DNA of 64,000 nt, from positions 47,130 through 111,129 of the forward strand of contig CAZWSR010000002.1 of the NCBI GenBank assembly GCA_964636545.1. The letters run 5' to 3'. How positions within the stretch are numbered: position 1 is the first letter of the stretch; each line of letters begins with the position of its first letter. Source of the stretch: Candidatus Undinarchaeota archaeon. Its GTDB lineage: Archaea > Undinarchaeota > Undinarchaeia > Undinarchaeales > UBA543. The notes below the pieces were generated by a model. The model saw nothing but the letters and a program-made list of their open reading frames with translations, was not told where the DNA came from and ran no database searches. Both the position numbers and the translations under genes were made by a program. This document shows, piece by piece, positions 1-64,000 of the stretch.

Positions 1-253
1 TGTGAACAAAACCAATTTCCCCATTGAAAAAACTACCCTTCCCCTCGTCTTGTTTCAAAAAGAAATGGTCTTTATCCGCTGATTGTACAAGTTCTTGATC
101 TATGTTTTTCTGTTGCGCATTAATGTTGTCCCTAAAAAGTGCAAGTCTGTGTTTTTTAAATAATCCTTTATAGAAAAAGTAAAGAGTGTCTGGCACTGGC
201 GCTATCTTTTTTGATTTCTGTGTCGTCTTTTTCTTCTTTTTTTCTTTCCCCAT
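1..253 (-). CDS. Hypothetical protein, partial (runs off the window start)
   Basis: ATG at 253 on the minus strand; open frame MGKEKKKKKTTQKSKKIAPVPDTLYFFYKG... to the window edge; AT-rich TATA-like box upstream. Confidence 0.6.
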   Translation of the reverse strand, partial: MGKEKKKKKTTQKSKKIAPVPDTLYFFYKGLFKKHRLALFRDNINAQQKNIDQELVQSADKDHFFLKQDEGKGSFFNGEIGFVH

Positions 254-299
254 ATCAAAAACTATAGATTAGCTTATTTAAAACAATTGTGTTGAATGC

Positions 300-1487
300 T
301 TAGAAGGCGTCTTCTTCTTCAGGCTCGTATTTGAAGAACAATTTCAGTAATGCAGGTGATAAAAAGAGCGTAATTACCATTGAAATGATTGTTACAGGAA
401 TTAATATTCCATTCACAAACAGGGTTGCACTGGCGCCAGAACCAAGAACTTGCGCAGCAATTACTAAAATAAGCAATTGTTCTCCACCACGAGTCATCAT
501 ACCAACACTTGCACCCAAGCTGTGCCTAAATGAAACCCCACCAAGCATTGCACCAAGCAAGTTCCCAAGGAATTTTGCACCAAGTCCAACAAGAATGAGG
601 AGCCAGATAATTGAAGATATTTTGAACATACTAGGATCAATTGACAAACCCATCCATGCAAAGAATAGTGGTGAGAAAACTCCGTACGTGAAAGATGCGA
701 TTTTTGGAGAAAAGCTTCCTGTTTTCAGATATGGTGAATATGCGAGAGCGATTCCTGCGAAAAACGCTCCGACAACTGCAGCGAAACCGAGAACATCAGC
801 AACATATGCTAAGAAAAGTATGAGAACGAAACCAATTGCAAACTGCGCTTCTTCAGAACGCATATGCTCACTGTAGCGGATAATGTATGGTGAAATAAAT
901 TCCATTGCAATGAAAATTCCAAAGAAGAGGAGGATTTTTCCAATTCCAATTGCATATTGTGCAGGCCCGGTTGCACCAATTAAAGCAACAGTAAATGCAA
1001 GAATTGTGTAAAAGATAAAGTCCTCAATAACAGTTGCACTGATTATAACTTCAGAAACTTTTGAGCGAAGGCGCTTCAAACTGACAATTGTTTTAATGGT
1101 ATTTGGAGTAGACTCGCCACCCATAATGAGTGCAAAGAAAATTGCATGAACAATGCCAAGACCAATGCTTTTGAAAATGAAATAAGACGGAACTAAGACA
1201 AAGATAAACCCAAATGTTGTTAGGAGAACTCCACTTTTCCCACCCTGCTTCATTTTCTCTATGCTGAAATTAAATCCAACAAGGAATAGTAAAAGGATGA
1301 TTCCAAGAAGTGCAAGTTGCTCAAGTGATCCAGCTGTTATGAGTTTGAGCATTGCTGTCCCAAGAACAACTCCTGCTAGAATTTCGCCAAGAAGAGCAGG
1401 CATTCCGAATCTTTCAAAAACTTCTCCGAAAATTTTGGCAAGTAGAAGTAAAAGAATAAGTGCTGGAAGAAATGTCAAGAGTTCCAT
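300..1487 (-). CDS. Cation:proton antiporter (CPA2, KefB/NapA-like)
   Basis: About 12 TM helices; GEILAGVVLG, LLFLVG, SATVIED, VVGAFFAG and RGGE motifs of CPA2 antiporters. Confidence 0.9.
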   Translation of the reverse strand: MELLTFLPALILLLLLAKIFGEVFERFGMPALLGEILAGVVLGTAMLKLITAGSLEQLALLGIILLLFLVGFNFSIEKMKQGGKSGVLLTTFGFIFVLVPSYFIFKSIGLGIVHAIFFALIMGGESTPNTIKTIVSLKRLRSKVSEVIISATVIEDFIFYTILAFTVALIGATGPAQYAIGIGKILLFFGIFIAMEFISPYIIRYSEHMRSEEAQFAIGFVLILFLAYVADVLGFAAVVGAFFAGIALAYSPYLKTGSFSPKIASFTYGVFSPLFFAWMGLSIDPSMFKISSIIWLLILVGLGAKFLGNLLGAMLGGVSFRHSLGASVGMMTRGGEQLLILVIAAQVLGSGASATLFVNGILIPVTIISMVITLFLSPALLKLFFKYEPEEEDAF

Positions 1488-1957
1488 TATTTCTTATTCT
1501 TCCCCCTTTTTTTATTGTGTTTGAAAATTTCATCAAGGATTTCAAACTCAGTTATCATTCCAACAAGCTTGCTAGATTTAAGAACAGGAATCGCATCAAT
1601 GTTGTGTTTGAACATTAAACTTACGACTGAACGGATAGTGGTTTCTGGTGTAACCGTTATTTCGTGTCTGTGCATAAGGTCTTTGGCAGTTTCAGCAAAA
1701 TAACCCATGTCAACAATTCTGCCAAAAAGTCCAGTCACTTCATTCCATGAAACATCTTTTGGATCAATTAATAATTTGAGAAGGTCTTGTTGGTGAATGT
1801 CCCCAACAAAATCACCATTTTTATCAGTAACTGCAATTGCATCTGTAGAATCATCTTCAAACACAGTTATAACATCAGAGATTTTGGCATCCGCGTGCAC
1901 GCTTTCAAGTTTTCGCATAAGATCTTTAACCTTGAGCTTTGCAATATGCTGCATCAT
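1487..1957 (-). CDS. CBS-domain pair protein, probably the regulatory partner of the antiporter
   Basis: KVKDLM...FVGDIHQQDLL and AIPVL...LVGMITEFEI CBS repeats; stop overlaps the antiporter start; likely start ATG 1957. Confidence 0.85.
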   Translation of the reverse strand: MMQHIAKLKVKDLMRKLESVHADAKISDVITVFEDDSTDAIAVTDKNGDFVGDIHQQDLLKLLIDPKDVSWNEVTGLFGRIVDMGYFAETAKDLMHRHEITVTPETTIRSVVSLMFKHNIDAIPVLKSSKLVGMITEFEILDEIFKHNKKRGKNKK

Positions 1958-2033
1958 AAATTCGGGTAAGTTCTGATAGTATTTAAGTGTTAAACAAAAT
2001 AATAAATAGAACAACGCCTACCAAATTGTTCTA

Positions 2034-4145
2034 ATGAAGATAGGGGAAATTTCTGCAAAGTGTCCAGTACTAACCGATGTAGTTCAGCGACTGCAAGAAA
2101 TAGACAAAATTGATGAATTGTACCCGCCGCAAGCTAATGCACTGAATGCTGGATTTTTAGATGGGAAAAACCTTGTGCTGAGTATCCCAACTGCTTCTGG
2201 AAAAACCTTGATTGCTGAGTTGGCTCTGATGAATGAGGCACTGCAAGGAAAGAAAGGAATTTATTTGGCTCCGTTGAGGGCGCTTGCTTCTGAAAAATAT
2301 GAGGAACTGAAAGAGAAATATGGGAAGCTTGTGAAAATTGGGATTAGTACAGGAGAGTATGATTCAACTGGAAATGAGCTAGCAGATTATGATATTTTGA
2401 TTTTGACAAATGAAAAAATGGATTCGTTGATGAGGCATAAACCAGAATGGTTGCAGGATCTTGGTTTAGTGGTTATTGATGAAATCCACTTGGTTAATGA
2501 CAAGAGTAGGGGACCAACTTTGGAGATGGTTACTACAAAATTGAAAAAACAAGGAGTTAAATTTGTTGGGTTGAGTGCGACAATTGAAAATTCTGATGAA
2601 ATTGCAAAGTGGTTGGGTGCAGAGCTTGTAGAATCAGATTTCAGGCCAGTAAAATTGTCAAGGGGTATTTTCTTGAATAATTCAATTTCATTTAAGGAAA
2701 AAGAGGATGTGAAATTTGATGCACCACCTGGCGCAAATGCATTGGCAGTTATGTCTTCAGATATTGTGCAAAACAAGGCACAGTCACTTATTTTTGTAAA
2801 TTCAAGAAGGAGTGCGGAGAAAGAAGCTGAAGATAATTCCAAAGAGATTTTTGTATTAATAGATGCAGAAACAAAAAAAGCATTGGAAAAAGTGGCGGAC
2901 CAGATTGAGGGGGTTTTGGATTCACCAACAAAACAGTGCAAGCGATTAGCAAATTGTATTAGGAGGGGCGCTGCGTTTCATCATGCTGGTTTGCATGCGA
3001 AACAACGGAGTTTGGTTGAGAAGAATTTTAAGCAGAATATTATCAAATTGATTTGCGCAACCCCGACTTTAGCAGCTGGAGTGAATTTGCCAAGTAAGCG
3101 AGTTGTTGTTAGAGATTATAAGAGGTATGGGACTTTTGGGATGGAACCGATTCCGATTCACGAAATTCACCAAATGTTTGGAAGGGCAGGTCGGCCAAAG
3201 TATGATACAGGGGGTGAAGCAATTCTGATTTCTAAAAATGAAGAAGAATTTGACCAATTGTGGGAACATTATATTGAAGGACGGCCTGAACCAGTTTCAA
3301 GTAAGTTAGGAATTGAGCCAGTTATGAGGACGCATGTGCTTGGTTTGATTTCCGAGCAAGAACGAACAAAAGAGCAAATGTTTGAATTTTTTGCAGATAC
3401 TTTTTACGCTCAACAGTATGAGGATATGGATGCATTTGAAGCAATGATTGAGAAAATTCTTGATAAGTTGTTTGAGTGGGATTTTATTGATCATGAAAAT
3501 AATAGATTAAAATGCACAAAACTTGGGGAAAGGGTTGCGCAATTATATTTGGATCCATTAACTGCTTTTGATTTTATTAAAATGCTTGATAGAAATCCAA
3601 AAGATGAAATGGTTTTGTTAACTATTTTGTCAGATGCTGCTGAGATGCGGCCGCTAGCTGGTGTGAAAAAATCAGAAGAATTTGTTATTTATGAAGAATT
3701 TGAAAAACATGATGTTGATGAAGATCAAATTCGAGCGTTCAAAAATGCCTGGATTTTTAATGAATGGATGCAAGAGAAGGGTGATGATTTTATTTTTGAC
3801 ACTTTTGGAATGCCACCAGGCACATTCAGGATAAAGCTGAATGTTGCTGATTGGTTGTTGTATGCTTGTGGAGAAATTGCAAGATTGACTAAGCGAGAGA
3901 AGATTTTAGATAGGTTGAAAATGTTGAGAAAGAGATTGAAATATGGAGTGAAAATGGAGCTCTTGCCACTGATTAGGATTAGGAATGTTGGGCGAGTTAG
4001 GGCAAGGAGATTATTTGATGCTGGGTTTAAAAATGTTGAAGATATTAAAAAGGGGAGACCCGAATTTTTAGTTACATTGTTAGGGAAGAAAGTTGCTGGG
4101 AAAGTTATGGAGCAATTGGGGATGGAAGTTCAAACAACTCTTTAG
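2034..4145 (+). CDS. hel308: Ski2-like SF2 DNA helicase Hel308/Hjm
   Basis: LYPPQ, IPTASGKT, DEIH, LSAT, TPTLAAGVNLP, QMFGRAGRP; C-terminal HhH VGRVRARRLF. Confidence 0.95.
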   Translation: MKIGEISAKCPVLTDVVQRLQEIDKIDELYPPQANALNAGFLDGKNLVLSIPTASGKTLIAELALMNEALQGKKGIYLAPLRALASEKYEELKEKYGKLVKIGISTGEYDSTGNELADYDILILTNEKMDSLMRHKPEWLQDLGLVVIDEIHLVNDKSRGPTLEMVTTKLKKQGVKFVGLSATIENSDEIAKWLGAELVESDFRPVKLSRGIFLNNSISFKEKEDVKFDAPPGANALAVMSSDIVQNKAQSLIFVNSRRSAEKEAEDNSKEIFVLIDAETKKALEKVADQIEGVLDSPTKQCKRLANCIRRGAAFHHAGLHAKQRSLVEKNFKQNIIKLICATPTLAAGVNLPSKRVVVRDYKRYGTFGMEPIPIHEIHQMFGRAGRPKYDTGGEAILISKNEEEFDQLWEHYIEGRPEPVSSKLGIEPVMRTHVLGLISEQERTKEQMFEFFADTFYAQQYEDMDAFEAMIEKILDKLFEWDFIDHENNRLKCTKLGERVAQLYLDPLTAFDFIKMLDRNPKDEMVLLTILSDAAEMRPLAGVKKSEEFVIYEEFEKHDVDEDQIRAFKNAWIFNEWMQEKGDDFIFDTFGMPPGTFRIKLNVADWLLYACGEIARLTKREKILDRLKMLRKRLKYGVKMELLPLIRIRNVGRVRARRLFDAGFKNVEDIKKGRPEFLVTLLGKKVAGKVMEQLGMEVQTTL

Positions 4146-4726
4146 ATAATTTTGAAAAAGTGGGCAGTTATCCATACAATGCCGTGTAGAATTGTTACAA
4201 GGTAGAAATTAGGGAAGAAAACATAGATTGCAGATATTCCAGTACCCAACACAAGTGTGAGTGCGAAAATTTTCCAGCTGTGGAATGGTATGTGCGCAAA
4301 ACCGAAAAGGAAAGACATTATTAAGATTATCCAAGGCAGAGACAAGCCAAAGCTGAGGAGGGCTGGGAAAAGTATGCTTCTGAAGATGATTTCTTGGGCT
4401 GGAATCAGGGCAAGCGCCCAGTTTGATTTAAGATTGTCCCGCCCAATTATTCGGATATAATCCATTTTGTAGTTATTCTGTTTGAAATATGCGCAAAGAC
4501 CAAAAGCAAGAAAGAACATGATGTAATAGTAGCCGTCTGCTGCCATGAAATTATCCAACCGGAAACCGAGATCATGCCAGGAATATCCTTTTATAAAAGC
4601 AACTGCGAATGCAAATAATGACCCGAAGACAAACGCCATCAAATGGTACTTCATTGGGATTAGTTTGTAGAATAAGACAATAGGAATTATTATGAACAGG
4701 GCAAGAAGGATTATTTCCAGAATCAT
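4142..4726 (-). CDS. CPBP/Abi (CAAX protease-like) intramembrane protease
   Basis: QEIIFR, FGFAH and ILHG motifs in a multi-TM protein. Confidence 0.8.
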   Translation of the reverse strand: MILEIILLALFIIIPIVLFYKLIPMKYHLMAFVFGSLFAFAVAFIKGYSWHDLGFRLDNFMAADGYYYIMFFLAFGLCAYFKQNNYKMDYIRIIGRDNLKSNWALALIPAQEIIFRSILFPALLSFGLSLPWIILIMSFLFGFAHIPFHSWKIFALTLVLGTGISAIYVFFPNFYLVTILHGIVWITAHFFKII

Positions 4727-4801
4727 TAGAAAATGTAGTTAGAAAAGGGTTAATAAAGTTGCGGAAAAGATTAAAAAGGAGTGATTTAACAAATTTAACA
4801 C

Positions 4802-4887
4802 GCGGGGGTACCCGAGCCTGGTCAAAGGGGCAGGGTTTAGGACCCTGTGACTTAGTGTCTTCGCAAGTTCGAATCTTGCCCCCCGCA
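4802..4887 (+). tRNA. tRNA-Leu(TAG)
   Basis: Acceptor GCGGGGG/CCCCCGC; anticodon arm CAGGG-TTTAGGA-CCCTG; long variable arm; T loop TTCGAAT. Confidence 0.95.
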
Positions 4888-4935
4888 TTACTCACCACAG
4901 AAACTCTTTTTAACTCCAAATAAGTACAAAGATTA

Positions 4936-5340
4936 ATGAAATTAAAATTCAGGACACAATTGTTTACAGAATTCCTAGTATTTTTTGTTCTTACAATATT
5001 GTTTTTTAGAATATTGGTTGGGATAATTGGAGATACTTCACTGATACTGTTCGGGCATGAGATACATCATTTTTATATGGGTGTCTTTTTTGTCCTTTTT
5101 TCAGGGTACCGGCAATTCTTTTCTGAGAATAAAATCATTGACAAAATTAATATGAGGATTTTTGCAGTTGGTACTGGGATGATTGTGGACGAGAGTATTT
5201 TTATGATTGCAACCGCAGGACAGCATCTTGATTATTTCTCAATGCGCTCGTTATTTGGGGCAATATTAGTGAGTTTGATAATACTTTCAGCATTTTATTT
5301 AATATCACAAAAAGGAGCCCTAAAACCTAGCGAAACCTGA
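4936..5340 (+). CDS. Small 4-TM membrane protein with HEIHHFY motif
   Basis: Hydrophobic ORF; His-rich HEIHHF and GMIVDE motifs. Confidence 0.7.
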   Translation: MKLKFRTQLFTEFLVFFVLTILFFRILVGIIGDTSLILFGHEIHHFYMGVFFVLFSGYRQFFSENKIIDKINMRIFAVGTGMIVDESIFMIATAGQHLDYFSMRSLFGAILVSLIILSAFYLISQKGALKPSET

Positions 5341-6127
5341 ATCCGTACTCGCGTCGCAGACCTAGATTGTTTTTGAATATGTGGTAACTGGATTTTCGCA
5401 TGTGTTTTCTGTGTGGGTGGTTGACGATCATTCGTTTTTCTTTGTCAAGAGAATCCACGAAACTATTTACAGAAAACTCATCAACGGCAACAAGTGCACT
5501 TCCAAGAGTTTCAAGAACGTGAGCATCACTTCCAACAATTGTGGGTAGATTGTGTTTTTTAACCCATTCTTTCATGAGCACATTTCGATCCATTCTTAAT
5601 GCAGAATTGTGAGATTCAGCAGCAGTAATGTGTTTGAGTAGGTGTGGGTTGTTATCAAAGAACACAAAACTATTTTTTGGTTTTAACCCATGAGAATGTG
5701 GAAGAACAACTCGGCAATTGTAGTTTTCTGGTGCTAGCAATAGTTCTTCGTTTGTCAGGGTGGTTCGGTTGAAATTGAAAAGATTGTTTGAAATTTTGTT
5801 TGGCTCTACATTTTTCTTGTAATATTCCTCAAGCTCAGAAAGATTGTAGAAATAAAGAAGAAAATCAGCATAAGTTGATGAAGTTATTTCAACACCAGGA
5901 ACTGCACAATCCATTTCACGATGATGTTTTTGCACAGCGCGGATGTCATTGTGATCCATAAAAATGATGTTGAATCCCTTGTTCTTTGCATGAGCTAGCA
6001 TCTTGTCTGGATGAACGCTCCCGTCCGAAAACCTCGAATGGCAGTGCGGATCTACAAGGGTGAGGCCTTCTCTTTTATACTCTTCAATCAACTGATTCAT
6101 AGATACAAAAAGTGCGTTCAACAGCAT
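5327..6127 (-). CDS. PHP-domain phosphoesterase
   Basis: DPHCHSRFSDG, MDHN, PGVEI, PH and GSDAH motifs; start may be ATG 6100. Confidence 0.85.
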   Translation of the reverse strand: MLLNALFVSMNQLIEEYKREGLTLVDPHCHSRFSDGSVHPDKMLAHAKNKGFNIIFMDHNDIRAVQKHHREMDCAVPGVEITSSTYADFLLYFYNLSELEEYYKKNVEPNKISNNLFNFNRTTLTNEELLLAPENYNCRVVLPHSHGLKPKNSFVFFDNNPHLLKHITAAESHNSALRMDRNVLMKEWVKKHNLPTIVGSDAHVLETLGSALVAVDEFSVNSFVDSLDKEKRMIVNHPHRKHMRKSSYHIFKNNLGLRREYGFRFR

Positions 6128-6137
6128 ATAAATGTTT

Positions 6138-7298
6138 TTACTTTAACCAGCGCATTATCAAATAAGTCCAGATAAACCAAAGCATATGTTGGTCAAAACC
6201 AGTTTCAATCCAGACAATGCTGAGGGCAAGTAAAACAGGATAGAAAACGCGCATTAGCGACTCTTTTTTCTCAATAGAAATGTAGGCGTTTCCTAAAATA
6301 ACGCCGAGGAAAAACATCCAAGTTAATGCAAAAATTGGACCAAATTCCATTAATGGCGGACCAAGCATTGTTGAAGTAAGAGAATTTTCAGCACCTAAGA
6401 ACTCACCAAGATAGTCACGTGGTTGTGCGTGGTTGAGTAGGAACTTGCCGTGCTCTACTCCGAAAGGCATGCTCTGATCTAAAACTTGATCATAAACATT
6501 GTAAGTTGTGCTTGAGCGCCAGAGGAAAAGGGTTGCAGGATTAGCGAGGCCAGCGACAAAGTAGCCGAGGAAAAGAACAAGGAGAACTGCTGTTGCAAGG
6601 GGAATTAGAACAGTTTTGTTATCTAGTTTTTTTGACTTATATGCTGCAATTGTTCCAGACAAAAGCACAAGCAAGAGGGCAAATCGGAAACCAGTGAGGG
6701 CAAATAAAACTGTGCTGACAAGTATAATCAAATATGCTTGTTTGCGTTCTTTCACATTCATAATCAGCCCGACAGAACCAAACATATAGAAGAAAATAGC
6801 AGGAGCCCAAGCCCAAGAAGTATCGAGATTAAACCGAAGTGCTTTGTCAAGTAGAGGGATGCCTCCGACTTGGAAAAATGTGATGACTAGGAAAAAGAAA
6901 CCAAGAGACATTAAAGCCTTGTAAAATTTGAGTGTCGGACGCTGCCATTTTGAAATTAATTTGAATCCTTTGAAAGCTATAGCTAAGATAATTGCAGTTG
7001 CGAATAAACTAATTTCCCAAGAGAGATTGAAAAAGTTTGAGACAACACTTGAATAATAGAGTGTTAAGAGAAGTAAAAATGCCAGAGGCAAATATTCATT
7101 TACTTTTTTTAGTTTGAATTTTTTAGAAAAGCGAACACCCACGTAGTAGAAAGAAAGGGAGAGAAGCACAAACAAGATGCTGAATGTTGAGGGTCTTGTT
7201 AGGTTTTTCCAGTAAAGGAAACCAATACCAGCAGTTAGTAAGAAAAAGAAAAATATTGCAATAAAGGATTCTGGTCGGAAGATATCTATTTTCTTCAT
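6138..7298 (-). CDS. Oligosaccharide repeat-unit polymerase (Wzy-like) membrane protein
   Basis: About 11 TM helices; GGIPL, LTGFR, LTSTMLGP..EFG and WIETG motifs; lies in a glycosylation cluster. Confidence 0.7.
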   Translation of the reverse strand: MKKIDIFRPESFIAIFFFFLLTAGIGFLYWKNLTRPSTFSILFVLLSLSFYYVGVRFSKKFKLKKVNEYLPLAFLLLLTLYYSSVVSNFFNLSWEISLFATAIILAIAFKGFKLISKWQRPTLKFYKALMSLGFFFLVITFFQVGGIPLLDKALRFNLDTSWAWAPAIFFYMFGSVGLIMNVKERKQAYLIILVSTVLFALTGFRFALLLVLLSGTIAAYKSKKLDNKTVLIPLATAVLLVLFLGYFVAGLANPATLFLWRSSTTYNVYDQVLDQSMPFGVEHGKFLLNHAQPRDYLGEFLGAENSLTSTMLGPPLMEFGPIFALTWMFFLGVILGNAYISIEKKESLMRVFYPVLLALSIVWIETGFDQHMLWFIWTYLIMRWLK

Positions 7299-7299
7299 T

Positions 7300-8352
7300 T
7301 TATTTGCCGAGGTTTTTTATCATTTTTCCAGGAGTTGTGTAAATCATAGAAAGGAAACTAATTGCAAGATAACCAAAGAGATATGTCAAGATATAGAAAG
7401 TAAATCTGTCAACAAGAATTACTGCAGTTATTGCGCTAGCTGGAACACCAAGAAGTGACATGATAAGCACAGCAGACCCCTCTGTTGCGCCAGTTCCACC
7501 AGGAACAAATACAAGATAACCAACAGACAAACTAATTGTCATTACAGCAACCAACCTAAAGAATGGGACAGAAAAACCAAGTCCTTTGAATAAGAACCAC
7601 AGCCCGAGCCCTTGTAAAAGATACCAGATAAACCCAGCTAAGAAAATTGTCCACAATACTTTTTTGTCCTTCCAGAGATGTTTTAACATACTCATAAATG
7701 CTTTTTGTTTTGAATTAACAGACCGAACGAACTTGTCAGCACTTTTGGCATTTTTGCGAAGGATTTTGAGAGGTGGGAATTTGTAAAGCCATCGCAAGAG
7801 TTTTTCAAATCTCTTTTTTTGTTTGCTAAGTCTGAAAATTACAAACACAATAACCATTGCCACGATTAAACAAATTAAGAACCAAATAGCTAAGAAATAT
7901 TTTAGTTTGGGAATGCCGATTGAAAAGATTAAGTAGAAAGTTGAAAATGACATGAATATGAATGTTGTAACCATGAACACCAAACTATCCATTGCATACA
8001 AACCAAGACAAGCAGAACCGCGCATCCCTGTTGCTTTTTCCAAATAATATGCTTTTAGTGGTTCGCCACCAACACTTGGACCGGGAGTAAGATTATTAAC
8101 TAGCATACCCGATAATTGAATCAAACAATATTTCCAAAAACTTATTTTTTTCAGTTTAGGTATTTTCTGGCTTAAGAAATATGTTTTAAATGAAAAAAGA
8201 AAAAGAGAAACAGGCCTAATACAAATAACTAATAAAATGTAGATTGGGTTTATTTTAGAAATTGTTGCAAAAACTTCTCGGTATCCTACGAATTTCAGAA
8301 GAGTAACTAACACTATAATGCCCAGAGAAATGAGCAATATGTTCTTCCGCAT
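7300..8352 (-). CDS. UPF0104/lysylphosphatidylglycerol-synthase-TM family flippase-like protein
   Basis: NNLTPGPSVGGEPLKAYYL, PGGTGATE and LVDRF motifs; probable start ATG 8352. Confidence 0.85.
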   Translation of the reverse strand: MRKNILLISLGIIVLVTLLKFVGYREVFATISKINPIYILLVICIRPVSLFLFSFKTYFLSQKIPKLKKISFWKYCLIQLSGMLVNNLTPGPSVGGEPLKAYYLEKATGMRGSACLGLYAMDSLVFMVTTFIFMSFSTFYLIFSIGIPKLKYFLAIWFLICLIVAMVIVFVIFRLSKQKKRFEKLLRWLYKFPPLKILRKNAKSADKFVRSVNSKQKAFMSMLKHLWKDKKVLWTIFLAGFIWYLLQGLGLWFLFKGLGFSVPFFRLVAVMTISLSVGYLVFVPGGTGATEGSAVLIMSLLGVPASAITAVILVDRFTFYILTYLFGYLAISFLSMIYTTPGKMIKNLGK

Positions 8353-8484
8353 ATTCTGAATAAACTTAGGCTCGTAAGGATCCACGACACACTTTAGTAT
8401 TCCCCTTATATACATTTTCCCCGAACAGGAAAAATACAGTATTTCATAAAACTATTTAACTGGCGGACGCAGGATAGTGATACG

Positions 8485-9207
8485 ATGATAGGACTAATAC
8501 CAGCTGCTGGTCTTGGAACCAGGCTGAAAGAACTTACAAAAGACACTCCAAAAGAGATGTTGCCTGTTGGTGGAAAGCCAAGCATAGAGTATGTTCTAGA
8601 TCAATTTAAACAAGCAGGAATTACTAAAATTTTCATAATTGTTGGCCCGCAGAAGAGTAAAATCTTAGATGGTCTTGGAAATGGTAGCAAGCTCGGATTT
8701 GAAATTGGATATTTGTACCAAGAAAAGGCAGAGGGGCTTGGAAGAGCGATTTATGAGGGAAAGAATTTTATTAATGAAGATTTTGCAGTTGTTTTAGCTG
8801 ATAATTTATTATTTCCAAACACTTTGTTGAAGGACGTTGTTGCAGAACATGAAACAAGTGGAGCAGAAATTACACTTGTTGGAAGAGAAGTTGATGACCC
8901 AAGTAGGTTTGGTGTGATTGAAAGTGCTGATGGAAAAGTTACTGGGTTGGAGGAAAAACCACCGGAACCGAAAACAAAAAACGCAGTTGTTGGCATGTAT
9001 GTTTTCAAGCCAAGTATTTTTGAAGCAATTGAAAGAACAGAACCAGGAGCAAAAGGCGAATATCAGATTACTGATTCAATTAAGTTAATGTTGGAAGAAG
9101 GGAAAAATATTAGAGTAGTGAAACATGAGGGAGATTGGATAGATATTGGAACAGAAGAAAGTTATGCTGAAGCGAATAAGAGGTTAGGAGAAACTAAAAA
9201 TGGTTAG
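8485..9207 (+). CDS. Sugar-1-phosphate nucleotidyltransferase (RmlA/GalU-like)
   Basis: IPAAGLGTRL, PKEMLPV, EEKP, GEYQITD and WIDIGT motifs. Confidence 0.9.
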   Translation: MIGLIPAAGLGTRLKELTKDTPKEMLPVGGKPSIEYVLDQFKQAGITKIFIIVGPQKSKILDGLGNGSKLGFEIGYLYQEKAEGLGRAIYEGKNFINEDFAVVLADNLLFPNTLLKDVVAEHETSGAEITLVGREVDDPSRFGVIESADGKVTGLEEKPPEPKTKNAVVGMYVFKPSIFEAIERTEPGAKGEYQITDSIKLMLEEGKNIRVVKHEGDWIDIGTEESYAEANKRLGETKNG

Positions 9208-9538
9208 AACAAATTTAGAAAAATTCAAAGAAGTTGCAGAATTAGCAAAGTCAGATGAGACTTACGATATTCATGATCTGAAAATGGAGCATTTAGTTGT
9301 GTCAACTACGCGACTGCATGCTGGAAAAGAGACTAAGGGACATAAGCATCCTGGGCAAGAAGAAGAAGTTTATTTGTGCTTGGAAGGTTCTGGAAAAATG
9401 CAAGTTGGTGAGGAGACTGCTGGTTTTGTGAAAGGTGATTTAGTTACGATTCCGATTGGTAGTTTTCATAAAGTGATTAATGATTCATTAGAAGATTTGT
9501 TATTTTTGTGTGTTTTTGAGAAGTATGAGCGAATTTGA
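9200..9538 (+). CDS. Cupin-domain protein (mannose-6-P isomerase-like)
   Basis: GHKH...EEVY..LEGSG and GDLVTIP...FHKV cupin motifs. Confidence 0.85.
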   Translation: MVRTNLEKFKEVAELAKSDETYDIHDLKMEHLVVSTTRLHAGKETKGHKHPGQEEEVYLCLEGSGKMQVGEETAGFVKGDLVTIPIGSFHKVINDSLEDLLFLCVFEKYERI

Positions 9539-9967
9539 TTATTCTTCCAAAACAGTTCGTCTGAAGTTTGTGAACATTGTCATAAGTGAATTCATTTCTT
9601 CAATTATTTGAGATTTCATTTCACTAGTTACTTCCCCTGCTTCAAGTTGATCCCAGCCCTTTTGAAGCATACGAGAAACTGCTGGAGCCATTCCAGCTTC
9701 TAAAGATAAACTAACGAGAATTTCAACAATGAAAAATGCTTTTTCTGCTATTGGAATTTTTGCTGCCGCAATTGCTGGTTGCCTTGATTTTTTCTGATTC
9801 TCTTTTAGATTACATTCTTTTTCAAAATCAAACCCCCAAGTCTTCATTACTTGAGATTGTGCTTGCATTTTAACAGGATCAACAACACCAGTTACAGGAT
9901 TAATGCCTTTCTTAATATCAGCTAGGATTTTGGAAAGACTGTTTTCAAGTTCGCGCATCGTGGCCAT
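9539..9967 (-). CDS. Hypothetical protein
   Basis: 142-aa ORF filling the gap between neighbours; no recognised motif. Confidence 0.6.
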   Translation of the reverse strand: MATMRELENSLSKILADIKKGINPVTGVVDPVKMQAQSQVMKTWGFDFEKECNLKENQKKSRQPAIAAAKIPIAEKAFFIVEILVSLSLEAGMAPAVSRMLQKGWDQLEAGEVTSEMKSQIIEEMNSLMTMFTNFRRTVLEE

Positions 9968-10007
9968 TGTGATATGTTTTTAAACAAGGTACTACTTAAG
10001 ATTATTG

Positions 10008-10472
10008 ATGAGTGGGTTGGTTGTAGGCATAGATCCTGGTGCAAAAACAGGGGTATGCGCACTGAATTTAAGTGGTGATTTTGTTGGTGTACGAAGTGAG
10101 AAAGGATTTTCTAAAGAGAAGATTATTAGATATATTTCTGAGTTGGGTGAGGTGGTCATTATTGCAGTTGATGTTGCTAAGATGCCAAAAACTGTGAAAG
10201 ATATTGCTCAGAAATTTAGAGCTACTTGTTTTGTGCCTAAGAAAAATATTAGCACCTTAGAGAAAGCTCGGTTGTATAATCGATGGATGGAGAAAGGTGG
10301 TAGAAGATTGGCAAACCAGCATGAAAAAGATGCGCTTGTTGCTTGTTTGCTAGCTTATTACGAGAGGCAGAATAAGATGAGAAGTGTTGAGAAAAAAGGT
10401 GGGGGAGATTTGGTGAAGAAGGCCGTTATTCGTGGGAAGAAGGTTGGGGACGTTATTGGGAAAAGTATATAA
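10008..10472 (+). CDS. DUF460-like RNase H-fold protein (short form)
   Basis: VVGIDPGAKTG, IIAVDV, EK and HEKDALVA motifs. Confidence 0.75.
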   Translation: MSGLVVGIDPGAKTGVCALNLSGDFVGVRSEKGFSKEKIIRYISELGEVVIIAVDVAKMPKTVKDIAQKFRATCFVPKKNISTLEKARLYNRWMEKGGRRLANQHEKDALVACLLAYYERQNKMRSVEKKGGGDLVKKAVIRGKKVGDVIGKSI

Positions 10473-10498
10473 ATTATTTACCATATAGTAAATAAATA
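10472..10498 (+). promoter_or_regulatory. 27-bp near-palindromic site, copy 1 (AATTATTTACCATATAGTAAATAAATA)
   Basis: Identical to 12622-12648; ends on the A of the downstream ATG. Confidence 0.75.
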
Positions 10499-10854
10499 TG
10501 GTAAAAACAGTACAAAAAGGTCGGGGACGGCCTGTAAAATCACTAATACGCGACCGCATGCAACAGATTGTAGATGCGCTAGGCAAGGCCTATGGTTATG
10601 AAGTTTACAAAGTTTACAACCAAGTTTTTGAGCCAGTTTGTATTCGCTCAATGTATTATCACCTCAAACGCGGTTGTGAATTGGGTGAATTTGCTGAAGC
10701 AGGGCAGAAGCAAGAGAAAGGGCCATACACCTGGGGCAGAGAGAGCACACACATCTACTATTCGCTTGGAGAAGCAGCAAGCCATAAGGCAAATAACGAC
10801 TTGCAAGAACAAGTTAAGAAGCTAGGATTTTCCGTGAGAGAAGTGAAGAAGTAA
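10498..10854 (+). CDS. Small winged-helix (PadR-like) DNA-binding protein near the origin
   Basis: GRGRP N-terminal basic motif; AYGYEVYKVY...IRSMYYHLKRG...YYSLG wHTH pattern. Confidence 0.75.
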   Translation: MVKTVQKGRGRPVKSLIRDRMQQIVDALGKAYGYEVYKVYNQVFEPVCIRSMYYHLKRGCELGEFAEAGQKQEKGPYTWGRESTHIYYSLGEAASHKANNDLQEQVKKLGFSVREVKK

Positions 10855-11321
10855 TGACAAAAATTAAAAAAATAACAAGAGAGGAATTTGTATATATGTG
10901 GTTAAGTGCTAGCGTAGAAATTTATGGTTCTATTGAAAATGTGATGGAAGAAATAAACAAAAAATTGGACAAAAAAAACAGAGGAATGCGTAGGTGTTTT
11001 ATTTTTCTTGCAAGTAGATGGGAAGGTATAGATGGTGTTATAGAGTTTCTGATAGAAAACAACCTTAGGTTTATAGATGATTATACTATGAATGACCTAT
11101 TTGATTGTTGTGACTATATGCTTAAAGATATTGATAAATTAAAAAAAGGGTATGAAACGTATTTGAAAATATTAAAAGAAAAAAAACAAATAGAGAAAAT
11201 AGAGGAAGTGATTGAAGAAATTAAAAAAGAGATTGAGATGCATCAGAATTTTAGTGAAAAAAAGGTTGATCGCGTTATAGAAAAAATGAAGGAAGAAACA
11301 AAGAGAAGGTTGGGGGGTTGA
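10854..11321 (+). CDS. Low-GC hypothetical protein
   Basis: ORF translationally coupled to the previous gene; K/E-rich. Confidence 0.6.
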   Translation: MTKIKKITREEFVYMWLSASVEIYGSIENVMEEINKKLDKKNRGMRRCFIFLASRWEGIDGVIEFLIENNLRFIDDYTMNDLFDCCDYMLKDIDKLKKGYETYLKILKEKKQIEKIEEVIEEIKKEIEMHQNFSEKKVDRVIEKMKEETKRRLGG

Positions 11322-11326
11322 AGAAA

Positions 11327-12106
11327 ATGAGTGATAGACGAAAAGTAACTCCAAATTTTTATGCAATGGTTTTACTACTTAGTTGTTTGAATGAGGTTGA
11401 GAATGTGCAAGCCATGAGTATAGCACTAGATATGTTGTTTATTGATGTTGAAAAAAAAGAAAACGGGAATGTTTTTCTAAAGGGGTTATTTAATATTACA
11501 AATGAAAAAGAGTTTGAAAAACAAACAAAAAAACTTAATTACTTAGTTACAGGAGAAAAACCAAAAAAAGCAACAGCCGCTGCCCTTACTGTGTTTTTAA
11601 ATGATTGGAGAGAAACCAAAAAAGATATGGTATCGGCGTTGAAAGGTATTAAAAAACAAAGTAAAAAAACACAACGTAAAGATAAAAAAACATTAAAAAT
11701 TCGGGTGTTGCACACCCCAAATCAAGCTGCAAGAATTTTGTTGTTGTCTTGGTTAACACACGACAATAGAATAGAAGAGAATTTAGAGGTTATGAAAAAT
11801 GTTATTTTGCCATTCAAAGGTATAGCTGCTGGATATCTTTTTTTAGGAATAGTATACAAGGTTTCTAGTGAAGAGAATTTTAGAGAAATAATAATAGAAC
11901 GTACAAGATTGGGTATCTCTTATGAAAACCCATATAAAAAAACAGCAAAGGCACTTGGAACTTTGTTTGGTGATGAAGAAGAAGTTGAAAAACTCATTTT
12001 GGCTTGGGGAAATTTATTAGAAAAAAAGAAAGGAACGGTGGAACTTCCAGGATCAAAAGAGGGTATTGAAGAAACTATAGTTGATGTTCAAAAAGTGATT
12101 GATTGA
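11327..12106 (+). CDS. Low-GC hypothetical protein with a weak internal duplication
   Basis: ORF; repeated segments (LLLSCL...FLKGLFNITNEKEF...KKATAAAL / LLLSWL...FLGIVYKVSSEENF...KKTAKAL). Confidence 0.6.
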   Translation: MSDRRKVTPNFYAMVLLLSCLNEVENVQAMSIALDMLFIDVEKKENGNVFLKGLFNITNEKEFEKQTKKLNYLVTGEKPKKATAAALTVFLNDWRETKKDMVSALKGIKKQSKKTQRKDKKTLKIRVLHTPNQAARILLLSWLTHDNRIEENLEVMKNVILPFKGIAAGYLFLGIVYKVSSEENFREIIIERTRLGISYENPYKKTAKALGTLFGDEEEVEKLILAWGNLLEKKKGTVELPGSKEGIEETIVDVQKVID

Positions 12107-12221
12107 GGGGTTGGCTCAAGTAATAAAAGAATTAAAATTGAGTATGGTTAGTAAGAAAGAGTGAAAGAAGATAAAAAAAGATAAGTATTTATGTTATAAA
12201 AAAGAATTGTGTTTGATAAAA

Positions 12222-12584
12222 ATGACTAAAAAAAACATTGATGTTTTAAAAAAGGGGGCACAAAATGAAGATATTGCTTTTGAATTAATAAATAATTGGG
12301 TTTCAAAATCGCGGGGTTTTGGGGAGAAATATGTAGATTTAAAGATTTATGTTTTGGAAAAAATGATGAAAAAGTGTGTAGAAGATGATTTGGGTCCGAC
12401 TTTTATGCATTTTTGTTATGATATTACAATAAACCAAACTAAAGAATTTATAGATCTTGTAAAACAATTGGGTTATTTAGTAGAAAAAGAACAAACTATT
12501 TTAATATTTGATGAAATTGGAAAGTGGTTTAATTATTGGAGTAATTTAGAAAGATATCTAAAACGTGGATATCAACATAGATAA
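12222..12584 (+). CDS. Low-GC hypothetical protein
   Basis: ORF; probable start ATG 12222. Confidence 0.55.
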   Translation: MTKKNIDVLKKGAQNEDIAFELINNWVSKSRGFGEKYVDLKIYVLEKMMKKCVEDDLGPTFMHFCYDITINQTKEFIDLVKQLGYLVEKEQTILIFDEIGKWFNYWSNLERYLKRGYQHR

Positions 12585-12621
12585 AAATTATTCAAAAATT
12601 AATAATTTTTTAAAATTAGTG

Positions 12622-12648
12622 AATTATTTACCATATAGTAAATAAATA
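12622..12648 (+). repeat. 27-bp near-palindromic site, copy 2
   Basis: Identical to 10472-10498. Confidence 0.85.
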
Positions 12649-12718
12649 GGGTGGTGTGACCCCTTAGTTGCGAGTGGAGATGATGAAGGTGGTATGTGGT
12701 TTGATTTTTTTTATTATA

Positions 12719-12739
12719 TTATTATCTATATGGTAAATA
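12719..12739 (-). repeat. Near-palindromic site, copy 3 (inverted)
   Basis: TTATTATCTATATGGTAAATA, identical to 35341-35361. Confidence 0.8.
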
Positions 12740-13054
12740 TATATATATATATATATATAAATTTTTTCCTCAAAATTCTAAAAACACTTCTTATGGAAAA
12801 ATAATTGAAATTTTTTATCACAACCCAAACTAAAAAACCTAATATTTTTTTGATCAATAAAATAAAAAAAAACTAAAATATTTTTATTAATATTTTATTT
12901 TTCTCACTATTTCCCTTTCTTTATTTTTTATCACCAAATATTATGGGGTGGGTTCACAAATAGGACAAAGGGCCCCAATAACCCAACGTATTCAGGGGGG
13001 CATTCCTCAAACCCTTTTAGGGATTATTCTAAAACCATCAATAACCACCATCAA

Positions 13055-13074
13055 CCCCGCCATTTCCTATGGAC
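13055..13074 (-). promoter_or_regulatory. ORB-like box
   Basis: Reverse complement GTCCATAGGAAATGGCGGGG (ORB core plus G-string). Confidence 0.7.
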
Positions 13075-13167
13075 AGTTACTGGTTTTGTTATTTCACTGA
13101 AAAACGAATATTTTTCTGTTCTTTTTCTTTTCCTCTTTTTTACCCACTACCCACTACCTACTACCAA

Positions 13168-13189
13168 CCACCTTTATTTCCTCTGGAAC
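13168..13189 (-). promoter_or_regulatory. ORB box
   Basis: Reverse complement GTTCCAGAGGAAATAAAGGTGG, close to the canonical GTTCCAGTGGAAAC..AGGGG. Confidence 0.85.
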
Positions 13190-13217
13190 CCCTATACTAA
13201 AACCGGCACCAGTAGAA

Positions 13218-13236
13218 CCCACACTTCATCTGGAAC
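13218..13236 (-). promoter_or_regulatory. ORB-like box
   Basis: Reverse complement GTTCCAGATGAAGTGTGGG. Confidence 0.7.
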
Positions 13237-13274
13237 CAAATACTCCAAAAACACCACTCAAAACCTCCAAAACA

Positions 13275-13295
13275 CTTCCAGACGAAGCCAAGGGG
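13275..13295 (+). promoter_or_regulatory. ORB-like box just upstream of the cdc6 promoter
   Basis: CTTCCAGACGAAGCCAAGGGG. Confidence 0.75.
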
Positions 13296-13402
13296 ACACA
13301 CCCCTACAACAAAGCTTATATACCCTAATTTCATATGCAACTATTAGTCGCATAGGTGGGGAGAATGGCACCCATTCTTATGCACTTCGGTGGGTTTATC
13401 CA

Positions 13403-14596
13403 ATGGCACAACAAAATCTTCATGACTTATTTGATGACTTTCTAAATCGGGCTCCGCACTTCACAAGGAAGGACGCGCTCCAAGACACATATACTCCAAG
13501 CCAGGTTCCGCACCGGGCTGAGCAAATCAATCAGCTTGCTCAAATCCTGGTTTCTGCACTCCGTGGTGAAAAACCAAGCAATGTGTTTCTTTATGGCAAA
13601 ACAGGTACTGGGAAAACCCTAGTTTCTCGATATGTTGGAGAAGAACTTGAAAAAAAGGCTGCAGCTCAGAACATGGCACTCAAAATGTGTTACATCAACT
13701 GCAAACTTGACAAAATCAACACCGCATACCGACTATTCGCTCGTTTCTTAGCAGAATTTGGAGAAGAGGTGCCACCAACTGGCCTTCCAACACACGAAGT
13801 TTATACACAATTCTTAAACACAATGAATAAACGCAAAGGAATTTTTATCTTGATTTTGGATGAAATTGATTCACTGGATGACACAGACATTCTCTACAAT
13901 CTTTCGCGCATAAATACAGAGCTGAAGAATAGCCGAGTGAGCATAATTGGCATCTCCAATGACCTCTCCTTCACAAACAACCTTGATCCACGCATAAAAT
14001 CGTCACTTTCAGAGGAAGAACTCGTATTTCCGCCATACAATGCTAATCAAATCAGCGACATCTTAACCCAGCGCGCAGAACTTGCACTTCAGAAAAACAT
14101 ACTTGATTCTAGTGTGATTCCAAAATGTGCTGCATTAGCTGCTCAAGAACATGGGGATGCTCGCAGAGCACTTGATTTGCTTCGTGTTGCTTGCGAAATT
14201 GCAGAGAGAAAAGGGTCCCAAAAAATCGAAAGCGTGCACGTTGATGATGCACAAAAGAAACTTGATATCGACCGTGTTGTTGAAGTTGTCAAAACCCAAC
14301 CTCGCCAGTCTCAGCTTGTACTTCACAGCATAATCTATCTTACTGATTTGAATAAGGAAGACATTGGAACTGGTGATGTGTATGAGGTTTACCAAACATT
14401 TTGCAAACAAACCGGTCTCTCCCCACTTACCCAGCGCCGCGTTTCAGACCTAATCTCAGAATTGGATATGCTTAGCTTAATAAATTCATCAGTTATTTCA
14501 ATGGGGCGCTATGGCCGAACCCGCAAAATTAAACTGGAAATAAGTGGGCGGGCACTTGAAAAATCCAAAGGAATTCTTGATGAGGAGTTGTCATGA
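13403..14596 (+). CDS. cdc6: Orc1/Cdc6 replication initiator
   Basis: LYGKTGTGKT Walker A, LDEID Walker B, HGDARRALDLL, C-terminal wHTH GRYGRT. Confidence 0.97.
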   Translation: MAQQNLHDLFDDFLNRAPHFTRKDALQDTYTPSQVPHRAEQINQLAQILVSALRGEKPSNVFLYGKTGTGKTLVSRYVGEELEKKAAAQNMALKMCYINCKLDKINTAYRLFARFLAEFGEEVPPTGLPTHEVYTQFLNTMNKRKGIFILILDEIDSLDDTDILYNLSRINTELKNSRVSIIGISNDLSFTNNLDPRIKSSLSEEELVFPPYNANQISDILTQRAELALQKNILDSSVIPKCAALAAQEHGDARRALDLLRVACEIAERKGSQKIESVHVDDAQKKLDIDRVVEVVKTQPRQSQLVLHSIIYLTDLNKEDIGTGDVYEVYQTFCKQTGLSPLTQRRVSDLISELDMLSLINSSVISMGRYGRTRKIKLEISGRALEKSKGILDEELS

Positions 14597-16029
14597 GTAT
14601 TGAGCAGGATGCGCTCAATATTTTTCTCAACAACAAACTTCAAATCTCAAAACCGGCGCTTGACTTGATTTTAAAACAAGAGAAACCACTAGAAACAGCA
14701 GAACAGTTTCTAAAATCAGTATCTCCAGACCTCCTGACAATTCTCCCAAAACACCTAGAAGATCACTTATTTTCCTCTGAACCAACAATTTCACTCCTCA
14801 ACAATTTCACAAAAAGCAAACCAATTAAGGGAGTTCAAGACCTATCTGAATTTTTCAACAACCGATACACATATTTCAGAAAACTCCTGTCTTCTCGCCT
14901 TCCAAATCCCGCATCACTTTCAAGTATTGCCAAACGCAGCAAGGAAAAATCAAGCACAATCGGCTTGGTTTCTAGCAAGCGAAGAACACTCAAGGGAAAT
15001 ATGATGATTGAAATAGAGGACCCAACCGGCACCCTCAAAGTAATTGCTTCCAAGCCTGAAGTAAGAAAGAAAGCAGAGGGCCTTGTTATGGATGAAGCAA
15101 TTGGGGTTATAGGAACAACGAGTGATAACACAAACGGCACTGTCTTATTCCTTGATGACATCCTTCACCCAGGAGTCCCAATATCCACTGAACCAAAAAA
15201 ACTCACTCAGGACATCTATGCAATATTCCTTTCTGATACGCACATTGGTAGCAAGAAGTTTATGAAAAAGGAGTTTAACCGCTTCTTGTCTTGGGCAAAC
15301 GGAGAAGTTGGCAACGAAACCCAAACTGACTTGGTTAAAAAAATCCGATATTGCTTTGTAGCAGGCGATATTGTTGACGGAATTGGAATTTATCCAAAAC
15401 AGGAAGAAGAACTTGAAATAGCAAACATCGAAGAGCAATACCAGGAAGCCGCGGAGCTATTTGACAAACTTCCAAAATCTATGAAAATAATTTTATCTCC
15501 TGGTAACCACGATTTTCTTCGCGGAGGCCAACCACAACCTCCCCTTGATCCAGAAGTGGCCGCACCACTTTTCGAACTTCGTAATGTAGAATTTGTCAGC
15601 AATCCATCTACTGTAAAAATCGAAGAAAAAGATAATGGTGGCCTTGATGTTCTTATGTACCACGGAGTCAGTTTTGATACAATGATCCCAGCTGACCCAC
15701 AACTCAAAAATGGATATACTGAACCACATGTTGTTATGCAATCTCTTCTTCAACGTCGCCACTTATCGCCACCATATGACACTGGCCTAGTTGCATCTGG
15801 TGAAGATCAAATGATAATCCGCACAGTTCCTGATATTTTCCATAGTGGACATGTTCACTCAAATGGTAATTGCTCTTATCGTGGTATTAGCATAATCAAT
15901 AGTGGAACTTGGCAGTCCAGAACTGCATTTCAGAAACTCTGTGGTCACGACCCAACACCAGCAATTTTGCCAATGGTGAGTTTGAAAACAAGGGGGTTGA
16001 ATCTAATCAATTTCAATTATCTGAAATGA
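14593..16029 (+). CDS. polB: DNA polymerase D small (proofreading) subunit DP1
   Basis: OB fold (IEDPTG); phosphoesterase motifs SDTHIGS, GDIVDG, PGNHD, YHG, HSGHVH. Confidence 0.95.
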   Translation: MSIEQDALNIFLNNKLQISKPALDLILKQEKPLETAEQFLKSVSPDLLTILPKHLEDHLFSSEPTISLLNNFTKSKPIKGVQDLSEFFNNRYTYFRKLLSSRLPNPASLSSIAKRSKEKSSTIGLVSSKRRTLKGNMMIEIEDPTGTLKVIASKPEVRKKAEGLVMDEAIGVIGTTSDNTNGTVLFLDDILHPGVPISTEPKKLTQDIYAIFLSDTHIGSKKFMKKEFNRFLSWANGEVGNETQTDLVKKIRYCFVAGDIVDGIGIYPKQEEELEIANIEEQYQEAAELFDKLPKSMKIILSPGNHDFLRGGQPQPPLDPEVAAPLFELRNVEFVSNPSTVKIEEKDNGGLDVLMYHGVSFDTMIPADPQLKNGYTEPHVVMQSLLQRRHLSPPYDTGLVASGEDQMIIRTVPDIFHSGHVHSNGNCSYRGISIINSGTWQSRTAFQKLCGHDPTPAILPMVSLKTRGLNLINFNYLK

Positions 16030-19000
16030 ACACAAAGCAATATTTCACACTACTTGAAAAGAAAACGCAAACCGAATACGATCTTGCGAGCCAGGCAAGG
16101 AAAAATGGGTGTGATCCTGCTGAAGAACCAGAAATCTACATCGCAAAAAATCTAGCAGAAAAAGTTGAAGGTCTTATTGAGCTTCCCGGCCTTGCAGACA
16201 TTATAAAATCTGTAACAAAAGACACAGAAAGTGATGTTGCAGCAGCATTTAAAATATCTGAACAGATTGCAAAAAATGAGCCGGACAAAGAAAAAGCAGC
16301 AGACATCGCTATCCGAGCCGGTCTTGCCTTCCTCACCCAAGGCGCAGTTGCGGCGCCACTCGAGGGTATTGCAAAAATCAAGCTCCATAAAAATTCAGAC
16401 AATTCTGATTATCTTGCAGTGTATTTCGCAGGTCCAATCCGGGCAGCTGGTGGAACAGCAGAAGCGCTATGTGTCATCTTAGCTGACTATGTTCGCAAAG
16501 TTCTTGGCATTTCTCCTTACAAACCAACCACTCAAGAAGTTTCTCGTTATTATGAAGAAATCCAGTGGTATGGTCGCAGAACCCACTTGCAGTATATGCC
16601 ATCTGAACAGGAAGTAAAAACAATAATCACCAACACGCCAGTGTGTATTGATGGTGAACCAACTGAAAAATATGAGGTTGCAAACTTCCGCGATCTTGGA
16701 AGAATTCCAAGTAATCGTGTCCGTGGTGGAATGTGTTTGGTTCTTGCAGAAGGTCTTGCTCAAAAAGCTCCAAAACTTTGGAAGAGAATGAAGCCAATTC
16801 AGGACAGCTTTGGGATGGATTGGTCTTGGCTTGAAGGTTTACTAGTTAAAAAAGCATCTGATGAAACCCCAGAAATCAAGGAAAAAATAGCTAAAACAAA
16901 ACTTCCTGGCTTTGAATGGATTGATGACTTGACAGGCGAATCTGCTTCTGACATCCAAGACATAATTGAGCAAACTGGGGTGGATGGTAGATGGGAATGG
17001 CTTGATGGACTTATGGAAGAAGACGAAGGTGCAGAACAAGGTGGTAGTAAGAAATACTTGCGCGAAGTTCCTGCCGGTCGTCCTGTATTTTCACATTTCT
17101 CCAGAACCGGCGGATTCCGTCTTCGTTATGGAAGAACGCGAGCTAGTGGGTATGCAGCAGCAGCAATGAGTCCAGCCACAATGCAAACAATGGGGCGATT
17201 TATTGCAATTGGCACACAGATCCGTCTTGAAATGCCAGGAAAAGCAGCAATCATCACACCCTGCGATACTGTTGAGGGTCCGCTTGTTCGACTAAAATCT
17301 GGAGAAGTTCTTCGATTATCAACAATTGAGCAGTCAATTGAACTTGAAAAAGAAATTGAAGAAATCATACAAATTGGTGACCTTCTTATCTCAGCCGGCG
17401 ATTTCTTGGAAAATAATCACCACCTAGCTAGGCCAGCATATTGTGAAGAATGGTGGGCACTCCAACTCTCTCAAAAAACAAAAACCGACCAAGACCCACA
17501 CAAGAAACCCACATTTGAAAAAGCAGTTGAACTGTCACAAAAATATGACATTCCACTCCATCCTGCCTACACACTTTATTGGAATGACATAACAATCAAA
17601 AATTTCCTTGTACTTGTAGAATCCTTAAGCACAACTACAAACAAAATCCAAAATAATAAACAAATCAAACGAACACTGGAGTTTTTGGGAGTATTTCATA
17701 AAGTTGACGGAGACATTATTATTGATCCAGATCACCACAAGGCCTTGATTTTTTCACTAAACCTGGGGCACGCAAATCGAGACGACATAAAGAAACAAAC
17801 ACTTCATACTAAAGACGTTCTTAAAATTGTCAATAATCTTTGCCAAGTTCAAATCAAAAATCGCGCTCCAACTTATGTTGGAGCTAGAATGGGTCGCCCA
17901 GAAAAAGCAAAACCGCGAAAAATGGTTCCGGCTCCAAATGTGATTTTTCCAACCGGTGGTAAACAAGGCCGTATCCGTGACATTGTAAAAATATCAAACA
18001 CGACTAAAACCAGCATAACTGAGGTTGCAAAATATCGCTGTCCAAACTGTGGGGAAATTGGCATTTACGCACGCTGTACAAAATGTGGAACAAAAACAAT
18101 TCTTGAAAGTATTTGTGGTAGGTGTAACCGCAGAGTGCCGTCTGAAAAATGTCCTGTTTGCGGAGTTTCAATGACGTCTTATGAGAATCGTGCAATAAAT
18201 TTCAAAGAACATCTTGATTCTGCCTTAACAAGACTTGGTATTTCTGCTCCTGAAAAAATCAAAGGAGTTCTGGGAATGTCTAGTCATAGCAAAACACCAG
18301 AATGTTTGGAAAAAGGAGTTCTACGCGCCCGCCAAAATCTATATGTTTTCAAAGATGGAACACTCCGTTTTGACAGCACTGATGCGCCACTCACTCATTT
18401 CACTCCACGTGAAGTTAAAGCACCAATTAAAAAACTCATCAAATTAGGTTATACTGAAGATTGGCAAGGCAAACCACTTGAAAACGAGGACCAGCTTTTG
18501 GCACTAAAACCACAAGACGTTGTCATATCTTCTCATGGTGAAGAATCTGGAGTTAATTATTTTATTGGGGCAGCTAAGTTCATTGACGAGCTTCTGGAAA
18601 AATATTACAACCTCAAACCATATTACAAAGTCAAAAAACCAGAAGATCTTATTGGTCATATGGTTGTTGGGCTCGCACCCCACACTTCAACAGGGACAGT
18701 TGGAAGAATAATCGGCTTCACAAAAGCTCGTGTTGGTTATGCACATCCTGCTTTCCATGATGCAAAACGCAGAGACTGCGACGGAGATGAAGACGCAATT
18801 CTTCTCCTTCTAGATGCATTCCTTAATTTCTCTCGTGCATTTTTACCTGAAAAACGTGGTGGAAAAATGGATGCGCCACTTGTTATCACAACACGATTAA
18901 CTGCAAATGAGCTTGATGATGAGGTTTACGATGTTGATATTGTTCCAAATTATGGTTTGAACTTTTACAAGTCTGCTGAAAATGGTGCAGATCCAAACAA

Positions 19001-19511
19001 CATCAATCTCAAAACAGTTGAATCAGTTTTGGAAGAACCAGAAGCACTTCTCAACTGGCCATTTACACATTATACAACTGATATCAACAATGGCCCAATT
19101 GTTAATACATATTCAGAAGGTGAAATGATTGACAAACTTGAAAAACAACTTGGGCTTGCTGAAAGAACTAGGGCTGTTGACGCGGACGATGTTGCAGAGA
19201 GAATTTTATCTTCTCACTTTTTACCAGATATCAAAGGAAATCTGAGAACTTTCTCGCGTCAGAAACTTCGCTGTACAAAATGTAATTCAAAATATCGCAG
19301 ACCACCACTTTCTGGCGTTTGTACTAATTGCGGACATGGTTTGACAATGACTGTTCACGAAGGGTCAATTAAAAAATATTTGGATATTTCAAAGAAAATG
19401 ATACAGAAATACAACATAAACCCCTATCTGTCGCAGCAAATTACAATGTTCAGCAAAGCAATTGACTCAATATTCGGAATTGATCCACAGAAGAAATTAG
19501 GAGCATTTTAA
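16026..19511 (+). CDS. polC: DNA polymerase D large catalytic subunit DP2, no intein
   Basis: FAGPIRAAGGT, GFRLRYGR, RMGRPEK, catalytic RRDCDGDED, Zn fingers; start ATG 16026 overlaps the DP1 stop (ATGA). Confidence 0.97.
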   Translation: MNTKQYFTLLEKKTQTEYDLASQARKNGCDPAEEPEIYIAKNLAEKVEGLIELPGLADIIKSVTKDTESDVAAAFKISEQIAKNEPDKEKAADIAIRAGLAFLTQGAVAAPLEGIAKIKLHKNSDNSDYLAVYFAGPIRAAGGTAEALCVILADYVRKVLGISPYKPTTQEVSRYYEEIQWYGRRTHLQYMPSEQEVKTIITNTPVCIDGEPTEKYEVANFRDLGRIPSNRVRGGMCLVLAEGLAQKAPKLWKRMKPIQDSFGMDWSWLEGLLVKKASDETPEIKEKIAKTKLPGFEWIDDLTGESASDIQDIIEQTGVDGRWEWLDGLMEEDEGAEQGGSKKYLREVPAGRPVFSHFSRTGGFRLRYGRTRASGYAAAAMSPATMQTMGRFIAIGTQIRLEMPGKAAIITPCDTVEGPLVRLKSGEVLRLSTIEQSIELEKEIEEIIQIGDLLISAGDFLENNHHLARPAYCEEWWALQLSQKTKTDQDPHKKPTFEKAVELSQKYDIPLHPAYTLYWNDITIKNFLVLVESLSTTTNKIQNNKQIKRTLEFLGVFHKVDGDIIIDPDHHKALIFSLNLGHANRDDIKKQTLHTKDVLKIVNNLCQVQIKNRAPTYVGARMGRPEKAKPRKMVPAPNVIFPTGGKQGRIRDIVKISNTTKTSITEVAKYRCPNCGEIGIYARCTKCGTKTILESICGRCNRRVPSEKCPVCGVSMTSYENRAINFKEHLDSALTRLGISAPEKIKGVLGMSSHSKTPECLEKGVLRARQNLYVFKDGTLRFDSTDAPLTHFTPREVKAPIKKLIKLGYTEDWQGKPLENEDQLLALKPQDVVISSHGEESGVNYFIGAAKFIDELLEKYYNLKPYYKVKKPEDLIGHMVVGLAPHTSTGTVGRIIGFTKARVGYAHPAFHDAKRRDCDGDEDAILLLLDAFLNFSRAFLPEKRGGKMDAPLVITTRLTANELDDEVYDVDIVPNYGLNFYKSAENGADPNNINLKTVESVLEEPEALLNWPFTHYTTDINNGPIVNTYSEGEMIDKLEKQLGLAERTRAVDADDVAERILSSHFLPDIKGNLRTFSRQKLRCTKCNSKYRRPPLSGVCTNCGHGLTMTVHEGSIKKYLDISKKMIQKYNINPYLSQQITMFSKAIDSIFGIDPQKKLGAF

Positions 19512-19535
19512 TACTCCTTTACAATATACTAAATT

Positions 19536-19790
19536 ATGGCAAAAGAAGACAAAGACTTAATGGACGAAGAACCTGTTGAAGAAGAGTCAAAAGAAGAAGA
19601 ACCAGCGGAAGAAACAGAAGAAGAGGAACCTGCTGAAGAATCTGGAGATTCTGACATGGACTTTGGCGGCGGAGGCGGAGGTAGCGGTTCTCTTGGGGAT
19701 ATTTTCAGTAACAAACTTTTAGTTGCTGCAATTGCAGGATTCGTTGTTTTTTCTCTTGGATTGCTGTATCTCTATTTCTGGGTTTTCTAA
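19536..19790 (+). CDS. Small acidic protein with Gly linker and C-terminal TM anchor
   Basis: EEPAEE repeats, poly-Gly, hydrophobic C-terminus. Confidence 0.7.
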   Translation: MAKEDKDLMDEEPVEEESKEEEPAEETEEEEPAEESGDSDMDFGGGGGGSGSLGDIFSNKLLVAAIAGFVVFSLGLLYLYFWVF

Positions 19791-21028
19791 AGTCCAAAAA
19801 ACAACATAAACCAAACATTAATCCCAGCATAATACAACATCACTGGAACTAAAAAGAATGCCATACAATTCGCTCGTCTAACTTCTGCTAATGGTGCTAT
19901 CAAACCAATTAATGTACTTAAAACCAGTACCAAGAACCCAATACAACCAGTTAGCCAACAAACACTAACAACAATCAACAAAATAATTCCAACTGTAATC
20001 TTGTTATAAAACCCACCACTTCCACAAACTTTCATTGTCAAAAATCCACCGATTTTCAAATGCAGAAACAATGCAATACCACCAGCGGCTACTACAACCC
20101 CCAAAAATATTAACAAGTCTGCAAATCCAAAACTTTCAATAATTGTGTCAATTGCAATAACAATTCCAGATCGCATTTTTCCTAAAGTATACAGAACAAC
20201 TAATGTAAAAATTATATTTGCAGTATTCACACCACTTGCAGCCACCAGAAATTCTTTCACACCACCTTTCCGACTAACTTGCTGAACCAAATAAGTAGCT
20301 TGCGCCCCACCCAAACCAGGCAACATACCAACCAACATTCCTGCAACTGATCCCAAAAATGAATTCTTCAGCACACTCCACCCACCTAATGTAGCTTTTG
20401 CTCGAATCTGAACTGGAATAACACAATCTCCTTTCAAGCTCAGGAGCATTGTGCTGATTCCAAACATCCCAGAAAGCGCTGGAAAAATAATACCTGAGTC
20501 AAATAAACTACTATTCAACAAGAAAAATCCAAACAAACCAGCAGTTAGAAAAACAAAAAACCCTTTCACCAGCTTCTTTTCAGTTCCCAAACTAATACAG
20601 CACATAAAAATTAGCAGATAAAGAATATTCGGCTTTACAAATTCATAAACAATTGGCAATAGCTTGACAACTGGCAAAAACACAATTGCAGTTATCAGCA
20701 AGCTAACTAAACTTCCTAGACCAGTTAGTTTAATTGCTTCCAGCGCCCGGCCACTCAACAACATTCTATGTCCAGGCAAAACAGACAAAGCAGTTCCACT
20801 TTCCGGCGCTCCAAACAAAACACTTGGGATAAAATCCAGAAAAGTATGTGTCACACTCATTGCCATTATCATAACAGCAACAGAAATCGGGTCAAAACCA
20901 ACAAACACCGGCAGTGAAGCAACAACCAGTGTTGAAACCATGTTAATGTGAATTCCTGGCACTAGTCCGGTAATAATTCCCAGCCCGCAGCCTAGCAACA
21001 TGAACAACAATATTTCAATGAATAGCAT
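19787..21028 (-). CDS. Tripartite tricarboxylate transporter TctA-like permease (DUF112)
   Basis: GIITGLVPGIHIN, HTFLDFIPS..FGAP, SVLPGHR, GMLPGLG. Confidence 0.85.
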   Translation of the reverse strand: MLFIEILLFMLLGCGLGIITGLVPGIHINMVSTLVVASLPVFVGFDPISVAVMIMAMSVTHTFLDFIPSVLFGAPESGTALSVLPGHRMLLSGRALEAIKLTGLGSLVSLLITAIVFLPVVKLLPIVYEFVKPNILYLLIFMCCISLGTEKKLVKGFFVFLTAGLFGFFLLNSSLFDSGIIFPALSGMFGISTMLLSLKGDCVIPVQIRAKATLGGWSVLKNSFLGSVAGMLVGMLPGLGGAQATYLVQQVSRKGGVKEFLVAASGVNTANIIFTLVVLYTLGKMRSGIVIAIDTIIESFGFADLLIFLGVVVAAGGIALFLHLKIGGFLTMKVCGSGGFYNKITVGIILLIVVSVCWLTGCIGFLVLVLSTLIGLIAPLAEVRRANCMAFFLVPVMLYYAGINVWFMLFFGL

Positions 21029-21247
21029 AGCAAACTGGCGCGGTTTACTTGTTATAAAAGTTCATTAACTGGGGTGAGTTTATTGAGTTAATTTAAGTAA
21101 TATCACTTCTACCTACCCTACCTAACTCTGGCATTTCCTTTGTGTTTTTACTCTTACATTTTTTACATTTTGGTGGTTTATCCCCAAATATTCCTCTTCT
21201 TTTACCAGGAAATTCCTTACCACAGTTTTCACAAATCCACATGCTTG

Positions 21248-22414
21248 TCATAACAAACTCATTACAACGGGCAATGCTATAAAAGTTCCGATTATACTTC
21301 CCAAATTAGCAAAAGCAACAACTAACAAAATCCTAGTAACTTGATTTTTCCAATACGCTTTCACACTATCTAACTTATTCAAATTCTTAAAGTCCTTCAC
21401 TTTCGGATTTCTTATTTTTGCTTCAACATAACCAGCAAACCACCCAGCAGCTAACAAAGGATTAACTGAAGTAAATGGGGCAGCTAAAAATGCAGTCAGA
21501 ATTGACAAAGGATGTCCAAGTGCAATCAATGCACCAAGCGCCGACAAAGTTCCATTAATTAAAAACCACCACATCAACATATTCAAAGTTGTTCCCAAAC
21601 CTTTTGTAGCAAAACCATAAACTAATAAACCAAGCAGTAGCGCTGGAATAATCAACCCAGTCATCTTCAATTTCTTTTTCTTTCGCCGCCCCGGCGCCCC
21701 GGCGCCCCGATCACCCTGAACCAATTTAGTAAACTCAATCCTATGCGGCAAAGCTCGTTTCATTCCTTCAACATGTCCAGCACCAACAACAGCAACAATC
21801 TTCTTACCTTGAATTTTCTGCAGCATTCCAGCCATGTAAATATCTCGCTCATCAACCAGAATCCGCTTAACACTTGGGGCAGTTCTTGCTAATTCCTCCA
21901 TTGCATCTGCCAAACCTTCACCTTCTTTCAACTTCTCAACAAATTCTTCATCAATATCTGCAGACAAAGTATCAAAAAACAGAGATTTCACAACCCTGGC
22001 CTTTTCTATCAAAGACATGGAATTAAATGCTCGCTTCAAAGTAATTTGCACATCTCTATCTAAGAAAACCAGTTTTGATTTATATTTCTCAGCAGCTTCA
22101 ATTGCACTAAGCATCTCTGCGCCAGGCTCAATTCCAAGATCTTTTCCAATTTTCTTTTGAATATTTGATAAAATCAAACTTGACAAAAACAAATATGTTT
22201 GTCCATCTTTGATAACTTGCTTAATTTCAGTGTTCTGCCAACTTTCTTTATTTTTCAGTGCATGATAACGGTTTGCATCAAGTTCAATTGCTACAATATC
22301 TGGCTTTTCTGTCTTGATAATCTCCGCAACTTCGTCCCGACTCTTTTTTGAAACATGCGCAGTCCCGACTAGAATAATCTCCTTTCCATTGTGTTCAATT
22401 TTCTCCACTGACAA
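21248..22414 (-). CDS. TraB/GumN (pheromone-shutdown TraB-like) protein
   Basis: ILVGTAHVS, AIELD, PGAEM, LVDERD, VVGAGH; C-terminal TM region. Confidence 0.9.
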   Translation of the reverse strand: MSVEKIEHNGKEIILVGTAHVSKKSRDEVAEIIKTEKPDIVAIELDANRYHALKNKESWQNTEIKQVIKDGQTYLFLSSLILSNIQKKIGKDLGIEPGAEMLSAIEAAEKYKSKLVFLDRDVQITLKRAFNSMSLIEKARVVKSLFFDTLSADIDEEFVEKLKEGEGLADAMEELARTAPSVKRILVDERDIYMAGMLQKIQGKKIVAVVGAGHVEGMKRALPHRIEFTKLVQGDRGAGAPGRRKKKKLKMTGLIIPALLLGLLVYGFATKGLGTTLNMLMWWFLINGTLSALGALIALGHPLSILTAFLAAPFTSVNPLLAAGWFAGYVEAKIRNPKVKDFKNLNKLDSVKAYWKNQVTRILLVVAFANLGSIIGTFIALPVVMSLL

Positions 22415-22757
22415 CTAAAACATCTCCTATTTTACTCGGTATTATTTCCAGCTCTCCCTTATATTCTTTTATCTCCCCAGTAACTGTTACAAAATCATCA
22501 ATTTTCAGAACAGGCATATTGCTTTTGAAACCAAACAACTTCAATTCACTATCTTCAAACTGAGCCACGACTACACTATCAAAAATATTTACACTTTCAA
22601 TAGTCCCGTTCACAGTAACAACTTTCCCCATCAACTCATCAGTAACTTCACTCAATTCAAAAATTGGTGGATCGTGATGTGCGCAAGCAAACCACAAAAT
22701 AGTAATTCCAATAACTGAAGTAACTACAGCAAGCATCAGCAAGGTTCTATCTTCCAT
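22395..22757 (-). CDS. Membrane-anchored OB-fold protein
   Basis: N-terminal TM; VTVNGTI...VTVTGEIKEYKGELEI. Confidence 0.75.
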   Translation of the reverse strand: MEDRTLLMLAVVTSVIGITILWFACAHHDPPIFELSEVTDELMGKVVTVNGTIESVNIFDSVVVAQFEDSELKLFGFKSNMPVLKIDDFVTVTGEIKEYKGELEIIPSKIGDVLVVSGEN

Positions 22758-22819
22758 ACGCTAGCGCTCACTTTATACTTTATAAAATTTCACCAACTCA
22801 GTGGAGTTTATTTTAATAG

Positions 22820-22892
22820 AGCCTCGGGAGAGATTTGAACTCCCGACCTTCGCTTTACGAGAGCGACGCTCTACGAACTGAGCTACCGAGGC
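22820..22892 (-). tRNA. tRNA-Thr(CGT)
   Basis: Acceptor GCCTCGG/CCGAGGC; anticodon arm TCGCT-CTCGTAA-AGCGA; T loop TTCAAAT. Confidence 0.92.
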
Positions 22893-22928
22893 ACAACTAA
22901 ATTTCTATTTTCACTACTATAAAACTGT

Positions 22929-23387
22929 TTACAACGCAAATAAATTCAAAATGCCCAAACTCGCTAAACTAACCAGAATTCCAGCAATTGTTATTCCAAT
23001 TGCAACTGCAATCATTGCTTTTTTCTTTTCCATTCCTAGCAAATGTGCAGCCAAAGCACCAGAATATGCCCCTGTCCCAGGCAAAGGCACACCAACAAAC
23101 AAGGCCAAACCAAGCAATCCATATTTATCAACATACTTGCTTGCTTTCTTATCTATTTTCACTAGTCTTTTCTTAAACCAAGGCCCAAAAACTGGAATTT
23201 CTTGTGCTAGATCAAAAACAAACGGCAACACAGCAAACAAAACCGGTATCAATAGCAGGTTAAATGCAATACACGAAACAATAACAAGTAGTGGGCTAAT
23301 CCCAGCAGCCATTCCAAATGGTATAGATCCTCGCAATTCAATAAATGGTGTCACAGTTATTACAAGCATCCACAAGTACGGATTCAT
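22929..23387 (-). CDS. COG2426 putative small multidrug export membrane protein
   Basis: PFIELRGSIP and FVGVPLPGTGAYSG motifs. Confidence 0.88.
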   Translation of the reverse strand: MNPYLWMLVITVTPFIELRGSIPFGMAAGISPLLVIVSCIAFNLLLIPVLFAVLPFVFDLAQEIPVFGPWFKKRLVKIDKKASKYVDKYGLLGLALFVGVPLPGTGAYSGALAAHLLGMEKKKAMIAVAIGITIAGILVSLASLGILNLFAL

Positions 23388-23425
23388 CAAAAGATTTAAA
23401 TCAGGTCAGTATAAAAACTCTTCTC

Positions 23426-23770
23426 ATGCATATTCAATTAAAATCAGGGACAGCGTCACTTAATGCAAAAGTTGCAGAAACAAATTTCCAGAAAATCCGC
23501 GGACACATGTTCAAACTCAAAACTGACCCACTATTCTTTGAATTCAATCGCGAATCAACTTTTGACAGCGCCGTGCATATGTTCTTTGTTTTCAAAGCAC
23601 TTGATTTAGTTTACATCAATTCCGCTTGGAAAATTGTTGATATCCAAAAAGCACTTCCTTTCTTCCCATACTATTCTCCAGCCAAACCAGCAAAATATCT
23701 AGTTGAACTTCCATCTGGTATGTCTAAAAATTTCAAAATAGGCGATCAATTGAAGTTTGAGTATTTCTAA
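23426..23770 (+). CDS. DUF192 family protein
   Basis: GHMF, VHMFFVFKALDLVYI, AKYLVELP. Confidence 0.85.
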   Translation: MHIQLKSGTASLNAKVAETNFQKIRGHMFKLKTDPLFFEFNRESTFDSAVHMFFVFKALDLVYINSAWKIVDIQKALPFFPYYSPAKPAKYLVELPSGMSKNFKIGDQLKFEYF

Positions 23771-24514
23771 TTACTTCCAAGGATTTTTAGCCGGAGCTTT
23801 TTTGTAATTCACTTTGTCTTTGCTAATAGCTGAAGCTGTTTTCTTTGTTTCACTTGAAAGTGTTTTCACTTCAGAATGCATCTGCTTCATATCATCTCTC
23901 AGTGTCTTAATCGTATCTCTCAATGATCCAACCTCACTGGAAAGTTTCAATGAACCAACATCAGGTTTTGACTGAGCTTCTATTAAATTCTGCTTAATAC
24001 TTTCCAATTCTTTCTTCAGAGTTTCTTCCCGCTCTTTCTTGTCCTTCACCTTCAAAACATCTTTCAGTCTACCGCTTTCTGGCAAAGTAGCAACAAGATC
24101 TTTTATCTGAGCCTTTGTTCCATCAAGCTGTGCTTTCCATTGTTCTGCAGTAGCTTTTTCTTCATCTTCAAGTAATTTCATCTTGGTCAAGGTCTCTTCC
24201 ATTTTTGTAGTAAAATCATTGAGTTTTGACAAATCCTTGACAATTTTGTCATACTCATCAACTTTCATAAAGAGTGGTAAATTAGCAACCTCTTTTGTAT
24301 TCAGTGCTGGAGTTGCTGGTGGTTTTGAAGGGGCTTTCTTTTTAGCTGGTGATTTTGCGGCCGGAGGCTTAGGTGCTGCGGGTGGCTTTGGCGCTGGCGG
24401 TAGCATTGGCTTCTTCATTGGAGCCACTGGCTTCTTTGGCACAGGCGGCAAATCCTTCTCTAATTCTTTCAAGAGTTCATCGTCATTTTTCTTTTTGTGG
24501 TGGAACAATCCCAT
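23771..24514 (-). CDS. Pro/Lys-rich, coiled-coil hypothetical protein
   Basis: Low-complexity N-terminus, PLFMKVDEY motif, then heptad coiled coils. Confidence 0.7.
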   Translation of the reverse strand: MGLFHHKKKNDDELLKELEKDLPPVPKKPVAPMKKPMLPPAPKPPAAPKPPAAKSPAKKKAPSKPPATPALNTKEVANLPLFMKVDEYDKIVKDLSKLNDFTTKMEETLTKMKLLEDEEKATAEQWKAQLDGTKAQIKDLVATLPESGRLKDVLKVKDKKEREETLKKELESIKQNLIEAQSKPDVGSLKLSSEVGSLRDTIKTLRDDMKQMHSEVKTLSSETKKTASAISKDKVNYKKAPAKNPWK

Positions 24515-24557
24515 TTAAATCACCTATAAACATCATACTTGTTTTGGGCTTATAAAT

Positions 24558-26729
24558 CTACTCCCCATATTTCTCACTAACAACTTTCCGTATATTTTGC
24601 GCTTTCTTCTCCCCAATCTTGTCAATCTTCATCAAATTAGTTTCACTTGCAGTAACAATTTTCTCAACACTTCCAAATTTCTCAAGCAATCGTTTTGCCA
24701 AACTAGGTCCAACTTTCGGCAATGATTCAATAATAAACTGTTGCTGTTCCTTCATCAAAATAGGAACTCGTTCACTTCGCAATGCAACTTCTTTTTTATT
24801 GTCAAATTGCTCCCTTCCTGCAAGCACTTTCAAAAAACCAGCAGTGTCTTGCACATCTTCAGTATAAACAATTGGGATTCCATAATCAATAGCAAGCGAG
24901 GATAAAGCACCTCTAATCGCATTTGGATGAATATTTCGTTTTCCATGTAATCTATCTCCTTCAACAATCAATAACGGTTTTTCAAAAACCCTAGAAAGAG
25001 ATGCTGCTTGTTTCATCAATCGTCCGTCAATCAGTGATTGCAGAAAATCATCAACACTTTTCCGCTCAATCCCAACCCTTTCCGAAACCTGAAAATCAGC
25101 AACATCTAATAATTTCATTCGAACTTCAACACCATTATTTGATAATTCTTTCAGTATTCCAGAACCAGACTCTCGTGAATCAGCAAAAATAACTGGCATA
25201 TTTGATTCTTTTTTCTGAAACCTATCTAAAGTCTTCTGTCCAACCCCCTTTCCCTTGAAACTATTAAGTGCGGTTTTCATATTCTTTTCTTTCCGTCTTG
25301 CCGCCCAATAATATGCTTCATCTCTTGTGCCTTTTGTAATCAACATTGAAACGCGACCAGGCGCGTGCCTTGCGGTTCTGCCTGCTCTCTGGATACTCCT
25401 AATTGCGCTTGGAACTGACTCATAAAAAACAATATGATCAACTGATGGAATATCTAATCCTTCTTCCCCAACTGAAGTTGCAACAAGCACATTGTATTTT
25501 CCTTCCCTAAAATCATCTAATCGTTTTATTTGCTCTTTCTGAGAAATCCCCTTTCCTGCTTTCCCTTCTGACTGACCAATAAGTTTTCCTGCAGTAATTC
25601 CATTTTCCTCTAAAAGTTTCATTACACTATCAACACTTGCTCGATAATGCGCAAAAACAATTGTTTTCTCAGCTGGTTCAAGAATTTCAATCAACTTCGC
25701 CAACTTAGGATGCTCAACTCCTGCATCCTTCATTAAACCAACTTGCCAAATAGCTTCCTTAAACTCAGGATTCACAAGCAAGTTCTTTGCAGCTTTTGAA
25801 CTATCTGACCTCATTTTATCAAAATAAGCAACAAGTGGGGCAATCCCTTGCGTTTCCAACATTTCTTGAGCATGATTTATTTTCATTACAGCAGCTAGGG
25901 CAGAAATATATTGGTACAAATCAGTATTCTGCGCAGCATCTCTTGCCAACTCGCCTTGCAATCTCAAAACTTCTCTTTTCCTTAAATAATTTACATTTTC
26001 ACTTTTGATAATCTCACCTTTTTTCAAGAATCTTAAATAACTTTTCAAAACCGACTCCAACAATGATTTAACTTTTGTAAAATCTTTTGGCAATTCAACT
26101 TCAATGTGCTTGAATGCTCTATGTTTTACATATGGCCGCACCTCTTCATCATCCCGATCTCGCGCTTCCACTTTGTCAATGTAAAGTGCATTACAAATTT
26201 GCTCAATGCTTTGTTTATCAGTTCCAGGCGACGCAGTCAGTGCCAATATCCTCTGATTTGCATCACTTTCAATATATTTTTTTGCAATAAATGGATATGG
26301 ATATTCTCCAACGGCTCGGTGTGCTTCATCAAAAATCACTAAAACAAACTCACTCAGGTCTAGTTTTTTTGTAATCAAATCATTTTGAATGACTTGTGGA
26401 GTTGCGAATATGAAGTCTGAGTCTTTGTAATTGTTCTCTCGTTTTCCAGGAAGTGTCTGACCTGTAAAAACTTGAAAATTATCATCACTTAGGTTAAATG
26501 CTTCTTTCCAGGTTGTGCAGTGCTGTTCAACAAGCGGTCTAGTCGGAGCCATAAACAGAACTTTACCTTTTAATTTCTCAGCTCTGTGAGCAGCCAACAT
26601 GGCGGCAATATGTGTTTTTCCCAAACCAGTTGGCAAAACAACCAGAGTATTCGCTGTAGTAGCTGTGTTAAAAATACTCTCTTGATACAATCGCGGCTTA
26701 AGCCCAGCCGGATCCATTATTCCTCCCAT
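24558..26729 (-). CDS. hef: Hef: DEAH helicase fused to an ERCC4/XPF nuclease and HhH
   Basis: LPTGLGKT, DEAH, TASPG, GEEGLDI, QRAGRT; DSRE, ERKS..DF; HhH PKVGP. Confidence 0.95.
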   Translation of the reverse strand: MGGIMDPAGLKPRLYQESIFNTATTANTLVVLPTGLGKTHIAAMLAAHRAEKLKGKVLFMAPTRPLVEQHCTTWKEAFNLSDDNFQVFTGQTLPGKRENNYKDSDFIFATPQVIQNDLITKKLDLSEFVLVIFDEAHRAVGEYPYPFIAKKYIESDANQRILALTASPGTDKQSIEQICNALYIDKVEARDRDDEEVRPYVKHRAFKHIEVELPKDFTKVKSLLESVLKSYLRFLKKGEIIKSENVNYLRKREVLRLQGELARDAAQNTDLYQYISALAAVMKINHAQEMLETQGIAPLVAYFDKMRSDSSKAAKNLLVNPEFKEAIWQVGLMKDAGVEHPKLAKLIEILEPAEKTIVFAHYRASVDSVMKLLEENGITAGKLIGQSEGKAGKGISQKEQIKRLDDFREGKYNVLVATSVGEEGLDIPSVDHIVFYESVPSAIRSIQRAGRTARHAPGRVSMLITKGTRDEAYYWAARRKEKNMKTALNSFKGKGVGQKTLDRFQKKESNMPVIFADSRESGSGILKELSNNGVEVRMKLLDVADFQVSERVGIERKSVDDFLQSLIDGRLMKQAASLSRVFEKPLLIVEGDRLHGKRNIHPNAIRGALSSLAIDYGIPIVYTEDVQDTAGFLKVLAGREQFDNKKEVALRSERVPILMKEQQQFIIESLPKVGPSLAKRLLEKFGSVEKIVTASETNLMKIDKIGEKKAQNIRKVVSEKYGE

Positions 26730-26808
26730 ACTATTCCTTGAATGCAGTTACATATATTCTTATTGCCACTCGAAAAAGTTTAAAACCACCCCCTCCTAAA
26801 TCATTATC

Positions 26809-27042
26809 ATGCGCAAAAAAGCAATTCGAAAACTCAAACAGCTTCGCAAATCTAAAGAGATTTCTTCTTGGTTCAATGCTTTCTCAAACAACATCCTGCC
26901 TCCAGTCTTTTTCCTTTTCGTTGCAACTGTTGCCTTGCACTTCATTCCAAAGGTTTCAAACATGTTTCTCCGCACTAACCTTGGTATAATATCGCTAGCC
27001 TCCGCCGGACTTTCACTTTACATAATCACCCTCATGTTCTAA
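26809..27042 (+). CDS. Small basic 2-TM membrane protein
   Basis: ATG-started 77-aa ORF with TATA-like TTTAAAA upstream. Confidence 0.55.
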   Translation: MRKKAIRKLKQLRKSKEISSWFNAFSNNILPPVFFLFVATVALHFIPKVSNMFLRTNLGIISLASAGLSLYIITLMF

Positions 27043-27080
27043 CTCAAAATCTTTATATATGGCTTACAGTAACTCTTAAT

Positions 27081-27668
27081 ATGGGAATTAGATCTATTAT
27101 AAAGAAAGTAGCCGGAGGGCTCAAGGAATCAATTGGTCTTGGTAAATCCAAGGACCCAGACGCTGATTTTGGTATGGATGAGGTTGGAGAAGTTCCAGCA
27201 GAAGCACTTGACGAAACTATTTCTGAAGAAACTGATGAATTACCAGAATTGGCACCAGAACTACAGGAATCTGAACCTGAAGAAGAACCCGCAGCTGAAG
27301 AAACTGGTTCAGAAGAACCTGCTGAAGAAGAAACACTCGATGATTTAGATGATCTTGATGAATCCACAGAAGAAGCTCCAGTGAAAGATACAGAAACTGA
27401 TGTGGAAGAAACTGACTCTCTTGACGAAGAACCAGTTGAAGAATCTGTTGAAGACCTCGAAGAAGAACCAAAACCAGCTGAAGAAGAACCAGCACCAACC
27501 TCTCCAGAAGTTGAATCAAAAATAGAATCACTTGAATCTCGTCTTGCTTATCAGAAATCAGAAATGGACCGGTTCACAGAGCAAATCTCTTTCCTGAACC
27601 AGAAAATCGACCATCTTCAGGAAGAGCAAATGGAACTTGAACAACAGTCCAAACACAAAGAAGAATAA
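27081..27668 (+). CDS. Highly acidic protein with C-terminal coiled coil
   Basis: E/D/P-rich middle region; heptad C-terminus. Confidence 0.75.
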   Translation: MGIRSIIKKVAGGLKESIGLGKSKDPDADFGMDEVGEVPAEALDETISEETDELPELAPELQESEPEEEPAAEETGSEEPAEEETLDDLDDLDESTEEAPVKDTETDVEETDSLDEEPVEESVEDLEEEPKPAEEEPAPTSPEVESKIESLESRLAYQKSEMDRFTEQISFLNQKIDHLQEEQMELEQQSKHKEE

Positions 27669-27670
27669 TC

Positions 27671-28282
27671 ATGGCACCAACTAAGAAGGGAAAATCCATT
27701 TTCCTTCATTACGAAACCGCATTCCTCGCTGTTATACTGGTTGCCGCACTTGTAATCACAACAACTCTTTTCTTTCTTCTCTGGAATTTCTTAAAAATCG
27801 GCTTTGTCTGGATTATCTGTTTCCTGATTTTCTTTATGATCCGCAAAACAAATCTGTGGAAATTTTCTATTGAGGTTCACTTTTTCATGATTTTCGTGAC
27901 GACGTTTGTTTTTGGATGGCTGTTTTCTGTTTCCCTTTTCATTGTAACACTTTTTGTTGTTGTCAAATTTTTTCGTCCAGATGAGTTACAAGGTGCTATC
28001 ATAAACCTCGTTTGTCTTGCAATTGTGACTGGTTTGACTGTCTACCTTGCATCTGTCTATGGTATGACAATTGCTGCCTCGACATTTGTTTGGGTGGCTA
28101 CTGCTGTTGTGGCGATTGGTATTGTTCTTGACTATCTCATGATTCTTCGAATATTTCCCTTCATGTGGATGAAACTCACAATGATGCACATTCTTGAATG
28201 TTTTTTACAATACTATTTTATCTCTGCAATTGGTTTCAAAATTTTCAAATTTCTTCTTTCAGTCAAAACTGCTACACCATAA
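27671..28282 (+). CDS. Multi-TM membrane protein, paralogue A (FFRPDELQG family)
   Basis: 6-7 TM helices; shares LH.ET, WK..IE and VVKFFRPDELQG with 28434-29054. Confidence 0.75.
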   Translation: MAPTKKGKSIFLHYETAFLAVILVAALVITTTLFFLLWNFLKIGFVWIICFLIFFMIRKTNLWKFSIEVHFFMIFVTTFVFGWLFSVSLFIVTLFVVVKFFRPDELQGAIINLVCLAIVTGLTVYLASVYGMTIAASTFVWVATAVVAIGIVLDYLMILRIFPFMWMKLTMMHILECFLQYYFISAIGFKIFKFLLSVKTATP

Positions 28283-28303
28283 GATTTGTAGAAATTGGTT
28301 AAA

Positions 28304-28382
28304 GGCAGTAGGTAGAAGGCAGGGGGCAGTAGGTCAATTCCACTGCCTAGTGCCTATTACCCAGTGCCCGAACAAATTTCTC
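28304..28382. repeat. 79-bp heptamer-built REP-like element, copy 1
   Basis: 72/79 identical to 29929-30007; imperfect hairpin of GGCAGTA/TACTGCC-type units. Confidence 0.85.
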
Positions 28383-28433
28383 CACCACTACCATAGAAAT
28401 CTATATTAATACCTAACATTATTAACTTTTTAA

Positions 28434-29054
28434 GTGAGCACTACGAATAATTTCTCACTTGCCGAACCTGGGGGACAAAAAAACATACTTTTGCACAAGG
28501 AAACTGTCCTCATCATAGGGCTAATCCTAGCTTCCTTAATTCTTGTCTCAGTTTTCTTCTCATTTTTATGGGCACAATTTAAATTCGGATTTGTTTTCCT
28601 ACTTGCTTGGCTACTTATTGTCATAACCCGCAGAACAGACTCTTGGAAAATGGGAATTGAATGTTATTATGTTTTCACATTATTATTTGCATTTGCCTTC
28701 AATGGATGGATTGCGTTTTTCATGTCAACTTCAGCACTATTGTTTGTTGTCAAGTTTTTCCGCCCAGATGAACTCCAAGGAACCCTGACACAAATCTCTG
28801 GAATCGCTGGAATAGCCGCAACAACACACTACTTTTCAGCATATTACGGTCCTGCAATAACTCAATCTCAACTTTTGTTTGTCGGCATTCTCTTATTCGG
28901 CATCTGGGACTTTGTCCGATTCCTTGTTGCTTTGAAAATCTCTCCTGCACATTGGGTCAAACTCTTTGCTTCCTTCATCACAGGAATTTTCATTAATTAT
29001 TTCTACTACATTACATTCGCATACCCACTTCTACAATTCCTCTTGTCCGTCTAA
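28434..29054 (+). CDS. Multi-TM membrane protein, paralogue B
   Basis: Paralogue of 27671-28282. Confidence 0.75.
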   Translation: MSTTNNFSLAEPGGQKNILLHKETVLIIGLILASLILVSVFFSFLWAQFKFGFVFLLAWLLIVITRRTDSWKMGIECYYVFTLLFAFAFNGWIAFFMSTSALLFVVKFFRPDELQGTLTQISGIAGIAATTHYFSAYYGPAITQSQLLFVGILLFGIWDFVRFLVALKISPAHWVKLFASFITGIFINYFYYITFAYPLLQFLLSV

Positions 29055-29103
29055 ACCCTAACTATTTTAAACCCACATTACTAACATTGTTGAGGGGAGA
29101 ATA

Positions 29104-29919
29104 ATGAAAAAAATCTTAATTGCACTAATAATACTCTTGATAGCGGTTCCACTTTGTTTTGCAGTAGGCAGTCGAATTGTACTTGTAGCTAACACAATTG
29201 ATTATGCAAATGCTGGTGACCTTGTTGAGCACTTGGATTCTAATGGAAGGCCAGTTTTGCACATAACAGCACAACAATTAGATGCTCACAACCAGGAGCG
29301 ATTTATCATAATCTTGGGTGGGCCTGATGCACCAGAAGGAATTGGAAATCAAGTTCAAGAAATTCTCCCAGAAAACGAGCAGGAGTTCCTACGAGAACTC
29401 AAAAACAACAAGCTAATGTTTGCAACAACAAATGTGTGGCGCAAAGGACAAATCGTTGTTGTTATGGCTGGTAATGACAGAAACGGAACAAAAAATACAA
29501 TGATTGAAAACAAAGATTCTGTACTTTCTGAACTAACTGAATCTCGTGCAAACACACTTGCTGAAAACACAGATAACATTGAACTGAATATTGAGGATTT
29601 CAATTATTCACTCAACAGATCTGACGGCTACTGGTATTTCCACTGGGTTGAATACACTTTGACGCACGATGACACAGAAAGCATTCAGCCAATGATTGAT
29701 GTTGAACTAAAACGCAAACTTGGCCTTAAATACAATTCAGTTTTCCTAAACACAAATGTTACTCATTTTGATTCACTTTTCAAACCAAATGACAAATGGA
29801 TTGACACGCACACTGAAGATGTGAAACTAATTGTTGGCAAGTACAAAATGATTGTGAGATTACGGGATGGCGCGGACTCAACTGTAATCAAAGAAGATGT
29901 TGAGGAGTTTGAGATTTAA
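29104..29919 (+). CDS. Secreted or surface protein with an IIILGGPDA (S-layer/cell-wall-binding-like) domain
   Basis: Signal peptide MKKILIAL; VLVANTID, ILGGPDA, AGNDR motifs. Confidence 0.7.
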   Translation: MKKILIALIILLIAVPLCFAVGSRIVLVANTIDYANAGDLVEHLDSNGRPVLHITAQQLDAHNQERFIIILGGPDAPEGIGNQVQEILPENEQEFLRELKNNKLMFATTNVWRKGQIVVVMAGNDRNGTKNTMIENKDSVLSELTESRANTLAENTDNIELNIEDFNYSLNRSDGYWYFHWVEYTLTHDDTESIQPMIDVELKRKLGLKYNSVFLNTNVTHFDSLFKPNDKWIDTHTEDVKLIVGKYKMIVRLRDGADSTVIKEDVEEFEI

Positions 29920-29928
29920 GTTTTTACG

Positions 29929-30007
29929 GGCAGTAGGTAGTAGGCAGGGGGTAGTAGGTCTGTTCCACTGCCTAGTGCCAACTACCCAGTGCCTGAACAA
30001 ATTTCTC
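29929..30007. repeat. 79-bp heptamer-built REP-like element, copy 2
   Basis: Direct repeat of 28304-28382; lies between convergent genes. Confidence 0.85.
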
Positions 30008-30596
30008 AAATAAGCAAATTTCCCCAAAACAAGGAAATAATCGCTATTGCCAACCCTATTCCCCAATATGTTCTATTCCACTCCAAAACTTTTCTTCCAT
30101 CTAATGGTCCAAATGGAATTAAATTAAACAAAGCTAAAAATGCATTAACATAAACTCCAGTTCCAGCAACTGCTACAACAAGTGGATCAACTGCAAAAAG
30201 TCCAATCAATCCAAAAACACCAATCAAACCCAAATTTACTAGTGGTCCAGCAAATCCAATTTTCCCAACATCGCTTTTGCTCCCATGCTTTCCTCCAAAA
30301 TAAACAGCTCCTGGTGCAATAAACAAGAACTTAGTCCCAAACCAATTTGTTACAATTGCCATCACAAGAGCTGCAATCAAACCTTTCTTCCACATCCGAT
30401 ACTCTGCATTGAAACCGAATTTCTGAGCAGCGAATTTGTGTCCAAGTTCATGAAAAGCAAAAGCAGGCGCAACAACAATCAAAGCAAGAACAGACATTAC
30501 CAAAGTCATTACCATATCTGACTGCCAACCAATAGCAAGTGAAATAACTAGAATTGAAATTGCAAGTTCTTTTATTTCAATTTTGGAAAATTTCAC
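30006..30596 (-). CDS. Site-2 protease (M50 family)
   Basis: HELGH, AGPLVN, FNLIPFGPLDG. Confidence 0.92.
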   Translation of the reverse strand: MKFSKIEIKELAISILVISLAIGWQSDMVMTLVMSVLALIVVAPAFAFHELGHKFAAQKFGFNAEYRMWKKGLIAALVMAIVTNWFGTKFLFIAPGAVYFGGKHGSKSDVGKIGFAGPLVNLGLIGVFGLIGLFAVDPLVVAVAGTGVYVNAFLALFNLIPFGPLDGRKVLEWNRTYWGIGLAIAIISLFWGNLLI

Positions 30597-30781
30597 TCTA
30601 CACTCTTAACTTCTATTGGTTTTCCTAAAATAAGTTCTGCTGCTCGTACAACAGATCCTCCAGGACCAATTGCTCTTCCAATTTTGTCCTTGGAAACATA
30701 AACAGTTAGTTTTTCATCAGCGGTTTCAAGTTTTTCAACAACTACATCAAGCATTCTTTCTAAATCTGTGGTCTCTGTCAT
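30593..30781 (-). CDS. Single KH-domain (NusA-like) protein
   Basis: KIGRAIGPGGSVV GxxG loop. Confidence 0.75.
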   Translation of the reverse strand: MTETTDLERMLDVVVEKLETADEKLTVYVSKDKIGRAIGPGGSVVRAAELILGKPIEVKSVE

Positions 30782-30889
30782 ATCAAAATCACCAAATTGA
30801 CATATGTAACCGGTATTTAAATGGTTTTCCTAACCACAAAAATATATAAACACTAAAGTAAAACAGATTGCACCGAGAGGGGATTAAAA

Positions 30890-31234
30890 ATGGCTGTATG
30901 TAATTTAACTGAATTAATGGGAAAGGATGTCTACACACGCAACGCAAAGTTCGTTGGGAAAATAGACGACACTATGATAGATACTGAGAAGGGTAACTTA
31001 TACGGAGTAGCTGTTGGTTTGACAAAAGAAAGTTTCTTGTCAAAAGCACTAACAGGCTCTGAAGCTGGAGTCCGCAAGTCAATCTTGATTCCATACCGCG
31101 AAATTATTTCTGCAGAGGACATAATTATTGTTACAGTTCCAAAGCAGTATGAGCGACCAGAAGATGTTGCAACACCAACCGACGAGGCTGAAGAAATTAT
31201 CTTGCCTGGTGTTGGCGGAAGCGAAGAAATTTAA
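30890..31234 (+). CDS. PRC-barrel protein (CdpB-like)
   Basis: LMGKDVYT...FVGKIDD..ID; LIPY..I.SAEDIIIV. Confidence 0.85.
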   Translation: MAVCNLTELMGKDVYTRNAKFVGKIDDTMIDTEKGNLYGVAVGLTKESFLSKALTGSEAGVRKSILIPYREIISAEDIIIVTVPKQYERPEDVATPTDEAEEIILPGVGGSEEI

Positions 31235-31267
31235 GGAATTTATTTGTGTTTGAATAGTTTGAGCTAG

Positions 31268-32947
31268 CTAGGTCTCTATCTCCACTTCATATACCTCAAC
31301 CCACCACAACGCATCCTTGTTACCCTCTTTTGCAAGAGCTATTAAATATGTTTTTACAGTCTCTTTCATAATTCCACCAGTAATCACTTTCAGCTCTCGC
31401 GCAATTACTCCTGGTGTGATCTTTTTTCTCCACTCTTTCTCATCCATCTTTCGGATGTTCTGTATATAATTAAGGATGTATGACTCACGGTAGCTTTTAG
31501 CCAGTTTCCTGTTGTGAACCATAATCCACCAGGATGCTTCATCCACCCCTCTCTCTGCCATTCTTGCCATAGCATTTTTTATCACAGCATTTGAAGAGTA
31601 TATTTCACGAGATTTCAGGAATTTTATTACCTCTTTAAAAAATGTTTTGCGCTTCCAGTCCTTTTCTGACTCATTTATTCTCACTCGTTTCAAATACTGA
31701 AGAATAGTGATTTCAAGCAGTTTATCTCTGTCCAACTGTTTGTGATTTTTTAACCACCACTTTGCTACTGCAATATTTTCTCCCCCCAAATATTCCAAAT
31801 GATTTATTATAGCATCTATTTTTCCGTTTTCTACTCCCATCTCTTTTATGAAACTTTCTAGTCTGCTGGCGCCTGTTTCCTTCACCCATTTTATTCTCGG
31901 CATATTCTCTTGCACAGTTTTGATATAGCAAACCAGTAGCTGATTCATGATAGACATTATCTTTTCATTATCCCAAACAGGAACTGCGATTAAAAGGTCT
32001 TCCCTCTTTATTGTAAGCTTCCAACAATCCTCTTCTTTTTTTATTATCCTAGACCGTTTCAGCATATTGAACAAGTGTTCATGTTTTGCTTTAATCCAGC
32101 CATTTTCATTGCGTCCTCTTGTATATGTGAATGCTAGAATATCTCTGTCTTTGCATGTTTCTCTCAGGTTCTTCCATAAGATATTTTCAGGATCTGCTTT
32201 TACTTTCTCAATCAAGATCTTTAGCAAGTATAAGTAACTTGGATTTAGTTTTGAAAGTTTTCTAAGTGTTTTCTTATCTAATGTAATCACTTTTGGATTC
32301 GGATTTGTTAACTGTTTTATTTCCTTTTGTTTTTTCTCTGGTTTTTCTTCAGATCCGTGAAGCCCCTGCCACCAAATCGTCTCATCCACTCTTTGGCTTG
32401 AAAGTTTGTCAATATATTTTCGGACACTTCTTTCATCTAATCTTTTTAGTCCTTTTTTCCTTAGAAGTTTGGTTATCTTTTCAATTCCAGTTTCTTTCTG
32501 CTTTTTCTCCTTACCCCATCGTTTCTCCATGACTTCTGCAAGATAACAAATAATGAGCTGTTCTTCGATACTAAAAAGTCCTTCTATACTCTCTCCTGGA
32601 ATAGCTACTAAAATTTCCTCTGGGCTTATCTTCAAATAAGCGCCACCTGCTTTTCTATCCCACTCAACTATTCCTGCTCGTTTCAAATGGTTATAAAACT
32701 GGCGCGGATGCACGGTTATGTCACTACTTGCCTCGCCAGTGGAGAAAAAGATTTTGAATACTTGAACTTTTACACCTTCACAAGTTCTGCTAAAATCTAC
32801 CCATCTTACTTTTTCAGGATCTGGTTTTACAACTGTTATCAGCCGTTTCAACAAAAACAGATTTGTTTTACTCAGGCGAGCTAATTTTTTTATTATATCT
32901 TTTGGCAAACTCCAGATGTGGGGATCAATTTGTTTTATAGATGTCAT
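31268..32947 (-). CDS. Basic orphan protein with internal domain repeats
   Basis: Two copies of a roughly 180-aa unit and four WW-ending helical modules. Confidence 0.75.
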   Translation of the reverse strand: MTSIKQIDPHIWSLPKDIIKKLARLSKTNLFLLKRLITVVKPDPEKVRWVDFSRTCEGVKVQVFKIFFSTGEASSDITVHPRQFYNHLKRAGIVEWDRKAGGAYLKISPEEILVAIPGESIEGLFSIEEQLIICYLAEVMEKRWGKEKKQKETGIEKITKLLRKKGLKRLDERSVRKYIDKLSSQRVDETIWWQGLHGSEEKPEKKQKEIKQLTNPNPKVITLDKKTLRKLSKLNPSYLYLLKILIEKVKADPENILWKNLRETCKDRDILAFTYTRGRNENGWIKAKHEHLFNMLKRSRIIKKEEDCWKLTIKREDLLIAVPVWDNEKIMSIMNQLLVCYIKTVQENMPRIKWVKETGASRLESFIKEMGVENGKIDAIINHLEYLGGENIAVAKWWLKNHKQLDRDKLLEITILQYLKRVRINESEKDWKRKTFFKEVIKFLKSREIYSSNAVIKNAMARMAERGVDEASWWIMVHNRKLAKSYRESYILNYIQNIRKMDEKEWRKKITPGVIARELKVITGGIMKETVKTYLIALAKEGNKDALWWVEVYEVEIET

Positions 32948-33070
32948 CTACTATACTAATCCAGACAAAGTTATATATAATCTTTTCTCAAAATTCCAAA
33001 AAATAAAAATAACAACCAACAACATCTTACTGCTGTTGGTCCTTGGAAGTTTTTGTTTAAACTTTTTCCT

Positions 33071-33508
33071 TTATTCTGCAGGTGCTTCTTCTGGCGCTGG
33101 CTCTTCAGCTGGAGCAGCTTCCTCAGCCGGAGCTTCAGGTGCTGGCTCTTCTGCTGGCGCCTCAGCTTCAGGAGCAGGTTCAGCTGGTGCTTCCTCTGCT
33201 GGAGCTTCTTCCGCTGGTGCGGTTTCTGCTTCAACTGGTGCGTCTGCTGCTGGTTCTGCTGGTGCAGCTCCTGCTAGCGCAGCCATCTCCTTAACTTTTG
33301 CGCACACGAAGTCAATTACTTCAGGTGCATCCGGAATTGTAAAGCTCTTTTTGAACCTCTTAGATCCGTCCGGCGCAAAGAAACCACGTGAGATCGCAAT
33401 GAACTCGTTGGTTCCTTCTGGTGCAATAGCTCTCTTTCGAGCAACTTCAAGGAAGTTGTTGTTTCCAAAGGGAACTTCTTCTGCTTTTATTGTTTCAAAT
33501 TCTACCAT
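33071..33508 (-). CDS. PC4/whirly-like domain protein with an acidic Ala-Pro-Glu tail
   Basis: FGNNNFLEVARK...FIAISRGF...RFKKSFTIP beta-rich domain followed by AEEAP repeats; fold assignment is inference. Confidence 0.65.
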   Translation of the reverse strand: MVEFETIKAEEVPFGNNNFLEVARKRAIAPEGTNEFIAISRGFFAPDGSKRFKKSFTIPDAPEVIDFVCAKVKEMAALAGAAPAEPAADAPVEAETAPAEEAPAEEAPAEPAPEAEAPAEEPAPEAPAEEAAPAEEPAPEEAPAE

Positions 33509-33613
33509 TTTCTTTTTCCTCCATAGTAACATCCAAAGAACTCTAGAATTTTCCTAGGTTTGAATTGTAACTTTTTGCAATCTAGAACTATCTTAAGTTA
33601 TTTAAAAAGTTTC

Positions 33614-34549
33614 CTATTCTTCTTGCTGGTTTTCTTCCTCTTTCCCAATTTTCAAAAGATCACCTAACTCAATTCCTTCTGGCAACATCTCCTCAGTCCC
33701 ACCAATTTCTTCTTTCAGCATCCCAACAATAATGTCGGCAACTCCCAAAAACCCAGTGCAGTCGCACATTTTCATATCTCCAGGCCGAACAGCGCATAAT
33801 TTCATATTAAATAATTCATCAGCACCTTGCATTTCCTCTTCATCAAATCCTTCTAATGTCAGCACACCAAGAATGTATGCATCACCATTCAATTCAGCAA
33901 TTGTGGCGCTCTTGAGTCTATATCCTGGATATTCCTCAAGTAAAAATTCCAATTTCTCTGGATTACTGTACTGCGTTGCGTTTTCTCCAAACAAAGTCCC
34001 CATCTCCATTTCTTTCAATACACTGCGAGTCTGCAAACAAGTTGGATCTTCTGGCTTGAATATTCCACCAATTACTGGCAAATCAAATTTCTCCCGAACT
34101 GGTTGAGGAACAACGAATCCAATAATAATTGCAACCAAGAGAACAACTAACAGCGCCGCTCCAATAATTCTTTTGTTATCTAAAAATAACCTACTGATGA
34201 ATGATTTCCCCATTTTCTTCTGATGATGTGTTTTTCTATAAAACATCAGGAAAAAGCTTATTGAAGAAATAATTGATAAACCAACTCCTGTAACGAAAAT
34301 CTTCAAAGGAGCTTGTATGAACACTGGTAGGTCCCAGAAATTCGGCAAAAATACGCCTAAATGGAATGAGATGAAAAATATGATGCTTCCGAGCACAATT
34401 CTGGCCACCATTCGATAACTCCATGAGATTTTGGGTAGTCCGTGCCTTGCTAATGAGCCGTAAAACAGTATGAGTGACAGCGATCCTAATACAGTTCCCC
34501 AAGTTATGAGTGCAGGGAGGTACTGAATCAGTTTGGTTAAATCAGGCAT
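33614..34549 (-). CDS. Membrane protein with a soluble C-terminal domain
   Basis: Four TM helices then a Cys-containing domain; start ATG 34549. Confidence 0.7.
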   Translation of the reverse strand: MPDLTKLIQYLPALITWGTVLGSLSLILFYGSLARHGLPKISWSYRMVARIVLGSIIFFISFHLGVFLPNFWDLPVFIQAPLKIFVTGVGLSIISSISFFLMFYRKTHHQKKMGKSFISRLFLDNKRIIGAALLVVLLVAIIIGFVVPQPVREKFDLPVIGGIFKPEDPTCLQTRSVLKEMEMGTLFGENATQYSNPEKLEFLLEEYPGYRLKSATIAELNGDAYILGVLTLEGFDEEEMQGADELFNMKLCAVRPGDMKMCDCTGFLGVADIIVGMLKEEIGGTEEMLPEGIELGDLLKIGKEEENQQEE

Positions 34550-34624
34550 AATAGTGTAATATCCAGCAACTGTTTTTAAGGTTATTGGAAAGATATAAAA
34601 CAAATCAAAACTAGTTAATTAAGC

Positions 34625-35197
34625 ATGACTTCCTTGCTTGAAAAAGAATTAGAATTCATTAAAAGTATAGATTGGTTACAATCAATTAAACTTCGTCCAA
34701 GTATTGAGGGAAAGGTTTGGAGGCATGCTGCCAAATTTTTTGACTTGCTGGAATTGAAGAAGCAATGGGGCCGCCCACTATTTTCAATAAATTTATATAG
34801 ATTCACCTGGGAAGAGCTTAAGAAACCTGACGACGATCCAGCTTTCTTCAAAAGAGACATTGAGGGGATTAATAATATTCGCAAGCGAACCGGCTTTAAT
34901 GTTGCTGTTCCACAGAATAAGATGTATATTGTTAGGAAGGCTCAGCAGTCTGCTGCAAAGAAATTGTCTAAATACAAACATATTCTTGGGAAAGAGTATA
35001 AATACCTATTAAAAACTGCTTTTTTTGATATTCATGGTGCGATTGCTTGCGCTTTTTACGAAATTCCTCAATTAAAAAACCCATTCCACCAATTTCTATC
35101 TATTTGGAAATTCGGTTTTTATCCAGTTGGGCCAGTTTATCAGACAATTTCTCCTCGTAAATTAAATATGTTTTTTTATTTTGTTCCTAAAAAGTAA
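34625..35197 (+). CDS. Hypothetical protein
   Basis: 190-aa ORF ending NPF...IWKFGFYPVG. Confidence 0.65.
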   Translation: MTSLLEKELEFIKSIDWLQSIKLRPSIEGKVWRHAAKFFDLLELKKQWGRPLFSINLYRFTWEELKKPDDDPAFFKRDIEGINNIRKRTGFNVAVPQNKMYIVRKAQQSAAKKLSKYKHILGKEYKYLLKTAFFDIHGAIACAFYEIPQLKNPFHQFLSIWKFGFYPVGPVYQTISPRKLNMFFYFVPKK

Positions 35198-35217
35198 TTT
35201 TTAATCAAAAATCACCC

Positions 35218-35236
35218 TGTCTATACACCTGTATAG
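35218..35236 (+). repeat. Left 19-bp inverted repeat TGTCTATACACCTGTATAG
   Basis: Exact reverse complement at 38880-38898. Confidence 0.9.
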
Positions 35237-35337
35237 GTGGTGGGTTGTGGGTAGTAGGTAGTGGGTAGTGGCAAGAATTAAAGAGTAGAGAATCACGCCT
35301 CAGCATACTGGTTTTTAATCGCGGTTATGTAATCTCT

Positions 35338-35364
35338 TATTTATTATCTATATGGTAAATAATT
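35338..35364 (-). repeat. 27-bp near-palindromic site, copy 4
   Basis: Reverse complement AATTATTTACCATATAGATAATAAATA, 25/27 identical to copies 1 and 2. Confidence 0.85.
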
Positions 35365-35397
35365 GTAATACTTTTGAATTCTGCCTTATTTCCCACA

Positions 35398-35835
35398 CTC
35401 ACAAATTTATACTTGATTCTAAACTCTAAATTCCAAACTCCAAACTCCATTCTACTTCTCACAAACTGGATTTTTACGAACAAACTCAGACCCCTGTCCT
35501 TTTCATATCTCACAAATAACCCCGAAACAGCTATATAGCTCCAGGCTATACTGATATATCTCACAAAGCGCCGGTAGTTTAGCCTGGTATGACCCGAGCT
35601 TCCCAAGCTCGAAACTCGAGTTCAAATCTCGGCCGGCGCACTCTCACAATCCTTATTTCTTACCCTCATAGCACACCATATTGGTGTGAAAATAACTCTC
35701 ACAAACGAACATTTCAGTTATTTTTCGGTATGGCGCATGCTATCGGTTTCTGAAAAACGTTGTTTTAATGTATTAAACGTATCTGATCACAGCTAAAACC
35801 TATATCCTCAACAATATAAATTATAGGTCTCACAA
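35398..35835 (+). repeat. CTCACAA array, left arm (7 copies)
   Basis: Copies at 35398, 35458, 35509, 35560, 35643, 35698, 35829. Confidence 0.85.
35568..35640 (+). tRNA. tRNA-Gly(CCC)
   Basis: Acceptor GCGCCGG/CCGGCGC; anticodon arm CGAGC-TTCCCAA-GCTCG; T loop TTCAAAT. Confidence 0.95.
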
Positions 35836-36133
35836 CCAACTCCCCCAATACCTGACAAATGTCATGTTTACCATAAAACACCACATTTTGCTCCAAAAAC
35901 CACCCTTTTTCTCACTTTTCTTGTATTTTCCTCATTTTTCCTGTATTTTCCCCAAATCTCACTAAACTCCACCACATTAGTGACAAACGTCACTCTTTAG
36001 GTATTTTTTTCTCCTACTGCCCAGTGCCCACTACCTACTGCCAACATTTCCTCTATTATCGCAACGTTTTCCTACAAAAACCAATAACAACAAAAATGTC
36101 AGGTCATCAAACCGCTAACAAGAAATATGTCAT

Positions 36134-36259
36134 CTTACATATCTTACACATTTTAGTGACATATAGACCCTTTGCCCTACAAAAAAAACCGATAGCAAGA
36201 GAACAACACCGATAGCAGTAAACTGTCCGATATGTAAGCTTACATATCTTACACATTTT
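36134..36259 (+). repeat. 21-bp direct repeat CTTACATATCTTACACATTTT (36134, 36239) enclosing two ACCGATAGCA copies (36188, 36208)
   Basis: Exact matches read from the sequence. Confidence 0.85.
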
Positions 36260-36297
36260 TCGAAAGGTTTATAAAGGATAAACCACTACCCCTCGGT

Positions 36298-36846
36298 ATG
36301 AAACTATTCTCTTTTTTCAAGAAAAAAGCCAAAAATGTGTCCGATATGTCAGGTGAAGTGTCAGATGACACATCAGATATGTCAGATGACAAATCTTACA
36401 CTTCAGAAGTGACAAATGCCACTGTTTCACGCGAAGATCCGCTTTTTTCCATTTCCAGACAATTAACTCAGGTTCAATACGAATTACGTGAAATTAAACC
36501 ACTAATCGAGTCCAGTACTCAAAGTTTACGAGAAGATCACTATCGATTACTTGAAGAACAAGCAAAAAGTGTTGAAGAATACAAAAAACACCTCTCATAC
36601 AAGCGCGAAAACCTGAAGCAAGCGAAGGATAAGGTCGAAAAAGAGCTCAAACATGTTGAAGTTGATGCCAAAATCTTAGATCATGTTTCAATTGCTCCAA
36701 AACGTACTATTGAAATTTCTGAAGATTTGAAAATTAGTCGTGGTTACGCTGCTGAACGAATAAAAGCTTTGCTTGAAGCAGGGCAAATTACTCGCTTCAA
36801 ACAAGGTCGAAAAGCATATTATAGAATTCCAAAACCAGAAAATTAG
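36298..36846 (+). CDS. Coiled-coil protein with C-terminal winged helix
   Basis: S/D/T-rich N-terminus, heptad region, TIEISEDLKISRGYAAERIKALLEAGQITRFKQGRKAYY wHTH. Confidence 0.8.
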   Translation: MKLFSFFKKKAKNVSDMSGEVSDDTSDMSDDKSYTSEVTNATVSREDPLFSISRQLTQVQYELREIKPLIESSTQSLREDHYRLLEEQAKSVEEYKKHLSYKRENLKQAKDKVEKELKHVEVDAKILDHVSIAPKRTIEISEDLKISRGYAAERIKALLEAGQITRFKQGRKAYYRIPKPEN

Positions 36847-36854
36847 GTCGCTTA

Positions 36855-36962
36855 CTACTTCTTTTGTCTCTCTGCCTTAGCCTTTCTTTTACGTGTTCTT
36901 TTCTTCTTAGTTCGCCTACGCATACTACCCTTCTTCTTCATTTTGTTAGGTGCCATCTTCAT
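36855..36962 (-). CDS. rpl41e: Probable ribosomal protein eL41/eS32-like small basic protein
   Basis: MKMAPNKMKKKGSMRRRTKKKRTRKRK resembles the archaeal L41e pattern KKKGxMRxxxxKKRxR; TATA-like TTTATAAA upstream. Confidence 0.55.
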   Translation of the reverse strand: MKMAPNKMKKKGSMRRRTKKKRTRKRKAKAERQKK

Positions 36963-37041
36963 AGTGGCTTCTTGTTGAGACAACTGGTTTATAAAACTTC
37001 CTATATTCTTTAGTACAATAAATTTAATTCTCACAAACTCC

Positions 37042-37148
37042 GCCTTGCCGCGGACAATGTGCAGGCATTGAAGTTGGTTACTGCACAAGTCTCAAACCTT
37101 CGGTTTGAGAGGATGGCATGAGGGCATTCACGCTTCGCGTGAAGCCCT
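37042..37148. other. Cluster of three GC-rich hairpins (candidate structured RNA or ssDNA signal)
   Basis: TGTGCAG/CTGCACA; TCTCAAACC-TTC-GGTTTGAGA; AGGGC(A)TTCACGC-TTC-GCGTGAAGCCCT. Confidence 0.65.
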
Positions 37149-37171
37149 GTCTTGAAATTGGTTCGTTCTAC

Positions 37172-37765
37172 TTAGTCGCTTCCTCTCGCTTTTGCAGTCT
37201 GAACCAATGAATTATACTCATTAGCAATATGCTCCCAAAACTTACTAAACTGCGTACTTGGTCTCACAATTTTCTTGTAATATTTCTGTTTTGAATGTTC
37301 ATGATGGAATTCTTCACGCTCTAATCTTACCATCCCAACTCTCCTCAATCTGGGCAAGATCACGTTGTAAAACGTAGCTTTTGAGAACCCTTTCTCTCGA
37401 ATAAACGCCCCAATCTCGTCTCCTTTCAATACCTGTCTCTCAAATAACCTATTCATAAACTCTAGGGCTGTCAAGTGGTACTTTTGCTGATATTTTGGAG
37501 GAAAAACCAGCTCTAGTATCTGGTTTAGCTCAACCCTCACATTCTTATGATATGCCCAATCTGACCTCAATCTTTTAACATCATCAAACCACATTGACTC
37601 TTTGCTTGGCACACCTCGACTTGCAGGTCCCCTCGCTGAAAAAGTTGGTTTTTTGCCTTCATCTCTCTCCACAACTTGCACAACCTCGGATGCATATTCA
37701 ATATCATTATGGTGTTTTTGGTCCATAGTCGCCGGTATGCTATCTTGGTATTTAAAACTTACCAT
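37172..37765 (-). CDS. Conserved-looking winged-helix protein
   Basis: EIGAFIREKGFSKATFYNVILPRLRRVGMVRLERE HTH-wing pattern. Confidence 0.75.
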   Translation of the reverse strand: MVSFKYQDSIPATMDQKHHNDIEYASEVVQVVERDEGKKPTFSARGPASRGVPSKESMWFDDVKRLRSDWAYHKNVRVELNQILELVFPPKYQQKYHLTALEFMNRLFERQVLKGDEIGAFIREKGFSKATFYNVILPRLRRVGMVRLEREEFHHEHSKQKYYKKIVRPSTQFSKFWEHIANEYNSLVQTAKARGSD

Positions 37766-37990
37766 TATGGTAAACTCTGGGCCAAGTAAGAAATTAAAAA
37801 ATCGTCTTCCGGTCTAGTGTAATGGTGTGATATCACTTTTTTGGTTGACAGGGGCTAGGGTATGCGATTAAACAAGTATTTTTTATGAAAACTTAGCAAA
37901 AAACCTGATCCCAGTTTATCATAATGGTGTTATTCCACTATTTCCTAAAATCAAATTTCTACAACTTCAAAATAACACCACAATGGTGTT

Positions 37991-38302
37991 TTACTCACTT
38001 TCTGGAATATTTTCTTCAGTTCTTTGCGCTAAACTCTTGAAAAGCAAATTTTCAAAGTCATTTGCCAGTGCATTTCCAGCTTCAGTCAAACTTATGTATT
38101 TTACACGGCCATCCCTGTTAAATTCAACAAGTTTGTGATCTTGCATCTTTTGTAGCAATTTTACAGTGTGTGCGTACGTACAATCTATTCTTTTTGCTAA
38201 ATTTGATGCATATGCCTCTGGATGTGCCTGTTTGATGTGTACAAGCAGTCTAGCTGGCTTTTTTCTAAGAAACATCTCTTCTAATTCAATATTTGTTTTC
38301 AT
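37991..38302 (-). CDS. MarR-like winged-helix regulator
   Basis: YASNLAKRIDCTYAHTVKLL...LVEFNRDGRVKYISLTEAG; start ATG 38302 after a GGGG RBS. Confidence 0.85.
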   Translation of the reverse strand: MKTNIELEEMFLRKKPARLLVHIKQAHPEAYASNLAKRIDCTYAHTVKLLQKMQDHKLVEFNRDGRVKYISLTEAGNALANDFENLLFKSLAQRTEENIPESE

Positions 38303-38487
38303 AATTTTACCCCCTGATGAACAACATCTCAAAAGTGAGAGTTGTCTTTTCTATCTTCCAACACAAGTTTTGGAATTATAAGTATTGTAATGTATCTTTA
38401 GTATTTATTCTTTTTCCAGTGACAATTGTCAGCAAATATCAAAACCGATAGCAAGCGAACCGTTCAATTTATTACCCAAAATCTCGT

Positions 38488-38739
38488 TTGTGAGAGTTAG
38501 CTCATGTGTTAAAGTGTTTTTGAAAAATGTGAGACCGAAAAAATAGGTCTAACATTTTTGTGAGGGGCATCGGAGCATCGTAAATTCGTAGAGCCGGGGC
38601 GCCGGGGCGACGTAAAGTGGTTTTGTGAGTGAAAAACCAATTTGTGAGAGTTTGTGCAGAACCAAAATACAACAAATCAAAAAGTTAGATCAAAAACATG
38701 CATTTGTAAGTGCTAAAAACTCTAAAATATTTTTGTGAG
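38488..38739 (-). repeat. CTCACAA array, right arm (reads TTGTGAG on +; 5 copies plus 1 variant)
   Basis: TTGTGAG at 38488, 38558, 38623, 38642, 38733; ATGTGAG at 38527. Confidence 0.85.
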
Positions 38740-38879
38740 GATTAGAAAATGGTTGGTGGTTGGTAGTTTGTGGTTGGTTGATGAACTAAAAAATACACAA
38801 ACTAAAACCCAAAAACCAATATGTTGCGCACCAGTTTAGTTTTTCATTCTACCCACCACCCACAACCAACTACCTACTA

Positions 38880-38898
38880 CTATACAGGTGTATAGACA
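38880..38898 (-). repeat. Right 19-bp inverted repeat
   Basis: CTATACAGGTGTATAGACA, the reverse complement of 35218-35236. Confidence 0.9.
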
Positions 38899-38992
38899 CC
38901 ATTTATTTTCAAGCCATTTTTCATAATAACTAAAAACCGCCATCTAGCACCTAACCAATAACCTTAAAAGCCACCAGCCATTATTACAAATC

Positions 38993-39616
38993 ATGCCTAA
39001 TCCACAGCTATTAGCTTACGTGCGCCAGAACCTCCAACTCAACTATTCTGAAGAACAAATACGCAATGCCCTAATCACTGCTGGCTACAATATGCGCGAT
39101 ATTGATGATGCACTTGATTCTGTTCTGCATCCCCAAGATCTTGCTCAAGTTCAACAAGCTCAACCACAAAAACCAGAAGCAGTCGCCCAACAAAACTTTC
39201 TCCACAAAATCCCAACCTGGATGATTGGCGCCGCTGTTGGCGGAATTTTCCTACTTGTTGTAATCATAATTCTTCTCATTCCAAGCGGAGATGCTCCCTC
39301 TGGTCTTCTTTCAGAAAATGGAATCAAAGTTTCCGCATACGACTTTGCTTGCGCAGGTCCTGGATCAACATTGACAATCACAATCAACAACGATGGCTTT
39401 GAAACCTTGTCAGATATTCAGCTTTTCGTGGATGACGCCTTTCAACAAGACCAACTCGTTCCATCACTAGAACCAGATGCCTCCGGCACATATTCGTACT
39501 CAGGCATCGATTGCACAGAATGGGTACAAGGGAAAACCATAAAAATCGTTTCTGACAAGGCAGTAGTAGAAGGACCAATCGATTTCAAGTGCACTTCAGG
39601 TGCATGCTCAGGCTAG
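38993..39616 (+). CDS. Single-TM protein with a small N-terminal helical domain and an extracellular Ig/CARDB-like domain
   Basis: LLAYVRQNL...EQIRNALITAGY...IDDA; TM helix; TITINNDG..TLSDI beta-sandwich. Confidence 0.7.
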   Translation: MPNPQLLAYVRQNLQLNYSEEQIRNALITAGYNMRDIDDALDSVLHPQDLAQVQQAQPQKPEAVAQQNFLHKIPTWMIGAAVGGIFLLVVIIILLIPSGDAPSGLLSENGIKVSAYDFACAGPGSTLTITINNDGFETLSDIQLFVDDAFQQDQLVPSLEPDASGTYSYSGIDCTEWVQGKTIKIVSDKAVVEGPIDFKCTSGACSG

Positions 39617-39617
39617 G

Positions 39618-39682
39618 TGTCAGGTATCAGCTGTCAGCCATCAGGTCAAGAGACCTGACTGCTGAGGGCTCACACCTTAACC
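39618..39682 (+). repeat. TCAGCCA/TGAGGGC heptamer-built intergenic element, copy 1
   Basis: Shares GTCAGCCATCAG and TGACTGCTGAGGGC..TCACACCTTAACC with 56962-57026 (minus strand). Confidence 0.75.
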
Positions 39683-39698
39683 CATAGGAAAAACTCAA

Positions 39699-40745
39699 AT
39701 GGATCAATTACTAAAAAAACTTTCAGAAGCACCAAGCATCTCCGGCTATGAGGAGAATGTTGGCAAACTCATCAAAGCCGAGCTCAAGGGCAAGGTTGAT
39801 GAGATCCGAGAGGACTCTTTCGGAAACATCATAGCATGCAAAGGCAAGGGCAAAACCAGGGTCATGCTCGCTGCTCACATGGACGAAGTTGGATTGATGG
39901 TAAAACACATTGATGACAACGGCTTCATAAAATTCACCCGCATTGGCGGACTGGACAATCAAGTAATTCTCTGTCAGCGCGTTCAAGTTCACACTCGCAA
40001 AGGAGTTCTTCCTGGTGTTCTTGGTGCAAAACCTGTTCACATGATGAAGGAAGAAGAATCAAAAATGGCAATCAAGTCAGAAGCTATGTTTATTGACGTA
40101 GGTTTCAAAGATAAGAAAGCTGTTGAATCTGCTGGCGTCAGAATCGGCGACTGGATTAGTTTTGAGCGAGAAACAACAAAACTTGGAACCAGAATCACTG
40201 GAAAAGCATTTGATAACCGAGTTGGTTGTGCAGTTCTTATTGAATTAATGAAAAAAATAAACCCAAATTGCGAAGTTTATGGTGTATTCACCACTCAAGA
40301 AGAAGTTGGATTAAAAGGGGCGCGTGTTTCCGCTTTTGGTATTGACCCACACTTTGCTTTAGCAATTGACACAGACCTAGTTGGCGACACACCTGGCCTA
40401 ACTGCAGATGAGTGCACTGCCAGCTTAGGCAAAGGTCCAGTAATCACAATCTCAGACGGCGGCAGAGGAGATTCTTCTGGAAGTGGTTTAATGACAAGTA
40501 GAAAAATCATTGACTGGCTTGAAGATTCTGCAAAAAAAGCAAAAATCAAATACCAAATGCTCGTTTCATCTGGCGGAACAACTGATGCAACAATAATTGC
40601 ACTAAATCGCTCAGGCGTCCCAACTGGAACTCTTGGAATCCCAACTCGATACTTGCACACCCCAGTCCAAGTTCTTGATATGGAAGACGCCAGAGACATG
40701 ATAAAATTAGTTGAAAGTGCATTGAATAATTTACCAAATCTTTAA
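39699..40745 (+). CDS. M42 family aminopeptidase (TET/Frv-like)
   Basis: AAHMDEVG, KAFDNR, QEEVGL.GA, GTTDA, RYLH. Confidence 0.93.
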   Translation: MDQLLKKLSEAPSISGYEENVGKLIKAELKGKVDEIREDSFGNIIACKGKGKTRVMLAAHMDEVGLMVKHIDDNGFIKFTRIGGLDNQVILCQRVQVHTRKGVLPGVLGAKPVHMMKEEESKMAIKSEAMFIDVGFKDKKAVESAGVRIGDWISFERETTKLGTRITGKAFDNRVGCAVLIELMKKINPNCEVYGVFTTQEEVGLKGARVSAFGIDPHFALAIDTDLVGDTPGLTADECTASLGKGPVITISDGGRGDSSGSGLMTSRKIIDWLEDSAKKAKIKYQMLVSSGGTTDATIIALNRSGVPTGTLGIPTRYLHTPVQVLDMEDARDMIKLVESALNNLPNL

Positions 40746-40973
40746 ATGGACAAAACAAAATACGCTGCATATCTTGGAATTCTTTTGATAGCACTAATCC
40801 TCTTGGCAGCGGTTTTCGTGTATTTCGGAACTCCACCAGAAGAACGCTCTGACTTTTTTGAACCACAAGGAGTCTGCATTTGCATTAACCCCGATACAAA
40901 CATTGCAGTTAATAATTGCGAATGTCAAATATTACAAGAAGGCGCTTCTTTTGAAGTAAATATTGAAACCTAA
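40746..40973 (+). CDS. Small membrane-anchored protein with CxC...CxC
   Basis: TM ending in VYFGTP; CIC and CEC motifs. Confidence 0.6.
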   Translation: MDKTKYAAYLGILLIALILLAAVFVYFGTPPEERSDFFEPQGVCICINPDTNIAVNNCECQILQEGASFEVNIET

Positions 40974-41012
40974 AGTTTAAAAACACCCCAACCCAATTCC
41001 AGCTGAGGGAAA

Positions 41013-42293
41013 ATGATTGACATAAAATTACTCAGAGACAATCCTGAAATTATCAAGGACTCCCAGCGGAAGCGCGGTGCTGACTTGAAAGTAATAGACC
41101 ACGCCATTGACCTTGACAAAAAATGGCGCGATGAAGCAAAACAACTTGATGAACTCAAACACGACCGAAATCAATGCAATGAAGAAATCGCTCGATTAAA
41201 AAAATCACAAAAAGACGCATCTGCAAAAATAAAAAGCATGCAGAAACTCGGCAAGAAAATAGCAAATCTAGAACAAGAAACTGAAAATACTCTAAATGTT
41301 CGAAACGACATACTTTCTAGAATCCCAAACATTCTTCACGACTCAGTTCCACCTGGAGAAACTGAGCAAGATTCTGTTCCAATTAGCCACTGGGGTAAAA
41401 AACCAACGTTCAAATTCAAACCAATTTCACACGTCGACATTGGAGCAGCATGCGGTATTTTCGACATAGAACGCGCTGCAAAAACTTCAGGTGCTCGCTT
41501 CTACTTTATGAAAAACGAAGGAGTCCTTCTTGAACTTGCATTAATCAACTACACAATGGACTACCTGAACAAAGCTGGCTTCACTTTAACAATTCCGCCA
41601 AATCTTGTCCGAGAACGAGCAATGTTCGGCGCTGGAATGCTCCCACTTTACAAAGATGAAATTTACAAAATCGAAAACGAGGAACTTTACCTTATTCTAA
41701 CCAGCGAACACGCACTCGCAGGTATGCACATGGATGAAGTTCTTGAAAAAGAGCAACTTCCACTCCGCTACTGCGGACTTTCGCCTTGCTACCGCACAGA
41801 AGCAGGAGCACACGGCCGAGATCAGAAAGGAATTTTCCGAGTTCACCAATTTGAAAAAGTTGAAATGTTCACATTCACAACACCAGAACAGTCGTGGGAC
41901 GAGCACGACATACTTCTCAAACACGCTGAAAAACTTGTTCAAAGTTTGAAAATCCCATACCGCGTAACAAATATTTGCACAGCAGACATGGGTAGCACCG
42001 CTTCCAAAAAATACGACATTGAAGCCTGGTTCCCTGGACAGGACGCATACCGCGAACTTATCAGCTGTTCAAACTGCACAGATTATCAAGCTCGTCGTCT
42101 TAATATCCGCTACCGCGATCCAAACACTGAAAAACCAACCAATGTCCACACTCTAAATTCAACTGCAATGCCAATTAGCCGTGCAATGGTTGCAATAATG
42201 GAGAATTACCAAAAATCAGATGGTTCATTCAAAATCCCTAAAGTTCTTCAACAATACATGGGTGGGCTTAAGGAGATAGCAGTCAAAAAATAA
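41013..42293 (+). CDS. serS: Seryl-tRNA synthetase
   Basis: MIDIKLLRDNP, N-terminal coiled-coil arm, YRTEAG..G, RVHQFEKVE, SCSNCTDYQARRL, HTLNST. Confidence 0.97.
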   Translation: MIDIKLLRDNPEIIKDSQRKRGADLKVIDHAIDLDKKWRDEAKQLDELKHDRNQCNEEIARLKKSQKDASAKIKSMQKLGKKIANLEQETENTLNVRNDILSRIPNILHDSVPPGETEQDSVPISHWGKKPTFKFKPISHVDIGAACGIFDIERAAKTSGARFYFMKNEGVLLELALINYTMDYLNKAGFTLTIPPNLVRERAMFGAGMLPLYKDEIYKIENEELYLILTSEHALAGMHMDEVLEKEQLPLRYCGLSPCYRTEAGAHGRDQKGIFRVHQFEKVEMFTFTTPEQSWDEHDILLKHAEKLVQSLKIPYRVTNICTADMGSTASKKYDIEAWFPGQDAYRELISCSNCTDYQARRLNIRYRDPNTEKPTNVHTLNSTAMPISRAMVAIMENYQKSDGSFKIPKVLQQYMGGLKEIAVKK

Positions 42294-42294
42294 A

Positions 42295-43173
42295 ATGGAT
42301 CTTTCTCGTTTAACTGCTCCAATCATAATCACAGGAATTCTATGTGGTCTCTTCTTTCCGATTTTCAAAATATTTTCACCAATAATAACTGTCCTTCTTG
42401 GCATTGTCATTTTCTCAGTCTGCCTGAACATCAGTGTGGACAGCATTGCTGAATCTCTTAAAAAACCCAAACAGCACGGGATAATGCTTCTAGTCTTATT
42501 CGTGCTTCAGCCGCTTGCAACTTGGCTAATAGCTCGCCAATTTGTTCAAAACCCACTCATTCTCGCAGGTATAGTTCTTGTCAGCGCAGGTCCGACCCCC
42601 ACTGGCCTTGGTTTTTGGATCCATTCAATAAAAGGAAACGTCTCACTCTCACTTACTTTCACTGCTATCTCTCATCTTCTTACTCCACTCATAATTCCTG
42701 CTATTGCGTACTCGTTACTTGGCTCATATGTAACTGTCCCAGTTCTTGGAATGGCCCGCACTTTAGCACTAACAATCCTCATCCCAATGGTGCTCGCCCT
42801 TTTCCTGCAGCGATTCCATGACATTAAAAAATACACCAGTATAATCGCGCTCCCTGCATATTTCCTCTTAATCGCAACAATGATTTCCCTCAATGCAGAA
42901 ACTCTATTCGCTGGCACAGACCTTCTCATCATAACGATTTTCATTATCTTCCAATCAATCTTCAGCTTTGGTTCAGCGTACTTGCTTTCTCCTGGCTGGC
43001 CAAAAAGAGACAGAGAAGTTTTACTTATTGGAGCATTCACTAGAAACAACGCAATCATCATGGCAGTTGCAATTGCTGGTTTCGGGGCACTTGCAGCACT
43101 TCCTGGAGTTGTTGCAATAATAATCCAGCTCATGCTTGTTGCAATTTACCTCCACTTTAAAAAACCAGAGTGA
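42295..43173 (+). CDS. Bile acid:sodium symporter (BASS) family transporter
   Basis: About 9 TM helices; AGPTP, KGNVSLS, TRNN motifs. Confidence 0.8.
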   Translation: MDLSRLTAPIIITGILCGLFFPIFKIFSPIITVLLGIVIFSVCLNISVDSIAESLKKPKQHGIMLLVLFVLQPLATWLIARQFVQNPLILAGIVLVSAGPTPTGLGFWIHSIKGNVSLSLTFTAISHLLTPLIIPAIAYSLLGSYVTVPVLGMARTLALTILIPMVLALFLQRFHDIKKYTSIIALPAYFLLIATMISLNAETLFAGTDLLIITIFIIFQSIFSFGSAYLLSPGWPKRDREVLLIGAFTRNNAIIMAVAIAGFGALAALPGVVAIIIQLMLVAIYLHFKKPE

Positions 43174-43221
43174 ACCAGTTTTTCCAAAACCTAATAAACC
43201 CCTAAACCTGTCCTTTTCTTC

Positions 43222-44274
43222 ATGACAGAACTGTTAATGACGCCAGGACCAACACTTGTTCCACTTGAAGTTCTAAAAGCAATGGCGCAACCCGTAATTC
43301 ATCACCGTACTCCTGAGTTTATTGAACTTTTCAATGAAACAACTGAACGCCTAAAGCGTGTTTTCAAGACCCAAAACGACACTTTCATCATAGCTGGCTC
43401 TGGAACCGCCTGCATGGAAGCTGCAATCTGCAACACAATTCAAAAAGGCGACAAAGTTCTTTCACTTGTCTCTGGAAAATTCTCAGAACGCCTATCTGAA
43501 ATTGCAAAAACATACGGTGCAGAAGTCACAATCATAGAAGCAGATTGGGGAACTGCAATTGACACTGAATTAGTTAAAAAAGCACTCACTTCAGACACAA
43601 AACTTCTCACAATGGTTTTCAATGAAACCTCAACTGGAGTTCGCAACAACATCCAGCCAATTTCTAATCTTGTCAAAGGAACAGACACACTCTTACTCGT
43701 AGACGCAATATCTGGTCTAGCAGGAGATGAATTTGAAACAGACAAATGGGGGGTTGACCTATGCATTTCTGGTTCTCAAAAATGCTTTGCAGCTGCTACT
43801 AGTCTTGGTTTCATCACAGTTTCACAAAAAGCATGGAACATTATTGAAAATAACCCAACTCCTCGCTACTACCTTGACCTTCGAAAATATAAAGGTGCAA
43901 AACCAACTCCTTTCTCAACTCCAGTAACTTCTATTTACGGACTAAAAACAGCATTAGATTTAATTGCAGCTGAAAAACTAGAAAACAGAATCAAGCGCCA
44001 TGCTGAAATCGCAAAACTCTGCCGAGACGGTGTCAAAAAACTTGGCTTTGAACTCTTCCCAGAGTCAGAAGAAATTTGTTCAAACACTCTCACAGCAGTA
44101 AAATCAGAAAAAGCAGCTGAAATCATAAAAAAACTTCTTGAAAAACACAATATCAGAATCGCAGGAGCTCAAGCACACATGAAAGGAAAAATGTTCAGAA
44201 TCGGCCACATGGGTGCAATCACAAAAGAGCATGTTGAGAAAACATTAGCAGCATTAGAGGATATTCTACAATGA
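43222..44274 (+). CDS. Class V PLP aminotransferase (probable phosphoserine or serine-pyruvate aminotransferase)
   Basis: MTPGPT, HHRTPEF, NETSTG, VDAIS, SGSQK, FRIGHMG; adjacent to serA. Confidence 0.9.
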   Translation: MTELLMTPGPTLVPLEVLKAMAQPVIHHRTPEFIELFNETTERLKRVFKTQNDTFIIAGSGTACMEAAICNTIQKGDKVLSLVSGKFSERLSEIAKTYGAEVTIIEADWGTAIDTELVKKALTSDTKLLTMVFNETSTGVRNNIQPISNLVKGTDTLLLVDAISGLAGDEFETDKWGVDLCISGSQKCFAAATSLGFITVSQKAWNIIENNPTPRYYLDLRKYKGAKPTPFSTPVTSIYGLKTALDLIAAEKLENRIKRHAEIAKLCRDGVKKLGFELFPESEEICSNTLTAVKSEKAAEIIKKLLEKHNIRIAGAQAHMKGKMFRIGHMGAITKEHVEKTLAALEDILQ

Positions 44275-44419
44275 GCCAAACTAACCAATTTCAATTGAAT
44301 TGTTTAAGCCCCTTCGCGAACGAAGTGAGTGAATGGGGCTTCATGCAGTGCGCACTGCACTCCGGAGTGCCACTCAAGAACCAATTCATAAATTTAACCA
44401 ATGGAGGTATCAGCGGAGA

Positions 44420-45325
44420 ATGAAAATAGCAGCAACTGACCCAATCAGTGACACTTGCAAAACAGAATTGCAGAAAATCTGTGAATTCTCTGACCTATCT
44501 GAAGTTCCAAAAGAAGAACTTCCAGCAAAACTTTCTGATTTTGAAGCAATCATAGTCCGCTCAAAAACAAAAGTAACAAAAGAGCTTATTGATTCTGCTC
44601 CAAACCTAAAAGCAGTAATACGCGGCGGTGTTGGCATTGACAACATAGATTCTGAATACTGCAAATCAAAAAACATTCAAGTTCACAACACACCAAACGC
44701 ACCATCTCGCGCAGTTGCAGAACTATCAGTTACTCACATGCTTTCAATGCTTCGCAATGTACCACGAGCTGATGCAACAACAAAAGCTGGTGAATGGCTT
44801 AAAAAAGAATTGAAAGGTCGCGAACTAACTGGAAAAACCGTTGGAATAATCGGCTTTGGCAGAATCGGCTATGAAGTTGGCAGGATTCTCAATGCATTTA
44901 ATTGCGAAATCCTAATTGTAGATCCATATGCAGAATCAAATCTTATTTCTGAAGTAAATGGTCTCAAAGTAGAACTTGACGAACTTTTGGAAAAGTCTGA
45001 CATACTCACAATCCATGTCCCACTTCTTGATTCCACAAAAGGAATGCTTGGTGCAGAACAATTCAAGCAAATGAAGAATGGTGTTCTTATTGTAAACGAT
45101 GCACGTGGTCCAATTGTTGAAGAACAAGCACTATGCGATGCCTTATCTTCAGGAAAAGTTGCAATGGCGGCATTAGATGTTTATTGGGAAAAAACTCCAG
45201 AAGGCTCTTGCATTCTTGAACACAAGGACAAATTAGTTTTAACTCCGCATATTGGGAGTGCAACTTACGAAGCGCAAGACAGGATTGGTAGTGAAATTGT
45301 AGAATTAGTTAAGAATCTTTCTTAA
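44420..45325 (+). CDS. serA: D-3-phosphoglycerate dehydrogenase (no ACT domain)
   Basis: IVRSKTKV, GVGIDNID, GIIGFGRIG, ARG, LTPHIGSATYEAQ; start ATG 44420. Confidence 0.85.
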   Translation: MKIAATDPISDTCKTELQKICEFSDLSEVPKEELPAKLSDFEAIIVRSKTKVTKELIDSAPNLKAVIRGGVGIDNIDSEYCKSKNIQVHNTPNAPSRAVAELSVTHMLSMLRNVPRADATTKAGEWLKKELKGRELTGKTVGIIGFGRIGYEVGRILNAFNCEILIVDPYAESNLISEVNGLKVELDELLEKSDILTIHVPLLDSTKGMLGAEQFKQMKNGVLIVNDARGPIVEEQALCDALSSGKVAMAALDVYWEKTPEGSCILEHKDKLVLTPHIGSATYEAQDRIGSEIVELVKNLS

Positions 45326-46183
45326 CTATCTCCTCTTCTCTCTCCATCTTAACTTATCTCTATAATCTTTCCAATCTTCCCACCACTCATTAGTTTTATT
45401 ATCTATGTATATTTCCCAAACTTTTTTGAAAAAAGGAGACAATTCATATATACTTGAAAATGATCCCACACCACCATGTCCTTTTTTCTTTCGTTTAATA
45501 TACGCTGGTTTCCCATCATATTCTTTATCTAAGTGACCATTTCCAATTGCCGTCTTAACTGTAGCTTCTGCTCGGTTTCCCTCTACACCAAGACCTTTTG
45601 CTAATTCTTTAACTGACAATTCTGGCCCATATTCTGCCAAATAATAAATAATCTTGAAAAAATTTGATGCATTTCTTATATCTCCTTTATAAAAACAATC
45701 AAAACATTCCAATAGCAATCGCACAACCAACTTAATTTCTCCATTTTCCTTTTTTGGAACAATTAATTCATATCTTCTTGCACTTGTTTTTCGCATATGT
45801 CCTTTTTTCTTTATTTCAATTTTGAAATATCTCCTACCCATTGCATCCAAACTATTCAAACTAAATTTCTTCCTTCCTTCCACACTATGAAAAACTCTAT
45901 CTCGTAATTGTTGAGCCGTTACTGCTACATTAATTTTCTTTTTTTCATTGTCTGGATAATACATTTCTCTCATTAAACCATCTTTTTCAGCTAGAACAAA
46001 TTCCTTTACAGTCATTGCAAATGGCATTTCTTCCATATACTCTTCAATTTTCTTAATCCGTTGAATGGTTTTACCATACGATGTTTTTTCTTTTACCCTT
46101 TTCCTACTTTTTCCAATATCTGCCAGTTCCTCAGCTGAAAGGTCTACATTATCCCATGTTTGTTCTAGTTTTTTTCTTATCAT
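45326..46183 (-). CDS. Orphan basic protein, paralogue 3 of a tandem trio (wHTH-like C-terminal half)
   Basis: PFAMT..E.V.AEKDG, VRLLLE..D.F, LSVKELAK, FFKKVWEI...WEDW. Confidence 0.75.
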   Translation of the reverse strand: MIRKKLEQTWDNVDLSAEELADIGKSRKRVKEKTSYGKTIQRIKKIEEYMEEMPFAMTVKEFVLAEKDGLMREMYYPDNEKKKINVAVTAQQLRDRVFHSVEGRKKFSLNSLDAMGRRYFKIEIKKKGHMRKTSARRYELIVPKKENGEIKLVVRLLLECFDCFYKGDIRNASNFFKIIYYLAEYGPELSVKELAKGLGVEGNRAEATVKTAIGNGHLDKEYDGKPAYIKRKKKGHGGVGSFSSIYELSPFFKKVWEIYIDNKTNEWWEDWKDYRDKLRWREKRR

Positions 46184-47068
46184 CTATCTCCTTTTCAAAC
46201 CCCACTCCAACTGAGCTCTTATCTCTTTTTTCTTCCAATCGTCCCACAACTCAATTGTATCTTCATCAATTGCAATTTCCCACACTTCTTTAAAGAATTT
46301 TGTTAAAGTATAAATCTCTAATGGGTTTTCTCGTTTATTTTTTCGTTTTCCTTTTTTCCTTTTTACAAGAGCAGGCCGTTCATTTATTCTTTTCAATAAG
46401 TTTTCCCTTTCAATCGCGTCTGGAATCGACCTATCACTATTTCGTGTTTTTTCATCTTCTTTGTAAATTTTATTAACAAGTTCTTTTGCTGTAAGCCATT
46501 TTTCTCCTGCAGTTGCCAATTCTTGTAATATTTTGAATGACAGTTTTGCATTATCTATTCGCCTCTTCAAAAAAATATCAACATACTCTAGTATCATTCG
46601 CACAGCAATTTTTTTATGCCCCTCTTCCCCAGGCACAGTTGTTAAATATTTTGTTCCATGTTTTTGACGTAATCTAAAATATCCCCAAGCAACATCATCT
46701 AATTCAATTCTTGCTATATCTTCTCCAGCTGCATCTGTGTTATTTACAAGTGCCTCTAATTTAACACTAGTTTGCCAATCTTTTTTCTCTTCTTTGCCTT
46801 TACTTTTTGCTCGATACTCTTTCAAAAACCCACCCCCCTCTGCTCGTACCATTTCAAAAAAGGTTAATGCAAACGGGGTTTTGTGTAAATATTCAACCAC
46901 ATCTTTAATTATTTTTTTTGAATCTTCTTTTGCGTGTTCTCTTCTCTTCTCAGATATATATGAATTAATCTTCTTTGCTTCTGCAAAATCAACTTTCTTC
47001 CAATGAGGTATCTCTGGTTTAGTTGCATTTTCTTTTTGTCTCTTTTTCAGTTTCTTTTTCCATTCCAT
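46184..47068 (-). CDS. Orphan basic protein, paralogue 2
   Basis: PFALTFFEMVRAEGGG, KKIAVRMILEYVDIFLKRRI, FFKEVWEI..DEDTIELWDDWKKK. Confidence 0.75.
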   Translation of the reverse strand: MEWKKKLKKRQKENATKPEIPHWKKVDFAEAKKINSYISEKRREHAKEDSKKIIKDVVEYLHKTPFALTFFEMVRAEGGGFLKEYRAKSKGKEEKKDWQTSVKLEALVNNTDAAGEDIARIELDDVAWGYFRLRQKHGTKYLTTVPGEEGHKKIAVRMILEYVDIFLKRRIDNAKLSFKILQELATAGEKWLTAKELVNKIYKEDEKTRNSDRSIPDAIERENLLKRINERPALVKRKKGKRKNKRENPLEIYTLTKFFKEVWEIAIDEDTIELWDDWKKKEIRAQLEWGLKRR

Positions 47069-47082
47069 TTTAACAATCTTCC

Positions 47083-47868
47083 TTACTTTCTTTTAGCTCT
47101 CCATTGAATTCCAGCCCTAATTCCTTTTTTCTTCCAATCGTCCCACAACTCAATTGTATCTTCATTTGTTGCAATTTCCCATGCTTCTTTAAAGAACTTT
47201 TCTAACACAAAACCATTTGCTATACGCCCCCTCTGCCCTTTCTTTTTTATTCCCTTCACAGTTTTCACAAGCCGTGGTCGTGTTTTAATTTTTTCCAGCA
47301 TGTTCGTCATTTTGAAGGTTCTTCCAATCTGTTTCTGGCCATCCACCTCTTTATTCTCTCCTTCAATGTTTTTGTAGATTTTCTCAGCAATTTCTTTAGC
47401 AGTAAGTTGTTTTTCTGCATTTGCTAATACTTGTAATATTTTGAATGACATCTTAGCATCGTAAATTCGCCTCTTCAAAAAAATATCAACATACTCTAAC
47501 ATCATTCGCACAGCAATTTTTTTATGCCTATCTTTCCCAGGTACTGTGATAAACAATTGTTTTACTTTACTTTTCATGTTTCCTGGATATAGTCGAAAAT
47601 ATGCTTCACCTGCGTCAATCATTTGAACTTTACTAATCATTTTTTCTGTGTCTTCTCTTTTGTATATGAGGTTCCACAACTTTCCACCAGTTTGCAAATC
47701 TTTTTTCTCTTCAGGACCTTTACTTTTTGCCCGATACTCTTTCAAAAAACCATTTTTCTCTGCTTTTACAACCTCAAAAATCGTTACTGCAAACGGATTC
47801 TCCTGTAAATATTCACCCAAACGCCCCATTATCTTTTTTGAATCTTCTGTAAGCCCTTTTCTATTCAT
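47083..47868 (-). CDS. Orphan basic protein, paralogue 1
   Basis: PFAVTIFEVVKAEKNG, KKIAVRMMLEYVDIFLKRRI, FFKEAWEI..NEDTIELWDDWKKK. Confidence 0.75.
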   Translation of the reverse strand: MNRKGLTEDSKKIMGRLGEYLQENPFAVTIFEVVKAEKNGFLKEYRAKSKGPEEKKDLQTGGKLWNLIYKREDTEKMISKVQMIDAGEAYFRLYPGNMKSKVKQLFITVPGKDRHKKIAVRMMLEYVDIFLKRRIYDAKMSFKILQVLANAEKQLTAKEIAEKIYKNIEGENKEVDGQKQIGRTFKMTNMLEKIKTRPRLVKTVKGIKKKGQRGRIANGFVLEKFFKEAWEIATNEDTIELWDDWKKKGIRAGIQWRAKRK

Positions 47869-47950
47869 ATGTTTCTTTTGTGAACAGACATTAATAAGGC
47901 TTTCTCCAATACAAGCAATTTATTTAAACTACAATAAACATCACTTTGTT

Positions 47951-48673
47951 ATGCCACGACTATCAACAACGCCCCACATACCGTTTCACGGGCGCTCCAG
48001 AGAAGACCAGGAGCAGACAATAATCATACGCAGACTTAAATCAACTTATGAAGCAGTTTTAAAGCTGTTGGGTGTGGCAATCAAGAAAATAACTGTAAAA
48101 TTCAAAGCCATAAAATCAGTTAATGATGCTAAAAACCTTCTTGATTTCTGCACATTACAGAAAGATAGTCTTCTCAGCCTTATTGCAACTGAACAGCTCA
48201 ATCTAGTTGGCTATGCTGGCGACGAGTATTATGAAGTTCGAAAAACAATTGAAGTTTATTTGCACAATTTTAATAACCGCCTAGCCAAATTGCAAGCATA
48301 CGAAACTGCAGTTTCCAAGAAAAAGAGAGAACTCGAATTAATACCAGTTCAGAAAAAATCTGATGTCAAACTTACTGAAGAGATGTACCTCTATCTAGAA
48401 AATTCCTTCGAGTGTGTAAAATTTGATGCTTTGTCAATTAATGCAAAAGTTGAACGTTTGGACGGGCTTCTGCTTTTTTCTAAAGAATCTCTCAAATCTC
48501 TGGACGAATTACTTAAACAAGAGTTAAGAAAAGATCAAAAACACGATTTGTCTGCCCTCAAAAGAAACTTTGTTTCCATCCAAAATGACATAATAGATAC
48601 ACGAGAAGAGTATGTTGGAGTTGATAAGAATGTCCGGAAGACTTATCATAAAAATTTCATCCCCCCTTTCTGA
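47951..48673 (+). CDS. Helical/coiled-coil hypothetical protein
   Basis: Probable start ATG 47951 after a TTTAAA box. Confidence 0.6.
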   Translation: MPRLSTTPHIPFHGRSREDQEQTIIIRRLKSTYEAVLKLLGVAIKKITVKFKAIKSVNDAKNLLDFCTLQKDSLLSLIATEQLNLVGYAGDEYYEVRKTIEVYLHNFNNRLAKLQAYETAVSKKKRELELIPVQKKSDVKLTEEMYLYLENSFECVKFDALSINAKVERLDGLLLFSKESLKSLDELLKQELRKDQKHDLSALKRNFVSIQNDIIDTREEYVGVDKNVRKTYHKNFIPPF

Positions 48674-48683
48674 ACGCCGAGAC

Positions 48684-49307
48684 ATGCTCCGTTCCATAAA
48701 AGACAAAATAAAACTTCAGAAGTCTGTTATTTTAAAAACAACCAATAACTTGAATTATTTTTATAATGCAGCTAAGAAGCATGTTGATTTAAAACACACC
48801 ATGCTTTATATTGATATAGAGCTTGTTGAAGGTGAATTCTCTCGTTTCTTGATCCTTCTTGATAATTTTAAAACAGTGATAAAACAAGACCTCCAACAAT
48901 ACAAAAAAATCGAAGGTCTTGAAACACTAGAAACTCCTCTGAGACTACATCTTTTAATCTTAGCAGAGTATCAACTCAAAGCTAAAAAATTCTCTGATCG
49001 GTGGCGGTATTTGAAAAATCGTGCAGCTAAATCTTCTGAAACATTTATTTCCAAGGCAAGTCGTTTTCTTCATCAGCGGAAAATAACACAAAAGAGGTTG
49101 GCACAAATTCTTCTAGAAGGGTTTGCTCAGTTTCAAAAACTAGAAGCACAAAAACGAACCTTTGAAGAACTGGAAAATGGAGAAAAACGAATTCTAACAG
49201 AACCTGAAAAAAAAGAATTGGCAAAACTTGAGAACCTGCTTAAAAAACTCATCGAACTTATAAAAAAACTCAAAAAGAAATATGCAATTATTTGCGCAAA
49301 TGAGTAG
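48684..49307 (+). CDS. Helical/coiled-coil hypothetical protein
   Basis: K/L/E-rich ORF; probable start ATG 48684. Confidence 0.55.
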   Translation: MLRSIKDKIKLQKSVILKTTNNLNYFYNAAKKHVDLKHTMLYIDIELVEGEFSRFLILLDNFKTVIKQDLQQYKKIEGLETLETPLRLHLLILAEYQLKAKKFSDRWRYLKNRAAKSSETFISKASRFLHQRKITQKRLAQILLEGFAQFQKLEAQKRTFEELENGEKRILTEPEKKELAKLENLLKKLIELIKKLKKKYAIICANE

Positions 49308-49380
49308 TTCTACCATAAACTTTTTCTTTAACTCACTTCCCAAACTATAAAAGTACCAATTTTCAACAAAAACGAAGCAA

Positions 49381-51552
49381 ATGCCGAATGACAAATACGA
49401 GCTCATCGTTACTGAGAAACCGAAAGTGTCTCAAAGAGTAGCAGAAGCGCTAGCAGACGGCCCTGTTACAAAAACAAAATACGGTTCAATTTTTTATTAT
49501 ATTCTCGAGCGAGCTGGCAAGAAAATCGTTGTTGCACCAGCAGTTGGACATGTCTACACCCTAAAACACAAAAAAGGGCAAACTGGTTTTCCAATTTTTG
49601 ATATTGAATGGATTCCAAGCTCTGAAGCTCACAAAGGAGCTGCTTTTACAAAACCTTATGTCGAAACCCTCCAATTCTTAGGAAAAAACGCAGAATCAGT
49701 TGTTTGTGCATGCGATTACGATATTGAAGGTGAACTTATTGGCTATAATGTTATCAAATATTGCGTTGGCGAAGAAGCACTCAAAAATGCAAAGAGAATG
49801 AAGTTCTCAGCACTCACAAAAGAGCAATTGGAAAATGCATATGACAAAAAACTAGATCATTTGGATTTCCCTCTTGCAGAGGCAGGAATCACCCGCCACA
49901 TGCTGGATTGGTACTGGGGAATAAACACTTCCCGCGCACTTTCAACAGCATACAAATCAGTAACTGGCTATTACGCAACTCTTTCAGCCGGCCGTGTCCA
50001 AACTCCTACTCTCAAAGTTCTTGATGACAGAGAACAAGAAATCAAAGCATTTATTCCAAAACCATTTATCATGCTCACAGCTCAGGTTGATATTGGCGAA
50101 GAAGCACTTCCTGCAGTTCACAAAACTGAAAAATTCTTTGATTTAGAAGAAGCTGAGAAAATTTATCTCAAGTGCAATGAAAAACCAGCAACAGTTACAG
50201 AATTAAAGAAACGCAAATTCGAACAAAAGCCACCAGTCCCATTCAATCTTGGAGATATGCAGATAGAGTCTCACAAACTTTTCAAATACACTCCAAAAAT
50301 GACACAGTCTCTTGCACAATCACTTTACGACGCAGGACTCATCTCCTACCCAAGAACAAGTTCACAAAAATTACCAGAAGGTGTTGATCCAAAAAAAATG
50401 CTGAAGAAAATCGCAGCTCAGTCAGGTTACAAACTACTTGTTGACAAAATTTTAGCAATGAAATCAGTAAAACCAAATGAAGGAAAGAAAACTGATGCTG
50501 CTCACCCCTGTATTTATCCAACTGGTGAAATTCCAAAAAAAGTAACACCACAAGAAGGTAAACTTTACGATCTTGTTGTAAAACGATTCTTAGCCTGCTT
50601 TGGCGAGCCAGCTGTTCGCGAATCACAGGAAATTGTATTTGATATTGAAGAAGAAAGATTCTTGGCAAAAGGAACAATCACTTTGGAAAAGAACTGGCAC
50701 GAGCTTTACGAGCCATACATAAGATTAAAAGAACAAGAGCTCCCTGAACTTGAGCAAGGAAAACAACATGATGTAAAACAATTAGATAAAGAAAACAAGG
50801 AAACTCAGCCGCCAAACCGCTATTCACAAGCGTCAATCATCAAACAAATGGAGAAAATCGGAATTGGTACAAAAGCAACTCGTGCAAACATTCTCCAAAC
50901 TCTTTACGACCGTAATTATGTTCAAGGAACTCAAATTAAAGTTACTGAATTCGGTTCCAAAATCATTGAAACTCTCAAGAAACACGTTTCTATTCTCACT
51001 TCTGAAGAACTTACTCGCGAATTTGAAGAATATGTTGAGCAAATCCAAGAAGTCAAAATTGAGAAAGAAACTGTTCTTGCACAGGCAAAGAAAACACTCA
51101 CTGAAGTTATGGAAAAATTCAAATTATCAGCTACTGCAGTTGGTGAAGCACTTGGTGAATCTTACAAAAATGCACGAACAGAGCAGATTACTTTATGTAG
51201 CTGTCCAAGATGCAAAACTGGAAATCTAATGATTCGCAAATCAAAAGCATCTGGAAAACAGTTCCTTGGCTGTTCAGCTTATCCAAAATGCGATTGCTCA
51301 TACCCACTCCCACAATTTGCAAAAATTGTTAAAACTGAAAAGATTTGCGAGCATGACCAATTACCAATAATTACAGTTGTTAGAAAAGCAAAGCGGCCGT
51401 TTTCAATGTGCATTGATCCAAAATGTCCTTCAAAAGCTGATTGGGGGAAGAAGAAAGTAAAAGGGGCGCCGGGGCGAAGTGGGGCCGGGGCGAAGAAGAA
51501 ACCAGCAAAGAAGAAAACAACCAAGAAGAAAAAAGAAGAGAAAACTGAATAA
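49381..51552 (+). CDS. topA: Type IA DNA topoisomerase (archaeal TopA/Topo III)
   Basis: VTEKP, CDYDIEGE, SAGRVQTP, catalytic ISYPRT, GIGTKATR, C-terminal Zn ribbons. Confidence 0.96.
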   Translation: MPNDKYELIVTEKPKVSQRVAEALADGPVTKTKYGSIFYYILERAGKKIVVAPAVGHVYTLKHKKGQTGFPIFDIEWIPSSEAHKGAAFTKPYVETLQFLGKNAESVVCACDYDIEGELIGYNVIKYCVGEEALKNAKRMKFSALTKEQLENAYDKKLDHLDFPLAEAGITRHMLDWYWGINTSRALSTAYKSVTGYYATLSAGRVQTPTLKVLDDREQEIKAFIPKPFIMLTAQVDIGEEALPAVHKTEKFFDLEEAEKIYLKCNEKPATVTELKKRKFEQKPPVPFNLGDMQIESHKLFKYTPKMTQSLAQSLYDAGLISYPRTSSQKLPEGVDPKKMLKKIAAQSGYKLLVDKILAMKSVKPNEGKKTDAAHPCIYPTGEIPKKVTPQEGKLYDLVVKRFLACFGEPAVRESQEIVFDIEEERFLAKGTITLEKNWHELYEPYIRLKEQELPELEQGKQHDVKQLDKENKETQPPNRYSQASIIKQMEKIGIGTKATRANILQTLYDRNYVQGTQIKVTEFGSKIIETLKKHVSILTSEELTREFEEYVEQIQEVKIEKETVLAQAKKTLTEVMEKFKLSATAVGEALGESYKNARTEQITLCSCPRCKTGNLMIRKSKASGKQFLGCSAYPKCDCSYPLPQFAKIVKTEKICEHDQLPIITVVRKAKRPFSMCIDPKCPSKADWGKKKVKGAPGRSGAGAKKKPAKKKTTKKKKEEKTE

Positions 51553-51554
51553 CC

Positions 51555-52253
51555 CTACTTTTTCTTAACAACAACTTCTGTATCAGTTCCAATCCAAACT
51601 TCATCAACATGGTCGCCTGTAAAAATCCCAACGCCATTTTTCACAACACCCGGAATATTTTCTTCTATTAATTTCTCTAATATCTCTGGTTTTTGAATCA
51701 TGCCGTATTTCACATCAATAATATAATTTTCATTATCTGTTTCATACTTCTCTTCACCATTCATCCGAACCTCTGCTGGTGCTGAAAAGCTAGCTTTGCC
51801 AAGAGCTTCCAGTGCTTCTTCCAACTTATCCTTTTCAACTTCTATTGGCAATTTAAATGCACCAAGCTGAGTCACCATTTTTCCCCCATCAACAATCACA
51901 ACAAAATAATCTGCTTTGTAATCAACAGCCTTTTCCTGAACATGCGCCCCACCACCACCTTTTATTAAATTAAATTTAGGATCAACTTCATCAGCACCGT
52001 CAATTGCAATATCAATTTTCTCAGCTTCATCAACTGAAATCACAGGTATCTTTCTATCATCGCACTTTGTTTTACTATCTTCTGAAGTAACAACTGCAGT
52101 AATTTTCAATCCACCAGCAACCAATTCTCCAAGTGCTTCAATAAATTGAAAAATTGTACTTCCTGTTCCAACACCAATAACAGCACCATCTTTTATTAAT
52201 TCATGTTTAGCAACTGCTTTCCCTACTCTGTTTTTTTGATCCTGCTGGCTCAT
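51555..52253 (-). CDS. rpiA: Ribose-5-phosphate isomerase A
   Basis: GVGTGST, IDGADEVD, LIKGGGGA. Confidence 0.95.
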   Translation of the reverse strand: MSQQDQKNRVGKAVAKHELIKDGAVIGVGTGSTIFQFIEALGELVAGGLKITAVVTSEDSKTKCDDRKIPVISVDEAEKIDIAIDGADEVDPKFNLIKGGGGAHVQEKAVDYKADYFVVIVDGGKMVTQLGAFKLPIEVEKDKLEEALEALGKASFSAPAEVRMNGEEKYETDNENYIIDVKYGMIQKPEILEKLIEENIPGVVKNGVGIFTGDHVDEVWIGTDTEVVVKKK

Positions 52254-53209
52254 TTATTCGCCTCTTTTATTCCACGCAAAAGCGCAGGAAGAATTGTAAC
52301 TTCTGAAACTGGTGTTTTAATTGAATTTGTGACAACACAAGAATCAAAACCGTTTCTCATTTTTTGAAGTATAGTTGGATCACTTAATCCATGTTTTTTT
52401 GTTGCAAATATCCCATGTGTTGCTACTGCATGAACTGATTTTGCTTTCCAATCTTTTTTCAAAGTTTTCCCTACAGCAATCATTGTCCCACCAGTGCAAA
52501 TCATATCATCAAGAATCAGAACATCTTTTCCCTCAACATTTGTATCTTTGTAAAATTTCACTTCCACATTTTCAGAGTCAATTCTTTTTTTATCTTTCAC
52601 AGTTTGCATTTCAACAACAATATTTTCTTTTTTCAGTTCATCAACTACTTGTTTAACTCTTGGTCTAGCGCCCAAATCTGGTGCAAGTAAAACCATATTG
52701 TTGTAAGGTATCTGATAAAAATCATTCATGTGTTTCACCATCTCAAGCCCGACTGGCTCATTAATAATATTCATTTTACATTTTGAAAATTTTCCAAATT
52801 TGTCAGCAAAGTGCGCATCCAATACAACAAGCGTGTCTGCGCCGCTGTATTTTATCATCTTCAATGCAATATGCAAGGTTTTTGGCTGAAGGCCTTTGTC
52901 ATTAGAAAAACCATACTTGTCCTGTCTGCCATATGGTAAATAAGTGAAAACAACTGTAACTGTTTTTGCTCCAAAATGTTTTGCAGCATTTGCAGCCTGG
53001 CTTGCTTCCATTAAATTAATAAGAGAATTTGGCAATCCTGTTTGTATAATAACAACATTCTTTCCTTTTGGGTCTGTGTATAAAACATGTTTTGTTTCTC
53101 CATCTGGAAAAGGTTCCAATTCACTTTCACCAAGTTTAAACTCAGGATACTCTCTACAAAATTCTTCTGCAATTTCTTTCGCGTTTGTACAACCAAATAC
53201 TAGTGCCAA
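52250..53209 (-). CDS. prs: Ribose-phosphate pyrophosphokinase, divergent copy
   Basis: FPDGE, PYGRQDK, APDLGA, ILDDMICTGGTM, ATHGIF; TTG start. Confidence 0.85.
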   Translation of the reverse strand: MALVFGCTNAKEIAEEFCREYPEFKLGESELEPFPDGETKHVLYTDPKGKNVVIIQTGLPNSLINLMEASQAANAAKHFGAKTVTVVFTYLPYGRQDKYGFSNDKGLQPKTLHIALKMIKYSGADTLVVLDAHFADKFGKFSKCKMNIINEPVGLEMVKHMNDFYQIPYNNMVLLAPDLGARPRVKQVVDELKKENIVVEMQTVKDKKRIDSENVEVKFYKDTNVEGKDVLILDDMICTGGTMIAVGKTLKKDWKAKSVHAVATHGIFATKKHGLSDPTILQKMRNGFDSCVVTNSIKTPVSEVTILPALLRGIKEANK

Positions 53210-53210
53210 A

Positions 53211-54086
53211 TCAAATCACCTTTGAAATTTCCCCTGCTAAACTCACTTCTGCAACATCATTTTCAATTGAGTCAGTAGATATTAGATCATCTGCTTTCTT
53301 TTTTAACTTTTCTAATGAGTCCCATCCGAAAATTCCATGTACTCCAGCAAGGAAAATCTTCTTTGCACCAGCTTTCTTAGCTTTTTCAATAGCAAGCAAC
53401 ATAGTTCCGCCAGTACTAATAATATCATCTAAAATAATCACATTCTTGTCCTTAACATTCAATTCACCACTCATCTCAACTTCAAAGTCACCTTTCCGCA
53501 CTTTTTCCAATGCACTAAACTCTGCACCCTCTGCTTTAGCAGCTTCCTCAACCATTTTACTTGCTCCAAAATCAGGTGAAAGAATATGAACATTTTCTAA
53601 TTTGTGTTTTCTCATCAAATGCTCAACAAGTAATTTTCCAGCAGTAACATTAACATTTTTCAATCCAAACAAATCCATCTCACCATACTCTGCCCAATTA
53701 TGCGCATCAACTGTAATCAGTTTTGAAATACCTGCACTTTGGAAAAGTTTTGAAATCACCTGCAAACTAAATGCTTCCCCGTCACTAAATCGCATATCCT
53801 GTCTAGCATACGGCATGTAAGCCATAACAAGTGTGATACTTTTTGCTCCAAGTTCTTTACAAGTTTCCGCAGCAAGAAGTGTTTCAACAATAGCGTGGTT
53901 TGGACCAGGATAACCACTTTGCACAAGAATAACATCCCGTTCTTTCACTGGAGAGTCTACTCTAAAATAAATCTCCCTATCTGGAAATTTCCGCAGTTCC
54001 GTTTCTGCTAGCTGTTTATCACTTTTTAGTGCAATTTTTCTCCCAAGTTCTTTTGCATTAAACAGCGGTATTACTAAGCTGGTCAT
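53211..54086 (-). CDS. prs: Ribose-phosphate pyrophosphokinase, archaeal-type copy
   Basis: FPDRE, PYARQD..F..GE, SPDFGA, LEKVR, ILDDIISTGGTM, VHGIF. Confidence 0.92.
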   Translation of the reverse strand: MTSLVIPLFNAKELGRKIALKSDKQLAETELRKFPDREIYFRVDSPVKERDVILVQSGYPGPNHAIVETLLAAETCKELGAKSITLVMAYMPYARQDMRFSDGEAFSLQVISKLFQSAGISKLITVDAHNWAEYGEMDLFGLKNVNVTAGKLLVEHLMRKHKLENVHILSPDFGASKMVEEAAKAEGAEFSALEKVRKGDFEVEMSGELNVKDKNVIILDDIISTGGTMLLAIEKAKKAGAKKIFLAGVHGIFGWDSLEKLKKKADDLISTDSIENDVAEVSLAGEISKVI

Positions 54087-54122
54087 TACCAAAATTCAGG
54101 GTTTCAGTGTTTATTAAGGTTG

Positions 54123-55397
54123 TTAAAAACCAATTTCTCGCCCACTACCTTTCTTCCCATAAAACTCAACACCATCAACAACTAAGTCCCCGCCTTTGAA
54201 AACTTTGTCAACAGCTCCTCTAATTTCAGTTCCTTCAAAAATTGTCCAACCACATTTTGAATGCAATTCATTCGGCTCAATTGTCCAGTCAACTGAATTA
54301 TCAATAACAACAATGTCTGCATCTTTCCCAGCCAAAATCTCTCCTTTCTCAACTACTCCAAAAATCTCCATTGGCCCATGTGAAGTCAATTTAACAAGCT
54401 GCTGCCAACTCATTCTACCTTTATTCACTTCATTAATCATCAAAGGCAACATTGTCTCAACACCAGCAAAACCAGGGCAAGCAGACATTATCATCTGCTC
54501 CTTGTCCTGACGGGTGTGTGGAGCATGATCTGTTGCAATCATATCAATATTAATCATTGAAGCCCACAACTGGTTCAAATTATCATGCGATCTCAGTGGC
54601 GGATTAACTTTTGCCATTGCTCCCCAAGTTGCATAAGTGCTAATATCCAAAAGCAAATGGTGCGGAGTAACTTCACAACTAATATTTTTATCATTATTAT
54701 TCGCAATCAACCCCATTCCAACACCAGTACTCACATGGCAAAAATGCATATGATTATTTCCAAGATTCAGCCTCATCAATTTTTTTATCCCAGTTGCTTC
54801 ACAACCAACATTCCTCACAAGCGAATGTGTCTCTGGCTTTTTCCGATTGTAAACTTTTGTATTGATGCTTCCAAAATTCCCAGGATGCACGCAAACAATT
54901 TTGTGCTCAAGTTTCTTCAGTGCTTTCTGAACTCCTTTCACAGTAACTCGTCCTGAATCCATATACGCCTTATAAGCAAAAGCAGGTGGCAGTTTCTCGC
55001 AATTCGCATCTGTAATTTCAAAATAAAGTGCATAATCAACATAAGACTTTCCAGCAATTGCATCTCGCTTAAACTCAAAAGTATTTTCGCAATCAACTCG
55101 TGGCTCTGTATTCGGCATATCAAAAACAGTTGTCACACCGCCAAACAATGCACTTTTTGATTCTGTTTCAAAATCTCCCTTTTTTGTCTGACCAGGATCT
55201 CTAAAATGCACATGCGCGTCAATACAACCCGGAATTACGATTTTTCCATCAATGTCAATTCGTTTGTCAGCATGGTGTTCCTTATGACTTCTTGCAACTT
55301 CAACAATTTTCCCCCCTTTAATTGCAATATCACCATCAATCTGGTGTGTTGTTGTTTGTATTCTACAGTTTTCTAAAATCAAGTCAAAGTTTTTCAT
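54123..55397 (-). CDS. pyrC: Dihydroorotase
   Basis: PGCIDAHVHFRDPG, DMPNT, CEVTPHHL, VNPPLR, ATDHAPH. Confidence 0.92.
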   Translation of the reverse strand: MKNFDLILENCRIQTTTHQIDGDIAIKGGKIVEVARSHKEHHADKRIDIDGKIVIPGCIDAHVHFRDPGQTKKGDFETESKSALFGGVTTVFDMPNTEPRVDCENTFEFKRDAIAGKSYVDYALYFEITDANCEKLPPAFAYKAYMDSGRVTVKGVQKALKKLEHKIVCVHPGNFGSINTKVYNRKKPETHSLVRNVGCEATGIKKLMRLNLGNNHMHFCHVSTGVGMGLIANNNDKNISCEVTPHHLLLDISTYATWGAMAKVNPPLRSHDNLNQLWASMINIDMIATDHAPHTRQDKEQMIMSACPGFAGVETMLPLMINEVNKGRMSWQQLVKLTSHGPMEIFGVVEKGEILAGKDADIVVIDNSVDWTIEPNELHSKCGWTIFEGTEIRGAVDKVFKGGDLVVDGVEFYGKKGSGREIGF

Positions 55398-56170
55398 AGT
55401 TCAGCCCTCAGTTCTCCCCATTTTTCATTTAACGAGATTCCTAATAAATCTTTTATTTTCTCATCTGTTGCAAGGTTTTCAATAGTTTGACGGTGATACT
55501 CTCTTGTTCTTAGAAATTCTATATACGCTTCTACTGTTAATTCTTCTTTATCTATTTCAACATAATCTTCATATTCTAAAGTTGCTTGAGGAATTACAGT
55601 TACTTCGCAAAATTTTTGTATACCTCCATAACTGGCATCTACACAACCACCAAACACTTCTCCAAAAAGATAAACTTTTTTCACATCCAATATTGAGAAT
55701 ACTTCTTCCATTTCTTTAGGTATATTTGTTATATCTTCATTTCTATAAATATAATATCCAATAAAATTCTCTCCAGTTCCTATTGCACCTCTAATATATT
55801 TTCTATACTCATCACACTTTAAAGTACTGTTTAAATTAATAAATGTTAAATGTTCTTGTTCTTTTAACTTCGCAAGAAGAAAAGTTTCTATTTGAGATGT
55901 AATATAGTGAACTGTTTTTTTATTAGCCTTTTCATGCTTCCCATCCTCTCTTAATATTCTTATTTCTTCTTTCAAATATTCTAATTGTTTGGTTATGCCA
56001 CGATGAGTCATTATAGCATATTGTGGGTGAACACAAACAAAAACACAACCATTCTTTACATATTTGCCAAATCGCCTTTTTATTTCTCTAGGATCTGTAC
56101 TCTCTTCAATCTTAAATCCATCTTTTAATGATAGCATAGGTCCTTCATCAAATTCAATATCTTCAGCCAT
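55394..56170 (-). CDS. Low-GC hypothetical protein, possibly isochorismatase/cysteine-hydrolase-like
   Basis: VFVCVHPQY and KKVYLFGEVFGGCV motifs; probable start ATG 56170. Confidence 0.55.
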   Translation of the reverse strand: MAEDIEFDEGPMLSLKDGFKIEESTDPREIKRRFGKYVKNGCVFVCVHPQYAIMTHRGITKQLEYLKEEIRILREDGKHEKANKKTVHYITSQIETFLLAKLKEQEHLTFINLNSTLKCDEYRKYIRGAIGTGENFIGYYIYRNEDITNIPKEMEEVFSILDVKKVYLFGEVFGGCVDASYGGIQKFCEVTVIPQATLEYEDYVEIDKEELTVEAYIEFLRTREYHRQTIENLATDEKIKDLLGISLNEKWGELRAEL

Positions 56171-56172
56171 TT

Positions 56173-56949
56173 CTACAAATCCCCCTTCACCCCACAAACA
56201 TCTCGCTTTTCTTTCCCAAACTCCTTCATCCGTCCCAACAATTCAGTTTCAAAAACAGGCCCATCCTTGCAAACACAAAGCCCGTCACACAAACAAGCTC
56301 CGCAAACACCAACTCCGCACTTCATATGCCGCTCCAAACTTGCCTGCACTGGAATTTTCTTCTCTTTACAAATATCAAAAACCCGCTTCATCATTTTCTC
56401 AGGCCCGCAAGTGTAAACAGCATCAATCTCCTCTTTACCCAAAATCTCCTCAAAAGCGTCAGTTGGAAAACCTTTTCGTCCATAACTCCCGTCATCAGTG
56501 CAAGCATGCAAATCTCCATAATTCTCAATCTCGTCCTGAAACAAAATTTCCTCTTTCGTGCTAGCACCTAGGAAAAAATGAACTTTCTTGTTCTCCATTT
56601 TCGCAACATGAGCCAAATAAAGCATTGGGCCAGCTCCACAACCACCAGCAAGCAGAGCAATCTGGTCGCCTTTCAACTTAAACCCATTTCCAAACGGCCC
56701 CCTCACCCCAATCTTATCGCCTTCCTTCATTTTATGCAAAGCATTTGTAACTTCTCCAGCTTTCCTAACACTTACACAAATATTCTCACCATCATTTCGC
56801 GAAACAGAAAACGGCGCTTCTCCAACACCAGGAACCCAAATCATCAAAAACTGCCCTGGATGAACATCTTCTCCATATTCAAAAAAGAATGATTTTACTG
56901 AAGGCGACTCCTGCCGAATCTCCAATATTGTAGTACTACTTGGTGTCAT
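56173..56949 (-). CDS. pyrK: Dihydroorotate dehydrogenase electron transfer subunit
   Basis: PGQFLM, RGPFGNGF, AGGCG, TDDGS, CGP, CGVGVCGAC...CKDGPVF. Confidence 0.93.
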   Translation of the reverse strand: MTPSSTTILEIRQESPSVKSFFFEYGEDVHPGQFLMIWVPGVGEAPFSVSRNDGENICVSVRKAGEVTNALHKMKEGDKIGVRGPFGNGFKLKGDQIALLAGGCGAGPMLYLAHVAKMENKKVHFFLGASTKEEILFQDEIENYGDLHACTDDGSYGRKGFPTDAFEEILGKEEIDAVYTCGPEKMMKRVFDICKEKKIPVQASLERHMKCGVGVCGACLCDGLCVCKDGPVFETELLGRMKEFGKEKRDVCGVKGDL

Positions 56950-56961
56950 TTTTGTCCTTTT

Positions 56962-57026
56962 GGTTAAGGTGTGAGCCCTCGGCCCTCAGCAGTCAAGGCC
57001 TGAGGGCTGAATGCTGATGGCTGACG
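56962..57026 (-). repeat. TCAGCCA/TGAGGGC heptamer-built intergenic element, copy 2
   Basis: Reverse complement GTCAGCCATCAGCATTCAGCCCTCAGGCCTTGACTGCTGAGGGCCGAGGGCTCACACCTTAACC. Confidence 0.75.
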
Positions 57027-57027
57027 C

Positions 57028-57270
57028 CTATTTTTTCTTCTCAATGTCCTCAATGCTTGGTGTTGTCATTATTGTGTATCCGACCCACAGCATAACGATT
57101 ACTGCGAAGACAAAGAACACAGAAACAACAATCTCAAGTGCTAACAGCGGGCTCAATGTAAAGAACCAAAATGTTGTCGGCCCATTAATAAGTACAACAA
57201 AGTAAACAACACCTACTAACAGTGCAAGTAGGCACAGTATTCCGCCAAATAATTTATCACGTGCGCTCAT
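57028..57270 (-). CDS. Small 2-TM archaeal membrane protein
   Basis: MSARDKLFGG...LWVGYTIMTTP motif. Confidence 0.7.
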   Translation of the reverse strand: MSARDKLFGGILCLLALLVGVVYFVVLINGPTTFWFFTLSPLLALEIVVSVFFVFAVIVMLWVGYTIMTTPSIEDIEKKK

Positions 57271-58181
57271 TTATTTTCCTCCAATAAACCAACTAATTCT
57301 TTGATGCTTTTAAGCTTTTTTCTCTCCAAAATCTCTTCCAATTCTTCACAAACCTTTCCAAAAACATCAAGATAATGATCTTTAACCGCTGTTCCAATTC
57401 CAACAGCACTTGCACCAGCAATAATATGCTGAGCTGCGTCATCTCCAGAATAAACACCACCAACGCCAATAATTGGAATCTTCACATTTTTTGCAATTGA
57501 ATAAACACATCTGGTCGCAATTGGCCTTATCAATCTCCCAGAAACTCCACCAACGCCATTTCCCAAAACCGGCCTTCCTGAATCAACATCAATAACCATT
57601 CCTGGGCCTAAACAATTAATTGCAGTAATCACATCAGCACCAGCTTCTTCAACTGCTTTAGCAACTTTCACAAGCAAATGTGTATTTGGAGTCAATTTCA
57701 CAGAAACTGGAATGCTTGTAACCTCTTTCACTTTCCTAACAACATTCGCAGCAGAAAATGGATCACAACCAAAACTCAGCCCACTTCCAATATTTGGACA
57801 ACTTACATTCAATTCAAACATGTCCGGCTCTGCCTTTTTCAAAATTTTAACAACTTCTGCAAACTCGTCAGCATCTTTTCCAAAAACACTTGAAATAATT
57901 GGCTTGCCACCTTCTTTCGCAATCTTGATTTCCTCAACAAAATTCTCAGCACCTGGATTCGGTAATCCCATTGAATTCAAAAAAACACCACCCAAATCAA
58001 CAATTGTTGGATTCTTATTCCCTTTCCTTGGTTTCAGCCCAATTGTTTTTGTAGTAACAGCTCCAGCACCACTCAGCGCAACTCTCTTCAAAATTTCCCC
58101 AGTATTTCCAAGAACACCAGCACTCAACACAGTTGGATTTTCCAGTTTCACACCAGCGAGTTCAGTGGATAGATTTGTCAT
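57267..58181 (-). CDS. pyrD: Dihydroorotate dehydrogenase (family 1B) catalytic subunit
   Basis: GAVTTKT, NSMGLPNPG, ELNVSCPN, VKLTPN, GGVSG, IIGVGGV. Confidence 0.95.
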   Translation of the reverse strand: MTNLSTELAGVKLENPTVLSAGVLGNTGEILKRVALSGAGAVTTKTIGLKPRKGNKNPTIVDLGGVFLNSMGLPNPGAENFVEEIKIAKEGGKPIISSVFGKDADEFAEVVKILKKAEPDMFELNVSCPNIGSGLSFGCDPFSAANVVRKVKEVTSIPVSVKLTPNTHLLVKVAKAVEEAGADVITAINCLGPGMVIDVDSGRPVLGNGVGGVSGRLIRPIATRCVYSIAKNVKIPIIGVGGVYSGDDAAQHIIAGASAVGIGTAVKDHYLDVFGKVCEELEEILERKKLKSIKELVGLLEENK

Positions 58182-58216
58182 TACCACAACTAACTAGTGT
58201 TTGCTTATTAAATTAT

Positions 58217-58603
58217 CTAAAACTTATTAACCAAATAATAAATCGCCTTTGTCACATTCTCCAAGTCATTATACATTCCAATGCTCAGCTTCCTGGTTTT
58301 GTAATTTGTCTCATACTTTTTAATTGCAGTTAAAATATCATGCAAATCCCATTTTGACAATCCCTTTAATTTTATTTCATTATCTAACATGTCTGCATTC
58401 TTATCCAGCACATGTTTTATTCCATACCAAGTCAATCTTCCAACTTCTCCGCCACATTCCTCTATCCGAATATCTCCCATAAATGGTGCATTTCCATAAA
58501 CAACATTTGTCTTTGGAAAAGAAACATGAAGCTCCCGCGTATTATGAATAATAGAATAATTGTATGTGTCCCCTTGGATACGCAGCTCCTCCACTTTGGT
58601 CAT
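58217..58603 (-). CDS. Hypothetical protein
   Basis: 128-aa ORF with a TATA-like box upstream. Confidence 0.55.
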   Translation of the reverse strand: MTKVEELRIQGDTYNYSIIHNTRELHVSFPKTNVVYGNAPFMGDIRIEECGGEVGRLTWYGIKHVLDKNADMLDNEIKLKGLSKWDLHDILTAIKKYETNYKTRKLSIGMYNDLENVTKAIYYLVNKF

Positions 58604-58687
58604 GAGTTATGGTAGTACTCTATGGGATATATCTGTTTGGGTAGTTGATCGGTTTCCACTGCCTAGTGCCCACTACCTACTGCCTTA

Positions 58688-59299
58688 TTAAATTAGCCCA
58701 CCTAACCATGTGATATACCGCACCCCAAAAATCTCAATCAGCTTCCAGTTTATCAACAGCGACATTGTAACAAGCGCAACAACTTTTCCAATTGGTGCAG
58801 TTCCCAAAACAATCCTTGGAACATCATACAAAATCACCCAGAAAACAATCAGCAACCCAAGATAAACAAAAATCAAATTCTGCATTATCCAATTTGGTCC
58901 TCTCAACCAACTCAAAACTCCAATTGCAATTGTAACTAATCCAAATCGCATTGTCTGTCTAACAGCTGTTCCAACATCTTTCCTCAAACAAAAATCAATA
59001 GGCGTCTCCCTAGTTGACAAAACTCCTTGCGCAATTCCTGTCAAAATAGCAACTAACAAACCAATCACCACCCCATTCCCCACAGCAATTCCAAAAAACA
59101 AAAAATACGAAATCGAAATACCGTATTCTGTTCCAACAAACATTCTTGAAAATATAATCGCAACTGACAACAATATCAAACTCAACCAGCCCTGTGTATT
59201 AAAGGCCGGCGTAAACAGCATAACAACTAGCACTATCAGTATCCCTGCCAAAATCAAGCTCGGCTTCAACATATCTTTTGCAACTATTTGTTTTTTCAT
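58688..59299 (-). CDS. Multi-TM membrane protein (distantly similar in layout to 27671/28434)
   Basis: About 6 TM helices, similar length; coupled to the radB stop. Confidence 0.7.
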   Translation of the reverse strand: MKKQIVAKDMLKPSLILAGILIVLVVMLFTPAFNTQGWLSLILLSVAIIFSRMFVGTEYGISISYFLFFGIAVGNGVVIGLLVAILTGIAQGVLSTRETPIDFCLRKDVGTAVRQTMRFGLVTIAIGVLSWLRGPNWIMQNLIFVYLGLLIVFWVILYDVPRIVLGTAPIGKVVALVTMSLLINWKLIEIFGVRYITWLGGLI

Positions 59300-60024
59300 A
59301 CCAGTCCGGAACCAACAATCTTGAATTTTGCTCCAGTTCCTTCTGGCTTATGGGGGTGTTTTCGTATAATAATACTTCTGTAACTATCCTCTTTCTCTTT
59401 CCGCAGTTCCAAAATCAGTTTTGACCAGTACATCAGCGTATCTCCACCAACTGGGACAATCTCTTCTTTCCCATCAAATGAAGTATAAACTTGATTACTA
59501 ACAATAATCGCTATCCCGTTCTCCCTTGCGATTTTTGACAAGTGAGCAAGCTCTCTCCCCAATTCTCGTGACAGTTCCAGCACTTTATCCCGTTTATTCA
59601 CAATCCTCAACCGATACAAACTAACAACAGAATCAATAACAACCAACTTAAAATCCTTATCCAAAACCTTGCACAAGCCCCTAACAACCCGCCCTTGCTC
59701 ATCAAAATCTTTCGGCTGTTTAACAAAGAAATTCTCTGGCAATTTCCCACAAATCTGCTTCAATCTTTCAGGCGAAAAACCACCTTCAGTATCAATAAAC
59801 AAAACCTTCTCGTTCTTCTTTATTTTTGAAGCAATTGATAAACACAAATTCGTTTTTCCACTACCAGGCGGACCAAAAACATGAGTAACGAAACCAACCG
59901 GCAGTCCGCCACCAAGCAATTTATCAATCTTTACAGATCCACTTGACAACTTCCTATTCTCAAAATCAGTAGCTTGCTTCATTTTTGACCCAAAATCAAA
60001 TTCAAATCGCTTTAATATTTTCAT
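59296..60024 (-). CDS. radB: DNA repair and recombination protein RadB
   Basis: LLGGG, FGPPGSGKTN, IDTEGGFSPER, VIDS, SNQVY, PVGG, RKHP. Confidence 0.93.
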   Translation of the reverse strand: MKILKRFEFDFGSKMKQATDFENRKLSSGSVKIDKLLGGGLPVGFVTHVFGPPGSGKTNLCLSIASKIKKNEKVLFIDTEGGFSPERLKQICGKLPENFFVKQPKDFDEQGRVVRGLCKVLDKDFKLVVIDSVVSLYRLRIVNKRDKVLELSRELGRELAHLSKIARENGIAIIVSNQVYTSFDGKEEIVPVGGDTLMYWSKLILELRKEKEDSYRSIIIRKHPHKPEGTGAKFKIVGSGLV

Positions 60025-60185
60025 AAACTAGTGCAATTTTCCTTAATTTATAAGATTTTGCCAACTTTCGTGAGTTTATAGAGTATTAAGCGGAATTATT
60101 TGTTAAGGCAGTAGGTAGTGGGCAGTTGATAGTAGAATAACAACCTTTATATATCAATTGCTACTAATTGCTATCAACTACTACC

Positions 60186-60419
60186 ATGAAATCAATACAA
60201 ATAAATATAAGAGTATCAGAATCTTTATCTGACGAACTTTCTGAAGTGTGCAATGCACTCAGAATTAGCAAGTCTGACTGGATTCGCATCACATTAGCTA
60301 AACACATATTTGACGAGCGAGCCCGAATGCTCAATGAAATCAAGGAAATAGAGACTCTAATGAGCTCAGATCTCGGAAAATTGGTGCAAAAAATGAGGTC
60401 CAGACAAGCAAGAAACTAA
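60186..60419 (+). CDS. Ribbon-helix-helix (CopG-like) regulator
   Basis: [14 protein letters not shown]...RISKSDWIR; ATG 60186. Confidence 0.8.
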
Positions 60420-60420
60420 A

Positions 60421-62733
60421 ATGACTCCAAAAGAAGAACCAACCAAAGATGACCAACCAAGTGGCCCTGAAATCGAACTCAAGGTAGCTAAAGCAATGCC
60501 AGAAGATGCTGAAAAAGGCATAATCCGTTTTGATTCAAAAGCAATGCAAGAAATCAATGTAGCTCCAGGCGACATTGTTCATGTTCAAGGAAAACGATTA
60601 TCTGTAGCAGTGGCAGCAAAAGCATACCCTAGTGATGTTGGAATGGGCGTTGTCAGAATCGACGGACTTCTACGAAAAAATTCTGAAGCTGGAATCGGTG
60701 AATCAATCAAACTCTCAAGAGCAGAGATCAAAGAAGCTGAAAAAGTTGTTATTGCTCCTGCTCAAAAAGGAATTCAAATTCAAATCCAGGGTGGCGGTAT
60801 TGAAAAAAGTTTAATGGGCCGTCCTGTAATGAAAGGTGATATGATTTCGCCACTCCGCGCATCAAAACAGCGCATGAGCGACCCTTTCTCTGATATTTTT
60901 TCATCCATGTTGGGTGGTGGCTTTTCTCCAATGTCCGGTTTCCCTGGGCTTAAGTTCGTTGTTGCGAGCACTAAGCCCAAGGGGGCTGTGATAATAACTG
61001 ACCGTACTGAAGTTGTTGTCAATCCAGAAGCAGTTGAAATCACTGAAATGGAGAAAATCCCATCAGTAACTTACGAAGATATTGGTGGTTGCGGAGATGC
61101 AATCAGAAAAGTTCGTGAAATGATTGAACTTCCACTAAAACACCCCGAACTTTTTGAAAAACTTGGTGTAGAACCACCAAAAGGAGTTCTGCTCTACGGA
61201 CCTCCAGGAACTGGAAAAACGCTATTAGCCAAAGCAGTTGCTAACGAGACCAGCTCAAACTTTTTCGCAATAAACGGGCCAGAACTTATGTCAAAATTCT
61301 ATGGCCAGTCTGAAGAAAACATGAGAAAAGTTTTCGAAGATGCTGAAAAGAATGCTCCAAGTATAGTTTTCATTGATGAAATCGATGCAATAGCGCCAAA
61401 ACGAGAAGAAGTTACTGGTGAAGTTGAGCGCAGAGTTGTTGCACAACTTCTTGCTTTAATGGACGGAATGAAGTCCCGTGGAAAAGTTGTTGTAATTGCA
61501 GCAACAAATCGACAGGACGCAATTGATACTGCTCTGAGGAGAGGTGGGCGTTTCGATCGTGAAATTGAAATTGGTGTTCCTGACAGAAAAGGCAGAAAAG
61601 AAGTTCTGCAAATCCATACAAGAGCAATGCCGCTTGACCCTGATGTCAAACTTGACCAATGGGCTGATGTAACCTATGGTTATGTTGGAGCTGACTTGGA
61701 AGCACTTGTAAAAGAAGCTGCAATGAGTGCACTACGTCGCGTTTTACCAAAACTGAATTTGGAAGATGGTGCAAAAGTGCCTCAAGAAATCCTTGACGGT
61801 TTGCGAGTAAACAACAATGATTTCAAGAATGGTTTGAAAAATGTTTCACCAAGTGCAATGAGAGAAGTGCTTGTTGAAATTCCAAAAGTCAAATGGACTG
61901 ATATTGGTGGACTAGAAGAAGCAAAAGAGCAACTTCAAGAAACAGTTGAATGGCCACTCAAGAAACCACAAATGTTCAAGAGAATGGGTATTGAACCTCC
62001 TCGCGGAGTATTACTCTACGGACCCCCTGGAACAGGTAAAACCATGATGGCAAAAGCAGTTGCAAATGAATCAAATGCAAACTTCATTTCAGTAAAAGGT
62101 CCTGAACTTCTCAGCAAATGGGTTGGAGAATCAGAGCGCGGAATCCGTAAAATATTCAAAAAAGCAAGGCAAGTAGCACCATCAATTATTTTCTTTGACG
62201 AACTTGACTCTTTAGCTCCAATGCGTGGCAGAGATTCAGGTGCTCATGTAACTGAAACTGTAGTCAACCAGCTCCTCACAGAACTTGATGGGATGGAAGA
62301 TTTGGAAAATGTTGTTGTGCTAGCAAGTACAAACAGGCCAGACATGATCGACCCAGGTCTACTCAGACCAGGTCGGTTTGACAGACATGTCTTAGTCCCA
62401 GTCCCAGATCAACCAGCTCGCAAGAAAGTTTTCGAAGTGCACACAGCCAAAATGCCACTAAACAAATCAGTAAACCTTGACAAACTCGCAGAACAAACAG
62501 AAGGATTTGTTGGAGCTGACATTGCTGGAGTATGCAAAGAAGCTGCAATATCTGCTTTGCGGGAAGACAAAGAAGCAAAAGAAATCACTATGAAGCACTT
62601 CACTGATGCTATTTCCAAAATAAATCCAACAATGAATGAGGAAATGACACATGCTTATGAGAATATTCTCAAACGCTTCAAGAAAACAGCTGGAAGTGGT
62701 GTTAGCAAGGATGATTTGAAGTATATGAGATAG
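60421..62733 (+). CDS. cdc48: CDC48/VAT AAA+ ATPase
   Basis: N-domain plus two AAA modules (GPPGTGKT twice, DEID/DELD, GRFDR). Confidence 0.97.
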
Positions 62734-62764
62734 TTTTTTATATCATCCAAGATACTACTTCATT

Positions 62765-63379
62765 ATGAGAAAGAAAACAATGCTATTTGGATTTGCAATT
62801 CTAGCATCTCTTCTTTTCATAACTAATTTTATTTCCGAACCCCTAACTCCAGTTTCAGACTCACCAGCCACTACTCAATCAAACACTCGCATTATTGAGC
62901 TTTTCGACTACGCACCTCGCTACACTGCATTCAACCCACAATCTTGCCAAGTTTTAGATGGTTCCCCATATCAAAAACTAATTCTTCTAAAACACCCAAG
63001 TATATTAAAAATCACTAACTCTTTTGAAAAAAATGGCTTGGAGCTAATAGAAGAAGCGCACACCTGGGTGGCTTCAAACATTGCTTACAAGGAATTCGCA
63101 GATTTCCGAAGCCTTGACATAATTCTATTTTCTAATACTGCTGACTGCACTGGAATGTCGAACCTACTCTCAACATTTCTAGAAAATCTTGGTTTTGAAT
63201 CATATGTTGCATACACTAAAACACACGCATTTGTAGTTGTGAAATATGGGGAAATTTGGTACTCAATTGACGCTACTTCACAAGACATCTGGGGTATGTA
63301 TAATTGGAAAAAATCAACTTATATCCATTATTTAGATGTACTTGGTATATACAATTCTAAAGGCGCGGCAAGGTGCTAA
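62765..63379 (+). CDS. Secreted transglutaminase-like protein
   Basis: N-terminal TM/signal; WV..NI.Y, ADC, HAF, IDAT catalytic Cys-His-Asp pattern. Confidence 0.8.
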   Translation: MRKKTMLFGFAILASLLFITNFISEPLTPVSDSPATTQSNTRIIELFDYAPRYTAFNPQSCQVLDGSPYQKLILLKHPSILKITNSFEKNGLELIEEAHTWVASNIAYKEFADFRSLDIILFSNTADCTGMSNLLSTFLENLGFESYVAYTKTHAFVVVKYGEIWYSIDATSQDIWGMYNWKKSTYIHYLDVLGIYNSKGAARC

Positions 63380-63419
63380 AAAAACCTTTTTATAGTAGAA
63401 ACGCCACCGAATAAGTACT

Positions 63420-64000
63420 ATGGATAACAAACTCCTCGTGATGGGCGGAATTTTTTTAATCGCGGTTATTGCAATAGCCGGCGCAATTGTTTACTTCGGA
63501 ACACCTGAAGGACAATATGTTGGTCAATACTACAGAGTAGCTGATGGCGACACAACTGCTGGTGGCGCACCAATACAGGTTGTTTGTAAAGGAACTAATC
63601 ATGACCAAGACGCTTGTGAAGCAACTGGCTGCAGATGGACAGATTACTTCTGTGATGAGCCACTCTGTGTAAGCTACGATGACATGCGAGATTGTAATCT
63701 TCAAATAAATCACTGTAAGTGGGAAGATGAACGTTGTATTGATCTATTACAAGCAGGCATGGATCCAGAGGTCCCAGCAAGACCAATTCCACCAATAGAA
63801 GGAGATGAAGATGGTTGGAGGCGTGCGTTTTGCGTTGATTTCTGGACAGAACTTTCATGTAATGAGCAAGATAACAACGGCTGTGTATGGTCTGTAGATG
63901 GAACCACAGGGGCTGGAATCTGCAAATACAACGCAGAAGCTGGAACAGGCACAGAAGATGGGGAGCTAGAAGAACCTGAACTTCCAGAAACAAATATTCC
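63420..64000 (+). CDS. Membrane-anchored Cys-rich surface protein, partial (missing from the ORF track)
   Basis: ATG 63420: MDNKLLVMGGIFLIAVIAIAGAIVYFGTPEG...; three C-x-C-x-CxW-x-C repeats (GCRW, HCKW, GCVW); open to the window end. Confidence 0.8.
   Translation, partial: MDNKLLVMGGIFLIAVIAIAGAIVYFGTPEGQYVGQYYRVADGDTTAGGAPIQVVCKGTNHDQDACEATGCRWTDYFCDEPLCVSYDDMRDCNLQINHCKWEDERCIDLLQAGMDPEVPARPIPPIEGDEDGWRRAFCVDFWTELSCNEQDNNGCVWSVDGTTGAGICKYNAEAGTGTEDGELEEPELPETNI

What the first reader, a model, noticed from the sequence alone, without database searches (positions are those of the whole stretch)
35218..38898. Mirror-symmetric 3.7-kb locus with three winged-helix genes: candidate centromere-like or cell-cycle control hub
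Seen in sequence: the two ends are inverted images of each other. The outer boundary is a perfect 19-bp inverted repeat (35218-35236 / 38880-38898), followed inward by G-rich versus C-rich heptamer tracts and then CTCACAA versus TTGTGAG arrays. Each arm also carries the module TAACTCTCACAAACGA-(29 or 30 bp)-TGCTATCGGTTT (35693-35749; inverted at 38442-38499) and a TGACAA(A/T)TGTCA palindrome (35853 / 38420). Between the motifs the arms are not similar, which points to conserved binding sites rather than a recent duplication. The interior encodes three wHTH proteins (36298, 37172, 37991), tRNA-Gly and an eL41-like ORF. About 1.7 kb of the arms lacks protein-coding genes in an otherwise dense genome. 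The locus is about 22 kb from oriC and shares a 27-bp site with it. Established knowledge: partition sites (bacterial parS, Sulfolobus SegB and AspA sites) are clustered protein-bound repeats, and bacterial parS sites are typically origin-proximal. Inference: this may be an undescribed nucleoprotein hub for segregation, origin licensing or a Cdc6-independent origin. No ParA/SegA ATPase is visible in this window.
Basis: partly seen in the sequence, partly recalled or inferred. Interest (0 to 1): 0.9.

Follow-up and report, generated by a model that had tools for sequence, protein, structure and literature searches.

The report
Mirrored DNA-site arrays around regulator genes
A small marine archaeon keeps a 3.7-kb island in which three DNA-binding protein genes, a ribosomal protein gene and a tRNA gene sit between two non-coding arms packed with the same short sites pointing inward; the layout is real and conserved in relatives, most likely a self-contained gene-control unit, and its exact job is still unknown.

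Summary
The 19-bp inverted repeat, the inward CTCACAA arrays, the CTCACAAACGA-N30-GCTATCGG modules, the TGACAnnTGTCA palindromes, tRNA-Gly(CCC) and the eL41 ORF are all at the stated coordinates. TCTCACA is about 36 times denser here than in other intergenic DNA of this 840-kb Undinarchaeota genome. Contigs from other metagenome runs cross both boundaries.

The gene trio was found in all 9 Undinarchaeales genomes examined. Across their 18 arms TCTCACA points inward 57 times and outward 5 times. G003 (family f2) lacks the arrays.

The G-rich heptamers are a generic genome-wide repeat. The terminal palindrome lies in direct orientation in G004. Origin proximity (12-21 kb from cdc6) is part of a larger conserved syntenic block.

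GC skew turns at cdc6, not at the hub, which argues against an origin or fork trap. I found no recombinase, no transposase, no ParA-type gene in the window, and no plasmid or virus relatives.

My best reading (about 0.45) is a self-contained regulatory island. Two convergent transcription units share one set of binding sites for the island's own winged-helix proteins. A centromere-like or chromosome-organising role (about 0.17) is neither shown nor excluded. The function remains untested.

The parts
35218..35236 (.). Left terminal palindromic box TGTCTATACACCTGTATAG (7-2-7 palindrome CTATACA-CC-TGTATAG)
   Evidence: (I10). It is conserved at both ends in G001 and G002. In G002 the centre is CT on the left and AG on the right. 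In G004 the two copies lie in direct orientation.
35237..35282 (+). G-rich heptamer tract; a generic genome-wide repeat, not specific to the hub
   Evidence: I1, I3. One search finds 12 exact GGTAGTGGGTAG copies genome-wide. The tract is not conserved in G002.
35341..35361 (+). 21-mer TTATTATCTATATGGTAAATA, shared with the cdc6-upstream region
   Evidence: 4 copies with at most 2 mismatches in the genome (window 10475, 12625, 12719, 35341); also present in the G001 hub and origin region, and not found in G002, G004, G005 or G006.
35398..35835 (+). Left array of 7 inward CTCACA(A) sites (35398, 35458, 35509, 35560, 35643, 35698, 35829)
35568..35641 (+). tRNA-Gly(CCC), with a CTCACAA site on each side; a TATA-like box lies 28-29 nt upstream of the 5' site
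35693..35749 (+). Left module TAACTCTCACAAACGA-N30-TGCTATCGGTTT
   Evidence: A third copy of the module lies upstream of the TATA box of a 570-aa secreted-protein gene at G000:C3:31270-31330.
35800..35864 (+). Promoter-like element (CTATAT/ATATAAAT box, then CTCACA) followed by the palindrome TGACAAATGTCA (35853-35864)
   Evidence: Read from the sequence. Conserved in G001 and G002. TATA-like box at -29.
35981..36260 (.). Region upstream of wH1: TGACAAACGTCA, a C-rich heptamer tract (36021-36046), ATATGTCA-type 30-nt repeats, and two CCGATAGCA sites
   Evidence: D1-D3, D6, I6.
36298..36846 (+). wH1: 182 aa, with a variable N-terminus, a coiled coil and a C-terminal winged helix; the family is narrow
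   Evidence: Searches give only weak HTH_24/TrmB/ArsR/Lrs14 hits below cut-offs. One search finds 16 representative clusters. Alignment.
36855..36962 (-). Ribosomal protein eL41/eS32, 35 aa
   Evidence: (G006 orthologue against PDB 6skf_Bk, E 3.3e-8). No Pfam or NCBIfam hit.
37036..37173 (+). GC-rich repeat element with UUCG-capped hairpins, preceded by CTCACAA at 37030
   Evidence: fold z-score -2.41. Other copies are at G000:C1:13175-13314, C1:52846-52911 and C3:22825-22896.
37172..37726 (-). wH2: 184 aa from Met14 (the ORF runs up to 37765); conserved in Undinarchaeota and Micrarchaeota
   Evidence: Model mean pLDDT 70. Only weak Foldseek matches to TFIIE-alpha, PadR, Lrs14 and RTP winged helices.
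37727..37990 (.). wH2-wH3 intergenic region with three CATAATGGTGTT-like repeats and the inverted repeat ACCATTATGGTAAACT
   Evidence: D7, I25. An RNA-library contig covers 37857-38007 at depth 2.
37991..38302 (-). wH3: 103 aa, MarR/ArsR-like winged helix
   Evidence: PF25212 at 27.7 bits (cut-off 27.6) and PF13463 at 24.8 bits (cut-off 22.2); 52 relatives, including one that its source labels Aenigmarchaeota.
38420..38431 (.). Palindrome TGACAATTGTCA
38442..38499 (-). Right module (inverted copy)
38488..38739 (-). Right array of 6 inward CTCACA sites, 5 of them CTCACAA
38835..38880 (+). C-rich heptamer tract (generic repeat)
   Evidence: I1, I3.
38880..38898 (.). Right terminal palindromic box

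Best explanation
The locus is a conserved, self-contained regulatory island of Undinarchaeales (DPANN archaea).

Its core holds wH1 on one strand and eL41, wH2 and wH3 on the other. Each non-coding arm is the long upstream control region of an inward-transcribed winged-helix gene: wH1 on one side, wH3 on the other.

Both arms use the same cis grammar:
- an array of a polar ~10-bp iteron, a.(C/G)T-CTCACA-(A/T)(A/T), always pointing towards the core;
- a CTCACAAACGA-N30-TTGCTATCGGTTTT module;
- TGACAnnTGTCA palindromes close to the promoters;
- in two families, a terminal TATACAnnTGTATA palindrome.

On this reading the mirror symmetry follows from two convergent units sharing one set of protein-binding sites. 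It is not a duplication and not transposon ends.

Inferred steps:
- wH1 binds the TGACA-type palindromes and regulates itself and a few other genes.
- One of the other island proteins (wH2 or wH3) binds the iterons head to tail. This builds an extended complex that sets transcription of the island's genes, including tRNA-Gly(CCC), whose presumed start overlaps an iteron.

Shown: the anatomy, the locus specificity, and conservation of polarity through rearrangements. Not shown: any binding, any transcript map, any phenotype.
For: - Polarity and conservation: TCTCACA points inward 57 times and outward 5 times in 18 arms of 9 genomes, and occurs in 17 of 18 arms. Polarity is kept even though the core is inverted relative to the flanking genes in f2, f3 and f4 compared with f1 and f5.
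- The sites are short stand-alone elements. Information content is confined to about 10 bp. Only 6 of 83 sites have a TATA-like box at -28/-29. Five of these are the tRNA-Gly promoters (G000, G001, G002) and the distal wH1 promoter (G000, G001); the sixth is in G003.
- Sites sit next to promoters outside the hub. The CTCACAA...GCTATCGG module lies just upstream of the TATA box of a secreted-protein gene. G002 has four identical 42-nt CTCACA cassettes outside the hub. Two of them lie about 40 nt upstream of ORFs with a TATA-like box between them.
- TGACAnnTGTCA occurs 7 times in the genome, 2 of them in the hub. Both of the two outside copies I inspected lie at gene starts.
- TGACA-type sites are kept upstream of wH1 even in G003, which lacks the arrays.
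- In G002 the palindromes change to a TGACG type and the wH1 recognition helix differs there. wH1 is 47% identical between G000 and G002, against 86% for wH2 and 76% for wH3.
- The arms do not fold better than shuffled sequence: z +0.28 and -1.05.
- wH3 passes Pfam winged-helix cut-offs.
Against: - No binding or expression data exist. The one RNA library laid on the locus gave only two depth-2 contigs over wH3 and its neighbourhood.
- In G000 the extended iteron has no copy in any other intergenic region: 7 in the hub, 0 in other intergenic DNA, 7 in coding DNA. A factor whose only targets are at its own locus is unusual for a transcription factor and typical of centromere or origin proteins.
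- G003 keeps the trio without arrays, so the arrays are not needed by the genes as such.
- The putative recognition helix of wH2 is invariant even in Micrarchaeota, which show no arrays. wH2 may therefore not be the iteron binder.
- Helical phasing of the sites is only suggestive: R 0.42 at a period of 10.9, and p 0.09 when one genome per genus is used.
Confidence: 0.45

Rival explanations
1. Centromere-like or chromosome-organising hub. An island-encoded winged-helix protein coats the iteron arrays near the replication origin. The complex would be used for segregation, for condensin-type loading, or for looping the two arms together. Autoregulation would be a by-product, as it is in ParR/parC, TubR/tubC, AspA and SegB systems.
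For: - The iterons are essentially locus-specific in G000.
- The hub lies 12-21 kb from the single cdc6 gene in 7 genomes of 3 families (coordinates).
- A 21-mer otherwise confined to the cdc6-upstream region sits in the left arm in G000 and G001.
- The wH2 model is a winged helix with a long C-terminal helix, and PadR-family chains are among its weak structural matches. From memory, AspA has a PadR-like fold.
- Two ParA/MinD-family genes exist elsewhere in the genome, on C5.
- SegB sites cluster near their own operon and SegB loops distant sites together (abstract of PMC12284271).
Against: - There is no NTPase gene in or beside the hub in any locus examined.
- The origin proximity is inherited with a larger syntenic block.
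- The 21-mer link is absent in G002, G004, G005 and G006.
- G003 lacks the arrays.
- G002 carries CTCACA cassettes at ordinary promoters.
- SegB is a ribbon-helix-helix protein that binds palindromes, which is a different fold and site type (passages of PMC8682754).
Confidence: 0.17
2. RNA-level function. The arms would be transcribed inward as long, unstructured, C/A-rich leaders or non-coding RNAs. Their repeated CUCACA motifs would bind or titrate an RNA-binding protein, in the manner of a sponge RNA.
For: - The strict strand polarity of the motif is what an RNA motif would show.
- The arms show no more folding than shuffled sequence. The w32916-side arm (the wH1-side arm in f1 and f5, the wH3-side arm in f3 and f4) is G-poor on its inward strand, with skew from -0.19 to -0.47 in 8 of 9 genomes and -0.14 in G003.
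- A conserved promoter-like element at 35800-35845 points inward.
Against: - In G004 and G003 the tRNA-Gly inside the arm lies antisense to the motif direction.
- The G-poor skew follows the chromosome frame, not the gene it precedes, and the other arm is neutral.
- wH1 has its own TATA box about 25 nt before its ATG (read).
- No RNA contig covers the arms in the one RNA library laid, apart from short matches of 30-36 nt at 90-95% identity on the two heptamer tracts. That library had very low depth.
Confidence: 0.1
3. Relic or domesticated mobile element, or a landing pad for small repeat elements. The terminal inverted repeats and sub-terminal one-way repeats would be former transposon ends, as in Tn7/Mu or CACTA-type elements. 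Alternatively the arms could be accumulated insertion scars.
For: - In the G000 genus there is a 19-20-bp terminal inverted repeat whose centre dinucleotide co-varies at both ends.
- Synteny breaks exactly at the boxes. G000 has an extra 190-aa ORF on the left; G001 and G002 have an extra TPR-rich gene on the right.
- The core has been inverted during evolution.
- A GC-rich repeat element has landed in different places of the hub in G000 and G001.
- A 42-nt CTCACA cassette is present in 4 identical dispersed copies in G002.
Against: - Only one region per genome matched the trio in the genomes searched, and it lies in a conserved neighbourhood across the order.
- It carries core genes, eL41 and tRNA-Gly.
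- No transposase-like ORF lies inside.
- No Resolvase or Phage_integrase match exists in G000, which is 83% complete.
- wH2 has no relatives in IMG/VR, and wH3 has none in PLSDB.
- I see no target-site duplication.
- The boxes are in direct orientation in G004 and absent in f4 and f5.
Confidence: 0.1
4. Replication element: a second origin, or a polar fork barrier or trap with an RTP-like terminator protein.
For: - The arrays consist of opposed polar sites.
- RTP chains appear among the weak structural matches of wH2 (1f4k_A, E 0.023, TM 0.44 normalised to the target).
- One origin-type 21-mer lies in the left arm.
Against: - Cumulative GC skew has its only turning point at about 13 kb next to cdc6 and falls steadily across 35-39 kb.
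- There is no AT-rich unwinding element between the arrays and no initiator gene.
- All Foldseek matches have E above 0.001.
Confidence: 0.05

Closest known systems
Autoregulated MarR/PadR/ArsR/Lrs14-type archaeal regulators with operator sites in their own upstream regions
   Same: - The proteins are small winged-helix proteins.
- Palindromic sites (TGACAnnTGTCA, TATACAnnTGTATA) lie at or near the promoters of the genes that encode them.
- Sites and recognition helix change together in one lineage, G002.
   Different: - Three such genes sit in one island together with eL41 and a tRNA.
- There are also 3-8 one-way 10-bp iterons per arm, reaching 400-900 bp upstream and mirrored on both sides.
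- In G000 these iterons have no other intergenic targets.
Plasmid and archaeal centromeres bound by small site-specific proteins (ParR/parC, TubR/tubC, AspA of pNOB8, SegB S1/S2)
   Same: - Clusters of specific sites lie next to the gene of a small DNA-binding protein.
- The sites are locus-restricted.
- Extended nucleoprotein complexes are expected.
- The location is origin-proximal.
   Different: - No adjacent ParA, ParM, TubZ or SegA gene.
- SegB is a ribbon-helix-helix protein that binds 23-bp palindromes (passages of PMC8682754).
- Here the arrays are polar and mirrored around genes.
- My knowledge of parC, tubC and AspA is recalled, not tested here.
Iteron-type replicons (RepA/RepE/pi): monomers bind direct iterons, dimers bind inverted half-sites
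   Same: The same core motif occurs both as one-way monomer sites and as inverted pairs. Examples are TCTCACA-N3-4-TGTGAGA at the f5 boundaries and TGTGAGgttaacCTCACA in G002.
   Different: - No Rep-like protein with two winged helices.
- No AT-rich unwinding region.
- No skew signal.
- The comparison rests on recalled knowledge.
Tus-Ter and RTP-Ter replication fork traps
   Same: - Polar sites occur in two opposed groups.
- The wH2 model weakly resembles RTP.
   Different: - The locus is 21 kb from cdc6, not at a terminus.
- GC skew does not turn there.
- The structural match is weak (E 0.023).

Membership tests
Partition centromere with its binding protein (parS/ParB, parC/ParR, tubC/TubR, SegB sites, AspA) | Adjacent motor NTPase gene (ParA/SegA, ParM or TubZ) | tested here: not met
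   The ORFs of the hub are wH1, eL41, wH2 and wH3. PF13614 matches in G000 lie only on C5 and C10, not on the window's contig. Of the neighbouring ORFs I scanned, those that matched a Pfam family are unrelated enzymes (SurE, SerRS, peptidase M17); the others, including the X and Y ORFs inside the cluster, matched nothing.
Partition centromere with its binding protein | Clustered specific sites bound by the neighbouring small DNA-binding protein | not testable with these tools
   The sites are clustered and locus-specific. Binding cannot be tested in silico here.
SegAB system | SegB ribbon-helix-helix fold and palindromic S1/S2 sites upstream of segA | tested here: not met
   The hub proteins are winged-helix proteins. 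The main site is a polar, non-palindromic iteron. SegB features were taken from passages of PMC8682754.
Archaeal oriC (ORB elements, Orc1/Cdc6, unwinding element) | Adjacent orc1/cdc6 gene and inverted ORBs flanking a short AT-rich unwinding element | tested here: not met
   The single cdc6 gene lies about 21 kb away. About 2 kb of genes lie between the arrays. The AT-rich (TA)n region with an inverted 21-mer pair is at window 12.6-12.8 kb.
Archaeal oriC | Turning point of strand compositional skew | tested here: not met
   Cumulative GC skew peaks at 12-13 kb and falls steadily through 35-39 kb.
TIR transposon, MITE or casposon | Terminal inverted repeats with a target-site duplication, a transposase, and several or variable copies | tested here: not met
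   The inverted repeat is present in the G000 genus only, and the boxes are direct in G004. No duplication is seen at the flanks. No transposase-like ORF lies inside. The locus is single and syntenic in each genome. DDE transposase families were not searched genome-wide.
Site-specific invertible segment (Hin/Gin or Fim type) | Recombinase gene, and both orientations present in a population | tested here: not met
   G000 (83% complete) has no PF00239 or PF00589 match. No strand-changing joints appear in contigs of X3, X4 and X5, although contigs drop rare variants. Matching centre dinucleotides at the two ends, CC/GG or CT/AG, are present in the G000 genus.
Tus/RTP-Ter fork trap | Location at the replication terminus, and a terminator-protein fold | tested here: not met
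   There is no skew turning point at the hub. RTP matches of wH2 are weak (E 0.023-0.19).
Winged-helix (MarR/ArsR/PadR-like) transcription regulators | Winged-helix DNA-binding domain | tested here: met
   wH3: PF25212 at 27.7 bits against a cut-off of 27.6, and PF13463 at 24.8 against 22.2. wH1: only sub-threshold HTH hits. wH2: the model contains a winged helix, mean pLDDT 70 with blocks of 84-92 over roughly residues 71-140.
Winged-helix transcription regulators | Operators at their own promoters that are bound by the protein | not testable with these tools
   Palindromes lie at promoter-proximal positions and co-vary with the wH1 helix in G002. Binding is untested.
Ribosomal protein eL41/eS32 | Sequence match to solved archaeal L41e chains | tested here: met
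   The G006 orthologue matches 6skf_Bk at E 3.3e-8 over residues 1-34. The G000 ORF belongs to the same conserved set.

The most novel reading that the evidence does not exclude
The island is an origin-proximal, motor-less centromere or chromosome-organising centre of a DPANN archaeon. An island-encoded winged-helix protein would polymerise head to tail on the inward-facing iterons of both arms and pair the arms. The resulting nucleoprotein loop would hold eL41, tRNA-Gly and the regulators, and would mark the origin region for segregation or for loading of condensin-type complexes. This would be an archaeal counterpart of ParB-parS without a ParA partner.
Probability: 0.15. Interest if true: 0.85.

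Novelty: new variant of a known kind. Interest (0 to 1): 0.6.

Why it matters
DPANN archaea have tiny, gene-dense genomes, and almost nothing is known about how they control transcription or organise their chromosome.

This island spends about 1.65 kb of non-coding DNA on ordered, polar sites. That layout has been kept in four of the five Undinarchaeales families I examined, through inversions of the core. It is therefore under selection, and it gives a defined protein-DNA system to test: three small proteins, four or five site types, and one locus.

- If it is a regulatory circuit, it links regulators to a ribosomal protein gene and a rare-codon tRNA.
- If it is a chromosome-organising site, it would be the first such element proposed for DPANN.

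I found no paper that holds both 'Undinarchaeota' and 'origin of replication'. The 129 papers that mention Undinarchaeota were seen only as a listing of eight titles and abstract starts. The claim that this is undescribed therefore rests on those two searches alone.

Tried and rejected
- Rfam: the gathering threshold on the whole window and the E-value mode on 35000-39100 found only the tRNA, plus chance-level hits.
- PHROGs and NCBIfam gave only weak regulator-like hits for the hub proteins. NCBIfam found nothing for the eL41 ORFs.
- wH2 against PDB sequences gave only E of 0.07 or worse. The ESM Atlas named only 'hypothetical' clusters and an AF_0843 lead at 0.91. The gene neighbours of wH2 in Micrarchaeota were uninformative.
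- I considered wH2 as a TFE-alpha substitute and rejected it. A TFIIE_alpha match over Pfam's cut-off lies elsewhere in 11 of the 13 genomes of the order, and wH2 has no zinc ribbon.
- Inversion switch: rejected for lack of a recombinase and of joints.
- CTCACA as a general promoter or initiator element: rejected, because only 6 of 83 sites have a TATA-like box at -28/-29.
- CTCACA as a tRNA-processing signal: rejected, because the tRNA is antisense to the motif in G004 and G003.
- Concerted evolution of the arms: not seen in G000 or G001. In G002 the left/right identity (78.7%) is as high as the orthologous values.
- Helical phasing of the sites: inconclusive.
- RNA library X20: no cover of the arms beyond short heptamer matches, and only two depth-2 contigs over wH3 and the wH2-wH3 spacer. 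This says nothing either way.
- Viral (IMG/VR, wH2) and plasmid (PLSDB, wH3) searches found no relatives. wH1 was not searched there.

Full report
**What the organism is.** The window is G000:C2:47130-111129 of an 840-kb assembly in 39 contigs, 83% complete. Record titles of its closest relatives name Candidatus Undinarchaeota/Undinarchaeales, which are DPANN archaea. Runs that hold the locus are marine and hydrothermal-vent metagenomes.

**Checking the observation.**
- The 19-bp perfect inverted repeat is at 35218-35236 / 38880-38898, and these are its only two copies in the genome.
- CTCACAA occurs 24 times in the window against 13.8 +/- 3.5 expected. Fourteen of the 119 genome copies lie in the locus. 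The left arm holds seven on the + strand and the right arm five on the - strand.
- With a crude ORF mask, TCTCACA has 2.97 copies per kb in the hub, 0.083 in other intergenic DNA and 0.074 in coding DNA. The extended motif [CG]TCTCACA[AT] has 7 copies in the hub, 0 in other intergenic DNA and 7 in coding DNA.
- The modules, the palindromes and tRNA-Gly(CCC) are confirmed.
- The small basic ORF is a true eL41/eS32. The G006 orthologue matches L41E of PDB 6skf at E 3.3e-8, and the ORF is conserved beside wH1 in families f1, f5, f3 and f2.
- Contigs of three other metagenome runs cross both boundaries without differences or joints. X3 and X4 look like one data set.

**Two corrections to the observation.**
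- The G-rich/C-rich heptamers next to the terminal repeat belong to a genome-wide repeat. There are 12 exact copies of GGTAGTGGGTAG, mostly as local hairpins. They are not conserved at this place in G002.
- The site shared with the origin region is a 21-mer, TTATTATCTATATGGTAAATA. It has only four copies with at most 2 mismatches in the genome: three upstream of cdc6 (window 10475, 12625, 12719) and one in the left arm at 35341. The link is also seen in G001 but not in G002, G004, G005 or G006.

**Conservation.**
- The order wH1(+), wH2(-), wH3(-) was found in all nine Undinarchaeales loci examined and in further records.
- In the two same-genus genomes the whole architecture is kept: terminal boxes, inward arrays, modules on both arms, and the tRNA flanked by CTCACAA.
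- In G002 the centre of the terminal box is CT on the left and AG on the right, where G000 and G001 have CC and GG.
- Across nine genomes TCTCACA points inward 57 times and outward 5 times, and occurs in 17 of 18 arms.
- An alignment of 83 CTCACA sites shows information only over about 10 bp: a.(C/G)T-CTCACA-(A/T)(A/T).

**The picture is not uniform.**
- In G004 (f3) the two terminal boxes are in direct orientation, and the tRNA lies in the wH3-side arm pointing outward. That tRNA has two introns by my reading and was missed by ARAGORN.
- In G006 (f5) there is no TATACA box. Instead a TCTCACA-N3-4-TGTGAGA palindrome, followed by about 80 bp, is repeated in direct orientation at both ends.
- In G005 (f4) a comparable TTGTGAG...CTCACA pair lies near the outer end of the wH1-side arm, and I did not look for a direct repeat there.
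- G003 (f2) keeps the trio, eL41, the tRNA and the TGACA palindromes upstream of wH1, but has no arrays.

**Rearrangements.**
- Relative to the conserved flanking genes (w32916 on one side, seryl-tRNA synthetase on the other) the core is inverted in f2, f3 and f4 compared with f1 and f5.
- The tRNA stays on the w32916 side, and the iterons still point inward.
- The strong C-over-G bias of one arm follows the chromosome frame, not the adjacent gene.
- Left and right modules share only their two motif ends. Orthologous modules are more alike than the two modules of one genome in G000 and G001.

**The proteins.**
- wH3 (103 aa) passes Pfam cut-offs for winged-helix families and has 52 relatives in the search, one of which its source labels Aenigmarchaeota.
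- wH1 (182 aa) has a variable N-terminus, a coiled coil and a C-terminal HTH that gives only sub-threshold hits. Its family is narrow: 16 representative clusters among 1.8 billion.
- wH2 (184 aa from Met14) has no Pfam family. It is conserved in Undinarchaeota and, at 32-41% identity, in records labelled Micrarchaeota, with invariant SRG.PS.E and SKAT.YN..LPRL..VGM motifs. Those records show neither the trio nor arrays.
- The wH2 model (mean pLDDT 70) is a winged helix with a long C-terminal helix. Foldseek gives only weak matches, all with E above 0.001, to TFIIE-alpha, PadR/LmrR, Lrs14-type AbfR2 and RTP.
- A TFIIE_alpha match over Pfam's cut-off lies elsewhere in 11 of the 13 genomes of the order.

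**Which site goes with which protein (inference).**
- TGACAnnTGTCA occurs seven times in the genome, two of them in the hub. The two outside copies I inspected lie at the starts of a 929-aa secreted protein and a 151-aa membrane protein.
- Such sites crowd the upstream region of wH1, and even its first codons, in all families including G003.
- In G002 they read TGACG/CGTCA instead. There the wH1 recognition helix differs. wH1 is 47% identical between G000 and G002, against 86% for wH2 and 76% for wH3. I take this as co-evolution of wH1 with its operator.
- The GCTATCGGTTT motif has five genome copies, three of them in the hub. One lies, together with a CTCACAA, just upstream of the TATA box of a 570-aa secreted-protein gene.
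- The wH2-wH3 spacer has its own repeats, CATAATGGTGTT three times plus an inverted repeat.
- I could not assign the iteron binder.

**Tests of the specific functional readings.**

*Origin or fork trap.*
- Cumulative GC skew has one turning point at 12-13 kb beside cdc6, where an AT-rich (TA)n tract and an inverted 21-mer pair lie. It falls steadily across the hub.
- A single Orc1/Cdc6 match was found in 12 of 13 genomes of the order.
- The hub is 12-21 kb from cdc6 in seven genomes, but the whole stretch between them is a conserved syntenic block.

*Mobile element or invertible switch.*
- There is no transposase-like ORF inside, and no Resolvase or Phage_integrase match in G000.
- There are no IMG/VR or PLSDB relatives.
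- The locus is single and syntenic, and no joints appear in the contigs.

*Centromere.*
- There is no ParA-type gene on the window's contig.
- SegB, the known archaeal chromosomal centromere protein, is a ribbon-helix-helix protein that binds palindromes (passages of PMC8682754). Its sites do cluster near its own operon, and it loops DNA (abstract of PMC12284271).

*RNA.*
- The arms fold no better than shuffled sequence: z +0.28 and -1.05.

*Promoter element.*
- Only 6 of 83 sites carry a TATA-like box at -28/-29. Five are the tRNA-Gly promoters of G000, G001 and G002 and a conserved distal promoter about 470 nt upstream of wH1 in G000 and G001; the sixth is in G003.

**A late observation that favours a transcription-factor role for the iteron.**
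- G002 has four identical 42-nt cassettes outside the hub: TGTGAGgttaacCTCACA-N15-CTCACA.
- Two lie about 40 nt upstream of ORFs with a TATA-like box in between. By eye these are a 452-aa beta-CASP-like protein and a 251-aa diphthine-synthase-like protein; neither was scanned.
- One lies directly before a copy of the GC-rich UUCG element, and one has no obvious gene.
- In the G000 hub the same GC-rich element is preceded by CTCACAA at a 3-nt distance. In G001 a degenerate CTCCCAA sits at the same distance.

**Verdict.** The finding is real, conserved and not explained by any described system that I could test.
- The best-supported reading (about 0.45) is a self-contained regulatory island. Its mirror symmetry comes from two convergent units using the same binding-site grammar.
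- A centromere-like or chromosome-organising role (about 0.17) cannot be excluded. It is favoured by the locus-restricted iterons in G000.
- The RNA reading and the mobile-relic reading each get about 0.1, and a replication element about 0.05.
- Nothing about binding, transcription or phenotype has been shown.

Noticed in passing
window 37036-37173; G000:C1:13175-13314 (L013), C1:52846-52911 (L116), C3:22825-22896 (L117); L118-L125 in G001 and G002: This is a GC-rich repeat family of about 70 nt, with a long form of about 135 nt. It has a CCGC...GCGG hairpin and a GGGC-stem-UUCG-stem-GCCC hairpin whose stem differs between copies with paired changes. It ends in GAAATTGGTTCG. There are at least 4 copies in G000 and several in G001 and G002. 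Copies often lie beside tRNA genes. In L121 and L123 the element is preceded by a duplicate of about 25 nt of the neighbouring tRNA's 3' end, like a small tRNA-targeting insertion. There is no Rfam match. Fold z-score is -2.41.
   Followed up: partly
window 13141-13170, 35237-35282, 36021-36046, 38835-38880; G000 C1, C3, C5, C6, C7, C8, C12: Heptamer-periodic G-rich tracts (GGTAGTG / GGCAGTA) are often followed at once by the complementary C-rich tract, forming intergenic hairpins. There are 12 exact copies of GGTAGTGGGTAG in the genome. Their function is unknown. They also caused high-depth stacking of foreign contigs.
   Followed up: partly
window 10474-12645: A 2.15-kb very AT-rich stretch (26-30% GC) carries three odd ORFs. 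It is bounded by identical direct copies of TTATTTACCATATAGTAAATA, directly beside the (TA)n tract upstream of cdc6. It could be an insertion into the origin region or a duplication of an origin box.
   Followed up: no
L019 about 6228-6337 (G004); L011 2529-2624 (G001); L020 4762-4855 (G003): By my reading tRNA-Gly(CCC) carries two introns in G004, and ARAGORN missed it. The 94-96-nt genes that ARAGORN calls in G001 and G003 suggest one intron each. G000 and G002 have none.
   Followed up: partly
G002:C5:9317, C5:41369, C5:55263, C16:1765 (L126-L132): Four identical copies of a 42-nt cassette (an 18-bp perfect palindrome TGTGAGGTTAACCTCACA, 15 nt, then CTCACA) are dispersed in G002. Two are just upstream of TATA-like boxes and ORFs. 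It looks like a recently spread mobile operator or promoter module.
   Followed up: partly
window 34625-35197; L011 6117-7163; L012 6404-7399: Gene content changes exactly at the terminal boxes. G000 has a 190-aa ORF with no family to the left of the hub, which the G001 and G002 loci did not match. G001 and G002 have a 331-348-aa TPR-like, lysine-rich gene to the right, which G000 lacks.
   Followed up: no
L018 3966-4753; L019 4087-4847: In f4 and f3 two further ORFs with no Pfam family (165-171 aa and 88-91 aa) sit between wH1/eL41 and wH2. They are absent from G000.
   Followed up: no
window 35416-35451; G000:C20:2160-2245: Short AAACTCC/AAATTCC-type periodic tracts recur in other intergenic places and gave loose ends in the read laying.
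   Followed up: no
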